Of a DNA stretch of 64,000 bases, positions 1-64,000 are shown piece by piece. Under the pieces are notes generated by a model. It made no database searches and was not told where the DNA came from. It saw nothing but the letters and a program-made list of their open reading frames with translations. The number at the start of each line of letters is the position of its first letter. Position 1 is the stretch's first letter. Both the position numbers and the translations under genes were made by a program. Source of the DNA: Hyaloraphidium curvatum SAG 235-1 (lineage: Eukaryota > Fungi > Monoblepharomycota); the NCBI GenBank assembly GCA_025558095.1, contig JAIVFI010000013.1:1-64000 (forward strand), in the 5' to 3' direction.

Positions 1-308
1 GGGAAGGGGGAGGGCCAGCCGTGCGCGGCGAGCGGGCCCGAGTGCGCGTCGGGATGCTGCTATCGGGCTGCGTGCGCTCCAAGGAGCGTGTGCTTTGGCG
101 GGTGACGGGGCGGGTGACGGGGCAGGTGACGAGGCGGAAAGTAACACAAAGGGCTGCGTCGAGCGATCTATATCAAGGGCGGGCTCGGTCAATCTATATC
201 ATACGATCTATAAAATAATCACTGTGACGGCAAGCGCGATATGCAAAACATATCCGAATAGCGGCACCTCGATCGCGAATCCAATCAGCTGTCTCCGCCG
301 CCGAAACC

Positions 309-1975
309 TCAGTCCGTCCCCGCCAGCTCCTCGTCCAGCAACCGGTCCGTCACCCCCTTGCCGAGGTTGACCCTGTTGAGCTGCTTGAGCGGCTCGGTCC
401 TGTTGAGCGCGAGCGAGTACCCTTCGCACGTCTCGAGCCACGTCTGCGGTCTGCCGGTAAGCCCCTCGCCCTCCACCGCCCCCGCGCGCGGGACCCACCT
501 GGAACCCGAACTCGACGCCGAAATCCCTGCATGTTTTCTCCAGCACGGGGTACAGCAGCGGGAGGTACCCGTGGTCCACGGTCGGCAGCAGGTGGTGCAG
601 GGTGTGGTCGCCAAAGGTGCAGAGCGAGAGCACGTGCGACCCGCGGACCTCGGCGCGGTCGGTGGTGGCTTCGAGGTGGTACAGGCCGAAGTCTGCCCGG
701 GGGTTAGGCGGGTCAGTTTCCCGGGCGGAAGGCGGCGGTGGGGAAGGAGGCTACCGGTCGGCATGTCGGGGTCGCCCTGGTGCCACGGGCCCTTTTCCGC
801 GCTGGGGCTGTTGTGCGACGTCGTGCTGGCGACGCCGAGAAGGGAGAAGCTCGACGCGGCGTGCATGAGCAGCCACCTCCACAGCGCTCCCTTGAACGAC
901 CCCGAGACGAGGTAGAGGAACGCTAGGGAGGAGTACCCGAGGAGGTCGGTCCTCCTGAAGGCCGGCCCGACCTGGCGCGCGGTGTCGCGGGCGCCGCGGG
1001 AGAGCAGAGCGAGGGGGCGGGTGACGAGGACGGCGGGGGTGACGAGGGCAAAGAAGGGGAGGAGGCGCCAGAAGGAGGTGAAGTGCTTGCCGGGCTCGCG
1101 CTTGGAGGAGGGCAGGAGGGGCGAGCCCGGTTCGGCTGGTTGGTGGGGAATGGGTGAGGGCATCGGAGAGGGCCGGGTAGGGATCGACGTACAGGCGTGG
1201 GTCTCGGGGTCCCACCACGAGTTGACGTAGAGGTGGTGGCCGAGGGCGTGGGTCTGCCGGCCAAAGACGTAGGAGGAGCCCGCGAGGTCACCGAGGTACA
1301 TCCGCCAGTTATCGCGCTGGTGGTAGTCTGCGACATTGCGTCATCAGCCGGCCGCAGTTGCCGGAACGGAGAGGACTCACAATTGTGGCCGATGATTGCC
1401 ATGAGGCCGAGGACGACGCCCGACGCAACGGAGCTCGCCGCAGCCGCAAGCCCCTTGGATCGCCCCGCAACGGCCATGCCCAGCAACCAAGCCGCCATGA
1501 ACGAGTCCGCGATCCTGTTGCTCCGCCTCTTGGGCCCGTCGCCGGCGGCCTTGATTACCGGCAGCGCCCGGCGGCGAAACACGGAGAAGAAACCCCGGGG
1601 GTGAAAAGTGAGGGGGGACACGCGGGGCTTGGTGGCCGGGCCGAGCTTGTACTTGTCCAGCAGCGCGCGGGCCTTCTTGATGTCGGGGTGGGCGACCTCG
1701 AACGCTTCGGTGATGTCGGTGCCGCGCGTCTGCAGGATCCAGAAGGCGCCGCCGGGGTGCTTCTCCGCAAAGGCCTCCAAGTCGTAGACGTCGCCGTGGA
1801 TCCGCCACGCCGGGCGGCCGTCCCACTCGACGGCGTCGTCCTTCCGCTTGTTGGCGAACCACTCCTCGGGCGACACCCAGCGGTGGTCTCGCCCGCTCAT
1901 GGGCCCGAACGTGCGCGGCGGCGCGAGGTCGCCCGTGTGCGAGAGCGCCTCGTCGACGAGCTCGCCGAAACCCAT
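309..1975 (-). CDS. Cytochrome b5-fused fatty acid desaturase-like protein (Cyt-b5-related type), spliced
   Basis: HPGG heme motif (EKHPGG...DITEAF). His boxes HNYYH (formed across intron 1380-1328), HALGHH and HTLHH. Further introns near 754-692 and 498-451. Confidence 0.85.
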
Positions 1976-2225
1976 CGCGGTCCGGCCGAAGGGGGTTTGG
2001 AGGGTCGATGTCAAACCATTGGCCGGCCGAGGCGCCTGACCTTGTTTACCCGGCATCCGCCCCTTCGCTCGGATCTTCGAAGCGATGACAAGCAATAAGC
2101 CTTCTCCCAGTTGTTTATTCATATGCGCTGTATCCGCACTCTCTCTCTGGCACGGGATCGCTGCCCGCACCGATCACCCGTTCCCTCTCCCTCCCTCCCG
2201 CACCGCTCTCTCCCGATCCGAACGA

Positions 2226-4538
2226 TCACTTGGTCGCCGCGGCAGCGGCATCCGCGACGGCTCCGACCGCAGCGCTCCCGGCATCGGCGACCGCCTGGCC
2301 GGCATCGGCGACGGCCTGCCCCGTGCCGGCCGCGGCGGACTGCACCGCGGCCGTGGCGTCGCCGGCCACCTGGCCCGCGGTGGCGGCGGCATCGGAGGCG
2401 ACCTGCGACACGGCAGCCGTGGCATCGGAAGCGGCTTGCCCGTCGGCGGCGGCGGCATCGCCGGCGACCTGGCCCGCGGCGGCCGTCGCATCCGCGGCGA
2501 CGGATCCGGCGGCATCCGCGGTCGCCTGCACGGCCTCTCCCACGCTGGCGGTGGCGGATTGCGCTACAACGTAAACCCGTCAGCCGATCCATCGCACGCG
2601 CACGGAGCAAGGCACGTACCGGCATCGACGACGCCGCCCGCGGCGCTCGTCACATCCGCGGCCGCGGTCTCGATCACTTGGCTCGCCGGGGCGGGGGCCA
2701 CGGGGGCGGTCAGCGTCGGAGGGGGGCCGGGAGGGGGGGTGTAGGTCTTCGGGGCCGCAGCGGGGGCCGGGGCGGGCGCCGGAGCGGGAGGCGCGGCAAC
2801 GGGCTCAGGGGCCGCGACCGGAGGAGGGGCCACGACGGGAGGAGGCGCGGCAACGGGAGCGGGGGCCTGAACCGGAGGGGGCGCCGCGACGGGAGCCGGA
2901 GCCGGCGCCGGAACGGGCGCAGGAGCCTGAGCGGCAACCGGAGGAGGCCCGGGGGGAGGCGCGAAGGTGCCGGCCGGGGGCGGCCCGGGGGGAGGCGCGA
3001 ACGCGGCCGCCGCAACCGGGACGGCAGCAACCGGCGGAGGAGCAGCAACCGGGGGCGGAGCTGCAACCGGGGGCGGCGCCGCGTAGGCGGCCGGCGGGGG
3101 CGCGGCCTGCGGCATCACGGGCGCCGTCTCGATCTGCGCGGTCCTGGGGTCGTCCTGCACCGGGCGATGTCAGCAAATCACGTGCAGGGAGCAACCTAGA
3201 GGTGAACGCACCCAGGTGATGAGGGGAGGCTGGCGCCTCTCGTCGATGAAAAAGTACCGGCCCCTGTGCACCGGGTAGCGATCAGTCCCCATCCCACACA
3301 AACCGACCCGCCGCGGCACTCACGAAGGAGGGTCCAGCTGCATCTTCCACCCGGCGGGCAGCGCCACCGGGGCCGGCGCGGCCTGCATCGCGTTCCCCGC
3401 CATCGCCGTCGCCGCGCCCGCCGCCACGCTCCCCGTGGCCATCGTCACGCCCACCGCCGCCGCCGTCGGGTTGGCTGCGACGGCGCCGACGGTGGCCTCG
3501 TTGGCTGCCTGCTCCATCTGGCTGGCGCGGGCCATCTGGTCCACGCAGCAGGCGATGCAGAGGATGAGCCAGTCCTCGTAGGGCATGCCGCCCTCGATGT
3601 CGATCGTGTCTTCCCGCACCGCAGTCAGCACCGCGCTCCCCTTACAGCAATGCAAGGAGGAGACCCACAGATGTCCGTCAGCGCGATCCACTTCTTGCTG
3701 ATCTCGGCGACTGGGCGGTTGGTGCGCTCCTGCACGATGCGGTACTCGTGCGCGAGGATGTTGCCCTTGACCTCGAGGCCGGGCTTGCCGGCCACGTCGA
3801 CCTTGTACTCTGCGCGCGAGCGGGGCGGGCGGTTCGGTCGGCGCACGGAACGGCCGCGCGAGGGATGGGACCCACCGTCGCGGATGACGTTGATCAGGTC
3901 CTTCTTGACCACCGCGAACGGGGGCCCGCGGCCGCCGATCCGTTCTACCTCCATGGCCTGGCTGCTCGCCCGGACGCATCAGAAGGCCGCCCGCGGGCCG
4001 AATCGGGGCAACCCACCGGACGGTCACGATCTTGGCCTGAAGCTGGCACAGGCCCACGCCCTGGGGAGTCTCCATGATGATCTTGTTGGTGACGGTGATG
4101 GCCTTGCCGTCCATCTGCGGGTGCGGGGCGCGGAGGGATGGCGGAGAGGGCGGGGCCGCGGAGAGGCGGGAGGACGGGGTCAATCGGGTTCGGCCACCCC
4201 CAGCCGATGACGGCGCACCTTGTACGCGCGCCTACCGCGCTGCGTTTCGATCCAGAAGTCGCCGCTGCGCCGGGAACGCGGTCAACGCCGTGCCCCGCTT
4301 CCGGCACCGGACGCGCCCCGGACGGCGGTGCCCACCCGATCGAGATGATGTTCTCCCGCATCTGCGCGCACCACACGTCTCAGCGAATGCCCGGCTGCTG
4401 CCGTGCGGCCGGGAAGCCCACCTTGTACCGCGAATCCTGCTGGTCGGCGACGCCGCCCCCCCGGCCGCCGCGCGGCCCGTCGTCGCCGCCGCCCCGCCCG
4501 CCGCGGATGCCCGGTCCATCGCCGCCCCCGCGCCTCAT
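2226..4538 (-). CDS. LURP-one/Tubby C2 (scramblase-like) domain + WW domain + Pro/Ala-rich tail, multi-exon
   Basis: Spliced exons read RYK-MRENIISIG-GDFWIETQRGRRAYK-MDGKA...KGNILAHEY...VAEISKKW...LILCIACCVD, then WW LPAGWKMQLDPPS-GRYFFIDERRQPPLITW-DDPR, then PPPGPPP and QAVADA-type repeats. Confidence 0.8.
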
Positions 4539-4826
4539 CGTTCTCGCTGCTTGTCGGGGTCTGACGGGGTTCGGACGGGATTGGGAAAGGTGGCCGGGGA
4601 CCCTGGAGAGTCGGATGGCAGACCCTGGCCGAGGGGAGGAGAAGTCCCTTGGTCTCCCGCCGTTCCGACAAACCGGACGGCCGCCGCTTTTGCCCGCGCG
4701 AATCCTGCTTCCGAAAGCTCGGAACTTCCTCTCCGGACACTTGTTTCACCGAGGCCCACCCTCTTTCGCCGCACCGCCCCCGCCACCCCCCGCCCAACAC
4801 CCCACCCCGGCCCCGCCCTGCCGAAA

Positions 4827-5468
4827 ATGCCCCCCACCCTGTACGGCGTCTTCCGGTCGCGCGCCTCCCGCCCCCTCTGGCTGCTCCTCGAATCCTCGGC
4901 CCCCTTCGAGCACGTCCCGGTCATCCAGTCCTACCGCCTCCCCGGCGCCGCCATCCCCGGCGCCCTCTCCACCGACTCGCCAGAGTACCTGGCGGTGAAC
5001 CCGCAGGGCCAGATCCCGGCACTCAAGGACGGCAGCCTCGTGCTGACCGAGAGCCTGGGGATCGTGCTGCACCTCGCGAGGCGGTACGGCGGCGCCCTCG
5101 GGCCCAAGGACGGGGACGAGCAGAGCCTGATGGAGATGTGGGCGCTCTGGGCCGCCACGTCGGTCGAGGATCCGGCGCTGGCGATCATGACCGCGCCCGC
5201 GGGGGCCGAGGGCGACAAGCTCCGCGAAGCGGCGGCCGCCAAGCTCCGCAGGCCGCTCAAGCGGCTCGAGGGCCACCTCGCCGGCCGGGAGTGGATGCTC
5301 GACAGGTTCACGGCGGCCGACATCGCGGTGGAGGAGTGCGTGAGGTACGCGCAGGGGCATCCCACGCTGCTGGGGGAGTTCCCGGCGGTCAAGGCGTGGG
5401 TGGACCGCTGCCAAGCAAGGCCGGCGTGGAAGAAGATGTGGGAGGGGAGGATGGCGGAACCTGCTTGA
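4827..5468 (+). CDS. Glutathione S-transferase, intronless, bacterial-like
   Basis: TLYGVFRSRASR N-terminus, VNPQGQIP, LTESLGI, FTAADI, WVDRCQARPAW. Confidence 0.92.
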   Translation: MPPTLYGVFRSRASRPLWLLLESSAPFEHVPVIQSYRLPGAAIPGALSTDSPEYLAVNPQGQIPALKDGSLVLTESLGIVLHLARRYGGALGPKDGDEQSLMEMWALWAATSVEDPALAIMTAPAGAEGDKLREAAAAKLRRPLKRLEGHLAGREWMLDRFTAADIAVEECVRYAQGHPTLLGEFPAVKAWVDRCQARPAWKKMWEGRMAEPA

Positions 5469-5647
5469 TCGCGGGAGAGTAGAAGTTATCGGCCGGGAGG
5501 CGGCCCACCGCACGGGATGAAGATCCCCTGCGAACGAGAAGTCGACATCGTGGCCGTCGAGAGCGTGGGGTTTCAAGTCGTCTGGCCACCAGGACGGCGG
5601 GCCCTGAAATCCCTTGCGGACCCTCCCGCCGCACACGCAATCTCGCG

Positions 5648-6193
5648 ATGTCTGCCCCGTCCGCCGCCGGCCTCGAGGAGGGCTCGATGGCCACGCCTCT
5701 GTTGAACAGGCCGCGTGGGTCGCCCGCGCCGGCCGCCCCGATGCCGCTGACCGCCCGCGCTCGCCCCTCCCGGCCCCTCTGCCGCGCCTCCGCCGACCGT
5801 GCGGACGGCCGCCAACCGTGCGGACGCGCCGCAGAGGCCCCGCCGCCCGCCGCGACCTCCGCCTACGCGTGGCTGACGCACTTCGGCACCGCCGTCCTCA
5901 TGGGCCTCCTCACCGCATTCGCGCTCAAGCTCTTCGGCCCCCCGCTGGCGACCGCCGCCGTCCTCCTCGCCATCCTCGTCCTGGTCCTCGCATACTACGG
6001 ATACGTCAAGGTCAACCTCTCGACGATCAGGACCGCCGCCACCAGCATTGTCGACAGCGACGGGGACGGGACCATCGGGACGGGGGACGTCAAGGCGTGG
6101 GGCGCGAGGGCGTGGAGCCTGGTGGTCGGGTTCGGGGCAACGGCGGTGGCGGGCTTCGTGCTGGGGTTCTGGATGGGCGTGTCGGTGCTCTGA
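5648..6193 (+). CDS. FUN14-family membrane protein (start may be 5687)
   Basis: Hydrophobic segments, LAYYGYVKVN motif, C-terminal AGFVLGFWMG, and a DSDGDG loop. Confidence 0.65.
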   Translation: MSAPSAAGLEEGSMATPLLNRPRGSPAPAAPMPLTARARPSRPLCRASADRADGRQPCGRAAEAPPPAATSAYAWLTHFGTAVLMGLLTAFALKLFGPPLATAAVLLAILVLVLAYYGYVKVNLSTIRTAATSIVDSDGDGTIGTGDVKAWGARAWSLVVGFGATAVAGFVLGFWMGVSVL

Positions 6194-7582
6194 AGATGGG
6201 GAGGGAGGGGGGAATCTGCGGATTACGGGGGCATTGCTGGGTTCTGCATCTCTATGGACACCGTCGCCGTCTTCGCCTCGTTCCTGCCTGGGCCGCCTCC
6301 TTGTTGATTCCGGACACCATCCGGTGCCCCGGTCGCCTCGAGCGACGTCGGCCATGGCTCCGCGCCTGCTCCCGGGGTCCCCAATCGATCCTCGGTGCCT
6401 GCTCGGATCCGGACGCGACGGAACCTGCTGCACCAAGATCCGCCCGCCTCCCACCCCGCCCGGCGCGGCGGAAGGCGGCACGGATGTTGGCCGGCGGTCC
6501 CGTCCTGCGGTCGGCGTGGGTGGTGATTGGCCGTGGTCAGGAACCGGCCGTCCCGGGATCGCCGTGGGCGGAGCTGCGACGTCGAGCTGGACTGCCTTTC
6601 CTCCGTTCGGCCATTTTCGGCCGGCTGGTCCGTCAACGTCGGTCGCGCGCGTCGGGTGAATCGACGGCGAGTCGGTGCGTCGACGAGTCGACGCGGTCGC
6701 GAGCATCCAGCAAAGTCCGCACACAGTGCACCGCCTCCACTCAGATAACAGGGTAAGGCGGATTGCCCGAACTGCAGTGTAAGAGCGCACCAGTCGGTCC
6801 CGGCCTGAAGATTGCTCCTGCCCCCGGGAAAAGATCACCACTCTTTCGTCCTTCCGTGCCACCGTGGGCGGCCCCATCCGCTCGGAGGGAGGCGGTACCG
6901 ACCGCCGCACGAAGCATCCGACCCGCGGCGCGGAAACGGAACGCTTTCCTGCTCGTCCCCCATCCAACCCGCACTCCCCGCGAAGCCCCCATCCCCCCTC
7001 CTCTCCATCCTCCGCTTCCCCGACCCCGACAGCCCGACAGCACAGCGCCAAGCCCCCCCACCAGCCGCTGCGCAAGCCCTCCGAAGCCCGGGGCACTTCG
7101 CGTCATTGGGATCACTCACTCGCCACGGATCGGACCGCCGGTCGGGAGGCTGGTTGTCCCGAAAAAAGGCCGGCGGCTCGGGTTGCCAACGCCAAACATA
7201 ACACGCCGTAGACGTCGGAGAGAGACTGCCGTGGATGCGCAGCGTGCGGGCCGGGCGCTGCGCCGCGCGCTGCCGATCGCGGGGGCCAGTGACCCATCCG
7301 ATCGAGGTCCCTCCTGTACAGCCCCATGACGTACCCGACGCTCGGCCATCGCCGGCCAATTTCCTCCTCCATCGAGCGGCTGGATGGAGGTCGGACCCAT
7401 CTTGCCGGAAGGCTCCGAGACCGGGCCGCCCCGCCCGATGTCGAGGAAGTGGGCGGAAGGCGGGTCGATCCCGGTCGGGGCTTGACCGGAGCGGCCGCAC
7501 CCTCAAAGCCGCGGGGATAATCCCGGCACCAAACGAGCCGCCGGGCCCTCCAAAATCCGACAGACGAAAACGCTGACGAACG

Positions 7583-8066
7583 ATGGGACATGCCACGGAA
7601 ACGCAGTCCCCGCGCGCCATGTACAGGACCGTGCGGAGCCTCGGCAGCGGCGGCCAGGCGCGGGTGAAGCTCGTCGCCGACGCCGCGGGCGCTCTGCGCG
7701 CCATGAAGCGCTACTCGTCCCCGGAAGCCGCGAGGCGCGAATGCTGCGCGCTGAGGAAGCTCGGGAGGTTTCCGGGGGTCGTGGCGCTGGTCGAGGTGGG
7801 TGCCGTTGCGGGGCGGCCGGGGTCGGGCGTGGCTAAAATCGGCATGCAGGACTTTGAAATCGGCAACCGGCACTATGTGGTGCTCGAATATGCCGCCGGC
7901 GGCGTGGGTTCCTCGCTGACTTTCGAGACACGATGCCTGACTCCCGGGCCGGTGCGCAGGACCTCGACCACCTCCTCTCCTTCGGCCCCCTGGCACCCAA
8001 GGCCGCCCGCACCGCGACCTTCTCCCTCCTCACCACCCTCGCCTTCCTCCACGGCAACGGCGTCGC

Positions 8067-8100
<34 letters not shown>

Positions 8101-8634
8101 CGCGTGCCCGGGGACCTGGGCTCGCTGTGCCTGGCCGACTTCGGGTCGGCGTTCACGGAGGACGGGCCGCACGTGGGGGTCAGGAGGCCGTCCTTGAGGG
8201 AGATGACCACCCTGGCGGGGACGCCGCTGTACCTTGCCCCCGAGATACTAAGGGGGCTGCCGTACGGCCCCCCCGCGGACCTCTGGGCTTTGGGATGCCT
8301 GGTCTACTCAATGCTCGCAGGCGTACCGCCCTTCCACAGCATCACCGAGGTCTTCCGCTACACGGGGGAACTGGACTGGCCCGCTGGGCTGCCCGAGGAC
8401 GCGAGGCGGTTCGTCCGCTCCCTGCTTGAACCCGACCCCGCCCTGCGCGCGACGGCCGTGCAGGGCCTTTTGCACCCGTGGATCCTCGGCCGCGGGCGGC
8501 CGTGCGACGACGGGGAGGGCTATCCGGTGAAGCTGGACGAGCAGGGAGGCTTGACGCTGGACGTGCCCGCCGATGAGGATCCGTTCCTGCGGCCAGGGGA
8601 CTGCGAACGGGACAGCGGGTACGTCTCGTCGTGA
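7583..8634 (+). CDS. CAMK-like Ser/Thr kinase, copy 1 (2 introns)
   Basis: LGSGGQARV, AMK, HRDLKPAN, DFG, GTPLYLAPE, DLWALG; ends ERDSGYVSS. Confidence 0.9.
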
Positions 8635-9289
8635 GGAAGGGACGAGTAGGGCCGGGCTAGATCATGTAGCGGTGGAGAGACTTTAAAAAGGGGCTCTGCA
8701 TACCGTTGAATATGCGGCCCGGCTGGCCGGTCGATGGACCAGGGTCACCGCACCCGTCCAACTCATTTGCGCAGGACATGTTGCGCCCTTCTACTGTATT
8801 GTACGCATTGTGCCAACTGGCGTCAACCCTCATGTTGGCTTGGAAGCACCTGCGGGCGAGTTTTCGTTCCTCGCCAACAGGCCCGACGTGTCGACTTTTG
8901 CATCCGCTCCGCAACGGCACTACGGGCGAACCAAATCCAGCGATTCAAAGCTCGGGGGAGAGGACAGGTGCGTTCGAAGCCCGTGCTCTCCAGATGCTCA
9001 GGTGCACCTCAGCCGCCTTGCATGGGCCGGCCAAGGGACGGCCGCGGAATGACGTCAGCGACAAGGACCTCGCCGTCCCGGGCGCGTCGAAGCCGGGAAC
9101 TCCCCGAACGTAGGAGGAACGGTTTCCGGCTGGATTTGCCAGTTTGCCGGGCGGATTACGGCGACATCGGCCAGAAGAGAAGTCGGGGCCGTACGAGGGA
9201 CGCAGTGGCGCAAAGCCCCGAATGCCCTTCACTGAAGAGGGGCTCCCGTCAGCGCAGGTCCGCAAACTCCGGAGCACCGCACGCGACCG

Positions 9290-10347
9290 ATGGCCTCTGC
9301 CTCGGACATGCAGTCGCCCCGGGCGCTCTACAGGCCCCTGCGCAGCCTGGGCAGCGGCGGGCAGGGCCGGGTGAAGCTCGTGGCCGACCCCGCGGGGACG
9401 CTGCGCGCCCTGAAACGATACTCCTCCTCGGAAGCGGCGAGGAGGGAGTGCTGCGCCCTGAGGAAGCTCGGTCGCTTTCCCGGGGTGGTGGCCCTCATCG
9501 AGGTGGGCTTGCTGCGCACCGGCCGGCCGGTCGGTCGGGGCATCCGGCTCACTTCGGCGCCAGGATTTCGAGCTGGGGAACCGCCATTACGTGGTGCTCG
9601 AGTACGCTGCGGGCGGCGTAGGTCCTTCTCCGCAACGGAGGAAGCGTTTGCTGACCCCCGGACGCGCAGGACCTCGACCACCTCCTCGCCGCCGGACCCC
9701 TCCCGCCCGATGCAGCACGCAAGGCCACCTTTTCGCTCCTCACTACCATCGCCTTCATGCATGGCAACGGCGTCGCCCACCGGGATCTCAAACCCGCCAA
9801 CGTGCTGCTCCGCGTGCCGGGCGACCTGGACTCTCTGTGCCTCGCCGACTTCGGCTCGTCGTTCACCGAGGACGCCCCGCACCTCGGCGTGCGGCGCCCG
9901 TCGCTCAAGGAGATGACGACGTTGGCCGGGACTCCCCTGTACCTGGCGCCGGAGATCCTCCGCGGCCAGCCGTACGGCCCCCCCGCGGACCTCTGGGCTT
10001 TGGGATGCCTGGTCTACTCGATGCTCGTGGGCGTGCCGCCCTTCCACAGCATCACCGAGGTCCTGCTCGGCCTCGAACGCAAAATGCTGTGGCCTGCCGG
10101 GGTGCCCGAGGATGCTAGGCGCTTCGTGCTGTCCCTGCTCGAGCCCGACCCGGAGCTCCGTGCAACGGCGGTGCAGGGCCTGCTCGATCCGTGGATCCTG
10201 GGACCTGGGCGGGCGGGCGACGACGGGGGGGGATATCCGGTGAGGCTGGACGAGGCTGGGAGGCTGGCGGTGGACGTGCCGGAGCAGGCGGACCCTGTCC
10301 ACCGCCCGATCGATTGCGAGAGGGACAGCGGGTACGTGTCGTCTTGA
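9290..10347 (+). CDS. CAMK-like Ser/Thr kinase, copy 2 (tandem duplicate of copy 1)
   Basis: Same motifs and intron positions as 7583-8634; ends ERDSGYVSS. Confidence 0.9.
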
Positions 10348-10815
10348 GGATGGGATGTAGCGGCGCAGGCACGTGAAAAAGGCTCGCATGTTGCGAAGGT
10401 GTGCGGTCGGGTTGCGACAGAGTCCGACGTCCAGCGTGCCGCGCTCGCCGCCCGATCCGCTCCGTCTTCGCTCATCGCAAACAATCTGTCGCTTTCCTTA
10501 CCGAGTCACGTCTGCCTGAGACCAGTCTGTTGAGATCTGATCACCCGGAATTCGCATCGGCGCAAGGACGCCCGGCAGCAGTACGGGCGGGATCGCAAAG
10601 CCAATTGAGGACGCAAACCACTGACGCCGCCGGCGGTCGCAGGGGCAACATACGGCCGGCCGGCTTCCGGAAAGCTGGTCTCTGCTGTTCCGGAGCGGAC
10701 GCATGGCGTCCCGCGGCCGTGGGGACCCGCGGTCGGCGTAATCGATTCCCGCCCCGCCGATCCGCAGATTCAGATTAGCCACACCGCCGACGCAATCTCG
10801 CGCCCCCGATCCCGC

Positions 10816-11926
10816 ATGCCGGGGGCCCCCTCCATGGCCGCCTCCCCGCCGTCCCCCCACGCCCCGTCGCCGGGCCGCCTCCGCCGCGCGGCGTACAAGA
10901 ACCTGGCACACCTCGGCGGCGGCTCCGAGGGCACCGTGCGGCTGGTCCGCGACCGCCGGACGGGCGGCCTCCGCGCGCTCAAGAGCTCGCACGACGCGGC
11001 GCGGTGGCGCAGGGAGCGCGATGCGCTCGCCGCCGCGGGATGGCACCCCAACGTGGTGGCGATGGCCGAGGTGGGCCGTCCGAATCCGGAGTCACGTGCG
11101 GGACACGCGGTTGACCCCGATCCAATCCCCGCAGTCTTTTACATGCGGCGGCAAGTACTACATAGCGATGGAGTACTGTGCCGGCGGGGACCTGGAGACG
11201 CACCTGGAGGCCGTCGGCGGGCGGCTGGCAGAGGACGCCGCCCGGCCGCTGTTTGCCGCGCTCGCCCGCGCCCTCGCGTTCCTGCACTCCCGGGGCGTCG
11301 TGCACCGCGACGTCAAGCCGCAGAACGTGCTGCTCAGGGACCCTTCGAAGCTGGAGTCGGCCTGCCTGGCGGATTTCGGATCCGCCTTTGTCGAGGAGCC
11401 GCCGCAGGGCCCCTCGGACGACGCCCTCCCTCTTCCATCGAGCCTCCCCCCTTCCAGCCTCCCCCATCCATCATCCCTTCCCCCCTCCCCCGCCGCCTTC
11501 CCCTCGCCCCCGTCCTCCCTCTCCACCTTTGCCGCGATGCGCACCCTCGCCGGCACGCCGCACTACCTCGCCCCCGAGATCGTCCGCGGCATCCCGTACG
11601 GCCCGCAGGCGGACTGCTGGTCCCTCGGCGTGCTCGCGTACCGCACCCTCGTCGGACAGACGCCCTGGAGCGCCGCCGGCCTGCGCGGCCTCTTCGAACG
11701 GATCGCCGGATCGCACGAGCTCGCGTTCCCGCCCGGTCCCGCCGGGGTTTGGATCGCGGCGCTGATGCGGCCCGAGGCGGGGGAGCGCATGTCGGCGGAG
11801 GACGCGGCGGAACACCACTGGATCGCGGGGGAGGACGGATGGAAGGTCGCCGTGGACGGGGAGGGCGCGCTGGTGCTGGAGGACTTTGCGTTCCCGGGGG
11901 AGGAGGCGGACCTGGGGGATGGGTAG
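10816..11926 (+). CDS. CAMK-like Ser/Thr kinase, copy 3 (1 intron)
   Basis: LGGGSEGTV, ALK, HRDVKPQN, DFG, Pro/Ser insert, GTPHYLAPE. Confidence 0.88.
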
Positions 11927-12347
11927 GTCGGGCCGTGTTCGGCGTGATGCCAAACAGCGGCGCGTTTTCGACCATGCCAAGCCTCCCACGATCGCGGTGG
12001 TCCGACGGATGGTCGGGATCCCGGCAGGACACAAGCCAGCGGGAAGGCGCGGTGCCGCCGGAAGCCGTCCGCGTTTCAGGGAGGGGGCGCTCCGCAGGCG
12101 ATCCGGCGGACACGATAAGTCAACACGGTCGCGCGCCGTCAGCACCACGTGCCGGTGAACCAAGAGGCATCGAGAAGACAGCGAATGGACAACGGGCACA
12201 CATCGCTAGAATTAACAAGAGGCAATCTACGTCGCTAAGCTAACTGACAGTCAAGAAGTGCGAACATTCGGAGTCCGATGCCCCAGCTCCCGCCCAACCA
12301 CGATCATAGCCGGACGCGCCCATCGCCGCGTCACAAGGCACCCAACA

Positions 12348-13902
12348 TCATTCCAACGGCGTGCCTTCGCTCAGAGCTCGCGGGCTGTGCCGTATCGTCA
12401 GCCGAAGCGTATCCGATCGGCACCGGCATCGCCCACCCTTGACCCTCTTCCTGGCCGTCACCGCCGCGTCCGCCGAGCACGCCTGGTTGGCCGCAGTGCA
12501 GGTGGTCATGATTGGCGGGACGGGGAAGTCGGTCCTGGAGCACGTGCACGGCCCGCCAGAGGTGGTCCCGCAGCCGGTCGTGTAGCTGCCCCAGACGACC
12601 GAGACGGCGGCGACCATGGTGGAGGGGGCGGTGTTGAGGCAGTGGCAGTTTCCGGTGTAGACGCCGCAGACGGGGGTGCAGGCTCCTGCGGTGGGGCGGA
12701 AGCGGCGGAGATCAGGGCAAGGAAGCCGGACGCGCCGAGGTAGTGACGTACCGCCGCTGGTCACCGGGCTTGCTGCCTCGTTGCAGCCTCCACTGCATCC
12801 AACCGTTCCGGAGCGCGTGCAGGGGATGCTGCGGGTGCAGCCGGCGGGCGTGAAGCAGGTGTACGAAGCGCATCCGCCCTGCAAAGGTCGGCGGATGAAG
12901 CCGGGCGGGAGCCGGACGCAGCAGATCGCGGGCTCACCGAGACGGTGCAGTCGAAGGTCTGCGTCGGGGAATTCACTGAGGGGTGGGTACATGCGTCAGT
13001 GAGATGCCCGTGCGGCGGCGGCGGCGGCGGTGCGCACCCGAAGTCGGCGTGGCGGTGCAGCCGCCGTCGATGGAGCAACCCCTGGACCTACACGGCGGGC
13101 AGCCCAAGTCGGGCCCGTACGGCACGAGGGGGATGTTGGGGTTGGTGCACAGCGTCGTGCCCTCGCCCTGCGGGGTGGGAGAATGCGGCGGTCAACGCGG
13201 TGCTGGACGGAGGCCCAGCAGGGGCGACGTACGGCGTGGATCTGGATCGGACCCGACGTCTTGTGCACGTCGTAGACCCCGGGGACGCTGAAGCATACGG
13301 TGAAGCCGGAGGTGCCGACGCTCGAGCTAATGTCGAACTTGAGGTTGCCGTCCTTGATTTCCTGTCGGCGGGCGGGCGGCTGGAGGTCAGGTGCCGAGGG
13401 CCGGCGGGTGCGGAGGGCGGGAAACGCACGACGGTGGCTGGCCCGCTTTCGATGGTCGGGAGTGTGCTGAGCGGCCACGGGAACTGGAAGTACGATGCGG
13501 AGGCGCGAGCGAGGCCTCAGCCGCATCGCAGTCAGGCGCCCGCACCGCGCCGCAAAACCCACCGCAGGACGGAACCGTCGGGCCAGAGAACGCAAGGCAG
13601 AGGATGGTCTTGCACACGTTGTCTCCGCCGCAGGCAGGGTTGTAGGTCACTGTCCTGTCCACCGACACCGTCGTCCACCCGTCGCAGGTGCAACCGGACC
13701 CGCCGCTGCCGCCGACGCCCGAACCGGTTCCCGAGCCGGTGCCGGTGCCGGTGCCGCTGGCGACGGTCTGTGCGGCGGAGAGCGAGGCGAGCGCTGTCGA
13801 GGAGGGCGCGAACGACGGGTCAGAGGTTGTTGGCACGGCGGCCGGGTGCCACGCACCGAACAGCGCCGCGGCACCGAGAGCAAGAGCCGTGTAAAGTTTC
13901 AT
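12348..13902 (-). CDS. Secreted Cys/Thr/Gly-rich protein, paralog A (multi-exon, 3' end approximate)
   Basis: Signal peptide MKLYTALALGAAALF, GT/GS linker, CTCDGW, many Cys; colinear with 14606-16027. Confidence 0.75.
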
Positions 13903-14605
13903 GTTGACGCGCTTGTGCTCAGAAAATGAAAATCGGTCGACGGGCGCGGTGACGGGAGTGGCGACGAGTCGTTCGGGGGAATCACTCCTCATCGACTCGA
14001 ACGCCCCAAGACAGCCTGAACTGGAACGGCCTACTGCGACCATTTCCCGGTCCGAATCAATACGGAGATGATGTGGGGGTTGTGCATATCCACTCTGCGC
14101 ACGCCATCCGGCTAGGCGTGCATGGATTCGAGGCAACCGAGAAGCCACCAACGACCCAGTCACCACCCAATCCACTACCATCCCCTCCCTGAACCGCGGA
14201 CGGCTTCCGCGGCACCGCGCCTTCCCGCTGCCGGGTATCCTGCCGGCGATATGAACCTGCTTCCTGTCGTCGAACGCCTCTTGGTTCAACGGCACGCGGT
14301 GGTGACGGTGCGCGACAGAGTTTTCACGTCCGCCGGATCGGCCGCGGGGATGCCGCCATCCACAGCGTCCGCATCCCTGCGGGCTCGTTCCGGACTGCCG
14401 CTCGGCGTTTCGGAGACGGAAACACGCTGGGAAGTGCGGATCGTTTTTCGCCGCGGGAACTTCCACGGCCTGGTGGACGCTGACAGTGCGTAACGACTCA
14501 CGAGGTTCCCGCCTGCCCTGCGTCGACTCGACGCCCCAATAAAAGGGGCACCCCCCAACCCGCGCTCCCCACCCATCACTCGCTCCCGCCCGCATCATCG
14601 CCGCC

Positions 14606-16027
14606 ATGAAGCTCTCGACCGCGCTCGCCATCGGCGCCGCGGCGCTGCTCGGTGCGCGCCGCCCCGCCCGCGCGCCCCGCAGATCTGACTCCTCCTCCCC
14701 GCAGCGCTCGCCTCCCTCGCCGCCGCGCAGGTCGGCACCGGCACCGGCACAGGCTCGGGCAGCGGCTCCGGCTGCACCTGCGACGGGTGGAAGGACGTGA
14801 CGGTGACCAGCACGGTGACCTACGACCCGGCGTGTGGCGGAAACTGCAAGACGAAGATTTGCCTGACGTTCACCGGCCCGACGGTCCCGACCTGCGGTGG
14901 GTGTCGGCGCGGCCGTGCAGCCGCCGCCGGTGATTGACTCCCCGGTTCCGCTGCGCAGACATTTCGTATTTCCAGTTCAAGTGGGATTTCGCGACGCTCC
15001 CGACCATCGAAAGCGGTCCCGCCACCAGCATCGTGCGTATCCCTCCCTCCCTTTTCCACTCGGCCTCGCTGACCCGCCGCCGCCACCAGGACATCAAGGA
15101 CGGCAAGCTCAAGCTGGACATCAACTCGGGCACCTCCGGCTTCACCGTGTGCTTCAGCGTCCCCGGAATCTACGCCACGGCGCCGACGACCGGCGGGATC
15201 GAGATCCACGCGGTGCGTCGCCTCCCGGATGCAGCCGACACTCGGTGCGCTGACCGCTCCCGCCGCCCGCAGGGCCAGGGTCAGACCCTGTGCACCAACC
15301 CCTTCAACCCGCCCGTGCCCACCGGCTCCGACCTCGGCTGCCCTCCGTGCAGGTCCAGGTCGTGCTCCGTCGGGGGTGGCTGCACCGCCACGCCGGCGTC
15401 CGGTGCGTCGGCTTCTTCGCATGCGCGCCGGAACCCGCTGATGCACCGTGCTCCCCGCAGTGAGCCCCGCCACGCAGACCTTCGACTGCTCCGTCGCCGT
15501 GCGTTCCCAGCCCCTCGCCCGCCCGGCCCGCGCTGATCCGTCCGCCCACCGCAGCCCGGCTGCGCAAAGTACACCTGCAACACCCCCGCCAGCTGCACCC
15601 GCACCGTGCCCTGCGCCCGCTCCGGAACCTCGGGATGCACGGCCAGCTGCAACGAGCTCGCCACCCCGGTGACCAGCGGCGGTGCGCGTCCCCGTCCGCC
15701 GCCGGACGGTGCGATCGCTGACCCCGCACCCCCTGCGCAGGAGCCTGCACCCCGGTCTGCGGCAACGACTTTTCCGGCTGCACCTGCACCAACTCGCCCG
15801 CCGCCACCGTGACCGCCGCCGTCTCGGTGGTCTGGGGCTCCTACACCTCGGGCTGCACCTCGACCTCGGGCGGGCCGTGCACATGCGTCCGCACCGACAT
15901 CCCCGGCACGGCCATCAGCAGCACGTGCACGGCGGGGCAGACGTGCTCGGAGGATGCGGCCGTGACGATGAGGAGGAGGGTCAAGGGTGGGTTCGAGGGC
16001 GATCGGGGCCGTCTTGGGCGGGGCTGA
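14606..16027 (+). CDS. Secreted Cys/Thr/Gly-rich protein, paralog B (multi-exon)
   Basis: MKLSTALAIGAAALL, CTCDGW, YFQFKWDFATLPTIESGP, AVSVVWGSYTSGC, all shared with paralog A. Confidence 0.78.
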
Positions 16028-16308
16028 TGACCTTGCGATCCGCAGCCCGCGAGCTCTAGAGGCAAGCGGCATCCTGGCATCGGAGAGCAGGATCTTGGGC
16101 GCCTTGAGACGCGGCATTCAGCGCGTCGGGCGATGTTTTGGGTGACCGCGGGCTCCGGGTGCCCGTGATCTGCATGGCTCTTGGGGCGGGACCAGCGGTG
16201 TACACGGGTTACAATGCGACGTTATCTCGCCCATCTGCTTCCCGGCTGCCATATCGCCCGCGTGCCTATGCGATTCCTGGTCGTTCTCCTTCCCGATCCG
16301 ACGGCAAG

Positions 16309-18345
16309 ATGGGCTTCCGTTCGACGCGCTTCGGTCTGGCAAGGGATCGCACCTCCACCTACTTGCCCCCGTCCTTCCACGCCGCGATGGACGCCGCCCT
16401 GGCGCGCCGCCAGATCTGGGAAACCGTTTACCTCACCTACGCCCGCGGCATGGACCGTAACCACAACCAGCTGCAGGCAGACTCGTTCTGGGACGAAGGG
16501 GAAGGGGGAGGGAAGGCCGCGATGATGCACAGCGCGAGCTTCCACGGCACGGTGGGCCGCCTCCGATTTGCGCCGGTGGTGGGCTGATTTCGGCGGGCGA
16601 GCAGAAGAAGGAGCTGCTGGGGAAGGGCCTCGGCGGGTTCGAGAAGCTCGTGGGCACCACCAGCGCGGTGTCTCCCACGCGGCCCCTGACCCGGAACCCG
16701 CCCCCGTGCCAGTACCAGCGCATCCGCCACCCGATCCACAACCACTTTATCAGGGTCGACGTCGCGCGCGGCCGCGCCGTGGCCGAGACCTACTTCCACG
16801 ACGGGTACTGGTTCTACTCGGACGAGGCCAACACGCGGAGCAGCAGGGAGCCGGCGCCGGGGATCGGCACGCTCACGGTGCGGGAGCTTGTGGGGCGGTA
16901 TGCGGACGAGCTGGAGCTCAGGGAGGGGAGATGGAAGTTCACGTGGGTTCCTTTCTCCGTGCCGCGTCCGTGCCGTGCTGACGCCCCGCGGCGTGCAGTT
17001 CTCGCACCGTCATGTTCGACTTTTCCCGCATTGACGCCATCCCCGCCTCGCTGCTGCCCGCCGTCGAGCCCTTCGTCTCGGGCTTCAAGCAGGGCACCCG
17101 GCTCCCCAACGGCGAGGGCTCCTTCCTGCGCGACCCCTCCTTCGCCGTTCTCCCCGCCCGCCCGGCGCCGGCCAAGGACGCGGGGGAACTCCTCGAAAAG
17201 GCGCGGATCGAGCAGCTCGTCGCGGTCTGGACGAGGGAGCTGGACAGGTGGCTGATGGCGCCCGGGAAGCTCGAGGCCGAGGCGGGCGGGTACTTTGCCC
17301 CCGGTGCGGCGGTCGAGGACGGCACCACGGCGGCGGTCGCGCCGGCCGAATACGTTGCCAACCTCCGAGCGCAGGCGGGGAGGTTCAAGCTTCTCGACCG
17401 CACCTCGGTGATCAGCAACCACCTCATCCACATGACCGGCCCGGACACGGCCGTGGGCGAGGTCTACATCGACCTGCACCTCGTGGTGCCCGACCTCGCG
17501 GCGTTCAACCCCGCCGAGAGCAACAAGGGCGTCCCCGGCAGGCTGTGGTTCGCGGGCCGGTACGCGGACGAGTACGCCAAGGGAAATGACGGAAAATGGC
17601 GGTTCCTCCGGCGCACGATGATCCAGGATTGGTCGAGGATGGTGCCGCACAAGCGCGGGCTGGCGGCGTCGCAGGCGGGCAGGTTCACCCCCGGCAGCTT
17701 CTCCGACCCCGCCTCGGACCCGTCCGTCGGGTTCCTCCCCACCGCCGACATCCGCGCCCCCGAGATGGCCGACCTCCCCCGGCTCGCGGCGGTCCAGGAC
17801 GCCCTGCACACCTACACCCGCGGCATCGACCGGCGCGACCCGTCGCTGATCACCGCCGCCTACCATCCCGGCGCGTACGACGACCACGGGCCGTACAAGG
17901 GCACCGCCGAGGGGTTCGTCAAGTGGGCTGATGCCGGGTTGGAGGCCATTGAGGGGTGCCACCACGGGATCACGGGGAGCGTGGTGGTGCTCGACGGGGA
18001 GAAGAAGGCGAGGGCCGAGACGAGGGTGGTGGAGAGGGCGTGGTACGGCAAGGACGGGAACGAGAGCGTGAGGTGGTTCGTGGGGAGGTACCTGGACGTG
18101 CTCGAGGAGAGGGAGCAGGGCTGGAAGATCGCGTGGGTGCAACGCAGCGGGCCCGCGAGAAACTGCTGATCCGATCGCGGGGCAGGTCGAGGGTCGTGGT
18201 GCTGGATTGGAGCGTGATCGATCCCGTGGTCGCCAAGCCGACGGAAAAGTGGAAGGCCATGTTCGAGGTCGGGACGAGGGACGCGACGGATCTGGCGGCG
18301 CGGACGCTGGCCAAGCTGGACGAGGGCGGGCCGGCCAAGCTGTGA
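16309..18345 (+). CDS. Protein with three tandem SnoaL/NTF2-like domains and C-terminal AKL (4 introns)
   Basis: Repeated motifs YARGMDR / WTRELDR / YTRGIDRRD and GRYADE..W(K/R)F / GRYLD..WKI. The spliced end is ...DEGGPAKL*. Confidence 0.82.
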
Positions 18346-18673
18346 TCGGGCGGAAGGAACGTCGTCGACGTCGACATTTTGGAATCGGAGGTTCGTTAAA
18401 TGTTGTCTGGGAATAGGTTGCGGAGCAACCCGGGACGGACTGGACGGTTCCTGGAGCCTCGCACTCCGCAAGCCGATAAACACGCCTACCCAGCCTCCGG
18501 CGCCCGATCCTCACCGGATTCGAAACATGCGGGACCTGAAGTGGTTTTCCCGTCTACGACCGGGCCGAAAAGACCAGAGTTTCAAGAGATCCGGGAGGGG
18601 AGACACTGCCAGGCATTCGGGACGGGCGGTGCAATCCGCTCCGGCCCGCAAACCGTCCCGCGTGACCGCGCCC

Positions 18674-19414
18674 ATGTCCTACGCGGACGACGACGAGCCG
18701 CTGCCCGCCTACGCGGCGATCGCCGAGCCGGCGCCGCCGCCGCGGTACGCTGCCCCGGGCGGCGAGGGCCCGCCGGCGTACCGCGGGCCGGCCGAGCCGC
18801 TCGCGCCGCCGCGGAGGGCCACGTGGAGCGCCGGCGGGCGCGAGGGCCGCGAACTGGACTGGGAGCTGAGACGCGCGCAGAGGGAGGAGAGGGAGGGCGA
18901 GGTGGGCTGCTGCCGCCGCCGCGTGGACCGGTCTGACCTCTCGCCCACGCCGACGTGGCCCCCGGTCGACGCACTCCTCCTCCCATTATTTGTCCTTAAA
19001 TTCGTCGGATTTGGTTGTTTTTGGCTTCAGCTGAGGAACCGCCTCCTCGCCGAGTCGATCGCCGCCCTCTCCGCCCCCCGTCCGCGCCCGCCCGTGCGGC
19101 TCTCCTGCACCCCCTCCCCCGAGCAGGACGAGGCGGACGAGCAGCTCCGCCGGCTGCGCCGCGCCTCGGCAACGCTGGCCTCCGGCTCCGCACGCCGCGC
19201 GCACGCCATCGTGACGGGTCGGATCCCGCCCGGGCGCGTGGAGGCGGCGGCGGGGGAGCTGAGGCGGCACGCCGAGAGGGGGAAGGAAATGGAGAGGGCG
19301 ATCGCGAGGGGCGAGTACGAGGCGGGGGGGAAGGTGCGGGCGGAGGTTCCGCCGCCGCCGGCGCAGGACCACGGGTCGCTCCTGGGGAGGGTCAAGAGGA
19401 TGGTTCTGTGGTGA
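18674..19414 (+). CDS. Hypothetical protein with N-terminal PY motifs and helical C-terminus
   Basis: MSYADDDEPLPAY..PPPRY..PPAY; probable in-frame intron 18902-19030. Confidence 0.55.
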   Translation: MSYADDDEPLPAYAAIAEPAPPPRYAAPGGEGPPAYRGPAEPLAPPRRATWSAGGREGRELDWELRRAQREEREGEVGCCRRRVDRSDLSPTPTWPPVDALLLPLFVLKFVGFGCFWLQLRNRLLAESIAALSAPRPRPPVRLSCTPSPEQDEADEQLRRLRRASATLASGSARRAHAIVTGRIPPGRVEAAAGELRRHAERGKEMERAIARGEYEAGGKVRAEVPPPPAQDHGSLLGRVKRMVLW

Positions 19415-20524
19415 GGGAGCCAGAGCACGACTCGGGGACACGTGGGACACTCATGGGGGCACGGAAGGGGGGCGAGAGCTGATGCCGGGGGGACTAAACC
19501 AAGGACAACTGCGGAACGCGACGGCAGGATTCGTCACGCCGCCATTACATACGGGCAGCTTCCAGCTGCCCGCTCGGGGCCGCCTGCGGAGGGGTCGGTG
19601 GTCCCCCATTGCGCATCTTGACTTTTGCGCGCTCGAGAAGATGAAGATGAGATGATTGCAGCATGCTTCCTATTGTACAGGTGGCCGATAGCAGACTTCT
19701 GAACAGCTGAGGACTGGTCCGTCCCCGTTGCTGACCCGCTGGCCCGATCCGCTGGCACGGGCTTGTGTACAGTCCCGTCGTGAAATCGGGCCCGGATGCC
19801 AAGGCATGTGACGGCTGTCGGGGTCGGTCGGTCCTTCCGTTCGTGCCGCCCCGGGCGCCTGGGCGGGGGACCGCCCCGCACGAGCAACGTCCCGCCCAAT
19901 CTAATCGGACCCGGTCCTCGGCCCTGCGTCCGTCTTCCGTTCCGCTCCCCGGGGGAGTGTAGCAGATTTAGCCTATCTGCGCTGTGCGCCAAGCCAGGCC
20001 CGGATCGGTCGAGCCCGGACAGCCGTCCCCTGGGGGTCCTCTCCGCGCTCCCGACGCACGCGCCGTTTCGCAAGGATCGTGCGGATTCCCGTTCCGGGAC
20101 GCCGCGGTGGGGATTGGTGGCTGGAGCCATCGGAGCGCGGGTTCGCCACAGCGCCCGATCGCCGATTCCTTGGGGAAGGACGCAGGCGGGAATCGTCGCC
20201 GTCGACCGGGGAGGCGACCGAGCGGCACGAGGGTGGGCTAACACGATCACCGATAGTTAAACCGCCCATCTTCCGGACTTGGGAGCCGATGAAGGCGGCC
20301 GTGTCGAACGCGGCCGGGGGAGGGAGCAGCGGTCCCTAGCTGGCTGTGCTCCCAACCACTCGGGGGTGGAGTTGACGTCACAATCACCCCCCAATACCCT
20401 CACGTGCCGCCGAAGCCGACCGCGGGCGGGGCGGTGCGCACGGCGGCACGGACAGGCGCGGCGACGGCCCGCGCGCCCGCTGCCGACCGGGCGGGGGCGG
20501 CACCGCCCGTCCCCCTCCGCAGCC

Positions 20525-22050
20525 ATGCCGGCCGGCAGCGAGTCGCTGGGGCGCCCGCCGCCGCCGGCAGAGGACCCCGCGTACGCACACGGGCTGCAGC
20601 GGAGGGCGCAGTTCCGCACGGTGCGGCGGCTGGGCACCGGCACGCAGGCCACGGTGCGGCTGGCGCTGTACACCCCCACCGGCCAGGCCTTCGCGGTCAA
20701 GGCGTTCAGGAGGCCAAAGAGGCCGCTGTCGGCGTCGGCGGCGACGCTGAAGACCGCCGGGCCGGAAAGCGGCGTGACGGCGGAGCTGCTGGTCCGCCGG
20801 CGGTTGCAGCTGGCAGGACCCCACCCGTGCCAGGAGCACATCGTCAAGCTCTACGAGGTGCGTTCCCTGCCGCCCTGGGTTGTTTTGGAAGTCGTCCTAA
20901 CTCCCATTCTCAGCACTTTGTGACCGAGGAAAAGGCGTACCTGGTCTTTGAGCTGTGCGCGGGCATGGACCTCCAGCACTGCATGCAGGCCCGCGGCGGC
21001 TGCTTCCCCGAGGACGAGGCCCGCCCCATCATCGCCACCGTGCTGCGCACGCTGACGTACCTGCACGGCATCGGCATCGTCCACCGCGACGTCAAGCCGG
21101 CCAACATCCTCGTGCGCGATCCCAACAGGATCGCCGAGACACTGTGCCTCGCCGACTTTGGCGGCGCGTTCGTGGCGGATGTGGTCCCCGGCGCCCTGCG
21201 ACACCCGTCGGCGTCGTCCCTGGGATCCGTCACCCTCGCAGGCTCGGGCTCGCTGGCGGGCTCCTCGGGCACCATCTCCACCCCGACATCTCCGGTCGGC
21301 CCCGATCTCCCCTCACCCTTCCGCGCTTCCTCGGCCGCCGTCATCCAATCGCGGCCCATGCCGCCTGGCCTCCTCCTCCCACGCCGCTCATCATCCGCGC
21401 TGATGCTCGTTACCAACACCGCTCCTCTGTCTGGGATACCCACGGCACCTCCATTCCCCTTTCTCCAGCCCACCGGCACCTCATCCACCGATCTCGGTGC
21501 GCAATACTCCACCTCCCCGCCGACCACGTTCCGCAGCCCCCTCGCTCGCTCCGACTCGGAGCCGGCCCTCGGCTCCTCCCCCATCCTCCAACCGACCGCC
21601 CCGCGGGACCACCCCCTCACCATGCACACCATCACCGGCACCCCCTACTTCCTCCCCCCCGAACTGGTCATGGGCCTGCCGTACGGCCCCAAGGTCGACT
21701 GCTGGGCGCTGGGCTGCACCGCGCACGCGGTCCTCGTGGGCGAGACCCCCTTCGCGAGCGCCGCCAACCTCGCGGAGCTGTACGGCATGATCCAAGCCGG
21801 CGAGCTGCATCTCCCCGGGAGCGTGTCGGACGAGGCGCGGGGGTTCCTGTCGATGCTGCTGCAGCCCGATCCGGCGGCCAGGGCGTCGGCGGCGGCGGCG
21901 CTGGGGCATCCCTGGCTGGCCGGGGAGGGGTACGAGGTGACGATGAACGAGAAGGGGGAGCTGGTGCTCGCGGATCCGCGGATTAGGACGGACTCGGGGT
22001 TCGGGGAGGAGGAGAGCGCGTGGGCGCCGGGGTGGAGCGTGAGGGTGTGA
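20525..22050 (+). CDS. CAMK-like Ser/Thr kinase, copy 4, with long activation-segment insert
   Basis: LGTGTQATV, FAVK, HRDVKPAN, DFG, ~150-aa S/P-rich insert, GTPYFLPPE; tail RTDSGFGE. Confidence 0.88.
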
Positions 22051-22411
22051 GGGAAAGAGGGGACGGTCGGGCGTGGGGGACGTCGGGGTTGGACATGACA
22101 TCTGCAAATGAAACTTGATCCGAGGGCTCTGCGAGTCGGCGGTATGGCTTGATTCGTCTGTCGCTGGAAGCTTCAAGCATGACGATCCATCTCGTCCGAT
22201 TGTCCGGTTTCCTTCAAAGAAATCAGATGATTCGAGAAGTGTTGGCGCTGGATGCTATATTAAAGCAGGGGGGCAGGATTGACCGAAGTGCGTAGTACGC
22301 GGAAGGGGTCAAAGGGCGCACGGGCTGGAGCGATATCGTTGGATTGCTCGCTGTACCCGCTGAAAAGGGACCTCGGCCGCCGGTGCCCTGGGGCATTCCG
22401 CGCCCGTTGCG

Positions 22412-24945
22412 ATGAGCGCCGTGTCTACCAGCCCGCGATTCCCGCCGCGTTCCGGCGGCGGCGGCAGCGGCGCGGCGGGGACGCCACCGACGGCCCCTAA
22501 CCCGGGGAACGGCCCCATCCCCCGGCCCGACGGGAAACGCGCGCCAACGGAGCCGGACGACGACGACCCGCACTTGGCGCCCGGGGCATCGCGCCGCTTC
22601 CTGGAGGCCTTCTTCGCCGTCATCCCCGCCAACACGTCGGCGATGCCGCGGGCCATCATCATGGAATGCCACTCGGACCTGCCGGGGAACAAATGGGACC
22701 CGCGCTGGCGTGAACTCTATTGCAACCCGCTCTTTGTGACCTTCATGCACTGGGTCGGTGCACGCGTCATGCTCGAGGCGACGGGCGACCCGTCGGACAC
22801 GTCGTTTTCAACCTCGATGTCCCTGGGCGTCCTGGAGGCGATTTGAAAGGCTGCTGCGGGAAGAGCTGGCGAGATTCTGGACCGAAGCTTCCGACTCGCG
22901 ACTGGTGGGGTTGAAGCTCCGAACCACCCGAAATCTTGCCGTGAGCGTGGTTTCGTCGCCGGTCCTTGGAGTCAGTGACCTGATTTGCTCTCCCTTGCAG
23001 CTCATCGGGCCGCTCAGTGCCGCCATCGTGTTTGTCGATGCCCAGCAGGCACGCACCGACGGTGCCAAGGCCATTCTCCGCCAGGCCGTCTCCTTCTGGC
23101 GGCGGCTCGGGGTACCGGGCGAAGACCCCATGGAGCTCCCGCCCCGGACCGCGGACGACTTCCTCATACGCCAGCAGTGGCTCGATTGCTTTTGGATCTG
23201 CTGCGTTTCCGATATGTGGGAGACCCGCCGCGCGGGCGTACGGGGCCAGCCTTGCTGATGTCCTCCGCAGCTGGCAGGCTTTCGACGCCAAGGGAGCACC
23301 GATCATGGATGCTCCGCGAGAGTTTCCGTCGGCTCCCCTCAACGTCCCATTCAGCATGCTCGGCAACATCCCCCCTCTGTCCCAGCGGCCTGCCGACCTC
23401 GCCGTCCCTCCTGCTCTCGCGGGCGCAACCCCGCGGTACCGCTGCCGCGACTTTTTCGGGATCCTGGACCCTCACCGGGAGCCTCCGGTGACGCCGGACG
23501 TCCGCGCCATGATCCTGAACACCGCCATCGCGCGGATCGGGGAGAACGGGATATCCCAGTTCCTCATGCTGCTCACCGCGGCCCTCGCGCGCATCCTCCG
23601 GTTCACCGCGTGGCTCCGCGAGGAAGTCCGGCTCAGCATGCCGGAGCTTCTCATTGCCGAGGACCTGATGTCGAGGGGCGCCCACCCTGAACGGCGTTCC
23701 TTTGACCTGCCGAGATCGGCCCCGTTTCCCCGTTCGAGACTGGAGGAAGTGCTCCGCAATCCGCTGCTCCCGGAGGCCATGCGGCAGAGAGCTTTCCTGC
23801 TGGACCTCGCGGCTGCGATGGAGGCCGCGGTGCCGCCACCGCTGTTGGCCGCCATCAGGACGAGCGACTTTGCGGCCTTCACGGAAGCAGTGCCGCCGGA
23901 TCTCACGCGGGCACAGCAGCTGCAGTTGATCGGCTACGTGTCCCAGATCTGGCTCACATTCATGCTCCTGGAGAGCCCGGAACCGTTCGAAAGCTGGGCC
24001 GGACAAGGTCACTCCGAGGAGTTGGCGGCGGACGAGGTGCCCGAGCCGTCCTCCCCGCAGTCGCCGTCGAGCGACGACACTTCGTTCTCGTCCGCCGACG
24101 AGCTTTTGGAGCTCTGGTTCACCACAGGCTCCTTCTTCGACGCCAGCCGCCACGCGATCATCGTGAGCGGCAACCTGCGCATGATCCTCCGCAGCTTTCA
24201 GCCCCACGAGCTGGGCAACAACCTCTTCACCATCACCGCATGTTTTTCGGCGGTCTATGCTAGCTGGTTTCACCTCCTCGTGCTTCGCAGGTTCCGGAGT
24301 CTCGTCGCGCGCGCATCTCCGTCCGACCAGGCCAAAGCGCTCGCACTGCACGCCGACATCATGGAGGACGTGCAGGCGTGCCTGAACATGCTCGACGGCT
24401 CGGGCAAGGACCAGTACCAGGCCGTCAGGAGGCTGCTCCAGTCCATCCTGGACGGGGACAGCGTCCGCCTCTCGCGCTCCGACCTGCAGATGCTCCGCAC
24501 CGCGCGGCAGGCCCGATTCGGATGCCCGCACGCGGATTCGGTGGAGGGCGACGGGCAGTGCTACCTCTGCGCGATGGAGTCGGCCAAGCGGGGCGAGGCT
24601 GGGGACGGGACCGAGCAGGGCGCGTCCGACCCGCTCGCGGACATGCCAGTATACGACCCGCTGGACATGGACAGCGCGACGGACAGCGATTCGGAGACGG
24701 GCGCTCCGCGGGCGACGGCGAGGCCGGGACGCGGATCCCCGGAGCCGGCCTACACGAGGGCGACGGTGGTCAGGTTTTCGGACGACATCACGGTGCACGA
24801 GACGTACTCGAACGACGAGTACCCCGCGAGGTCGATGCTGGCGCCGGACCACCCGGACGACGTGGTGCCGGAGGAGGGCGAGGCGCCGGCAGAGGCCAAC
24901 CCGGTGCTGGGACTGATGCTGCAGCAGCGCGGGCTGAAGGGGTGA
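22412..24945 (+). pseudogene. Unknown helical protein with PP1-docking-like tail, copy 1 (frameshifted in exon 1)
   Basis: Paralog of 37480-40014 and 40308-42950. A net 14-nt deletion near 22830 gives a TGA at 22844-22846; the downstream frame is open to 24945. Confidence 0.65.
23777..24603. repeat. ~827-bp apparently identical inverted repeat, arm 1 (partner 37822-38648)
   Basis: Translations match in several frames (e.g. ORFs 24270-24500 and 37925-38155) and spot-checked nucleotides are identical; flanks diverge. Confidence 0.85.
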
Positions 24946-25421
24946 TGCGAGGTGCCATGCAGATTGTCGTGCGTTTGCTGTCCCACGGTTTCAATAGAGT
25001 GGGAAAGATGGAATGTCCTGCGCGCTTTTCGCTGGCTGCGTCCTTCTCTTTCTCGATCGCCCGGTGCGCAAGTTATTGTCCGAGGTTGCCCCGCTAGATC
25101 GCGCTCGGCATCTCCGCGGCCGCCCGCGCAGGTCACGCGACCATCTTTTCCCGCACGTCCGCACCACAAATCCCCCCAGGTAAGCACCCAGATCGCGTGC
25201 TCTGACGCTCCTTGGCTGGCGCTGCAGGCCTCGCCCGGGGCGGACGCGCAGCCGCCGCGTTCCCGGGGGCACGGAAGCACCGCCCGCCGGACCGGCTTCC
25301 CCGGATCGCGGGCCGATAAGCCCGCATTCCGTTTTTCTCCCCGCATTCGGCCCATACTCACACGTCATTCCACAGGTTCCGCCCTCCCGTGTGCTTCCCA
25401 CCCATTCCCCCGCTTCGAAAA

Positions 25422-26835
25422 ATGGCTCCCTCCACCCCCGCCCTCTCGGAGCTCTCCATCGGCCCCGCCGACTACCCCTCCGAGGACGACGCCGAGATGT
25501 CGCACGCGTGGAAGGGCAAAGAGCGCGCGCGGATCGATTCCGCCGTGTGCATCGAGGAGGTGGACCGGTGGAGCCTCGGGGAGGGAGAGGGGGAGACGGA
25601 CCCCGCGAGGGCGTTCCCCGTCGAGGTACGCGCTCTCCGCTCCCCGATTTTCCCTCGGGGAAGACGCTAAAATGATGTTCCCGGGCAGGTGTTCCTGCAC
25701 GTGCTCTCGTTCCTGCCCACTCCGCGCGATCTCGCGCCGTGCTTCCGAGCATCGAGGGCGTGGAAGGCCGCGGCGGAGGACAACGGCCTGTGGACGCGGA
25801 TGACCGAGGCGCTGTGGTCGACCAAGGCGTACGTGCCGGACAGGTACCCCGTTGCGCCGCGGTGCTCGGCTGTGCGCCAGCTGATCACGTGAGTGCACCT
25901 CGCTCTGGGTACAGGTTCAGGCAGATCCTCTCGCGGGGCCGGGCCAAGGACGCCTACAGGCTCAGCGTCAGGGACAGCCGGCGCAACTGCATCACCAAGG
26001 AGGAGCTGTGCATGTTCGAGTGGCAGTGGCGGTTCAAGGAGGACGCGGTGCGTTCCTGCAGGATTCGGATGATCGCCCGGCACGCGGCTGATCAGGGTTG
26101 AACCTTCGTGAACGCACAGGGCGAGCACTTCACCGACGAGGACCCGTGGTGGAACGGCCTCCCGCCCCGCGTGCGCATCTTCAACCCCGACGGCTCCATG
26201 AGCGGCACGTTCGCCCGCCCCGACGTCAGCTGGCGCTTCGTCGTGGGTTCCCCCCTCTCGTTCCCACCCCGCACTTGCTTACCGCTCGCCTTACGGGCGA
26301 AGAACAACGCCGAAGGCCGCCGCGGCCGCCCCGGGCGCTTCGTCCGCGTGGGCCCCTACCCGGCCTCGGTGCTCTCGCGGCACTCCAACTGGGGATGGTA
26401 TATGCAATCCGCGTGGACCGTGGCTGCGGCGTTCCCGCTGCCCAAGAAGGTGAAAGCTTCGGGGCTCGAGGGCCGAGGGCGCGGGGCTGATCATTGGGTT
26501 TGCAGGGGACCGACCCCGAGCTGGAGGACAGGAACCTGGCCGTGACCACCGAGACCCAGCGGTTCGAGGTGCTGTGCTGTAAGCTGCCGTGTTCCTCCGC
26601 CCGTCGGTTGGGTTGCTCACTGCCCCGCGCGCCAGACAACTCGGGGCTCGACTACGGCGACGACGAGGTGATGGATCGCCGCGGGTTCGAGCGCGCCAGC
26701 GCGCGAGCGGGGTGGAACATCCGGCTGCTCAGGCGGAGCTGGATCGAGAGCGACTCGGAGGAGGAGGAGGAGGAGGACGACGAAGAGGAGGAGGACGGGG
26801 AATGGAGCGCGCACTCGGGCGAGGCGTCGCGGTGA
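25422..26835 (+). CDS. F-box protein with acidic tail (multi-exon)
   Basis: F-box AFPVE-VFLHVLSFLPTPRDLAPCFRASRAWKAAAEDNGLW; then WQWRFK, FNPDGS, GPYP, NWGW; poly-Glu/Asp tail. Confidence 0.8.
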
Positions 26836-26961
26836 GGGAGTTGGCTCGTGGGTACCGGACTATTGGGTGTTCTCGCAACGTTCTCGGTTCGACAACAGTT
26901 TTGGATTTCGCAAGGCATTTGCCTACTCTTCGGAGCACCAAGTCCAAAGTCCAAAGCCAGC

Positions 26962-27046
26962 GACGCGGACTCCAGCAGACATCCATCAGGCGCGCCCTTC
27001 CCTCTTGGATTCCGGGCGCCCTTCATCGTCCGCCTCCGTCCACGTC
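26962..27046 (-). promoter_or_regulatory. SECIS element (eukaryotic, type 2-like) in the selenoprotein 3' UTR
   Basis: Minus strand: GACGUGGAC..GGCGGAC-G-AUGAA-GGGCGCCC-GG-AA-UCC-AAGAG-GGA-A-GGGCGCGCC-UGAU-GGAU-GUCUGCU..GUCCGCGUC. It has the AUGA/GA core, two paired helices and an apical AA 11 nt after the core UGA. Confidence 0.88.
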
Positions 27047-27076
27047 CATCCTCCTTGCTCCACAAGGCCGGGCCGC

Positions 27077-27719
27077 CTAGCAGCCCTTGGCCAGGGCGCC
27101 CTCGACGGCCGACACGGCCTCCTCGTCCGAGGGGAACCTGTTCTTCCCCTCCTTCTCCTTCTCCATGCCCGACCAGACCACCGTGGCTGTTTCCCCAAGC
27201 CAACAAAACAAAGGCACCACGAACAGGGAGAGAATGAGCCCCGGTCGGTCCGCGCGCGACGCCGCGCTGCCGCCCACCGTTGCACGCCCCCCTCTCCAGC
27301 GACACCTCGAACGAGTGGAACCGCGGCCGCTCCCTGTTCACTGCGACGCGCGCGCCGGGCCAGCGGCGCACCACGGCGTCGCGGACCTTGTCGGCGGCGC
27401 GCGAGAAGGCGCCTCAGGAGTTGCTAAACAGGGGGTGCCATGGGGAATACGGAGAGGCGTTAAACGGGCGCCTAGAAGAGGGCGGCGGGGATTCGCACCA
27501 CCGCTCGATGTGCAGCGACCAGTCCGGCCCCGCGACCGCCTTCTCCGCGAGCGGCGCGGCGCCCTCCGAACCCGCGAGCGGCGCGGGCCCCCCGAACCGC
27601 GGCAGCAGATCCAGCCCGAGCCGCGGCGAAGCCACAAGAAACACAAGGAGCAGCAGCGGCAGCACCACCGCGAGCCGGACGCGCGGCATGGCGCTGCCGG
27701 GGGCAGGGGTCTTGTTCAT
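27077..27719 (-). CDS. SELENOH: Selenoprotein H-like (Rdx family) protein with CxxU; exons 27719-27499, 27423-27278, 27186-27077; Sec TGA 27416-27414
   Basis: Spliced: ..LHIERCNSUGAFSRAADKVRDAVVRRWPGARVAVNRERPRFHSFEVSLERGACNATVVWSGMEKEKEGKNRFPSDEEAVSAVEGALAKGC* (158 aa). Matches the SelH pattern IEHCxxU..VN..PR..SFEV..W(T/S)G..FP on both sides of the TGA; SECIS downstream. Confidence 0.88.
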
Positions 27720-27893
27720 CGGCCTTCGCGGGGAAGGCGAGGCGGTTTCGTCGTCGCACCCAGCGTCGCTCCCATCCCTGATCCCGCCCGTGGAAAACTG
27801 GCATAGCTAGAACGGTTTCTCTCTTCCAATGCGGTACAAGAAGCTCCTCCATCTCCGCACCCCGGTTCCCGCCCTGCCTCCCTCCCGCCGATG

Positions 27894-28946
27894 CTAAACC
27901 TCCATCCACACGACCCCGGGCAACGACCTCCACACCTTCCCCTCCTCCTCGGCTTTGGCCTCCCTCGCCCTCCACTTCGGCAGCACCACCCTGATCCTCC
28001 GCAGCCCGTACCCCGTGAGCTGACCCGCAAGCTCCCCCAACCTGTCCGCGGGCACACAGAGCGTCGGGTTGGCCATCTCCAGCTCCCTCAGCCTCGGCGG
28101 CGCGTCCCCGAGCCCCAGCAGATCCGCCGTCGGGCAGTCCCTCAATATGAGCCTCTCGAGGTGCTCGTGCCGCAGCGCGAGGCCCAGATCCACGTCGCGG
28201 ATCCGCTCCGAGCGCACCTCCAGGCTCTCAAGCCGCAGCCCCGGCAGCGAGACGATCTTGCTCAGCGCGTTGAACTGGTTCCCCGTCGCCGCGTGCCGCA
28301 GCTTGCCCGCCAGCGCGGGGTACTTCCTCAGGTCCTCGTGGTACTCGGATAGCAGCGCCCAGGACCGCAGCCCCGGCGCCTGCTCGAGCACGCGGAGGGT
28401 CGGTGGCGCGCGGGCGAAGCCGTCCAGGTACAGCGACACGTGCTCCACGCTCGGCGGGACCGAGTGCAGGCCCGAGGTGAAGAACTGCGCGGCGTCGGAC
28501 ATGAGGTCCATGTCGATCCGCTTCAGGGAGTCGGAGGAGCGCGAGGCGGCGGCGAGCGCGTTCCAGACCAGGGCGGTGGAGGCGTAGGACGACGAGAAAA
28601 ACTCGAGGTGGCGGACGTGCGGCATCACACCTGCGAGGAAAGCACTGGTCGCGTCCTCGGGGTGCCCCAGATACGTGAGCGCGAGCCTCCTGATGTGCTT
28701 CGAAAAGGCGGCCATCCGGGGGTCGGCGACCATCTTGCCGGGGTCCGCGAAGCTGTTGAGCTCAAAGTGGCGGTACAGCTCCGGCGCGCCGAGGTCGAAG
28801 CAGCGGCGGCTGGCGGTCATGAGCGCGACCAGGGTGCGGCGGTCCCACGCGGCGGCGAGGGTCGCCATGACGTGCAGCAGCAGCTCGTACGGCAGCACCG
28901 GGCCGTCGGTCGCGGTGTCCGCGTCGTCGATAATAGTGTCGCTCAT
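27894..28946 (-). CDS. F-box/LRR-like protein, intronless
   Basis: LPYELLLHVM..LMTASRRCFDLG followed by LxxLxL repeats; paralog of 46181-47334. Confidence 0.75.
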   Translation of the reverse strand: MSDTIIDDADTATDGPVLPYELLLHVMATLAAAWDRRTLVALMTASRRCFDLGAPELYRHFELNSFADPGKMVADPRMAAFSKHIRRLALTYLGHPEDATSAFLAGVMPHVRHLEFFSSSYASTALVWNALAAASRSSDSLKRIDMDLMSDAAQFFTSGLHSVPPSVEHVSLYLDGFARAPPTLRVLEQAPGLRSWALLSEYHEDLRKYPALAGKLRHAATGNQFNALSKIVSLPGLRLESLEVRSERIRDVDLGLALRHEHLERLILRDCPTADLLGLGDAPPRLRELEMANPTLCVPADRLGELAGQLTGYGLRRIRVVLPKWRAREAKAEEEGKVWRSLPGVVWMEV

Positions 28947-29055
28947 TTTAAAACGCGATTTTGTGCCGCGTAACTCGGGGCAAGGCGACCAGGGGCTAAA
29001 GGCAACGGCGTCCAAGGGAACGGCTGCAGAGCAACAACCAAATCTCCAATCCCAA

Positions 29056-30675
29056 ATGGCCCGCGAGCAGCGCCCCTCTGCCCGCCGCAGGCCCCTCCGG
29101 GCGTCCAAGGCGCCCACGATGCGCTGGAAAACCGAGCCGGGCGGACACCCCCACGGCGTGCGGCCCTACGGCAGCCTGCTCCTCTCTTCCAACGCAAAGG
29201 ACGCCCGCGGCCCCGGCCTCGGGACGATGACCGTGCTGCCCGACGAGTTGCTCATGGATACGCTGCTGCCCAACCTGCCGCTGTGGGCGCTGGGCAGGCT
29301 GGCGCAGTGCAGCGGGTTCCTGTACGTGCTCGTGTACCACGACGAATCGTGGCGCCTGCGCCTCCGGGAGGATTTCGGCCCCGCCGCGACGTGGACCTGG
29401 ACAGCGGGCACGTGGAGGCAGACGTACCGCGACGAGCACCTCCGGCGAAAGGGTTTGCACCCCGGTGCCACGGAGGCGCCGATCCGCGTCGGGGGCGTGT
29501 TTTCGGACGACCTGTTCCGGCCGCACTACCTCTCCAAGCTGGTCCTGGGGCAGTTTGTCGGGCCGGGAAACATTCCTCGGCGCTCGGCAAAGGAGATGAC
29601 GGTCTCGCAGTTCGTCGACGAGTTTGCTCGGCCGGGAAGACCCGTGATCATCACCGACCTCGTCGACCAGTGGCCGTGCCGCACAAAATGGACCAAGGAA
29701 TGGCTTCTGGAGCAATTCGGCGGCGACATGATGCGCGCCGAGGCGTTCGACCTCCCGCTCGCCACCTACCTGGACTACAGCGCCCGCTTGCCCCCCTCGT
29801 CCGACAGCCCGCTGTACCTCTTCTCGGCCGCCTTCCCTCCCTCGCTCAAGGAGGACTTTTCCCACCCGCCTTACTTCTCCCCCGACCTCTTGGACCTCCT
29901 CCCCCCCGCCGTCCGCCCGCTCAACACCTGGCTCGTCGTCGGCCCCCGCCGCTCCGCCTCGACCTTCCACGTGGACCCCAACGGCACCTCGGCGTTCAAC
30001 GCGCTCGTCCGGGGCCGCAAAGCGTGGTGGTTCTTCCCGCCGGACCGCGCGCCGCCGGGGGTGTACAAGAGCGAGGACGGGGGCGAGGTGACGGCGCCGA
30101 GGACGCTGCTGGAATGGCTGACCGACTTCCTGGAGGGCGCCCGGGCGGATCCGGGGTCGGGGATGGCGGAAGGCGTGTGCGAGGAGGGGGAGTGCGTGTA
30201 CGTTCCCGGGGGGTGGTGGCACGCCGTGCTGAACCTCGAGGACAGCGTCGCGCTGACGCGCAACTTCTGCGCCCCGCCGGACCTGTTCGGCGTCCTGGAG
30301 TTCTTCAGGTCGAGGCACGCTCACGTGTCCGGTGTGGCGGCGCTGGACGAGGAGGACTCGACGGGGGAGATGACGCGGGGTAACAACGTGTACGGGGGTT
30401 GCACAGTGAGCTCCAAGGTGGACATGTACGAGGAGTTTGGGCGGGTGCTGCGGGAGAAGGAGCCGGAGCTGTGGAGGGCGTGGGAGGAGCACGAGCGCGC
30501 CAGGGAGGCGGGGAAGGGGGAGAAGAGGAAGGCGGCGGAGGGGCTGTGGAGGTCGCTGGGCAAGGTGGCCAGGGCCGAGGAAGGCAACGGGGTGCAGGAC
30601 ACGGCGGCGGGTGCGTTGACGGGCGGGTTCTCTTTTGGGTTCGTGGCCGACGGCGACGAAGGGGAGGAGCAATAG
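29056..30675 (+). CDS. F-box + JmjC domain protein (JMJD6-like)
   Basis: LPDELLMDTLL F-box; RPVIITD, PLYLF, STFHVDPNGTSAFN (HxD), GRKAW, VPGGWWHAVLNL. Confidence 0.92.
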   Translation: MAREQRPSARRRPLRASKAPTMRWKTEPGGHPHGVRPYGSLLLSSNAKDARGPGLGTMTVLPDELLMDTLLPNLPLWALGRLAQCSGFLYVLVYHDESWRLRLREDFGPAATWTWTAGTWRQTYRDEHLRRKGLHPGATEAPIRVGGVFSDDLFRPHYLSKLVLGQFVGPGNIPRRSAKEMTVSQFVDEFARPGRPVIITDLVDQWPCRTKWTKEWLLEQFGGDMMRAEAFDLPLATYLDYSARLPPSSDSPLYLFSAAFPPSLKEDFSHPPYFSPDLLDLLPPAVRPLNTWLVVGPRRSASTFHVDPNGTSAFNALVRGRKAWWFFPPDRAPPGVYKSEDGGEVTAPRTLLEWLTDFLEGARADPGSGMAEGVCEEGECVYVPGGWWHAVLNLEDSVALTRNFCAPPDLFGVLEFFRSRHAHVSGVAALDEEDSTGEMTRGNNVYGGCTVSSKVDMYEEFGRVLREKEPELWRAWEEHERAREAGKGEKRKAAEGLWRSLGKVARAEEGNGVQDTAAGALTGGFSFGFVADGDEGEEQ

Positions 30676-30681
30676 ACGCTG

Positions 30682-31813
30682 CTATTGCGCGTACATGGGC
30701 CCCGCCAGCTCGCTCTCTTTGTGGAGCCGCGCCGTGACGGCGAGATACTCGGGTTCGTTCTCCGGCGTGACTTGTCCGGGGCGTGAGGAGCGCCGGAACG
30801 GCGTGCCGGTGCCACTCACTGAATCCGTGTCGGATGAGGAAGTCGACGGCGATGATGGCGCAGTTAGGCTTGAATCTGCCTGCCCTGACGTCCGAGAGCA
30901 CCTTCACGCGACGGGATCAGACGCGGGAGGCCAAGGCAATGCTGGCCGGACCCACCTCCGGCACCGTGCAGAGCCTGAACCCCGCCACCTCCCCGTCCTG
31001 CGGCACCGGCAGGAAATCCGGCGGCAGCTCCAGGTCGTACACGAACTGCGCCTCGGGCCCGATCCCGTTGTGCCGCGACAGCGTGTTGTACGTCACCGCG
31101 CCCACCGGCCGCGCCTTTTCCGCCAGCCACGCCGGGATTCCGGCTTCTTCCTCGCACTCCCGCACCATGCACTCGCCGGGGGTCTGGTCGTACGGGATGC
31201 CGCCGGCGACGGTGTTGTCCAGCATCCCCGGGAACGTCTGCTTGGTCGGCGAGCGCTGCGCGACCCAGATCCTCATCTCGGATTCCCGCACGAAGCACGT
31301 CAGGTGCGCGCCAAAGGTCCGTATGCCGAACAGCTCCGCTCCCGACCGCTCGATGGTCATCACCATGTTGCGCGCGAGCTTCCTCGCCCCCGACGCGGGC
31401 GCGATCCCGTCCGACTCGAGCCCGTCGTGGTACGCCACGCTCGGGTCCCCGTAGACGGGGTACCGCTCCTCCCTCCACCCGCGGAGGCACGGGAACGCGT
31501 CCGTTGCGCGCCAGTGCCGCAGCAGCGCGTCCATCGCTTTCGTCCTCCTGAGGAAGCCCATGGTGCCCTCGGGGTCGAGCTCCACGGCTTCCATGTAAGG
31601 CGACGAGGAGGGGTCGTCGGGAATGGCGTAGATGAAGCTGAACTCGGTCTCCTCGGACGACTCGGCCAGCTCCATGAGCGCGGGCACGACAAAGTCCGGC
31701 ACGAAGCCGACGTGGCACCCGGCCACGTGGAACGGGAACGCGGTCCGCTTTTGGACGGCATCGGCGGGGTCGAACGAGTCGCAGGCCGCGACGAGCTCGA
31801 GCAGGGTCGGCAT
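30682..31813 (-). CDS. Nudix hydrolase (YJR142W/NUDT19-20-like), 2 introns near 3' end
   Basis: GWREERYPV, IERSGAELFG, WVAQRSPTKQTFPGMLDNTVAGG, RECEEEAG, YDLELP..PQDGEV, FKPNC. Confidence 0.92.
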
Positions 31814-32616
31814 CTTGCGGGTAGCGTCGGTTTGTTTACGTGGGCCGTGGCGGTGCACGCTGGGCGACCCCTTCCGTGGTGTCTGCGGGGCTCAAACTCG
31901 CCTCGGACGGAATGAGATACCATTGTGGAAGGTGCCGAAGTCACCTTCGACGGCTTTCGCTTTCCTGGTTGGTTGCGGACTAGCAGATCCGTGACGTTGA
32001 GTAGGCGCGAGGTCAGAAGCCAAGCTCTATCGGCTCTTTCGCACGAAAGGGTGATCCGGGCTGATAGATGGCATCACTCAATCACACAGAATGTCTCTGG
32101 AAGGCACAAGGGGCTCTCTTGCTGTGTCCGAGTGAACCGCTCCGTGGGGACTTGGGCGCCCTTCGGGCGCTGGCTGTGCTGGAATTGGAAGGCGCCCGCG
32201 GCCACGGCCGACCGCCAAACCGGCCGATGACAGGGCCGATGGAGTCTGCCGGTGGTGGCCATCGAGCGGCCGGGCCTCGGATGGCGCAGACGAGGCGCAT
32301 CGGGGCAAGAACCAGGGGACCGGCTAATCGGGCGCACAACCGCTCCCCAGCCCGCTGACGTCGAGAGTTCCGGATCACACAGCTCCCTGGCCCGTGCGGG
32401 GCAGATCGGGGCCGCAAACTCGACCCCAGGCCGTGAGCCTGATGTCCAGGGCCATTTGCGATTGCTTTGTGGTCCCCGCCGGCAACTGGTCGACGCTGCG
32501 GATAGTGCGGTTAGGCGGTCCAGGCTCGCGGCGCAGGTGGGTGCGTAAGCGATCCCTAGAAAACCGGCCCTGTCCCTTCGCCGCGGGAACTTTCAACCAA
32601 CTTCACTCCGTCCGCG

Positions 32617-34231
32617 ATGGGCAACGGGCCGTCGAAGAAGGCGGCCGGATCGGCGCCCGCGCGCACGGTCGAGCACGCGGCGGGGCTCGCCCTCGCGCAC
32701 GGCCGCCACCGGCGCGCGCAGTACCGCGCGGTGTCGCTGCTGGGCGCGGGCGCGCAGGCGACGGTGCGGCTGGCGACCCGCGGCGACGGCGCGCTGTACG
32801 CGCTCAAGACGTACTACAAGGAAGACGGCGGCGCGAGCAGCCGCGGGGCGGCGAACGAGCTCGCCGTGCGCAACAAGCTGAAGGCGCTCGGGCACGCAAA
32901 CCACCCGCACATCGTGCACCTCGTCGAGGTCCGCGGCAATTCCGTGTTATTTTATTCCGTTGGCTCACGGCTATGCCCTCCCCCAGAACTTTGTGGCCGA
33001 GGACCGGACGTACTTTGTGTTCGAATATGCCCCGGGCACGGTGGGTCCCCCTCCGTTCCTGCGCCCGTTGTCGACCCGAGCTCACCGGCCATCGCCTTTG
33101 CAGGACCTTGCGCAGTGCCTGCAGGCCCGCGGCGGCGTGCTGCCCGAGTGGGAGGCCCGCCGCATCATCGCGAGCGTGCTCGGCACGCTCTCCTTCCTGC
33201 ACTCTGTCGGCATCGTCCACCGCGACGTCAAGCCGGCAAACATCCTCGTGCGCGACCCCGCCCGCCTTGCAGAGACGCTGTGCCTCACGGACTTTGGCGG
33301 CGCCCACGTGTCGGACTCGCCGAATCCGGCAAACATCACCTCGGGCCTGCCCTCCTTCGCCACCTCGCGCTCCCTGGCCAAGGCCATGCAGTCGTGCGCG
33401 GGGACGCCGCTGTACCTGCCTCCCGAGATCGTGCTCGGCCTCGCGTACGACCACAAGGTCGACTCGTGGGCTACGGGCTGCGTGTTGTGGAACCTCCTTT
33501 TTGGCGCCTCCCCCTTTGAGCACGGCCTGGCCTCCTTCGACGAGCTCTACGCCCGCATCATGAAGGCCTCGCTCGACTTTCCCGACGGCGGCGCCTCGGA
33601 GTCGTGCCGCTCCTTCCTCCGCGCGCTGCTCGACCCGGACCCGTCGCGACGCCCCTCGTGCGCCGAGGCCCTGGACCACTCCTGGCTGCACGAGCCCGAG
33701 CCGTGGGCCACCCCGCCGCCGACCCCCGTGGCGGCGCCGATGGACTTCCGCGCCGCGCTCTCCCTCCTCGATGCCGCGCAGCTGGACGCCATGAACGCCA
33801 CCCTCGTCGGCGGCGCGTGGGACGGCAACCTGCGCCGGACCGACTCGGGGTACCAGAGCAACGGCAGCCAGGGCAGCCCCGTGCAGGGCGATACGCCCTA
33901 CGCCGCGGCCGGACACAGGAACTCGCTGCACTCGGTGAACTCGCACGGCGAGGGGGGGCAGACGCAGTACCAGCAATCCTACACGCAGGGGATGGCCTAC
34001 CCGCAGCAGGACTTTTCGCAGCAGCAGCAGCCGTGGTACCCCCAGCCGGAATCCCTGCCGCGGATGCAGTATCCGCAGGACCAGTTGTACGCCGGCGCGT
34101 ACCAGCAGCAGCAGGTCGCGGAGCACTACGGGTACCAGCAGCAGCACCCGGACCACATGTACGCCCCGGCGGGGGCCTGGTTCTCGCCGCCGAGGATGCC
34201 GCTGCAGGGGGGGGCGTATGCCGCCAGCTGA
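32617..34231 (+). CDS. CAMK-like Ser/Thr kinase, copy 5, with MG N-terminus and Q/Y/P-rich tail
   Basis: MGNGPSKK, LGAGAQATV, YALK, HRDVKPAN, DFG, GTPLYLPPE, RTDSGYQS. Confidence 0.9.
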
Positions 34232-34383
34232 GTTGTACGCTAGGCCGGGCAGAAAGAGAGTGATTGGACCATTTCGAGTGCGTGCGTCCGTTGTCTATTC
34301 CTCATGCGCCAGTCCCCGTGCAGAAGCGATCCTTCCACGACGCAACGAAGCCTACGAATCACGGGGCGGTCCGTTCGGCAGCT

Positions 34384-36344
34384 TCACCCGCACCGGGCGC
34401 ATCCGCGAACCTCGCGCGCAACGTCCCCGCCAGAAACTGCCTCGGTCCCCGCCGGGATCGGCCCTTCCGACGGCAGCTTCACCTTGACATCTGCCCCCGC
34501 CCCGTCCTCCACCTCGTCCGCATGCTCCGGCCCCATCGCCGCAGCAGCAGCGACGAGCCTGGATTCCTGCCACCTCAACGTGAGCGGGATCGCTGCACGG
34601 AACACCAATCAGCTTCCCCGAGCCACGTCGCGTCACCGCAACGGCACCCACAGCAAAGGAACCCGATGCTCGCCGCAAACATCCCGAAGCACGTCCACAG
34701 CCCCGGCGCATAGTTGGGCGCGTCGCTGTTGGGGAACAGGAACGGCCCCACCACGGTCCCCGCGGCGTGGAACGTGAGCTGCATCCCCAGGTTCACGGCG
34801 CTCCTGCCCGTCCCGCGGCCCGTGTCGATCCGGTAGGCCATGAGGATGGGGAAGGCAGGGGTGGCGAGGGTGACGACGAACATGAGGAAGAGGCGGACGC
34901 CGGCGGGCATCAGGCCGGGGTTCGAGGCGGCGATGCCGAGGGGGAGGAGGCCGCAGAGGGCTGCGGGCGGGGGGCGGCGGTGAGCACTGGAGCAGGAAAT
35001 GGGCAAGGGTACGCACATCCGGCGGCAATGAGGGCGAAGGAGTGCCAGAACCGCTCGCGCACGTAGTCGGAGTGCCAGGGGAAGAAAAAGGAGGTGATGA
35101 CGACGAAGCCGTTGACGGCGGCGGCGAGGCCGTTGGCCTGCACCGAGGTGGTGAAGCCGATGCCGTAGAGGATGGAGGGGAGCAAGGCGGAGGCGCCGGC
35201 GATAGGGATGACCCCCGTCATCCTGGGCACCGGGTCAGGGAATGGAGAACAAGATGACGACCTGGCGACACTCACATGCACAGCGAAAACTCCCATAAAA
35301 CGGGATCCTTGAGCTCGGATTTGACCTCGGCCCAGGTGATCTTGTGCGATTCCTTCGGGGCGTTGACGGGCAGCCGCTTCGTCGCGACGTACTTTTCCTC
35401 GTCGTTCAGGAACTTGGCCGAGTCCGGGAAGGGAGGAAGGAAGAAGAACACGTAGCCGCCAAACAAGATTGCGGGGATGCCCTCGAGGATAAAGAGCCTG
35501 CGCAAGTAAGATCTCAGCACCCAAGAATCCGGGTCCGAAAGATGGCACCCACCATTGCCAGGAGAGCAAACCGCCCACGCCGTTCATGTACTGCACCCCC
35601 ATCGCCACGAACCCGCCTACCATGCCTGCCGCCGCCGATCCGGCGTACATGGCCCCCAGGCGGACGCCCCGCTCCCTCGTGGTGAACCAGAACGCGAGGT
35701 AGTACGGCGCCCCGGGCATGAGACCTGCCTCTGCAACGCCGAGGAAGAATCGGCACGCGAGGGCGCCGGCAAAGTTGGTCACGGCGGCCTGGCACATGAC
35801 AATGATGCCCCCTGTTGGGAGGCGGAAGCTCAGCCGGCGCTCCGGGAGGCAACCGAGCGAAGATCCCACAGGTGACCATGATCCGCGCGAACCAGACGGG
35901 AGGGCTCAGGTATTTGAGGATGAAGTTGGTCCAAGGTTCCGTGATAAAGAGACCGATTCCATAGATAGCCTGGAGGCAGTCCGCGGTTCAGCACCCGCGC
36001 CATGATCCAGCAGCAGGTCGGCGACCAACGATAATCAAGTTATAGTCCTGTCTCCCTGTCAGGCCCCAGCGGGCCTCGATGGAGTCTGGCGTGCCCGCGT
36101 TGAGCACGCGCGCGTTTCCCATGTTATTGCGATCGAGATAGGCGATGAACATCATGAGGAAGACGGGGAGGACCTGCGACGACCAAGGTCATTCAAATGC
36201 AGCACGCCACGTTCTCTCTTTCTTGGAACCCACGATACGGAGGTTGAGCTTCCTGACGAGCCGACGCTCGAAGTCCCGGTCCCAATCTCTTTCCCCGTCG
36301 TCCGTGCCGCCCATCTCGGCCGTGCGGACCGCGCTACAACCCAT
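34384..36344 (-). CDS. MFS transporter, Dal5/Tna1 (anion:cation symporter) family, multi-exon
   Basis: ERRLVRKLNLRI, YLDRNNMGNA, RFFLGVAEAG, WQWLFILEGIP, DAPNYAPG. Confidence 0.9.
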
Positions 36345-37066
36345 CGCGGTCAATGAGAACCAAAATCAAATCGGAAAGGCTCGTAAAGGGGACGCACTCA
36401 TGCTTGGGCCAGAGAACGCCCGCCATATCTGCGCTCGCGCGGCCGGTTCAAGCCGGACGCTCCGGGCCGCCCAAACGAGGAGGCCTCAAAAGACGACGAG
36501 TTTCTCGCTTGTTCAGAATAGTCCACCGCCCCAAGGGCTCGCCGAATGGCGCCGGGGGAGCGGGGGGCGCTGTCGCCGTGCGGGTCCCTCCGTGACTCGA
36601 CAGCGAGCGCGGACGGTTTCGGCGCTGTCTGCGGCCTCCTCGGGCCGCCGGGGCAGAGTAACGCAAAAGTACAGAGGAATGCCGGACGGAGAGGGCGGCT
36701 CTCGGACGCGGCCGGTGTGTGGGGAATGTGGCTTCAACGAAGGGTGTTTATGGATCCCTCGGAAGCCAAATCCTGCGACGTCATCAGGCGGCCCTCGAGT
36801 CGAGAACATAATTCGGAACAATCCAGGGCTTCCGACAGACTCCAAATCCTTGTCATGTTGCCTTCTTGATTCTGTCCGGGCCTTGTCCTTCGGATCCCCG
36901 AGAGGACACAGTCTCATCGTCGACTCGGCCATAGATGCGAATCTCCTTGCCCTATGCCCCCCGTCGGGTGTACACGGCTATCAGACCATCTGCCCTGATC
37001 CCGTCTGCTCTTGCCGCACTTAACCGAGCCGCAGCCCTTCGTTGCTCCATCGGCACCTCTCCCGCA

Positions 37067-37453
37067 ATGCACGCGCGTGACAAGCACTACTCATCCAAGT
37101 CCGAGAAGCTCGGCTTGACGCCCTACCAGGGCAACAGTCGCTGCTATGGCTACTTCGAAGGCGGTCGATGCGGGAAGAAGTGGGAGTCGGCGTATTCTTG
37201 GGCGGACGCGGCGCAGCAATGCAAGATTTGCAAGGTCGATTCCTATCCGTGGGTTCCTCTGGCGACGTTGACGGCAGGCGGCCGATCTCACCGATTCCGC
37301 ACCGGTGGCCGTAGATACAGGCAGAAAAAGTTGGAGAAGGGCGAAGAGGACAGCATGATCGACCGGAGAAAGCCGCATCGGCAAGACCTGCGCGGAAAGT
37401 GCCGGGAGCTCGGCGCCCCGTGCTGGGAAGCCGACAATGGGCATTGGCGATGA
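37067..37453 (+). CDS. 3CxxC zinc-binding domain protein (ZCCHC24-like), degenerate
   Basis: LTPYQG..RCYGYF..CGKKWESAYSWA..QQCKIC..YP..KPH..KCRELG..C; in-frame intron ~37249-37314; two expected Cys replaced. Confidence 0.7.
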   Translation: MHARDKHYSSKSEKLGLTPYQGNSRCYGYFEGGRCGKKWESAYSWADAAQQCKICKVDSYPWVPLATLTAGGRSHRFRTGGRRYRQKKLEKGEEDSMIDRRKPHRQDLRGKCRELGAPCWEADNGHWR

Positions 37454-37479
37454 TGAGCGAGACGCAAACAAGCTCTGAT

Positions 37480-40014
37480 TCAGGTTTTCAGCCCCCGCTG
37501 CTGCAGCATCAGCCCCAACACCGGATTGGCCTCGGCCCTCGCCTCGCCCTCCTCCGGCACCACGTCGTCCGGGTGGTCCGGCGCCAGCATCGACCGCGCG
37601 GGGTACTCGTCGTTCGAGTAGGTCTCGTGCACCGTGACCTCGTCCGAAAACCTGACCACCGTCGCCCTCTTGTATGCTAGCTCGGGCGACCCGCGCCCTG
37701 GCCTCGCCGTCGCCCGCGGTGCTGCCGTCTCCGAATCGCTGTCTGTCCCGCTTTCGAGGCCCAACATGTCGTACACGGGCATGTCCGCGAGCGGGTCGGC
37801 AGCACCCTGCTCGGTCCCGTGCCCAGCCTCGCCCCGCTTGGCCGACTCCATCGCGCAGAGGTAGCACTGCCCGTCGCCCTCCACCGAATCCGCGTGCGGG
37901 CATCCGAATCGGGCCTGCCGCGCGGTGCGGAGCATCTGCAGGTCGGAGCGCGAGAGGCGGACGCTGTCCCCGTCCAGGATGGACTGGAGCAGCCTCCTGA
38001 CGGCCTGGTACTGGTCCTTGCCCGAGCCGTCGAGCATGTTCAGGCACGCCTGCACGTCCTCCATGATGTCGGCGTGCAGTGCGAGCGCTTTGGCCTGGTC
38101 GGACGGAGATGCGCGCGCGACGAGACTCCGGAACCTGCGAAGCACGAGGAGGTGAAACCAGCTAGCATAGACCGCCGAAAAACATGCGGTGATGGTGAAG
38201 AGGTTGTTGCCCAGCTCGTGGGGCTGAAAGCTGCGGAGGATCATGCGCAGGTTGCCGCTCACGATGATCGCGTGGCGGCTGGCGTCGAAGAAGGAGCCTG
38301 TGGTGAACCAGAGCTCCAAAAGCTCGTCGGCGGACGAGAACGAAGTGTCGTCGCTCGACGGCGACTGCGGGGAGGACGGCTCGGGCACCTCGTCCGCCGC
38401 CAACTCCTCGGAGTGACCTTGTCCGGCCCAGCTTTCGAACGGTTCCGGGCTCTCCAGGAGCATGAATGTGAGCCAGATCTGGGACACGTAGCCGATCAAC
38501 TGCAGCTGCTGTGCCCGCGTGAGATCCGGCGGCACTGCTTCCGTGAAGGCCGCAAAGTCGCTCGTCCTGATGGCGGCCAACAGCGGTGGCGGCACCGCGG
38601 CCTCCATCGCAGCCGCGAGGTCCAGCAGGAAAGCTCTCTGCCGCATGGGCTCCGGGAGCAGCGGATTGCGGAGCACTTCTTCCAGTCTCGAACGTGGAAA
38701 CGGGGCCGATCTCGGCAGATCAAAGGAACGGGGCTCAGGCGGGACGCCCCTCGATATCAGGTCCTCGGCAATGAGAAGCTCCAGCATGCTGATCCGGGCT
38801 TCCTCGCGCAGCCATGCCGTGAACCTGAGGATGCGCGCGAGGGCCGCGGTAAGCAGCATGACGATCTGCGTGACACCCGTTTCGCCCATGCGCGCAATCG
38901 CCGCGTCCAGAATCACCGCGCGGAGATCGGTGGGTATAGGGGGCTCCCGATGCGGGTCCATGATCCCGAGGAAATCACGGCAGCGGTACAACGGGGTGGC
39001 TCTTGCCAGCGCAGGAGGGGTTGGGAGGTCGGCAGAACGCTGCAACAGAGAGGGAATAGCGCTGAGCATGCTGAACGGGACGTTGAGGGGGGCGGAGGGG
39101 AACTCGCGCGCGGCATCCATGATTGGTGCCCCTTTCGCGTTGAAAGCCTGCCAGCTTTGGGTCTGTTAGAAACCAGGCCCTTCTGCACCGCCCATGCTCC
39201 CACTTATCGGAGCTACAGCAGATCCAGAAGCAATCGATCCACTGCTGGTTTATCAGGAAATCGTCCGCGGTTCGCGGCTGGGGCTCTGTCGGGTCTTCGC
39301 CCGGCACGCCGAGCCGCCGCCAGAGGGCGATTGCTTGGCGGAGGAATGCCTTGGCACTATCGGTACGCGCCTGTTGCAGATCGACAAAAACGATGGAAGC
39401 ACTCAGCGTCCCCATGAGCTGCCAGGGAAGAACAAATCAAGAAACGCGCTGCAGGACACGCGAAGGCTCCGGCTCACCGCAAGGTTGTGCGAGGTTCGGA
39501 GCTTCGACCCGATCAGCCGCGAGTCGGAAGCTTCGGCCCAGAATCTGGCCAGCTCTTCCCGCAGCAGCCTCTCGAACTGCCTCTCCAGCCGCGGTATGAG
39601 GGCGCCCAGGGATGTCGAGGCCGAGAACGACGTGTCCGATGGGTTTCCCGTCGCCTCGAGCACGACGCGGGCACCGACCCAGTGCATGAAGGTCGCAAAG
39701 AGCGGGTTGCAGTAGAGTTCGCGCCAGCGAGGGTCCCAGGTGTCCCCAGGCAGGTCCGAGTGGCATTCCAGAATCGTGGCCCGCGGCATCGCCGTCGAGT
39801 TGGCCGGGATGACGGCGAAGAACGCCTCGATGAAGCGGCGCGAGGCCCCGGGCGCCAAGTGCGGGTCATCGTCGTCCTGCCCCGGCGGCGCTCGTGCGGG
39901 CCGGGAGAAAGACGTTTCGCCCGGGTCGGGCGACGTCGGCGGCGCCCCGGCCGCCCCGCCAACGCCGCCGGCGGGCCGCGGCGGAAATCGCGGGCTGCTC
40001 GACACGCTGCTCAT
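37480..40014 (-). CDS. Unknown helical protein with PP1-docking-like tail, copy 2
   Basis: Three exons colinear with copies 1 and 3; C-terminal VVRFSDEVTVHETYSNDEYPARS. Confidence 0.78.
37822..38648. repeat. ~827-bp apparently identical inverted repeat, arm 2 (partner 23777-24603)
   Basis: Reverse complement of 23777-24603. Confidence 0.85.
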
Positions 40015-40307
40015 CGCGCCGGCAGCGGACGGCCCCGAATGGCCGCCGGAAGCCTCCAATGCCTCCCGATCGTCCCGAGCCAATTCTCGCACAGCCGAGC
40101 GCCCCTTGGCTGGCTGCAGAAGGTTCTAACGCCAACCGCCGAAAACCGGATGCAAGACCATCGGATTTCCTCTTGGGGAGAAATCAGACGATACGGATTG
40201 GCAAGATTTTTGTCAAGTGAATCGGAAGGAGCAGCCTTGCAACGACGACCTTCCAATCCTTTCACGCACAACACCGTGGAGCAGGAGCAACAAACCAATA
40301 CATCGCC

Positions 40308-42950
40308 TCACCGCAGCTTCAGCCCGCGCTGCTCCAGCATCATGCTCAGCACCGGGTTCGCCTCGGCCGTCGCCTCGCCGTCCTCGGGCTCGGCATCGTC
40401 GGGGTGGTCCGGAGCCAGCATCGACCGCGCGGGGTACTCGTCGTTCGAGTAGGTCTCGTGCACCGTGATCTCGTCCGAAAACCTGACCACCGTCGCCTTC
40501 TTGAACGCCAGCTCGGGGGACCCGCGCCCCGGCCTCGGCTTCGACCGCGTGGTGCCGGCGTCGGAATCGCTGTCGTCCGTCCCGCTGTCCAGGTCCAGCA
40601 GGTCGTACACCGGCATGTCCGCCAGCGGATCGGACGCGCCCTGGCCCGACCCGCCGCCGGCCTCGCCCCGCTTCGCGGACTCCATCGCGCATAGGTAGCA
40701 GTGCCCCTCCCCCTCGTCCACGTCCGCATGGGTGCACCCGAAGCGGGCCTGCCGCGCCGTTCGGAGCATCTGCAGGTCGGCGCGGGACAATCGTGTCTCG
40801 TCCCCGTCCAGGATGGACTGGAGCAGCCTCCTGACGGCCTGGTACTGCTCCCTGCCCGATCCCTCGAGCATGTTGAGGCACGCCTGCACGTCCTCCATAA
40901 TGTCGGCGTGCAGCGCGAGCGCCTGCGCCTGGTCCGAAGCCGACGCGCGCGCGACGATGCTACGGAAGCGGCGCAGCACGAGGAGGTGGAACCAGCACGC
41001 GTAGACGGAGGAAAAGCACGCCGTGAGCGTGAAGAGGTTGTTGCCCAGCTCGCGGGGCTGGAAGCTGCGGAGGATCATGCGCAGGTTGCCGCTGACGACG
41101 ATCGCATGTCGGCTGGCTTCGAGGAAGGAGCTGGTGGTGAACCAGAGCTCGAGGAGCTCGTCGGCGAACGAGACCGAGGTGCTGTCGCTCGACAGCGACT
41201 GCGGCGACGAAGGCTCGGGAATCTCCTTCAGGGGCTCCTCATCCTCGTCCTCCCCGACCCAGTTCTCGAACGGCTCCGGGCTCCCCAGCAGCATGAAGGT
41301 CAGCCAGATCTGCGAGACGTAGCTGATCACCTGCAGCTGCTGCCCCCGGTCGAGGTCGGGCGACACCGCCGCACTGAAAGCATCGAAATCGCTCGCCTTC
41401 AGGGCCGCGGCCATCGCCGGCGGCACCGCGGCTTCCATCGCCCCCACCGCGTCCCTCAGGAAGGCGCGCTGCCGCACCGCCTCGGGCAGCATCGGGTTCC
41501 GGAGCACCGCCTCGAGCCGGGACCGGGGCATGCCCACCGCCTCGGGGAGCCGGAACCCCGAGCCGTCCAGGGCGGCGCCCTTGGCGAGCAGGTCCTCGGC
41601 CACGAGCACCTCGAGCATGCCGAGCCGGGCCTCGTCGCGGAGCCAGGTGGTGAACCGCAGGATGCGCGACAGCCCCGCGTTGAGCATGCAGACGAACGGG
41701 CCGATGCCGTGCTCCTCCATGCGGGTGATGGTCCAGTCCAGGATGGCGGCGCGGGTCTCGGGGGGGACGGGGGGTTCGCGGTGGGGGTCCAGGAAGCCAA
41801 CAAACTCCCTGTACCGGAAGGTGGGTGTGATGGCGGTGAGGGTGGGAGGAACGGGGCCGTTGGCAGGCCGCTGCGACGGCGGCGGTATTGCGCTGAGGGC
41901 GCCCAAGGCAGGGTGCAGCGGCGCGGTGGGGAACTCGCGGGCCGGGTCCATGGCCGGCGTGCCTTTGGAGTTGAAGGCCTGCCAGCTGTCGCGAAAGGAA
42001 AGGGTGAGCAACTCAGGCAAGCGAGCAAGTGAGGACACCCACAAGTCGGCACTGCAGCATATGTTGAAGCAGTTGAGCCACTGTTGCCGGAACAGAAAGT
42101 CGTCCAGCGTCTGCGGCGGCGGCTCGGTCTCGTCCTCGCCCGGGACACCGAGCCGTCGCCACAGCGACACGGCCTGGCGCAGGAACGCCTTGGCGCCGTC
42201 GGTGCGGGCCTGCTGGAGGTCGATGAAGACGACGGCCGCGGACAGCGTCCACATGAGCTGAGTGGGGTACGCAGAAGACGATCGTGGTTAAGAAAACGCG
42301 GCAAGGAAGCACTTGTCAGTGTGTTTTTGAGGCGAGTCAGGGCCGAGTCAGCCCACCGAAAGGTTCTCGGGCGTGTGCAGGTTGGCCCCTATCCGCCGCG
42401 ACTCTGCCGCGTCCAGCCAGAACCGTGCCAGCTCCTCCCGCAGCAGCCGCTCGAAGCGCCGTTCCAGCCGCGGCACCAGCGCCCCCAGGAGCACCGCCGG
42501 CGAAAACGCGGTGTTGGTGGGGTCCCCCGACGCCTCGAGCACGATGCGGGCGCCGATCCAGTGCATGAAGCACGTAAAGAGCGGGTGGCAGAACGCAGCC
42601 CGCCACCGCGGGTCCCAGGCGTCGCCCGGCAGGTCCGAGTGGCACTCGAGCACGGTTGTCCGCGGCAGGGCCGACGAGTTGGGGGGCACGACGGCGAAGA
42701 ACGCCTCGATGAAGCGCAGGGCGGCCCCCGGGGCCAGCGGCGCGCCGTCGTCGTCGGCGGGCGGCGGCGATGTCGCGTGCGGCTGCGGCGGCGTCGCGGG
42801 GCGGTCGAGGGCGTCGCCGAGGGCGTACGACGCGGCGCGCGCGACGGGCGGGCCGGCGGCGGGCCGCGGTACCGCCGACAGCGAGCGCCACGCGCCGGCC
42901 ATCGCCGCGCCGGGCGGCGGGAACTGCCGCGTCCACGGCGCCGCGGACAT
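40308..42950 (-). CDS. Unknown helical protein with PP1-docking-like tail, copy 3
   Basis: More diverged paralog with the same architecture; VVRFSDEITVHETYSNDEYPARS. Confidence 0.78.
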
Positions 42951-43754
42951 CGCGGCCGTCGGGGTCCCCGGGGTGAGGTTGATCCGGCTAGGGCGCCGCC
43001 AGCCGCCGGAGTCCCGGCCCAGTCCAGACTCCGCTCGATAACGAAAGCTAAACGCTCGTCGAATGACCTGATGGTTGGAAGGGGGCGATGTCCAATCAAT
43101 GCTGATGTACGTTCCTCTCGCGATGGCACAGGTCGCTGGAAGCGGATACGTGCGCAACGCCGAAACCCCCGGCGCCGCCCCTTCGGTCCCTGCCGAAAGG
43201 GCGTTCGAACCGTCCGCCGTTGTGCGTCCAGACGCAGTCAGGTCACTGCCACTCGCCCAGTCGAATTCCATCTGGAGCCCTTGCATTGACCCCGCGACCG
43301 TGCGTTCTCCTCCACGGGTCCTTTCCAGTCGGTGGGAAAGCCCTCTCCGTCCCAACCCTCTCGAATTGTCTTCTTTCAACCCTCTGGGAACGGCCCATCG
43401 GAGCCCGAAAGGCGCCTTCCGTCCGGTCCAGAGTGCAAGAATGGTGCTGGAGCCGTACTGGCCGGGGCAAAAGAACGGAGTACCGGCCGGACGTGCCGCG
43501 GTCCCGCGTGCCGATTCCCAAGCGGCCGCTCCCCGAGACGCTTCGCCGCCTCCTTCGTCACGTGGATTCCGGTTGCGGGCCGGAAAGCTGCCTCTCCAGG
43601 CGTCCCACGGAAGAACGAACAGGGATCGCGGCGACACGGGTGGCTCTCGTGGTGTCGGAGGGTCGATCGTGCGATCGCGATCCATTCATCAGTTCTCCCC
43701 CAGAGCACCTACAGCGCCTGGCGGCAGACAAACACCCCACAAGCCGACAGAGCC

Positions 43755-45193
43755 CTACAACTCCATCGCCTCCCCCTCCCGCGCGCCCTTGCCCTGCAGC
43801 GACGCCGAAAACATCCCGCTGTCGGCCCTCCCCGTCCCGTGGGCGATCACCAGCTCACCGGCCTCGTTCATCGTCACCTGGATCCCCGAGTTGTCCAGAC
43901 TGGTCAGGGAAATGTCCGCGGCGTCCAGGTTCCCGGCCAGCGGGACCGCCAGCATCCCCGCCCCCGCCTGCTGGCACAGGCCGCGCACCCACGGGTGCGC
44001 CATGGCCTCCTTGGCCGACAGCCGCTGGTCCGGATCGGAACGGAGCAGGCACGCGATGAAATCCCGCGCGGCCTCCGAGACGGGCGGGTGCGCGGGGAAC
44101 TCGAGGTGGCCCGCGGCGATGCGCTCGTAAAGCTCGCCGAGGGATTGGGCGCCCTGGAAGGGGGTGCGCCCGTAGAGGAGCTCGAACACGCAGCAGCCGA
44201 GGGAGTAGGTGTCGACCTTGGCGCTGTAGGGCTCGCCGCGGACGATCTCGGGGGGGAGGAAAAAGGGGGTGCCTGGCAGGGGACGGGGTGAGATCATCCC
44301 CTGCGGCCGGCCCCGAGGGACGGCGGAAAGAAAGCCGCCCCCGGCGCCACCCACCGGCCAGGGTATACATCTCCTGTACCCTCGAATCGGAGCTGGACCG
44401 CGCTATCGGGATGTGTTCCGCGTTGTCGAGTTTCGGCGGCGGCGTAAAGAGCGCGGCAGGGGTCGGCACCGCGGCCACGTAGGCGCTGCCAAAGTCCGCC
44501 AGGCACAGGCTCTCCGCGGGCTTTGCCGCGTCGCGGAGGAGCATGTTTGCCGGCTTCACGTCCCGGTGGACCACGCCGTGTTCGTGGAGCGTGGCGATGG
44601 TCTCGAGGAGCGCCGCGACGACGGGGCGGACTTCTCCCTCGGGGAGGCGGCCGCCGCGGTTGTCCTTCAGGTGCTGGAGCGTCTGCGCGTCACGAGGCGG
44701 TGGGGGAAAATTGGTCCGGCGCGAAGGGGCGCGGCCAGGGAGGGAGGTCGTCAGGGGACTCTGCCGCTACGAACGGACGTTGCCGCCGGCCACCCACCAA
44801 TCCCTGCGCGTACTCGAAGATGAAATAGTACGACGACTCTGTCTGGAAGTGCTCGACCAGCCGCACGATCCGCGGGAACCACGCCAGGTGCTGGAAGATC
44901 CACAGCTTGCGCCGGATCAGCAGGTCGAAGTCCGACGCCTCGTCCGGCGCGCCGGCCGAGCGCGGGTGCAGCTTCATGCGCGGCTTCTTGTACGCCTTGC
45001 ACGCGAACAGCTCGCCGGTCTGCGCGAGCTCGGCCAGCCGCACGGTGGCCTGCGTGCCGTGGCCCAGCGGGCGCAGCATGCGGTACGCGGCGCGCCGCTG
45101 CCGGCCGTGCTGCAGCGCAGGGTCGGCGCCGCGCGAGCCGCGCGGCGGATACGTCGCGTCCATCGACGGCGTCGGCGACGGGTGGTCGCCCAT
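43755..45193 (-). CDS. CAMK-like Ser/Thr kinase, copy 6 (spliced)
   Basis: LGHGTQATV, FACK, HRDVKPAN, DFG, TLAG-TPFFLPPE, tail RADSGMFS. Confidence 0.88.
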
Positions 45194-45812
45194 CGCGGAC
45201 GGCCGGCCGAAAAAGAGAGATGGCGGTGCGCGGCTGCGGGCCCGGCCGGCGGTCCACCCGACCGCCGCATTGGACCCTTCGCGGCCGGAATGCCCGATCG
45301 CCCGAACCACCGCTTGCTAGTGGCAGCGGAAAGATTAGAGAAGTATCGGGGCACTGGCGTTTGGGAGGTTCCAACCCGATGTCGGACGCCTCGGAGCGCT
45401 TCCCCTCAGGTCGGAACAATGACAGTACAGCGTCATCCCATCCAGATGGCCCCACAGAGAGATTGTCAAAGAACCTCAATTGATTTATGAGTTGGATCGA
45501 TGGGCACCCGAGCGGGATTCATTACCCGGGACTGGTAATGCCTGCTCGATCTGTTGGTGAGCCTCCACCGCGGCAGGCTCCAATCGGCATCATCGTGCCA
45601 TCCTTTCCACGCGCTTACCAGGAGTGTTACGTTCTGCCTGAGGGTAACTGTGCTCTTGTGGGCACGGGGGCACGTTTCGCGAGCGCAGAAGACCACTGAA
45701 GAATCGTCCACGGTGGGCGATCGATTCGATTCCACCGTACGGCGGACGACCTCTCGAGCGGCTCCAAAGTTCCTGTCGAGTCAAGAGCAGCAAAAGAAAG
45801 TGCAGCGTGGGG

Positions 45813-45833
45813 CCCTCCTCTTCCCCCTTCTCG

Positions 45834-45867
<34 letters not shown>

Positions 45868-45942
45868 CCCCCCCCCCTCCTCCTCTTCCCCTCCTTCCCC
45901 CCCCCCTCCTCCCCTTTCCCTTTCCCCCCCCCACCTTCCTCC
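45813..45942. repeat. Polypyrimidine tract including a C33 run (45834-45866)
   Basis: Directly visible; intergenic. Confidence 0.9.
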
Positions 45943-46180
45943 ATTCGTACTGTGTCTACGGCGGCTGCACGTCGTCCGACCAGCAGTGCGGCCGTTCGGC
46001 GAATTCGCACACGCCCATCGCCGTCTTCCGCGGGAAGCGGACAAGAACACGGACTGTCCTGCTGGACAATCGGGGCTGTGGTGCGGCTACACGTACTAGA
46101 TCCGATCAATGATACTGCTGCTGCAACCATTCCTCATTTCTCGTCTTTCGATGCACGCTCCAAGCAATCCCCCGGGTCCT

Positions 46181-47334
46181 CTACCAAACCGGCACTCGCC
46201 CGCGGTGCTCCCTCCACCTGACCACCGGCAAGCTCTTCCACATGTCCCGCTCGGCCGCCTCCCCCTCCGTGACCCCGCGGTCCATGTCGATCGTCAGCCT
46301 CTCCAGCCCCATCGCCGCCACCACCTTTTGCATCTCGCCGAACCGGCCCTCCGGGAGGTCCAGCACGGGGTTGGACAGCGAGAGCGTCTTCAGCCCGCGG
46401 ACCGCCCGCAACCCCGCCAGGTCGCACGTGCAGAACCATCCCCACAGGTAGAGGAACCTCAGGCCCCTGATCCTCGCGAGTTGCTCCCAGGCTTCGCCCG
46501 CGATCGTTCCGACGAGGTGGAGGATGCGGAGCTCCAGCCCGGGCAGCGCGGCGAGGGCGGGCAGGTGCGCGGCGTCGACGAGCATGCTGGTGAGCTTGGA
46601 TACCACGCCGGGAAAGCGCGACAGGTCGACGGAGAGGTCGAAGAGGGTGGTCGTTTGAAGCTCCTTGACGCCGGGGGCGCGGGAGTCGAGCATTGCCAGG
46701 ATCCTGGACGGGTCGACGTCGTAATCGAAATCCACTTTGGAAAACAGAGAGGTGAGCAATGCAATCTGATGGTGGTAGCCAGAAACTCACGTCGCAGATA
46801 CTCTATCTCCAAAGAGAGCTCCACCGAGCTGTCGAAGAACTCGGCGGCGTCGCCCTTGATGCTGATGGTGAGAGCCGAGAGCTTCGTCGCCCGGTCAATG
46901 TGCCTCCAGATCTTCTCGGCCATCTCCTTGTTGTCGAGAATCACCGTGGCCTCCTCCGCGTGGGGTAGCGCTTGGGCAAGGACGCGGCCGAGCCCGCCAG
47001 ACGACGCGGGAGATCCGCCCAGGCCGCCGACGAACAGCTCCCTGACGAACCTGAACTTGCCGGTACCGAGCGCATCTTGCGAGAACGCCTCGATCTTTTC
47101 CGCGGTGTCGAACCCCGAGAATTCCGACAGGCAAACCTCCCTTAGGAGGACCGGCAGCCCGAGCTCCAGACACACCCGGCCGCACCGCAGGAACTTCGCC
47201 ACCGTCCCGAACGCGCGCGCGGCGAGGAGCTCCTTCATGATGGGGATGAAGAGCTCGGGCGGTACCGCGGGCGCGGGGGCGGTGGGCGCGGCGGGGCGGA
47301 CGGTGCCGGCGGCGCGCGGTTCCTCGGAAGGCAT
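46181..47334 (-). CDS. F-box/LRR-like protein (1 intron)
   Basis: VPPELFIPIM..FLRCGRVCLELG, LRR-like repeats; C-terminus NPVL..W(K/R)SLP.V.W shared with 27894-28946. Confidence 0.75.
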
Positions 47335-47919
47335 CGCGTCGGAACAGGAATGGGAGCCTGCGGGCGGCGAGGAGCGGGGCTTAATGGCCGTGTTTCGCGG
47401 CAGGAGAACGTCGACTCACAACAGAGGGGCGCCGGCCGGCGGGTGGGTGTCGGAGTGGGTCCAAAGGAGGGACAACGGGTTTGCGGCGGAGCAGACTCGG
47501 CCGGCCAGCACCCACCGCCCCCTCCCCCAGCTAGGTTAACTCCCCTCCTTGGAAACTCAATCCGACTCACGAAATCGACAGATGGATGAACCGAGGTGGA
47601 GTTGGTGGCGGTCGTGCAAGCACTGTTGACCCCCTCACCTCGCTTCGTGAATCATCGCGGGTCGCAGAACTCACTCGCGGATAGAACGGAACCGAGTCTC
47701 TCGTGGTCTCCAACAAGAAAAGTCAAAATCGAGCGCTTCTGAAAGATTCCGCTTCGAGAAGCCGACCAGGTAAGGGAGAGAGTGAGAGAATGAGCGGGCG
47801 GCTGGCGGGCGGCTGCTCTACTTTGCGCGGAAACATCGGTCCTTCCACGGAACCCCCCGGCCTTGTCCCCCCCCTCGGCGACCACCGCCTCCGCTTCGAG
47901 GCTATTCTTCTGCGGAGCG

Positions 47920-49578
47920 ATGGCTTCGCTACCCGATCCCGAGGCCGGGGACGCTGCTGTCGAGGCCGCGGCCGCGCCCGACCTCCTTGCCGCTCGTGCC
48001 GACGATGCCCTTGCGGACCGCACTTCCTCCCTTTCCGACGAGACGGCGGGCGAGCATGGCCGCGCGATCGACATGGGCACATCGAAACTGGAGGCCGAAA
48101 TGGCCACCTCAAAACCGCCGAACGACGGGCGGCCCGACGTCGATCCCGAGAAGGGGCCGGGGGACGCAAAGGGCGACATCGTCGAGGACGCGCCGGCGAC
48201 ACCCACGCCCGCCATGCTGGGGGACTACGAGGGCGCCTACCGATATGCGGTCATCGGCAACGGGTTCCTCATCCTGTTCATTTCCGCGGGCATCCAGTTC
48301 TCCAACGGCACGTACGTCCGCAATTACGTCTACTTGAACTACTTCGGCCCCGGAACCTCCTTCTTCGTTATCTCCTTCCTCGGCTCCCTCGCGACGGGCG
48401 CCTACTCCCTCGTCGGCATGGTCGCCGGACCCCTGGCCGATTTCTTCGGCCCGAGGATCTTCGTCATGTTTGCGGGGGTGCTCAACTGCCTCGCCATGAC
48501 CGCCGCGAGCTTCGCGAACCAGCCGTGGCAGATGCTACTATCGCAGGGGCTGCTCTCGGGCATCGCGGCTTGTCTCACTTTCCTCGGTATCGTCGCGTCG
48601 GTCAACCAGTACTTCTTCAAGAAGCGCGGGATGGCCATGGGCATGACCGTCGGTGAGATACACGCCCTCGAATGCTTCTGCATCTAAAGAGCTGACACTG
48701 CCTCCCGTGCAGCCGGCGGAGGCGTCGGCGGGTTCTGCATCGCATTGCTTTCACAGTACCTCATCGACCACTACGGAATCCCGTGGTCTCTGCGCATCAT
48801 GGGACTCATGGCATTGGTCTCGGGGCTGATCGGCGGGTTCCTGATCCGGGAGCGCGTTCCCTCCGGGCTCAAGCTGGGCAAGAAAGCCCGGGGCGCCATC
48901 TTTGACTTCTCAGCGTTCAAGAACAAGCATTTTGTCGCTTTCTTCATTGCTGGCGCGATCTTCATGTTCGGTTACATGCTCCCATACATCTACCTCCCAA
49001 GCTACACGACCTCGTTCGGCTACTCGGCCTCGCTCTCTTCCCTTTCGCTCGGTCTCATCAACCTCTCCTCCTCCGTCGGGCGCGTCGTCGTCGGCATCGT
49101 TGGCGACAAGATTGGCTACCTCAACACCTACCTGATTACTCAGAGCATTGCGGCGCTCTCCGTTCTTTTGGTTTGGACGTTCGCGAAAGTCTATGCAACC
49201 ATCGTCGTCTTCGCGTGTCTGTATGGCATTTTCGCCGGCAGCGTCATTTCACTGATGGCCCCGATGATGTTCGCCTTGTTCGGCGGCGGGCCGGCCGCGG
49301 TGGCCATGCTCGGCATGGGGATGTCGAGCGGCGTCGTCTCCTCTTTCGCAGGCCCGCCAATCGCGGGCCTAATCACGGATGCCAACACAACCGTAGTCAA
49401 CGGGGTCAAGTCGATCAACTGGGTCCCGACCATCCTTTTGTGAGTTTGCCTGCGGCAAAACCTCTCGCTGTTGCTGACGAGATCGATCACCAGTGGTGGC
49501 TGCATGCTTCTGGCTGGTCTCATTCCGATGTTCTGGGTAAGGTGGGACCGAGTGGGCCTCAAGGTCGTCCGCATATGA
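47920..49578 (+). CDS. MFS monocarboxylate transporter-like (MCH family), 2 introns
   Basis: GPLADFFGPR, SQGLLSG, QYFFKKRGMAMG, GRVVVGIVGDKIG, GPPIAG. Confidence 0.9.
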
Positions 49579-49729
49579 GCGGCCACATAAATTGGAGTGT
49601 CATCTTTACGAGTAGATGTGTCTGCTCGAAGCAGAGTTGATGGTTCAGTTGCTGCGAGAGAGAGTCGAGAGCCGGGCGGCACTTGCCACCGGGAGAATCT
49701 CGGGCCTCGAACGTCCCCCGCAACCCGCG

Positions 49730-50926
49730 ATGTCCTCCGTTCCTGCCGTTCGCGCGGCATTTTCCTCCTCGGCGAGCAACTACCAGCTCGTTCTTGAAGC
49801 GGTGCGCACGCTGGCATGGCGGGCCGCGCCGGACGTGCGGGCTCCCGGGCCGGACGAGGTCCTCCTCCGGATGGCCCGCGTCGGCATCTGCGGAAGGTAC
49901 GAAGCATCTCATGGACGCGATTCCTGGAAAGAAAGAGAACTGAAACGCGTTGCAGTGACACGCACATGTACCAAGGCTTCATTCCGGCGGAGTTTCCCCT
50001 CCCGATGGGCCACGAGGGTGAGCCTGCGCGCCGCTGGCCGGTTCCACGCGTTGGACCCAACGAGCTCCGTCGCAGGCGCCGGCTATGTCCACGCTGTGGG
50101 CAGCAACGTCACCAACCTGCGCCCCGGCGACCTGGTGGCCATCGAACCGGAAGTTTATCGGGTCCCCTCGGTTACCCCCGACCCCCGCGACCCCCGCGGC
50201 ATGATCGCGCGGTACTTCCTCCATCCCGCGCGCCTGTGCCACCGGATGACGGTGTCCGCCGAGGAAGCGGCCTTCATCGAGCCGCTCGCCGTAGGCGTGC
50301 ACTGCGCCGTCCGGGGCGGCGTCGGGCCCGGCACCAAGGTGGTCGTCCTCGGCGCTGGCCCCGTGGGCCTGGCCGCCGCCATCGGCGCCAAGGCCCTAGG
50401 TGCCGAATGGGTCGCCATGGCGGACGTGAGCGAGGGGAGGCTCGAGGTCGCCAAGCGGACCATCCCGATCGACAGGACCATCCACACGGGAGGGCTTTCG
50501 ACGCGTGGGGCGGCGATCCGCATCGTGGAGACGTGTGGGTTCCAGCCCAAAATTATCCTGGACGCTGCCGGCTTCCCGACTTCGATCGACACGGCGATGA
50601 GGGCGGTCGCCCAGTTCGGGACGATCTCGCTCGTGGGGGTGCCTCCCAAGTTGCCGCAGTTTGCGATGGTCCAGATCGTTACCAAGGAGATTTCGTACTT
50701 AGGTAGCTTCGCATACGGCCCAAACGGAGAGGACTTTGCTCGGGCAGCGGAGCTCGTCAACTCGGGCAAGGCCAACGTCAAGCCGCTCATCACGGACCTT
50801 GTCACCCTGGACGACGTGGATGGAGCCTTCAAGAAGAGCGAGGCGGGCGGGAACACCGTGAAAGTGATGTTCCGGCTCCCCGAGGAGGCCGAGATCGAGT
50901 CCCGGGCGGTGACGGCCGCGTTGTAG
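49730..50926 (+). CDS. Sorbitol/xylitol dehydrogenase-like MDR enzyme
   Basis: GICG-SDTH, MGHE, GDLVAIEP, EAAFIEPLAVGVH, GAGPVG. Confidence 0.85.
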   Translation: MSSVPAVRAAFSSSASNYQLVLEAVRTLAWRAAPDVRAPGPDEVLLRMARVGICGRYEASHGRDSWKERELKRVAVTRTCTKASFRRSFPSRWATRVSLRAAGRFHALDPTSSVAGAGYVHAVGSNVTNLRPGDLVAIEPEVYRVPSVTPDPRDPRGMIARYFLHPARLCHRMTVSAEEAAFIEPLAVGVHCAVRGGVGPGTKVVVLGAGPVGLAAAIGAKALGAEWVAMADVSEGRLEVAKRTIPIDRTIHTGGLSTRGAAIRIVETCGFQPKIILDAAGFPTSIDTAMRAVAQFGTISLVGVPPKLPQFAMVQIVTKEISYLGSFAYGPNGEDFARAAELVNSGKANVKPLITDLVTLDDVDGAFKKSEAGGNTVKVMFRLPEEAEIESRAVTAAL

Positions 50927-51094
50927 TTTGCCAGCGTGTTCAGATCCACTCGAGCCATTGGATGCTGACTGACTTCGTGATGCCAATGCCTTGCTTCGTG
51001 TCTCCCGGGCGCGGAGTTTGTCGACACATCCGAACATTCCACCGAACCGACTCACTCGCACCTTTCCTCCCACGCATTCCCACCTTCCGCCGCA

Positions 51095-52711
51095 ATGGCC
51101 ACCCGCGTCTCGCAGAAAGTCGTCGAGCGTGGGAATTCCCGAAGCCTGCGGTGGTCCGCTGCGCCGTCTGATAACCCCTCGGCCCCGCCGTTTCGCGCCG
51201 GTTCCCCAACCTCCGACGCCCTCCTCCCCGCTCCGCGTCGGCCGTACCGACTCCGTTCCCCGTCGTCGCAGATGGCAAGCCGCTCCAGCGCGTCGAGGAG
51301 CCCATGCCCAAGCCCAAGGCCGGGGAGGTGCTGATCAAGGTCACTTCGGCGGGCCTGTGCCACTCGGACAGTGCGTCTCTTGTTTCGGAGCACCACGCAC
51401 GCGATTTGACCTCTTCCCGATGCAGTTCACGTCCACGACGGGTACATGGACATGGGCGGTGGCGTCAAGTTCCCCTGGGCCGCTATGGGCGTCAACACCC
51501 CCATCGGTGAGCTTTTTCGAGTCGTCTTTGCCCCGAGGCCAACAAAAGGCTTGAAAAACAGCTATGGGGCACGAGATTGTGGGCGAGGTCGTGGAGCTCG
51601 GAGAGGGCGCCACTGGCGTCGAGGTCGGAAAACGCTACGTTGTGTGGCCCTGGGCAGGTTGTATGAAGGACACCTGCGCGGCGTGCCAGGCGGGGAGCAA
51701 CGTGTGCCCCGACGGCCTTTCCTGGCTCGGCCTCCACCTCGACGGCGGGTTCTCGACCCACATTATCGTCCCGAAAGCGAGGTGGGTCGACAGTCGCCTT
51801 CACAGCTCTTCCCTGACGACCATCTCCCTCCCCAAAGGTACCTGATCCCGTTCTCGACCGTTTCCGAGGAGTTTGCCTCGACGCTCGCCTGCTCCGGCCT
51901 CACGGCCTACGGCGCGATCCAGAAGGCCCTGGCCACCCTGCCCGGCGGCAAGTTTAGCGACCAGCAGAAGTTGCTCATCTTCGGCGCCGGCGGGCTGTGG
52001 GTCTTGCGGCAGCCTCTCGTTCTGTTTCGCCGAAACTGAATATTGCCGCCCTCTTTACCACCTTCCCAACCCTCACAGCGGACTCCAGGCGGTCAAGATC
52101 GTCCGCACCCTCTTCCCCGACTACAAGCCCTCCGTCGCGGACATTGACCCCGCCAAGCGCGAGGCCGCCCTTGCCGCAGGCGCGGGCGAGGTCATCGACC
52201 CCACCGACGCCGCGGCGATGGGCAAGCTTGCGGCGACGGCCATGGCGACCGGCTACGCGCGCGCGATCGATTTCGTCGGCGCGGGGCCGTCGGTCTCCAA
52301 CGCCTTCACGCTGCTGCAGCGGGGTGGGGTGCTGATCGTCGTCGGGCTGTTCGGGGGCGTGGCGCAGATTCCCACGCTCGGGTTCACGGTGGCGGGGAGG
52401 AAGATCGAGGGGCACGGGACGGGGACTCTGACTCGTGGGTTCCATCGTAGTGCTCACGGGACCCTGTTGATGGATGTTTGCGCACGCAGAGCTCCAGGAG
52501 CTGACGAAGCTGGCAAGCGAAGGCAAGATCGAACCCATCCCGGTGCAGAAGCGACCCCTGGACGACGCCAACGCGGCTCTCGAGGATCTTCGGGTGGGTT
52601 CCGGAGCGGGACGCTTCACTGCCAGTGCAAGCTAACGAATGGCCATTCAATCTTTCACATCAGGCCGGCAAGATCATCGGTCGTGCGGTCCTCAAGCCCA
52701 ACGGGAATTAG
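51095..52711 (+). CDS. Zn-dependent alcohol dehydrogenase (MDR), multi-exon
   Basis: GLCHSD, MGHEIVG, four-Cys lobe (C..CAAC..C), LACSGLTAY, GAGG, IDFVG, GKIIGRAVL. Confidence 0.9.
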
Positions 52712-52716
52712 CTTCG

Positions 52717-53325
52717 TCAAGCGGAAGACTTGGACTGTTTGTCGGACGGATGTGCACCTTGAAGCTCCGCCAGCCGCTCCGCGATGCCGTCCGTCCACTG
52801 CCCGATGTCCGTCCAGTCACGATGGTCCCCGTACGTGCCCATGGTGAGCGTGAGCCAAGCGGCCATGACGTACCCGGGCCCGCCGGGGATGTCGGTGCGG
52901 TCCAGCCTGCCGGCAAAGAACCTGTGGTCGACCACGTCGAGCGCCTCCTTCAGCTTGGCCACGTCCGCCGGCACCGCATCGCCGCGCAGCCACCGTAGCA
53001 GCGCAGCGGGCACGTCGGCCATCACGCTCGAGGTCGCGCCCAGCGACGACACGGAGAAGAGCCATACGGGGATGCCTGTACGCAGCGATTCAGCGGCGCC
53101 GGCGACGAAGGGCGCCGCCTCAGGCAGCCACTCCTGGTTGTGGATCGACGAGCCGACGACCGCGGCGTCGTACCCGGCGAGCTTGGCGGGGTCGGCGTTC
53201 CGCATGCGGACGACGTCGACCGCCACCCCGGCGAGGCCCGGCTCCCCGCGCAGCCGCTCGGCGATGGCCTCGGCAATCTCCTTCGTAGAGCCGTGGTCCG
53301 TTTCGTAGGCAACGAGGACTTTCAT
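52717..53325 (-). CDS. Flavodoxin-domain protein (HemG/Flavodoxin_5-like), intronless
   Basis: MKVLVAYETDHGSTKEIAEAIA, YDAAVVGSSIH, VWLFSV, FFAGRL, GDHRDWTDIGQW. Confidence 0.9.
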   Translation of the reverse strand: MKVLVAYETDHGSTKEIAEAIAERLRGEPGLAGVAVDVVRMRNADPAKLAGYDAAVVGSSIHNQEWLPEAAPFVAGAAESLRTGIPVWLFSVSSLGATSSVMADVPAALLRWLRGDAVPADVAKLKEALDVVDHRFFAGRLDRTDIPGGPGYVMAAWLTLTMGTYGDHRDWTDIGQWTDGIAERLAELQGAHPSDKQSKSSA

Positions 53326-53632
53326 GGTGTGAGATTCGGAATTGTCGCGGAGTGACTCGCCGCCGCCAGGCAATCAGTCACTCGAAGTCTCATGAGCAGA
53401 ATCCATCGTGCTCCCGATCGGGGCGGCAACGCCATCTAACTTGATCAACATATGCACATTCAACGCACGCCGGTCCCGCTGCTGTACACTGGGCAAGAAA
53501 TGTGAGTTGGATCGATCCCGCGCATCCCAACTCGTGCTCAAGAGGAAAGCCCAAAGATGCTACTTGACTACCGAAACAGTTCGCTGTGCCCGCGGGATGT
53601 CGGTGATCTCGCAACGTCGGTGAATCTTGCCG

Positions 53633-54201
53633 TCAATACAGGGAAGTCACGGTAAACGTGCCGCTCGTCCCGACGTACGCGAATCCGCCCGGCAACGATC
53701 CCGCTCCGGTGATGTAGTAGCGGCCTCGAGAATTTGAGCACGATTTATTGTCCTGTTTCCCGCTTCGATTTGCAGATGCCACTGACCAGATGGGGTGCTG
53801 CACGGGATGCCGGTCGAGAATCCGCCAAAGTTGTAGGGAACGCCGTCTTGTATGTGGATCGGGGCCCACTGCAGGAGCGAGCAATAAATTGATGCCCGGC
53901 AGCTCGAGTTTCGACCTCAAGTAACCGTGGTGTTCTCGTGCCAGAGGTCGAAGTGGAGGTAGAAAATGCTCCCTTGGGCCAGCGCCCGTAGCGTCTCCCA
54001 GGTGAAGTTGATGCAGCTGGGCCAGTATGAGCATTGCGCGAAGTGCGGCGCGGAGCAAGAGGCGCACCTGCAAGTCTTGTAGACCTGACCCTCGGCAGGT
54101 GAGGTTATATTGATCGTTCCGGGGCTTTGGGCGTTCGTGGCCGTAGGCACCAGCAGAACGGCGAATGCGGCGACGATTGCGGCGATGTAGGGGACGCGCA
54201 T
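53633..54201 (-). CDS. Small secreted beta-rich protein (3 introns)
   Basis: Signal peptide MRVPYIAAIVAAFAVLLV; INITSPAEG, INFTW, GRYYI, SGTFTV (Kre9/Ig-like pattern). Confidence 0.6.
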
Positions 54202-54653
54202 GACGTCGCTCGTCTGCGGCGGGACGTTTGAAGAGCGGGGTGAGTCGATGAGTCGACGATCGCGATTGCGTTGCACAGCGGACGCGGTGCCGCCGGGATA
54301 TGCCCGCATGAACGAACAGATCTGGAGCCGAAAGGCCATTGGCGCCATGGGCATTCATCATGTCTTCTCCGGACGCAGTCATCCTTTCCTCCTCGCAAAT
54401 CATCGCCGGCTTCACTCACCGCGCGCCGCGCGTGCCTCGCCGTCCGGCCGATGCACATCTCGGCGCTATCGCGTCTGCTAGAGCATTTGACTGATCCGGA
54501 GGTTGCACCTTTTGCGAGGAGCACGCATTGCACGTCTCTCTTGCTGTCAGAGGTTAGGAAGGCGGCGTTCGGAGGGACCCGAGTTACGCCGCTACCAGCC
54601 CCACGCCGAGGGTTCCGTTCCGCTCTTCGCGCCTCTGCATTCTGCACTCTGCG

Positions 54654-55743
54654 ATGCCGGTCGTGCTCTCCACGCCCGCCAAGCTGGCTACCGTGCCCAT
54701 CGGCCTCGTTGTCGCGCGGCAGCTGGCACAGGCCATCGCTTATTACATTGCCGCCATCGCCCAGGTGCCCAAGACCGATGCACGCCTGCAGGTCAACTAC
54801 CGGACGGGAATCGCGGCCCTCGACTGGTTCTTCCAGTTTGTCGTGCCGTTCTTCCGCTTTTCTCTCGCGGAGCCGGCCGCGCGGACGTTCCTGAGCGCGC
54901 TGGGCGGCCTCCTGACGCCCTTTCTGTTCTATCCCGCGTTCGAGGGGCTCAAGCCCGGCGGCAACGCGCTGCACCTGCTTTACCCCGCGATGGGGCTCGG
55001 CATGCAGGTTCGCTCTCCACCCTCTTTTGCTTGCCATGAATCGCGTTGCTGACACCGCATGCAGCTCTTCGGCGTGGGCTTCGTCACCCCCCTTGTCTGG
55101 GTTCCCATGATGCTCTCTTACCCGCCCACCGGCGCGCTGCCGGCCGATGCGAGAACCACGCTCGGCGCAGCAGTGCTTTTCCTCGGGCAGGCGTTGAACG
55201 TCTGGGTGACGGCGAACATGGGGGCCAGGGGTGACAGGGGCACCAAGTTCGTGGCGTGGTTCCAGGTGGTGGGTGCCCGATCGGGGCAGTGAAAGAAAGC
55301 GGGCTGACACGGCGCGTTGCATTCGACAGGCACCGGCGCTCGCTTGGCTCCTGTGGTCGTTCGTCCCCTACCTGCCCGAGGCCTCCCCGATCCTTGGGAG
55401 CCTCCCCGCGGCCCCCAAAGACCTCGCCAAGAACGTCTACAGGCTCGCAGCTATCCTCGCCTTCCCTTCGCACGCCAGATTGGTCCTCTCCTTCCTCCGC
55501 AAGCCCGCGCGCATCCGCGAGGCGCTGGCCGTGTTCGACTCCACCGTCGCGAAAAGCTCGCCTGGCAAGGCCGCGGCCAGCTTCTTCGCCTGGGACTTTG
55601 TTGGGCTTGCCTCCACTCTGGGGTGGCTCGCAGCCGCGAGGAACGGGTTCGATACGGGCAGGGTGGGTTGGTTCCTGACAAAGGCCGTGCTGCTGGGGCC
55701 GGGGACGGCTCTCGGGATGGAAATGGCGTCGTGGGAGGCGTGA
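54654..55743 (+). CDS. Multi-pass membrane protein of unknown function (2 introns)
   Basis: Three hydrophobic exons joined by GT-AG introns; ends LLGPGTALGMEMASWEA. Confidence 0.6.
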
Positions 55744-56176
55744 AATGGTCGCTGCGTGGATCCCTTATTGCATTGATTGGAGAGGTGGCATTGTATATTC
55801 GATGAACGTTACACTACGAGGCGTTCTCGTACTCGAGCTTCCTCACGTCGGTTCCAAGCGGCCGTCCCTCGTCAAAAGTCAATGAGCCGCGCAATGCCAT
55901 GATGGGCCCAAGGCAGTGCTAGCAATCTTTTCGTTTGGTGCTCGTAACCCTCCGATTTCTGTCCCGACGTTGCCGGCCGTGCCGAGGCCCCCGGAGCGAT
56001 CGCGCGGCACGCGGCAGGCGGAGGTCCCTCGCTGATCCTGCCCCTCGATCCAATCGCCGCGCCAGGAACCCGACGCCGCCTCCGCCGGCTCGTTATCTCC
56101 GCCGAATCTTCCGCGTGCCCGCCGCCGTAGCGCCGGCCGCCCGTCGCCGCCCCACCGAAGCCGCCCGCCCGACGCG

Positions 56177-57054
56177 ATGTGAGCGAGACTCCGCACGCCA
56201 TCGCGCCACCGCCAACGCGTCCGCCGCCTTCGCACCAATTAGGCGCCGCCGAGGACCTTCGCCTCTCGCCACTGCGCTGGTCGTCGGCGGTCTAGCCAGC
56301 CGGAATGCTCAGACCAATGCCCAGTTGAAGCAGAGTCAGGCCCAGGTCGCGCAGATGCAGAGCCAGCAAGCTCAGCAGCAGGCCTACGCCGCCGGCGTCG
56401 CTGCTGGGCAAGGCCAGGTCCAGCAGGTCCCCGTGCAGGTGCAGCAAGTGCCCCAGCAGGTTGTGGTGGCAGCCCCGCCCGTCCAGCAGCATATCGGACC
56501 CAATGTCTTCGCCAGTGCGTCTTGCTCCGTACAACGTGCTCCTTGCATTGGACATTGATCAGATACGCGTCAACGTCCTTGCCTTTGGCAGTGCCTGCCG
56601 GCTGGCTCCGCCAGAAGGACCCGAACACGGGTACGTACCAATTCTCATCGTTCCCGGTGGCATATGCCTAATGCCTCCTAATTCCTCCTCATCCAGGCGA
56701 ATTCTTCTTTGTCAACACCAACGTGAACCCCGCCGTGACGCAGTGGGAGGCTCCGCCCGGCGCCACCTTCCCGCCGCCGCCCGGGCCCCCCCCGCCGGAG
56801 CCGCCGTAGGTTTTCGCCCCTGAGGAGGGAATAAGTGCCGCTGATCTTCGCCTCGGACAGGCTGCCGAGGGGTTGGTGCGTGCAGGAGGACCCTCCGACC
56901 GGGTTCCTCTACTACGTCAGTGGGTATCCTATGGCTTCCTGAGCTACGATCTCCAAGCTCATCGCCGGGGTCCGCAGACACACTTGTTGACCCGCCGCGG
57001 TCCCAGTGGGATCCTCCGGTCGTCGGCGGGCTGGCCCCTCCCCCGGCATACTAG
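56177..57054 (+). CDS. Gln-rich protein with two WW domains and C-terminal PPPAY
   Basis: Spliced WW1 MPAGWLRQKDPNTGEFFFVNTNVNPAVTQWEAP, WW2 LPRGWCVQEDPPTGFLYYVNTLVDPPRSQWDPP. Confidence 0.78.
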
Positions 57055-57149
57055 GCTCGCGAACACGGACATCGGGACTTGTTTCCAACAGCATGCGTCA
57101 ACACGAAATCTTTGCTATCTCTTCCCCGCTTCCCTTTCCCCATACCGCC

Positions 57150-58784
57150 TTACTGTATCGCCGCCGGACACACAATCGTCCTCTCGATCACGCCCGCATC
57201 GACCCCCAGGATCCCGCACACCCTCCTGTAGTATGCGTTCTTTGCCGACGCCCACGAGTTGGACTCGCACCCCGACTGCGAGTTGACCACGACGTTGGCC
57301 GCCGTGATGCCGTACCTGAACGGGTCCATCATGGCCTGGTGGCACGTGATGCTCCGCGACGAGGTGGCGCGCATGTAGAACCACAGCGAGGTGATCCAGG
57401 CCATCTGCCGCGCGGGCGGGGTGGTGGATGCGATGTTCGCGGGGATCTGGTTGTTCCCGCCGGGGTTGGGGCCGGGGAAGCCGAAGGTGCCGGGCTGGCC
57501 CATGAAGGATTTGCGGTCCACGGTGATGATGAGGTTCGGGTAGCGCACCAGGCGGTAGTCCCCGAAGAGCTCGAGCGAGCAGGGCGCGTAGTTGAAGTTG
57601 TACGAGAGCTGCTGCACCCCCCGGCCTCCGTACTGGCGTGCTGGTCAGGTGCCGCAGACCATGGTCACCAAGGAGACCCACCTGACAGTACATCCCGTGG
57701 CACGCCGTCGCCCTGTTGTTGCTCCATCCCCTCGACGCCAGCGCCGAGGGCTTAACCTTATCCTGCTCAGCGCGGGGCTCGTCGCCGTACAGCGTGCCGT
57801 CGTCTGACACGCCAACGAGACCGGGCTCGAAGACGACTCCGCCGCCAGTGCCCTGGCCGAGGCCGAAGCTCGTCTGGTTCCCGTTCGTCAGCGACAAGAC
57901 GGACGATGCCAGGGCAGTTTGCTGGAAGCCCATGAGGTACTTTTCGTTGGCGTTGAGCGCTGCCCGTCACCGCGTGAGACGCCGAATTGCAGTCGTGCCG
58001 CAAGGAACCCACCGATCTTGGCGTTCAGTATCCCCGTCAGCGGCGGCGGATCGCCCACTTTGTCCAGCGGCGTCATCGACGCCGCGAGCCCCTCGACGAT
58101 GCACAGCAGGCCCCCCGCGCCCAGCGTGTTGAACTCCGGCCCCGTCCTCGCGTCCGCCGCGGGCCACGCCCAAGGGTACGGCACGGTCAGCGACGGGTCC
58201 CCCGTCTCCTGGATCGCCGAGGCGAAAAAGGCGGCGACCTCGAGGACGTTGGTCAGGTGGTCCGTCGCGGAGGTGCCGAAGCCGTGCAGGCGGGCGTCGG
58301 GGTGGGCTTCGAGCCAGTCGACGGCGGAGAGGAAGGATTCGAGGTCGTAGAAGGGGGCTCCGTCGCCGGTGTAGACAGCCGAGGCCTTGTGGTAGGGGAA
58401 GATGCGCTCGAAGGTGGCCTGCGTGAGCCAAGAGCGGAGCGACTGGGCTCCGTTTGCCGGAGGCGGCGGCGGCGGTGCCGGCCTCTGGGTCGGCAGGACC
58501 GCAGGGGGCTGCACCTTCTTCGACGTCGTCTTCTTGCGCTTCGACGTCGTCTTGCGGCGTTTCGTCGTCGTTTTCTTCTTGGGCCGCGCGCGCATCACCA
58601 CGGGGGCAGGCGTTTCCGGCTCCTCGGCCGGCCCGCCGAAGGCCGCGAGCTTCTCGGCGATTTGCCGCCGCCCGAGGCCGCGCCGCTTCCCCGCCGCAGG
58701 CACGGTCGCCGCATCTCCCCCCGGGAGCAATGCGGCGAGCACGACCAGCAGGATGGGAAGCAGGGAGCACGCTGCGAGCCGCAT
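57150..58784 (-). CDS. Secreted glycoside hydrolase family 19 (chitinase-like), 2 introns
   Basis: Signal peptide; FYDLESFLSA, EVAAFFASAIQETG, GLLCIVE, GRGVQQLSYNFNY, SLWFYM, VVN..GC. Confidence 0.88.
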
Positions 58785-59107
58785 TTCGGGAACTGCGGCG
58801 GGTCGCCGGCCCGCAATTCTGGCCCGTGCGGGGCACGCCCTGCGGGTCGGACGGCCGCCCCGGTGCGAATGCAATGCAGAGACGAGCTTGGCAGGCCACC
58901 TGAGCTGCAATTCGTGCGGGGAGCGCGGCGGCACTGTGGCGGTTCCGGCTTGAGATCGGGCGGGGCGAGGCGCAGCGGCGACAATGGCTGCGGCTCCTCA
59001 ACGGTCCCCCGCGTCATCACCACTCAAACCAAAGGAAAGTATTGGCACCGAAAAGTCATGTAGACGAATCAGAAATCCCCGTTTTGCCCAATCCTACATT
59101 TCCCCGT

Positions 59108-61189
59108 TCACCCGTCCCCCCTCCCCTTGACGAACGCCGCCCCCATCCCCGGCCCCTTCTGCCCCCCAACCAGCGTCTCGGCGCTCGACTTGTTCCTGTC
59201 CGCCAGGCTCGCCTTGCGCGGCGGCGCCGCGGCCATCGGGTAGGGTGCCGTCTGCCCCGCGTACGACGAGGGGCGCTGCGGCGGAGAGGCGTAGATCGTT
59301 TCCTCTTCATTGCCCTTGCGCTCGAAGGAGAAGGCGCGGTCGAGGGAGGCGCCAGAGGCGGATTCCTCCTCGGGTTCGTCGAAGTGGGTGACGTTCGGCG
59401 GGGGGAGGGGGTGCAGGGGGGGTTTGGAAGCCTCGGGCTGCGCGGGCTCGGCCGGCTCCGCAGGAAGGTCCGGCTGCGGCTCCCCGTCGTCCCCGTCCAC
59501 CACCTCCGCCCCGCCCTCCGTCGCCGCGATCCCCAGCCCCAGATCGTCCTCCCCGATCTCCGCCGTCGGGCTCGGCACCCCGCTCGGCACGCCCACCACG
59601 ACGCCGACCAGCTCGAGCGGCAGCCTGCTGACCGTCGGCCTCCCCACCAGCTTCGCCGCAGGGTCCGGCGTAGCACCCGCCGACGCCGGCGACGCGAACC
59701 CCAGCGGCGTCCAATCCACCTCCCCCGCGGCCTCGGATTCCCCGTCGTCCCCGGCAGCAGGCGGCTCCGCCGCCCCCGCCAGCCCCTTGGCCCTCTCGAG
59801 CACGCTCCTCACCGCCACCTCGTGCGGCAGCGCCTCGTGCGGCGATCCACCCGCCGCCTTGTCCTCCTCCCATCCGCCGTCCGCGCCGTCCGCCATCGGG
59901 CTGGGCGTCAGCATCTCCTCCCACTCCCCCTCGGGCAGGCGGGACCAGTCCACCCGCGCCCACATGGCCTCGCGTGCCTCCTCGGGGACGTCCGGGTGCG
60001 CGGCGAGGTACCGGAGCAGCGCGCGCAGGCCGATGCCGGGGCTCTGCGCGTCGAGGAAGGCCTCGAGCTCGTCGAGGGACTGCGGGTCCGCGGGGGTGTC
60101 GGGCTGGGTGAAGGTCGCGCGGGAGGAGAGGGTGCCCTTGCGGGAGAGGTTGCCGGAGCGGAGCTCGGTGGCCTTGCGGACGATGCTGGCGCGGATGGGG
60201 GAGACCGAGGTCGAGGCCGGTTGGGAGGCGCTGGGGGTCACTGGAGGGGAGGTCGCTTCGGCGGTGCCGGGTCGTTGGAGGCCAGAGTCGTCCTGGGGCT
60301 TCCACGACGCGGCTGTGCTCGCGAGCCCATCGGTGGGACTGGCGGGTACCGAAAGCTGGCCCGAAGGGGCAACCGAGGGGGATGCTGGCCGGCTCGAAGA
60401 GACGTCGGCCGAGGCTGGTTGGTCGGCGGAGCCAGGTTCGTCGATTCCCTCGTCCGTGGCGGGGATGGTGCCCAGGATCGTCAGGTCCTGCTTCGCTTCC
60501 TCAGCAGAATCATCGCTGCCGGCCGCAACGTGGGCAACGGCGGCGTCCTGCACCGCCGCCCTGGCCTCCTTCCAGGCCGCGTCGAAGCCTTTCGCCTCGC
60601 CGGCAAACTCGCGGACGAGGTCGCCCATGCCGACCTCGTCCCCGACCGAGATCAGCACCTCGAGCTTGGAGGTCAGATTGTCCTTTTCCGGGCCGGCCGG
60701 CGCGGCGAGCCATTTGCCTGCGGCCCCGCCGACCCGCCCTCGCAGGGTCTCTGCCAGCGCCTCTGCCAGGTCGCGCAGGTCCAGCTCGACGGCGGTCGTC
60801 AGCGACGACAGCAGCAGGGCGTCGTCCATGTCCGGCACGCCGACGGCGGCGAGCAGCGCGTCGGCTGCCAGCGGGAACGCGTAGGTCCATTTGAGGCACG
60901 CGCGGGGGGCGGCCGGGTGCGTCGGGTACGTGAGCGGCACGATGCGCTGCGGCCGCGGCGCGCCGTCGTCGTCCCTCTTCGGATCGGCGCCGCCGCCGTC
61001 GGGGTCGGCCGCCGTCCGCAGCGCGCCGGCGCCCAGCGCGGCGAGCACCGCGCGGTGGCACGCGACCGGCGTGGCCGCCGTCTCCCCGCCCGCGCCGCCG
61101 GCAACGAGCAGCGGATGCAGGAACACGAGATCAACGTCGGCGTACGCGCCGGACGCAAGGAGCGGGAGGAAGGGCGCCGGCGCCGCCAT
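59108..61189 (-). CDS. BTB/POZ(-BACK)-like protein with disordered acidic/Pro-rich regions
   Basis: GAYADVDLVF..VACHRAVLAA..ACLKWTY; WARVDWSRL. Confidence 0.65.
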   Translation of the reverse strand: MAAPAPFLPLLASGAYADVDLVFLHPLLVAGGAGGETAATPVACHRAVLAALGAGALRTAADPDGGGADPKRDDDGAPRPQRIVPLTYPTHPAAPRACLKWTYAFPLAADALLAAVGVPDMDDALLLSSLTTAVELDLRDLAEALAETLRGRVGGAAGKWLAAPAGPEKDNLTSKLEVLISVGDEVGMGDLVREFAGEAKGFDAAWKEARAAVQDAAVAHVAAGSDDSAEEAKQDLTILGTIPATDEGIDEPGSADQPASADVSSSRPASPSVAPSGQLSVPASPTDGLASTAASWKPQDDSGLQRPGTAEATSPPVTPSASQPASTSVSPIRASIVRKATELRSGNLSRKGTLSSRATFTQPDTPADPQSLDELEAFLDAQSPGIGLRALLRYLAAHPDVPEEAREAMWARVDWSRLPEGEWEEMLTPSPMADGADGGWEEDKAAGGSPHEALPHEVAVRSVLERAKGLAGAAEPPAAGDDGESEAAGEVDWTPLGFASPASAGATPDPAAKLVGRPTVSRLPLELVGVVVGVPSGVPSPTAEIGEDDLGLGIAATEGGAEVVDGDDGEPQPDLPAEPAEPAQPEASKPPLHPLPPPNVTHFDEPEEESASGASLDRAFSFERKGNEEETIYASPPQRPSSYAGQTAPYPMAAAPPRKASLADRNKSSAETLVGGQKGPGMGAAFVKGRGDG

Positions 61190-61754
61190 CGTGTCGAGGG
61201 GGATTTTGGAGCGGTTGTCCTCGGCGGCCCGCCGCTCTGATGACCGTCCGAACCGGCTCAAAAAGGAGAAAATCAGTGCAGGGCAGCCGAGAAAAATGCC
61301 GAGGATGCTTTGATAAAGTTCGTTGTGGGACCGCGAGGAAAGCAATACTGTGCGGAGAGTCTCTTCCGCTCAGGTCGCAGCGAATGAGGCGTTGGGCAAG
61401 TCCGACCAGCAGAATCGAGTCCAGGCTCCGCAAAGGACGTCGTATGGGATGTTTCAACAGATTCCGAATGCGCGTCGGTAGCGGGTGGATTCCGCTCCTG
61501 GGGAGTCGCGACGCCTCTCAATGACCCGTCTCTTCCGCCGGGAGGAACACGCGCCTGGGAGCCGCCTGGGAGCCGCCAATGGCCGCTCGAGGCGCGTAAA
61601 TGGTCTGAATTCTCTTCTTCCGGCGCGCAGGGGGGCGGAAGTCCCTGACGGAGTCGCCAGAATGACACGGGAGGGCTTTTTCGAGGCGCGAATCTATTTC
61701 GTTCGAGGCGAGACCAATAATCTACACAAGTGAAGGAGAAGGGAGGTAGCCGCC

Positions 61755-62938
61755 TCAGTACGCAACGCACGTTCCTCCGCATCCGTCGCTGCCCCCGACC
61801 GACGTGCACGAGCAGTCCTGCGACACCCCCGACGCTCTGGATGCCGAGAAGTCCTGTGTCATCCAGACGTTGTTGGAGGTGGACCAGGCGAACCCGCACG
61901 AGACCTGGGTGAAGGCCGAGTTGCGCATGTTGTGCCAAAAGGCATTGGCAGTCGTCTTCGCGGCGTTGGCTGCCTGGCCCTTGCCCGTGTCCCACTGCTG
62001 CAATAGGCAGCCATCCAGGGTCGACTTGCAGGCGGTGAGGGAGCTGCAAGAGCGCACACAGCAGTAGTTCTGGGCCGAGGAGCCCCCGGCGGGGCAGCTT
62101 CCGAACGTGTTGGATGCCCCCGCGCATCCCCCCGACTGCCCATTGACAAGGAAATCGCCGATGGCCTGCGCCGATGAGCACCTGTTGCCGCCCTCCAGGT
62201 GCGACAGGGCGGGCTTGGGCGTGCCCGGATCCGATGTGCCGTCCGAAAACGGGAAGAGCCCGGCCCGATACTGGTTGATCTTGGTCACGCAGTAGTCGTG
62301 GAGCGCCGCCAGATCCGCGACGCTCATGCCGGTGGGAAAGTACTGGATCGTGACACCGTTGATGGTCGACGGCAGGCCCGAGTTGAACGTCGACTTGGGG
62401 CGGTAGTAGCCTGTAGGGCGGTAGTCGACCCCGGCCGTCGCGTACCGGCGATAGAGCCTCGGGAAGTCCTCGTCGTTGTGCGCTACGCAGGCCACGTGGC
62501 CGTCCGGAGCACCAGGGTGCGCGAACTCGCTGCAAGGTGGGGATTTTCGAAAGGGGCCCCGGCAGAGAGGCGGAGAGGAAGTAATGCCGGTAGAGGAGGA
62601 GCGCCGAGTTTGACGGAAGAGCCGGGCAGACACGGAAAGTCAGAAGCGCGACGGGACAGGAGCGGAGCCGAAGTTACCAGTAGTCCGTTAGCGCGCATTC
62701 CCCGCAGGACCTGCGGAACTCGACGACGGGGCCGCCAATATCGGTCTCGGAGCTGCCGAATTCCACAACGGGGCCGCCGGTGTCCGGCTCGTAGCTGGTG
62801 GCGGCGGCGGAAGGGGTCAACGGTGCAATTTGCGCGGGAGGTGCGCGCGCCGCCCCACCCGCCCTCGGCCACCGGCGCCGCACGGCCAACCGCCGCGGCA
62901 AGGATCAGCAGCAGCACCGAGGCCCGGAAGCGGTTCAT
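61755..62938 (-). CDS. Secreted CAP/SCP-like cysteine-rich protein
   Basis: Signal peptide; YCVTKINQYRA, AQN, WHNMRNSAFTQVSCGF..VWMTQDF. Confidence 0.75.
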
Positions 62939-63089
62939 TGCGGCCGCGTCCAACGTGCTTGGTGTGGCCGGCGGCGGAATATTAGCCACCCAGGCGATCG
63001 CAATATTTAGATGCCGCACGCGCTGTGCCGAAATCCATCGACCCAACGCCATTGGGGTCTATTGGGCCTGCCTGGAATGCAGCATGACC

Positions 63090-63860
63090 TCAGGACCGTT
63101 GGCGCGACCAGATTGATGCGCCCATCGGGAGCCGGAGTCGGAACTCGAGCACTGGAGCCTGCACCATCCATCTACCTGTATTCGCACATCGGGAATGAAA
63201 CGCTCGCTTGATCTCGTGGACCGCCAGGGACGGGTAGCGGAACCGCAGCAAATCTACCACGGAGTCGGCAACGTCCATGTCCGCGTCTCCGGACCATCCG
63301 ACGGCGACCTTCTGCCTTCGGCAGAACGCGGATCGCTCAGCCAACCACCATCGCCACCTCATCCCCCCACGCCCATTGCGTCCTCCTGGATCCGGAAAGG
63401 AGCGTGCGCGAGCAGCCGCAGCTCCCGAGCCACCGGAAACGTCGGCACCCGGCGCGGAGCGAAGAGATTGTGCATGCAATCGAGGAACAGGCGGCTCGGC
63501 GGTTGTAGTTCCAGCACAGCCAGCTCTGGAAAAGGCGATGCGGTGGTCTGCCATCCGTGGGTACAGGTCGACCAGGCCAGCTGCGGCAGTGTGGCGCACG
63601 AGGGCTGGAACAGCGAAGGATCGACGGAGGATTCTCGGCCGCACGCGGAGACCTCGAGCGCGAGCTTGGGCAGGCTTGCCACGCCCCGGCCAGAGATCGA
63701 CTTCCAAGGTTTTGAAATCTCTGATGCTGCTGAAAGTCGCACGAAGACGTAGGTGGCGCAGGTCCTGTTGGAACTCAAGGAGGTGCTGTCCGCCGAGAGG
63801 GAGCCCAGATCCAGATCAAGTTGTTCCAGCGCGGGAAGAACGGCCAGGAGGTCGGGCCAT
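63090..63860 (-). other. Possible LRR-like coding fragment (partial or decayed; may begin outside the window)
   Basis: LPALEQLDLDL, FPELAVLEL, ARELRLL segments in several frames; no clean gene model. Confidence 0.3.
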
Positions 63861-64000
63861 CAGGTGAATTCGCTGGCCTGCCACAGCTCTTCAGCACTTC
63901 AGCCACCTTTTGCAGCTCAACGATTCGAATCCTGCCTATCTTTTCTTCATCAACTACTAAGTACGAGCCAAGGATTGAGCTATGGTGATCACCGTAGAGC

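What the first reader, a model, noticed from the sequence alone, without database searches (positions are those of the whole stretch)
26962..27719. Hidden selenoprotein: SelenoH-like gene with CxxU, in-frame UGA and a 3' UTR SECIS
Seen: the ORF track breaks this locus into meaningless pieces. Removing two GT-AG introns (27498-27424, 27277-27187) gives a 158-aa frame with IERC-N-S-[TGA]. SelH-like motifs continue past the TGA (VN..PR..SFEV..WSG..FP), and a SECIS-shaped hairpin starts ~30 nt after the TAG. Known: Rdx-family selenoproteins carry Sec in CxxU and need a SECIS; most fungi lost Sec, but a few early-diverging lineages keep it. Inference: this organism recodes UGA as Sec, and standard annotation would truncate or miss the gene.
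Basis: partly seen in the sequence, partly recalled or inferred. Interest (0 to 1): 0.95.

Follow-up and report, generated by a model that had tools for sequence, protein, structure and literature searches.

The report
Mis-annotated SelenoH-like selenoprotein gene in a chytrid-relative fungus
This is very probably a real three-exon gene of the early-diverging fungus Hyaloraphidium curvatum for a small redox protein that carries selenocysteine at an in-frame UGA; the public annotation splices that part out, but selenoproteins of this kind are already known in a few early fungal lineages.

Summary
On the minus strand, three exons (27719-27499, 27423-27278, 27186-27077) joined by two GT-AG introns give 158 codons. 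They contain C-N-S-TGA, with the Cys codon rebuilt across intron 1.

- **Coding past the TGA:** third-position GC is 0.90, 0.98 and 1.00 in the exons. It is about 0.6-0.7 in the introns and the 3' UTR.
- **SECIS:** a type-II SECIS-shaped hairpin (AUGA, 11 nt, AA, mini-stem, UGAU) lies 31-115 nt after the TAG. My descriptor scan expects 0.55 such sites per 128 kb.
- **Sec machinery:** the genome has tRNA-Sec (78 bits), SepSecS, an SPS with G-TGA-GCKV plus a SECIS, and a SelW with CGA-TGA plus a SECIS.
- **Organism and annotation:** the organism is Hyaloraphidium curvatum (Monoblepharomycota). GenBank annotates the locus as a 118-aa hypothetical protein (KAI9023901.1). Its enlarged 165-nt intron removes 30 codons, including the TGA.
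- **Family:** the evidence is weaker. NCBIfam SelT/W/H hits the C-terminal half below threshold (E 0.0099), Pfam Rdx gives nothing, and protein-atlas neighbours are Rdx. The N-terminus is hydrophobic, not the basic nuclear type of SELENOH.
- **Not done:** no RNA reads could be obtained. The joined spliced model was not searched or folded.

Verdict: a new member of a known kind, of moderate interest. First-stage notes of this scan also flag other selenoprotein candidates elsewhere in this genome.

The parts
27499..27719 (-). Exon 1: ATG (27719; second ATG at codon 11) to ...H-I-E-R + TG. It encodes a hydrophobic N-terminal segment, a linker and the strand preceding the redox motif.
   Evidence: Translation. 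GC by codon position is 0.80/0.54/0.90. The GenBank model KAI9023901.1 shares this exon from M11.
27630..27674 (-). Hydrophobic core L-A-V-V-L-P-L-L-L-L-V-F-L-V-A (residues 16-30), preceded by M-P-R-V-R. It is signal-peptide or signal-anchor like.
   Evidence: Kyte-Doolittle 15-residue maximum is 3.2. No signal-peptide predictor was available, so localisation is inferred.
27424..27498 (-). Intron 1: 75 nt, GT..AG, phase 2, splitting the Cys codon (TG|C). It is in frame and free of stops if retained.
   Evidence: Sequence. GC is 0.63 and there is no third-position bias, 0.48/0.72/0.67. The donor GTGCGA resembles GTG[ACG]GT donors of HSP70, SepSecS and SPS introns in this genome. It is not confirmed by RNA.
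27278..27423 (-). Exon 2: C|AAC TCC TGA GGC..., giving C-N-S-Sec-G, then helix, strand and strand (...RPRFHSFEVSLERGACN).
   Evidence: Translation. GC3 after the TGA is 0.98. AlphaFold2 of the 45 post-TGA residues gives H2-17, E22-29, E34-40 with mean pLDDT 79.5. The three nearest ESM Atlas clusters all carry Rdx, best score 0.87.
27414..27416 (-). In-frame TGA: proposed selenocysteine codon (residue 77 from the first ATG) in Cys-Asn-Ser-Sec.
   Evidence: The frame continues with GC3 28/30 across the surrounding 30 codons.
27187..27277 (-). Intron 2: 91 nt, GT..AG, phase 1.
   Evidence: The same intron is used by the independent GenBank model. There is no codon-position bias.
27077..27186 (-). 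Exon 3: ...TVVWSGMEKEKEGKNRFPSDEEAVSAVEGALAKGC, then TAG (27079-27077).
   Evidence: Translation. GC3 is 1.00. TIGR02174 aligns FEV-to-end with profile positions 43-73 of 74. An Rdx cluster is second in the atlas search at 0.88.
26962..27046 (-). 3' UTR hairpin with type-II SECIS features. It has AUGA (27026-27023), an 11-nt 5' strand forming a 9-bp helix II with one bulge, and unpaired AA (27011-27010). These are followed by a 3-bp mini-stem, UGAU (26988-26985) and a lower helix.
   Evidence: Fold -57.8 kcal/mol, z -4.2. It is one of 2 descriptor sites in the window and the only one in 26500-28000, against 0.55 expected per 128 kb. The SelW and SPS SECISes of this genome share AUGAAG, 11-12 nt, AA(A), mini-stem and CUGA. 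Rfam SECIS_1 did not report it.

Best explanation
Window 27719-26962 (minus strand) is a three-exon nuclear gene of Hyaloraphidium curvatum. It encodes a 158-residue selenoprotein of the thioredoxin-like Rdx group (SelW/SelT/SelH). The protein is closest in layout to SelenoH.

Splicing of intron 1 rebuilds a Cys codon, so a beta-strand (W-S-L-H-I-E-R) runs straight into Cys-Asn-Ser-Sec. The UGA at 27416-27414 is read as selenocysteine by the cell's tRNA-Sec. This is directed by a type-II SECIS hairpin in the 3' UTR, about 300 nt downstream on the mRNA. Translation then continues for 81 more residues (helix, two strands with the FEV motif, strand W-S-G, R-F-P, C-terminal helix).

The Cys-x-x-Sec pair would act as a selenenylsulfide/thiol-selenol redox centre. 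The N-terminal hydrophobic segment suggests targeting to the secretory pathway or a membrane rather than the nucleolus.

Shown: the sequence anatomy, the coding signal past the TGA, the SECIS shape, the Sec machinery and two other selenoprotein genes in the genome, and the mis-modelled public annotation. Inferred: the splicing, actual Sec insertion, redox function, localisation and the SelenoH subfamily.
For: - **Anatomy.**
- **Codon-position GC.** Third-position GC is 0.90/0.98/1.00 in the exons and about 0.6-0.7 in introns and UTR. The GC1>GC2 pattern is that of the sense strand.
- **Disputed 30 codons.** GC3 is 28/30, P about 2e-4 to 2e-3.
- **SECIS.** Fold z = -4.2. The descriptor gives 2 sites per 128 kb against 0.55 expected by chance. 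That is roughly 1e-3 for a site within 300 nt after a given stop codon. The architecture matches the SECISes after SelW and SPS in this genome.
- **Machinery.** tRNA-Sec 78.2 bits with a TCA anticodon. SepSecS 198.9+64+27 bits. SPS with LKG-TGA-GCKV. SelW with VYCGA-TGA-G. A weak PSTK hit.
- **Family.** TIGR02174 'SelT/SelW/SelH family' is the only NCBIfam hit to the FEV-to-C-terminus part: E 0.0099, 16.1 bits, the correct profile region 43-73/74. This is higher than the equivalent piece of a Pfam-confirmed Rdx paralogue, 13.3 bits.
- **Spacing.** Sec to FEV is 35 residues, as in this genome's SelW.
- **Atlas neighbours.** Both exon pieces have Rdx clusters among their nearest ESM Atlas neighbours.
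- **Predicted structure.** The post-TGA piece folds as helix-strand-strand at pLDDT 79.5.
- **Splice sites.** The donors fit this genome's introns. Intron 2 and the intron 1 donor are shared with the GenBank model.
- **Literature.** SelenoH was found as a selenoprotein in all the Sec-using fungi examined except Gonapodya prolifera, the chytrid among them, where only a fragment like its C-terminal domain was seen (10.1101/314781).
Against:
- Pfam Rdx gives no hit on any piece, on the public protein or at this locus in the six-frame genome search.
- TIGR02174 is far below its cut-off (16.1 against 34.2 bits), and no hit was obtained for the N-terminal half of the domain.
- phmmer of the 45-aa piece against 1.84 billion proteins found nothing at E<=0.001.
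- BLASTP against this genome's SelW and Rdx paralogues is not significant.
- Rfam SECIS_1 does not report the hairpin even in a 151-nt search.
- The N-terminus lacks the basic RKRK/AT-hook region described for SELENOH (PMC10650576).
- eEFSec and SBP2 were not identified.
Confidence: 0.8

Rival explanations
1. The gene is a real Sec-containing Rdx-fold protein but not a SelenoH orthologue. It would be a separate, secretory or membrane-anchored Rdx subfamily, or a divergent SelW/SelT-type member.
For: - The N-terminus is hydrophobic and signal-like, not basic or nuclear (PMC10650576).
- No SelenoH sequence could be retrieved for a direct test.
- The profile hit is to the generic SelT/W/H model only.
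Against: - The layout is as I recall it for SELENOH. This means an N-terminal extension of about 70 residues, C-x-S-U, a basic stretch before S-F-E-V, and W-x-G...F-P-x-x-x-E near the C-terminus. That recollection is a lead, not a test.
- There is no long hydrophobic insertion of the SelT type.
- It has no significant similarity to this genome's SelW.
- SelenoH was present as a selenoprotein in four of the five Sec-using fungi first described (10.1101/314781).
Confidence: 0.3
2. The GenBank model is right. The TGA-bearing 90 nt are part of a 165-nt intron, and the product is a 118-aa protein without selenocysteine. The hairpin after the stop is then fortuitous.
For: - A public gene model exists with GT..AG borders and an open frame.
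- 165 is a multiple of three, so both forms are in frame.
- No RNA data were available here.
Against: - The excised 30 codons have GC3 28/30, unlike introns of this gene, which are 0.5-0.7 at every position.
- The model deletes the CxxU motif and the first helix of the fold.
- Gene predictors cannot read through UGA, and such flaws are described as widespread in public vertebrate selenoprotein annotations (PMC12822975 title and abstract).
- A SECIS-shaped hairpin at the right place has a chance expectation of about 1e-3.
Confidence: 0.07
3. The gene is decaying or truncated. The TGA is a true stop, giving a 76-residue product or a pseudogene.
For: TGA is normally a stop codon. Intron 1 is in frame and stop-free if retained, so an unspliced reading also ends at this TGA (ORF 27414-27719).
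Against: - The coding signal is intact for 81 codons after the TGA in the same frame, across a second intron.
- The Rdx-type motifs lie downstream of the TGA.
- A SECIS and the Sec machinery are present.
Confidence: 0.03

Closest known systems
Fungal SelenoH selenoproteins of Sec-using early-diverging fungi (Bifiguratus adelaidae and Harpellales; Mariotti et al., bioRxiv 10.1101/314781, later Nat Microbiol 2019)
   Same: Both are small proteins with Sec at an in-frame UGA, in a fungus that keeps the eukaryotic Sec machinery. In that work only a C-terminal-like fragment was seen in the chytrid Gonapodya prolifera. This gene is complete.
   Different: The species is different, and the accessible literature does not name it as having this gene. 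I could not align the two, because no sequences were retrievable. Here the SECIS-shaped hairpin is canonical, whereas that study found SECIS elements for only 5 of 16 fungal candidates.
Animal SELENOH (14-kDa nucleolar Rdx-family oxidoreductase; PMC10650576)
   Same: Both have a Cys-x-x-Sec motif after a beta-strand, an FEV-type motif and a short thioredoxin-like domain preceded by an N-terminal extension. From memory, C-x-S-U and W-x-G...F-P also match.
   Different: The N-terminus here is a hydrophobic signal or anchor rather than RKRK/AT-hook. Orthology was not tested.
SelW of the same genome (G000 C43:206.9-207.2 kb, L002)
   Same: Both belong to the Rdx family, have CxxU with TGA, and have the same 35-residue spacing from Sec to FEV. 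Both have an intron close to the redox motif and a type-II SECIS with AUGAAG...AA(A)...CUGA.
   Different: SelW has no N-terminal extension, reads C-G-A-U, and passes TIGR02174 (44.6 bits) and Pfam Rdx. Pairwise similarity to the present gene is not significant.
SelT (ER-membrane Rdx selenoprotein)
   Same: Both have an Rdx fold with CxxU and an N-terminal signal sequence, and both would be associated with the secretory pathway.
   Different: SelT has a long hydrophobic insertion within the fold (my recollection). This protein has only about 17 residues between the first helix region and FEV.

Membership tests
Eukaryotic selenoprotein gene | In-frame UGA with the coding frame continuing downstream | tested here: met
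   The TGA is at 27416-27414. There are 81 further codons with GC3 0.98-1.00, against 0.6-0.7 in introns and UTR.
Eukaryotic selenoprotein gene | SECIS element in the 3' UTR (AUGA / unpaired AA / GA quartet, helix II of the right length) | tested here: inconclusive
   My descriptor and the fold are met: AUGA, 11 nt, AA, mini-stem, UGAU, z -4.2, 0.55 chance sites per 128 kb. Rfam SECIS_1 gives no hit. It scores the SelW and SPS SECISes of this genome at only 15-18 bits, against a cut-off of 35. SECISearch3 was not available.
Eukaryotic selenoprotein gene | Sec machinery in the same genome | tested here: met
   tRNA-Sec at 78.2 bits with anticodon TCA. SepSecS. SPS with G-U-G-C-K. PSTK is weak at 22.7 bits. 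eEFSec and SBP2 were not identified.
Eukaryotic selenoprotein gene | Selenium actually incorporated; mRNA spliced as modelled | not testable with these tools
This needs RNA-seq or RT-PCR, 75Se labelling or mass spectrometry.
Rdx family (SelW/SelT/SelH/Rdx12) | Cys-x-x-Sec (or Cys) directly after the first beta-strand | tested here: met
   W-S-L-H-I-E-R-C-N-S-U after removal of intron 1. The feature is as described in PMC10650576.
Rdx family (SelW/SelT/SelH/Rdx12) | Conserved tGxFE(I/V) motif downstream | tested here: met
   F-H-S-F-E-V lies 35 residues after Sec, the same spacing as T-S-K-F-E-V in this genome's SelW. The Gly position is not kept in either.
Rdx family (SelW/SelT/SelH/Rdx12) | Profile match over the curated threshold (Pfam PF10262 / NCBIfam TIGR02174) | tested here: not met
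   Pfam gives no hit on the pieces, on KAI9023901.1 or at this locus. TIGR02174 gives 16.1 bits, E 0.0099, against a cut-off of 34.2. It covers the C-terminal half only, but at the correct profile positions, and is the only family listed. Only fragments could be scored, so the test is handicapped.
Rdx family (SelW/SelT/SelH/Rdx12) | Thioredoxin-like fold (strand, CxxU, helix, strands, helix) | tested here: inconclusive
   The post-TGA piece is predicted as helix-strand-strand at pLDDT 79.5. Foldseek on this 45-aa fragment found no match at E<=0.001. The joined model was not folded.
SELENOH subfamily | Basic N-terminal nuclear motif (RKRK) / AT-hook, nucleolar localisation | tested here: not met
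   The N-terminus is M-P-R-V-R followed by a 15-residue hydrophobic core. There are 7 K+R and 5 D+E in 73 residues. The feature is as in PMC10650576.
SELENOH subfamily | Sequence or phylogenetic grouping with known SelenoH, with Sec aligned to Sec | not tested
No SelenoH sequence could be fetched by a tool. Searches with the pieces were blank.

The most novel reading that the evidence does not exclude
Hyaloraphidium curvatum makes a SelenoH-like Cys-x-x-Sec oxidoreductase that is sent into the secretory pathway or anchored in a membrane by an N-terminal signal. This would be a fungal Rdx selenoprotein subfamily with a different cellular role from nucleolar SELENOH. It would also make this genome one of the richer fungal selenoproteomes, alongside SelW and SPS checked here and the TR and DsbA-like candidates that first-stage notes flag.
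Probability: 0.3. Interest if true: 0.55.

Novelty: new member of a known kind. Interest (0 to 1): 0.45.

Why it matters
Fungi were long thought to lack selenoproteins. Since 2018/2019 a handful of early-diverging lineages have been known to keep them.

This locus adds a complete Rdx/SelenoH-like selenoprotein gene with a textbook-shaped SECIS in Monoblepharomycota, where the first fungal survey saw only a fragment in Gonapodya.

It also corrects a concrete GenBank record (KAI9023901.1), whose model cuts out the catalytic motif to avoid the UGA.

The clear SECISes here (SelH-like, SelW, SPS) could help train SECIS detection for fungi. The original survey could assign an element to only 5 of 16 candidates.

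The apparent signal peptide raises a testable question about where this redox protein works.

Tried and rejected
**Steps that could not be run**
Junctions and the TGA base call are therefore unverified by reads.
- All searches used exon pieces by reference, or the public protein P0121, which joins the last 17 codons of exon 2 to exon 3.

**Searches that came back blank**
- Pfam on the three exon pieces and on P0121.
- Pfam Rdx across the genome in six frames: it hit only the C20 and C43 loci.
- PDB sequence searches.
- The search for homologous proteins with the 45-aa piece: no shared words.
- phmmer against 1.84 billion representatives: 0 hits at E<=0.001. A 45-aa query has little power there.
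- The search for related loci: the 45-aa piece is too short. The metagenome scan with P0121:60-118 found no relative.

**Comparisons that led nowhere**
- Two related uncultured organisms were reached through the neighbouring NUDIX gene (Logan contigs L015, L016). Neither shows a syntenic copy.
- BLASTP against this genome's SelW and CxxC-Rdx is not significant.
- Foldseek on the 45-aa fragment model gives only non-significant matches, as expected for helix plus hairpin.

**SECIS modelling**
- Rfam reports no SECIS_1 hit on this hairpin.
- A genome-specific SECIS covariance model failed. MAFFT could not align the three SECISes structurally. A model built from the SPS element alone found only itself.

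**Machinery not resolved**
- The best hit of the bacterial selB model is a mitochondrial IF-2-like GTPase, so eEFSec remains unidentified.
- The L7Ae-domain search lists eight matches at six places but does not single out SBP2.

**Literature**
- Supplements of the two key papers are not held, and PMC6551623 is not held. I could not see whether H. curvatum is among the 11 Sec-encoding genomes of Amses et al.

Full report
**Observation.** Every stated feature is present on the minus strand.
- The ATG is at 27719, and a second ATG lies at codon 11.
- Exon 1 ends ...H-I-E-R followed by TG at 27500-27499.
- A 75-nt GT..AG intron (27498-27424) is followed by C|AAC TCC TGA. Splicing therefore rebuilds a Cys codon, and the product reads I-E-R-C-N-S-[TGA at 27416-27414].
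- The same frame continues for 45 codons to 27279. A 91-nt GT..AG intron follows (27277-27187), then 36 codons to TAG (27079-27077).
- The exons sum to 477 nt, which is 158 residues plus the stop.

**Does the frame stay coding after the TGA?** The genome is about 68% GC with a very strong third-position bias.
- In the proposed frame, GC by codon position is 0.80/0.54/0.90 in exon 1, 0.71/0.58/0.98 in exon 2 after the TGA, and 0.58/0.44/1.00 in exon 3.
- Intron 1 read in the continuing frame gives 0.48/0.72/0.67. Intron 2 and the 3' UTR are flat at about 0.6-0.7.
- The GC1>GC2 pattern is that of sense strands of other genes in the window.
- The signal switches off and on at the proposed borders, and persists through the TGA.

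**Splice sites.** Introns inferred from HSP70, SepSecS and SPS in this genome are 50-100 nt. Most begin GTGGGT, GTGAGT or GTGCGT, and they end CAG or TAG. The donors here (GTGCGA, GTGGGC), the acceptors (TTTAG, AACAG) and the lengths fit that pattern.

**SECIS.** The 117 nt after the stop fold at -57.8 kcal/mol. The z-score is -4.2, and none of 200 shuffles folded as well.
- The structure is a long hairpin spanning 27046-26962.
- It contains AUGA (27026-27023), then an 11-nt 5' strand that forms a 9-bp helix II with one bulged G.
- Unpaired G-G-A-A follows (AA at 27011-27010), then a 3-bp mini-stem, then UGAU (26988-26985) and a lower helix.
- A simple descriptor of my own (AUGA, AA 9-13 nt later, a GA partner, at least 8 stacked pairs with at most one bulge) finds this site and one other in the whole window on both strands. 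It expects 0.55 sites per 128 kb in Markov-simulated sequence. Chance placement within 300 nt after a given stop is therefore about 1e-3.
- Rfam's SECIS_1 model does not report it. The same model gives only 15.3 and 18.3 bits, against a threshold of 35, to the SECISes after this genome's SelW and SPS genes.
- All three elements share AUGAAG, 11-12 nt, AA(A), a mini-stem and CUGA.

**Sec machinery and other selenoproteins in the genome (G000: 31.9 Mb, 55 contigs).**
- tRNA-Sec scores 78.2 bits, has anticodon TCA and is followed by a T-run.
- SepSecS is found as three consecutive exon matches.
- SelD/SPS carries an in-frame TGA in L-K-G-[TGA]-G-C-K-V, the canonical Sec site.
- A SelW gene reads V-Y-C-G-A-[TGA]-G, then an intron, then a TIGR02174-positive domain.
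- A weak PSTK match of 22.7 bits is present.
- eEFSec and SBP2 were not identified. The best selB-model hit is an IF-2-like GTPase, and the L7Ae search was not discriminating.
- First-stage notes of this scan also list a thioredoxin reductase and a DsbA-like candidate elsewhere in the genome. I did not check these.

**Organism and public annotation.**
- The neighbouring NUDIX gene is 93% identical to a GenBank protein of Hyaloraphidium curvatum. More distant hits are other fungi.
- The locus itself is annotated as KAI9023901.1, locus tag DFJ74DRAFT_705645, a 118-aa hypothetical protein. It is 100% identical over the shared parts.
- H. curvatum belongs to Monoblepharomycota, Hyaloraphidiomycetes.
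- The public model starts at the second ATG. It uses the same donor at 27498 and the same intron 2, but an acceptor at 27335-27334. This makes a 165-nt intron that removes the 30 codons N-S-TGA...V-N-R.
- Those 30 codons have GC3 28/30. The exceptions are the TGA itself and one GCA. P is about 2e-4 to 2e-3 against intron-like composition.
- The public model therefore deletes the redox motif and the first helix.

**Family.** This is the weakest part, because only fragments could be searched.
- Pfam finds nothing on any piece or on the public protein. Its Rdx model does not ring at this locus.
- NCBIfam TIGR02174 ('SelT/SelW/SelH family') is the only family reported for P0121:60-118. It gives E 0.0099 and 16.1 bits, and aligns S-F-E-V...A-V-E to profile positions 43-73 of 74.
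- That score is below the cut-off. It is at the right place, though, and higher than the equivalent piece of the Pfam-positive CxxC Rdx paralogue on C20 (13.3 bits).
- The distance from Sec to F-E-V is 35 residues, exactly as in this genome's SelW.
- ESM Atlas neighbours of the post-TGA piece are three Rdx clusters (best score 0.87). An Rdx cluster is second for exon 3 (0.88). These are leads only.
- AlphaFold2 on the 45 post-TGA residues gives helix 2-17, strand 22-29 and strand 34-40 at pLDDT 79.5. This is the order expected after a CxxU at the N-terminus of a helix in a thioredoxin-like fold.
- Rdx features (Cys-x-x-Sec, tGxFE[I/V]) and SELENOH features (14 kDa, RKRK, AT-hook, nucleolar) are taken from PMC10650576.
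- The closer likeness to SELENOH than to SelW or SelT rests on my memory of the human sequence. It covers the N-terminal extension, C-x-S-U, the basic run before S-F-E-V, and W-x-G...F-P-x-x-x-E. It is a lead, not a test.
- Against SELENOH membership, the N-terminus is M-P-R-V-R plus a 15-residue hydrophobic core with Kyte-Doolittle 3.2. That is a signal peptide or anchor rather than a nuclear motif. A first-stage note records the same point.

**Literature.**
- Mariotti et al. (10.1101/314781) found eukaryotic Sec machinery in five non-Dikarya fungi.
- They found SelenoH as a selenoprotein in all of them except Gonapodya prolifera, the chytrid among them. There only a fragment like the C-terminal domain was seen.
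- They could assign SECIS elements to only 5 of 16 candidates.
- Amses et al. (PMC9457484) state that Sec is encoded in 11 early-diverging fungal genomes across several phyla. The held text does not say whether H. curvatum is one of them.
- No held paper links Hyaloraphidium to a SelenoH gene.

**Verdict.**
- This is very probably (about 0.8-0.9) a genuine Sec-encoding gene of the Rdx group, mis-modelled in GenBank.
- Assignment to SelenoH proper is about even odds or a little better.
- Missing are RNA evidence for the junctions, a full-length alignment and tree, and biochemical proof.

Noticed in passing
L002 (G000 C43:205487-208675), gene about 1391-1731 +, SECIS 1786-1849: SelW selenoprotein gene. 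It reads M-S-S-S-S-K-V-T-V-H-T-V-Y-C-G-A-[TGA]-G, then an intron right after the Sec-Gly, then a TIGR02174-positive domain (44.6 bits). A type-II SECIS lies about 55 nt after the stop (Rfam SECIS_1, 15.3 bits, sub-threshold).
   Followed up: partly
L008/L009 (G000 C2:989453-993439, minus strand); SECIS at L009:1174-1112: Selenophosphate synthetase with an in-frame TGA in L-K-G-[TGA]-G-C-K-V. A SECIS follows (AUGA, 12 nt, AAA, a UUCG-capped mini-stem, UGAU; Rfam 18.3 bits, sub-threshold).
   Followed up: partly
L004:1501-1587 (G000 C14:445030-445115 +): tRNA-Sec gene, 87 nt, anticodon TCA, 78.2 bits, followed by a T-run.
   Followed up: yes
L003 (G000 C20:442963-443380 +): A Cys-form Rdx gene (F-Y-C-P-K-C-K-W ... 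V-V-L-W-D-R-K-A-A-G-G-F) split by a short intron. It has no TGA at the motif.
   Followed up: partly
window 21344-21292 (minus): The second site that passes my SECIS descriptor (8-bp helix II). It lies antisense to a protein-kinase coding region and is probably chance, given 0.55 expected per window.
   Followed up: partly
window 28588-30672 (+), 30920-31891 (-), 32882-34228 (+), 16982-18166 (+): The neighbours are unrelated eukaryotic genes: a JmjC/cupin hydroxylase, a DUF4743-NUDIX protein, a protein kinase and a SnoaL-like protein. None has an obvious functional link to the selenoprotein gene.
   Followed up: partly
L015 (Logan SRR26194948) and L016 (Logan SRR23967301): These contigs come from two uncultured relatives whose NUDIX orthologues are 67-69% identical to the window's. 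They show no syntenic SelH-like gene. They could be mined for Monoblepharomycota-like selenoproteins.
   Followed up: partly
L019:1336-3147 (G000 C3:473438-475249 +): The best match of the bacterial selB model is a 604-aa GTPase with an IF-2 domain, probably mitochondrial IF-2. It is not eEFSec, which remains to be found.
   Followed up: partly

Follow-up and report, generated by a model that had tools for sequence, protein, structure and literature searches.

We conclude with considerable confidence that the hairpin at positions 26962-27046, on the minus strand of the DNA analysed here (a stretch of 64,000 nucleotides, referred to below as the window), is a genuine and ordinary eukaryotic type-II SECIS, and that it lies in the 3' UTR of a SelenoH-like selenoprotein gene of Hyaloraphidium curvatum, an early-branching fungus of the Monoblepharidomycota. 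It is very probably an addition to a known class and no novel type of element. Reading the hairpin as a SECIS was the proposal of an earlier note made from the letters of the DNA, and it is borne out both by the hairpin itself and by its surroundings. Firstly, the hairpin has an AUGA/GA quartet, a spacing of 11 nt to an unpaired AA, a type-II mini-stem and a helix I. Secondly, it begins 30 nt past the UAG (with its AUGA 50 nt past it) of a transcribed minus-strand gene of three exons that contains an in-frame UGA in a CxxU motif, and the genome encodes Sec machinery. The coordinates of all features are collected in Table 1.

Table 1. Features of the hairpin, of its host gene and of related loci (window coordinates unless stated otherwise)
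Feature	Positions	Strand	Basis
Whole SECIS, type II, including extended helix I	26962..27046	-	sequence, MFE, match to the model built on the L005 SECIS
Lower stem, 5' arm GACGUGGAC	27038..27046	-	pairs with 26970-26962 in MFE
Lower stem, 3' arm GUCCGCGUC	26962..26970	-	MFE and flank duplex
Symmetric GGA/GGA loop between lower stem and helix I		-	MFE
Helix I, 5' arm GGCGGAC, plus G27027 in MFE	27027..27034	-	pairs with 26981-26974, three G.U
Helix I, 3' arm U GUCUGCU	26974..26981	-	MFE
Core AUGA, 5' half of G.A quartet	27023..27026	-	sequence; unpaired opposite GA in MFE
UGAU, 3' half of quartet (G26987, A26986)	26985..26988	-	sequence
Helix II, 5' strand A GGGCGCCC	27014..27022	-	9 bp with 26988-26997, bulged G26991
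Helix II, 3' strand GGGCGC G CC U	26988..26997	-	MFE
Unpaired apical AA, 11 nt past AUGA	27010..27011	-	sequence
Apical mini-stem UCC/GGG with AAGA loop, type II	27000..27009	-	MFE
Exon 1	27499..27719	-	ATG 27719 (public model: ATG 27689); translation; contig end exactly at 27499
Intron 1, 75 nt, GTGCGA..TTTAG, splits Cys codon TG|C	27424..27498	-	contigs stop at both borders
Exon 2, C-N-S-U then Rdx-like core ..HSFEV..	27278..27423	-	translation; contig continuous over 27278-27424
In-frame UGA, predicted to be read as Sec	27414..27416	-	NS*G context identical in canonical SelenoH gene
Intron 2, 91 nt, GT..AG	27187..27277	-	contig joint, CT..AC on plus strand
Exon 3, coding part, UAG 27079-27077	27077..27186	-	translation; match to P0001 C-terminus
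Last coding exon of convergent F-box gene	26636..26835	+	joint 26578/26636; ORF end, stop 26835
Canonical SelenoH gene (L006)	L006 1612-2209; G000:C22 ~279.6-280.3 kb	-	own SECIS C22:279582-279646

Architecture and strand of the hairpin

Unconstrained folding of 101 nt returned an MFE structure with this same architecture, at -49.1 kcal/mol (z -4.56), a value that none of 200 dinucleotide shuffles equalled. The parts that the earlier note had named were recovered one within the other. The bases of the quartet, AUGA at 27026-27023 followed by A27022 and opposed to UGAU at 26988-26985 on the minus strand, are exactly as it gave them; the helix I that it wrote as GGCGGAC/GUCUGCU is formed by 27034-27028 with 26980-26974; the helix II that it drew with a single bulge has 9 bp and a bulged G26991 in the MFE fold; and the mini-stem that it placed behind the apical AA is formed there by UCC (27009-27007) with GGG (27002-27000). 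Helix II consists of the pairs A27022-U26988, G27021-C26989 and G27020-C26990, the bulged G26991, and six G-C/C-G pairs of 27019-27014 with 26992-26997, above which G27013 and G27012 are unpaired and directly precede A27011 and A27010. Between AUGAN and AA the SECISearch pattern has a range of 10-13 nt, and the spacing of 10 nt found here falls within it. Similarly, the quartet is flanked by the A27022-U26988 pair, the 9 bp of helix II with their one bulge compare with about 9-13 bp before the unpaired apical A, and helix I measures 7-8 bp (27034-27027 with 26981-26974) before it is prolonged by a 9-bp stem. No pair of helix I or helix II is broken in the MFE fold.

The fold depends on the strand. 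The plus-strand RNA of the hairpin reaches only -34.0 kcal/mol, which is 15 kcal/mol worse than the minus strand (z -3.22 against its shuffles), and this difference arises because of the G.U pairs in the hairpin. The asymmetry speaks for selection having acted on the RNA of the minus strand.

The additional 9-bp stem below helix I, which had been listed as a separate feature, is real but not special. The duplex of the flanks has an energy of -35.7 kcal/mol, compared with -26.2 +/- 3.9 kcal/mol in shuffles (z -2.45; 1.4% of shuffles are as good), and it extends helix I in the same way as is seen in the SECIS of SelW and SelH. Indeed, the flank extensions of these two elements of the same genome are even longer (SelH SECIS z -3.6, SelW SECIS z -4.0); three others have none, and the lower stem at locus L005 is no better than chance. 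We take the lower stem to be a long helix I of a kind that recurs in this genome, not a distinct module, and as an extension of helix I it would stabilise the SECIS.

The host gene, its transcripts and its family

Exon 1 of the host gene ends with ..HIER followed by TG, the first bases of a Cys codon, and exon 2 opens with C AAC TCC TGA GGC, so that the protein reads ..ERCNSUGAFS..; the part encoded by exon 3 ends with ..ALAKGC. The GC3 of exon 1 is 0.90, that of the 45 codons past the UGA is 0.98 and that of exon 3 is 1.00, compared with 0.72-0.73 in the introns, 0.61 in the 3' UTR and 0.90-0.91 in nearby Pfam-supported genes. Values of 0.98-1.00 past the UGA fit translation running through it. 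By analogy with what is established for eukaryotes, SBP2 would bind the AUGA/GA kink-turn quartet and recruit eEFSec and Sec-tRNA(Sec), and the UGA at 27416-27414, located ~296 nt upstream of the AUGA on the mature mRNA, would be decoded as selenocysteine, after which translation would stop at the UAG at 27079-27077. It is from this analogy that we infer both SBP2 binding and actual Sec insertion at the H. curvatum element.

A word search retrieved a public NCBI/JGI protein of H. curvatum, P0001 (DFJ74DRAFT_705645, 118 aa), that is 100% identical. Its model joins ..HIERW straight to ERPRFHSFEV.., and this over-long intron 1 removes the UGA together with the CxxU motif. The model is contradicted by the transcriptome, because a contig runs unbroken over 27278-27424. 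When P0001 was used to search the genome of H. curvatum, this locus alone was found; the SelenoH-like gene is single-copy.

The RNA data come from a single public run that contains the stretch and behaves as a transcriptome, and its contigs are unstranded. One contig covers 26504-26578, skips a plus-strand GT..AG intron (26579-26635), continues over 26636-27186, including the whole SECIS without any difference, skips 27187-27277, continues over 27278-27424 and ends there. Another ends exactly at 27499, and 27425-27498 has no contig cover. Thus, splicing of intron 2 is shown, and splicing of intron 1 is supported indirectly, by the contig breaks at both of its borders and by the match of the junction to that of the canonical SelenoH gene described below. 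Intron 1 is itself in frame and stop-free; if it were retained, the UGA would stay in frame and CNSU would become SNSU. The contig that contains exon 1 runs on into an upstream gene of the same strand (27499-28000 and beyond), a 407-aa ORF that ends at 27894 and has no Pfam match, and this continuity reflects either close gene spacing or read-through transcription.

The SECIS is within transcribed sequence, where the unstranded cover could also come from the transcript of the convergent gene, which carries an F-box-like Pfam match upstream of its last exon (E 2.9e-9). The minus-strand transcript presumably extends beyond 26962. The gap between the convergent genes, put at ~240 bp in the earlier note, measures 241 nt from stop to stop (26835 to 27077). 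The antisense overlap by the F-box 3' UTR that the same note suggested is borne out only in part: the convergent transcripts do overlap somewhere within 26636-27186, because one contig bears spliced introns of both strands, and the overlap may take in the SECIS. An overlap of this kind might be taken to mean that the structure serves mainly in 3'-end formation or in sense-antisense regulation of the convergent genes and that its likeness to a SECIS is incidental, and it would agree with this that the plus-strand RNA, too, folds better than its shuffles. However, owing to the G.U pairs the minus strand folds better by 15 kcal/mol, and the AUGA/AA/GA geometry would be left unexplained; furthermore, hairpins are not known as definers of fungal mRNA 3' ends. 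We consider this explanation extremely improbable and retain the SECIS.

The strongest evidence on the family of the protein comes from within the genome, from the canonical SelenoH gene compared further below. A hallmark of the Rdx/SelenoH proteins is Cys-x-x-Sec at the start of the thioredoxin-like core, and they share a conserved tGxFE(I/V) stretch (PMC10650576). The studied protein has C-N-S-U at the corresponding place, given removal of intron 1 as modelled, and ..FHSFEV.. in the part encoded by exon 2, with H where the conserved stretch has G. What sets SelenoH apart is a basic, nuclear N-terminal region that carries an RKRK / AT-hook motif (PMC10650576). Such an N-terminus is absent from the studied protein, in which this region is instead hydrophobic and signal-peptide-like (hydropathy 3.2 over LAVVLPLLLLVFLVA). 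We file the gene as a divergent SelenoH-like Rdx paralogue and not as a SelenoH orthologue; we use "SelenoH-like" because the basic nuclear N-terminus is absent. The nearest neighbours of the exon 2 piece in ESM features are Rdx (PF10262) clusters (0.87), which we treat as a lead only.

Searches by sequence similarity, made with the separate exon pieces and with the public models, found no orthologue. No Pfam family, Rdx included, matched any of the three exon pieces, P0001 or the public model of the canonical SelenoH gene (P0002), and a six-frame scan of the genome with Pfam Rdx matched SelW and another locus, not this gene. A phmmer search with the 45-aa exon 2 piece gave 0 matches among 1.84 billion representatives, and against the PDB the same piece gave only noise. 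Word searches of large protein sets, in which the queries were partly genomic open frames and the length window was widened, returned only the mis-spliced models of H. curvatum itself. Similarly, a metagenome scan with P0001 gave no match and the ESM Atlas gave no usable match for the C-terminal half. No orthologue or second copy emerged from these searches to supply phylogenetic covariation for the SECIS.

The missing orthologues would be compatible with a relic, that is, with a decaying SelenoH duplicate that is still transcribed but has lost translation past the UGA, or its function. The protein is also very divergent from its canonical paralogue, and mean depth is lower in the contig with exon 1 than in that with exons 2-3, although these depths are not comparable. 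On the other hand, the frame is open and has no frameshift, GC3 past the UGA is equal to or above that of bona fide genes, both introns have kept canonical sites, and the SECIS has kept all the pairs of helix I and helix II. Weighing these points, we regard a relic as very unlikely and the SECIS as probably functional.

Sec machinery, chance level and covariance models

The genome of H. curvatum contains a tRNA-Sec (78.2 bits) with anticodon TCA (UCA), a SepSecS match (199+64+27 bits), SelD (169.8 bits) with an in-frame TGA, and a weak PSTK-like match. UGA serves as a normal stop codon as well and ends the SelW and SelH genes; since the codon doubles as a stop, a recoding signal is needed.

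Other selenoprotein loci were observed in the same genome. A SelW-like gene (L005 1494-2000, minus strand; G000:C41 ~19.4-19.9 kb) has its UGA in ..LVGVK-U-G.., has no Cys at the CxxU position, and encodes a protein that ends with ..AVEAALAKKRGA. A deiodinase-like frame with ..GSHS-U-PPF.. (L003 1033-1564, plus strand; G000:C3 ~1.123 Mb) is associated with a SECIS of 32.8 bits, just below the Rfam cut-off. A SelW gene with ..VYCGAU|GY.. (L008 1392-1851, plus strand; G000:C43 ~206.9-207.3 kb) has an intron immediately past the UGA, and its SECIS has a lower stem of >25 bp and no Rfam SECIS_1 match in the genome search.

How often the motif arises by chance was estimated with a home-made SECISearch-style pattern (ATGAN, 10-13 nt, AA, an apical part, the complementary strand, NGAN and a 7-bp helix I). 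It matched two sites on both strands of the window (128 kb), the studied hairpin and one with its AUGA at 59059 on the minus strand. Dinucleotide shuffles predict 0.235 sites per window, and 22% of the shuffles have at least one; at this rate, in sequence of 68% GC, the motif alone is weak evidence. The second match (58995-59085, minus strand) has a fold z of -0.21, no better than shuffles, and was dismissed as a chance match; it sits ~45 nt behind the TGA stop of a low-complexity ORF. What makes the studied hairpin non-random is its position behind a gene with a UGA, as the pattern would fall at most ~300 nt behind such a gene, and on the right strand, with a chance of about 5e-4.

The hairpin did not match the Rfam models. 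No SECIS was found in the whole window at the gathering score (35 bits for SECIS_1), and SECIS_1 searched against 451 bases at E<=10 gave no match to the hairpin. Across the genome SECIS_1 marks five sites with scores from 36 down to 22 bits, two of them at only about 22 bits; four of the five lie behind the deiodinase-like SHS-U-PPF, SelK-like, SelW-like and SelenoH frames, and the other is L002. The model reaches its cut-off in one of the seven SECIS examined in this genome and misses the hand-verified SECIS of SelW (with CGAU). Recognition by Rfam SECIS_1 is a diagnostic and not a defining property of a SECIS.

A covariance-model search had been proposed as a check of the hairpin; besides SECIS_1, which was silent, models from the same genome were applied. 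The models applied to the studied element were built without it, from the single L005 SECIS, from four seeds and from six seeds; they were bootstrapped from a single sequence because a MAFFT alignment of the other six SECIS placed the 3' GA wrongly. The single-sequence L005 model scores the studied element at 27.8 bits (E 4.6e-6), which is its best non-self match in 171 kb, and gives other true SECIS lower scores of 10-18 bits. The four-seed model, which is low-powered and over-specific, gives 14.9 bits (E 0.44), and the true SelK SECIS scores no better. With six seeds the element is the top match of the window at 16.6 bits (E 0.079), and this model, also low-powered and over-specific, re-finds only its own seeds genome-wide.

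The silence of SECIS_1, the shuffle rate and the existence of a second, meaningless match would all agree with a GC-rich hairpin that has acquired AUGA, AA and GA by chance, in which case the UGA would be an ordinary stop of a peptide of ~76 residues. This view does not account for the rarity of the pattern in this position and on this strand, nor for a fold that is far better than its shuffles and strand-asymmetric. Moreover, the coding-type GC3 persists past the UGA, the splicing of intron 2, also located past the UGA, keeps the reading frame, and ERCNSUG is common to the canonical SelenoH gene. A chance hairpin is for these reasons highly improbable, and we keep to the interpretation as a SECIS.

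Comparison with known systems

Fungi were long believed to be free of selenoproteins, a view that was overturned by Mariotti et al. (bioRxiv 10.1101/314781), who reported SelenoH in fungi that use Sec, with Gonapodya as the exception in having a fragment. They could assign a SECIS to only five of the 16 selenoprotein genes from fungi, and raised the question of what shape fungal SECIS have. Amses et al. placed Sec use in 11 genomes of early-diverging fungi (PMC9457484). Our literature search found no description of selenoprotein genes or SECIS of H. curvatum. The studied element and the six other SECIS of this fungus have the canonical shape, yet most of them are invisible to, or below the threshold of, the Rfam model, which points less to an unusual kind of SECIS in fungi than to insensitivity of the model where sequence is very GC-rich. 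In addition, because the public models P0001 and P0002 both splice out the Sec codon, the redox-active site is missing from the databases.

The first relative to be compared is the canonical SelenoH gene of H. curvatum (L006), which we take to be SelenoH by its likeness to the mammalian protein. Its product has a Lys/Ala-rich N-terminus containing KRGRK, followed by ..VILERC|NSUGTYRG.., ..KPRRGAFNFIV.. and ..VWDGLTKGPPRSDKFPD.., and its public model (P0002; DFJ74DRAFT_708778, 144 aa) splices out the Sec codon in the same manner as P0001. Both genes encode ERCNSUG and have an intron inside the Cys codon at the same place; across the donor of exon 1 they agree in 15 bases (TCGAGCGGTG|GTGCG). They also share an FEV-type strand, a ..VW.G.. 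strand and a ..(R/K)FP(S/D).. helix start, are of similar size, and have the SECIS close behind the stop. P0001 and P0002 are colinear over their C-terminal 48 residues, with 27% identity (E 0.013); when the exons are compared one at a time, the protein similarity to the canonical SelenoH does not by itself reach significance. The two genes differ in the position of intron 2 and in their N-termini, which is KRK/KRGRK-rich and AT-hook-like in P0002, whereas that of the studied protein is hydrophobic and resembles a signal peptide or anchor. The SelenoH family is known as nucleolar, and for such a family it is unusual to include a paralogue, derived from SelenoH, whose N-terminus resembles a signal peptide. 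It is conceivable, though on balance we think it unlikely, that the gene founds a lineage of SelenoH-derived Rdx proteins of the secretory pathway (with a signal peptide or anchor), so far confined to Hyaloraphidium, and that its SECIS lies within the antisense overlap with the F-box mRNA, where Sec insertion could be modulated by the duplex.

Among SECIS, the nearest relative found is that of the SelW-like gene L005 (G000:C41:19432-19502). The two elements have AUGAAGGG..GGAA..CGCCUGAU in common, as well as the order of parts in which 3 bp, a G bulge and the remainder of helix II (6 bp in the studied element, 7 in L005) are followed by the As and a mini-stem. The likeness continues in their genes, both of which encode a protein end ..AVE(A/G)ALAK.. 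and have a UAG stop, then a 3' UTR beginning with GCGGCC. By contrast, the sequence of helix I differs and three pairs of helix II are swapped; all modelled pairs form and these three are compensatory, which with two sequences constitutes no significant test.

Finally, the studied element agrees with eukaryotic type II SECIS (RF00031 SECIS_1; SECISearch) in having AUGA opposite GA with an A-U pair by the quartet, a 9-bp helix II with one bulge which, together with two unpaired Gs, puts the AA 11 nt past the AUGA, an apical mini-stem, a helix I below the internal loop, and a location in the 3' UTR. It departs from them in that only 1-2 nt separate helix I from the AUGA, that AA takes the place of AAA, that it is very GC-rich and below detection by Rfam, and that helix I is prolonged by 9 bp. 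The six other SECIS of the genome likewise have 1-2 nt from helix I to the AUGA, with AAA 12-14 nt past the AUGA (11-13 nt past AUGAN), and because they share it the short 5' loop of the studied SECIS is the local norm.
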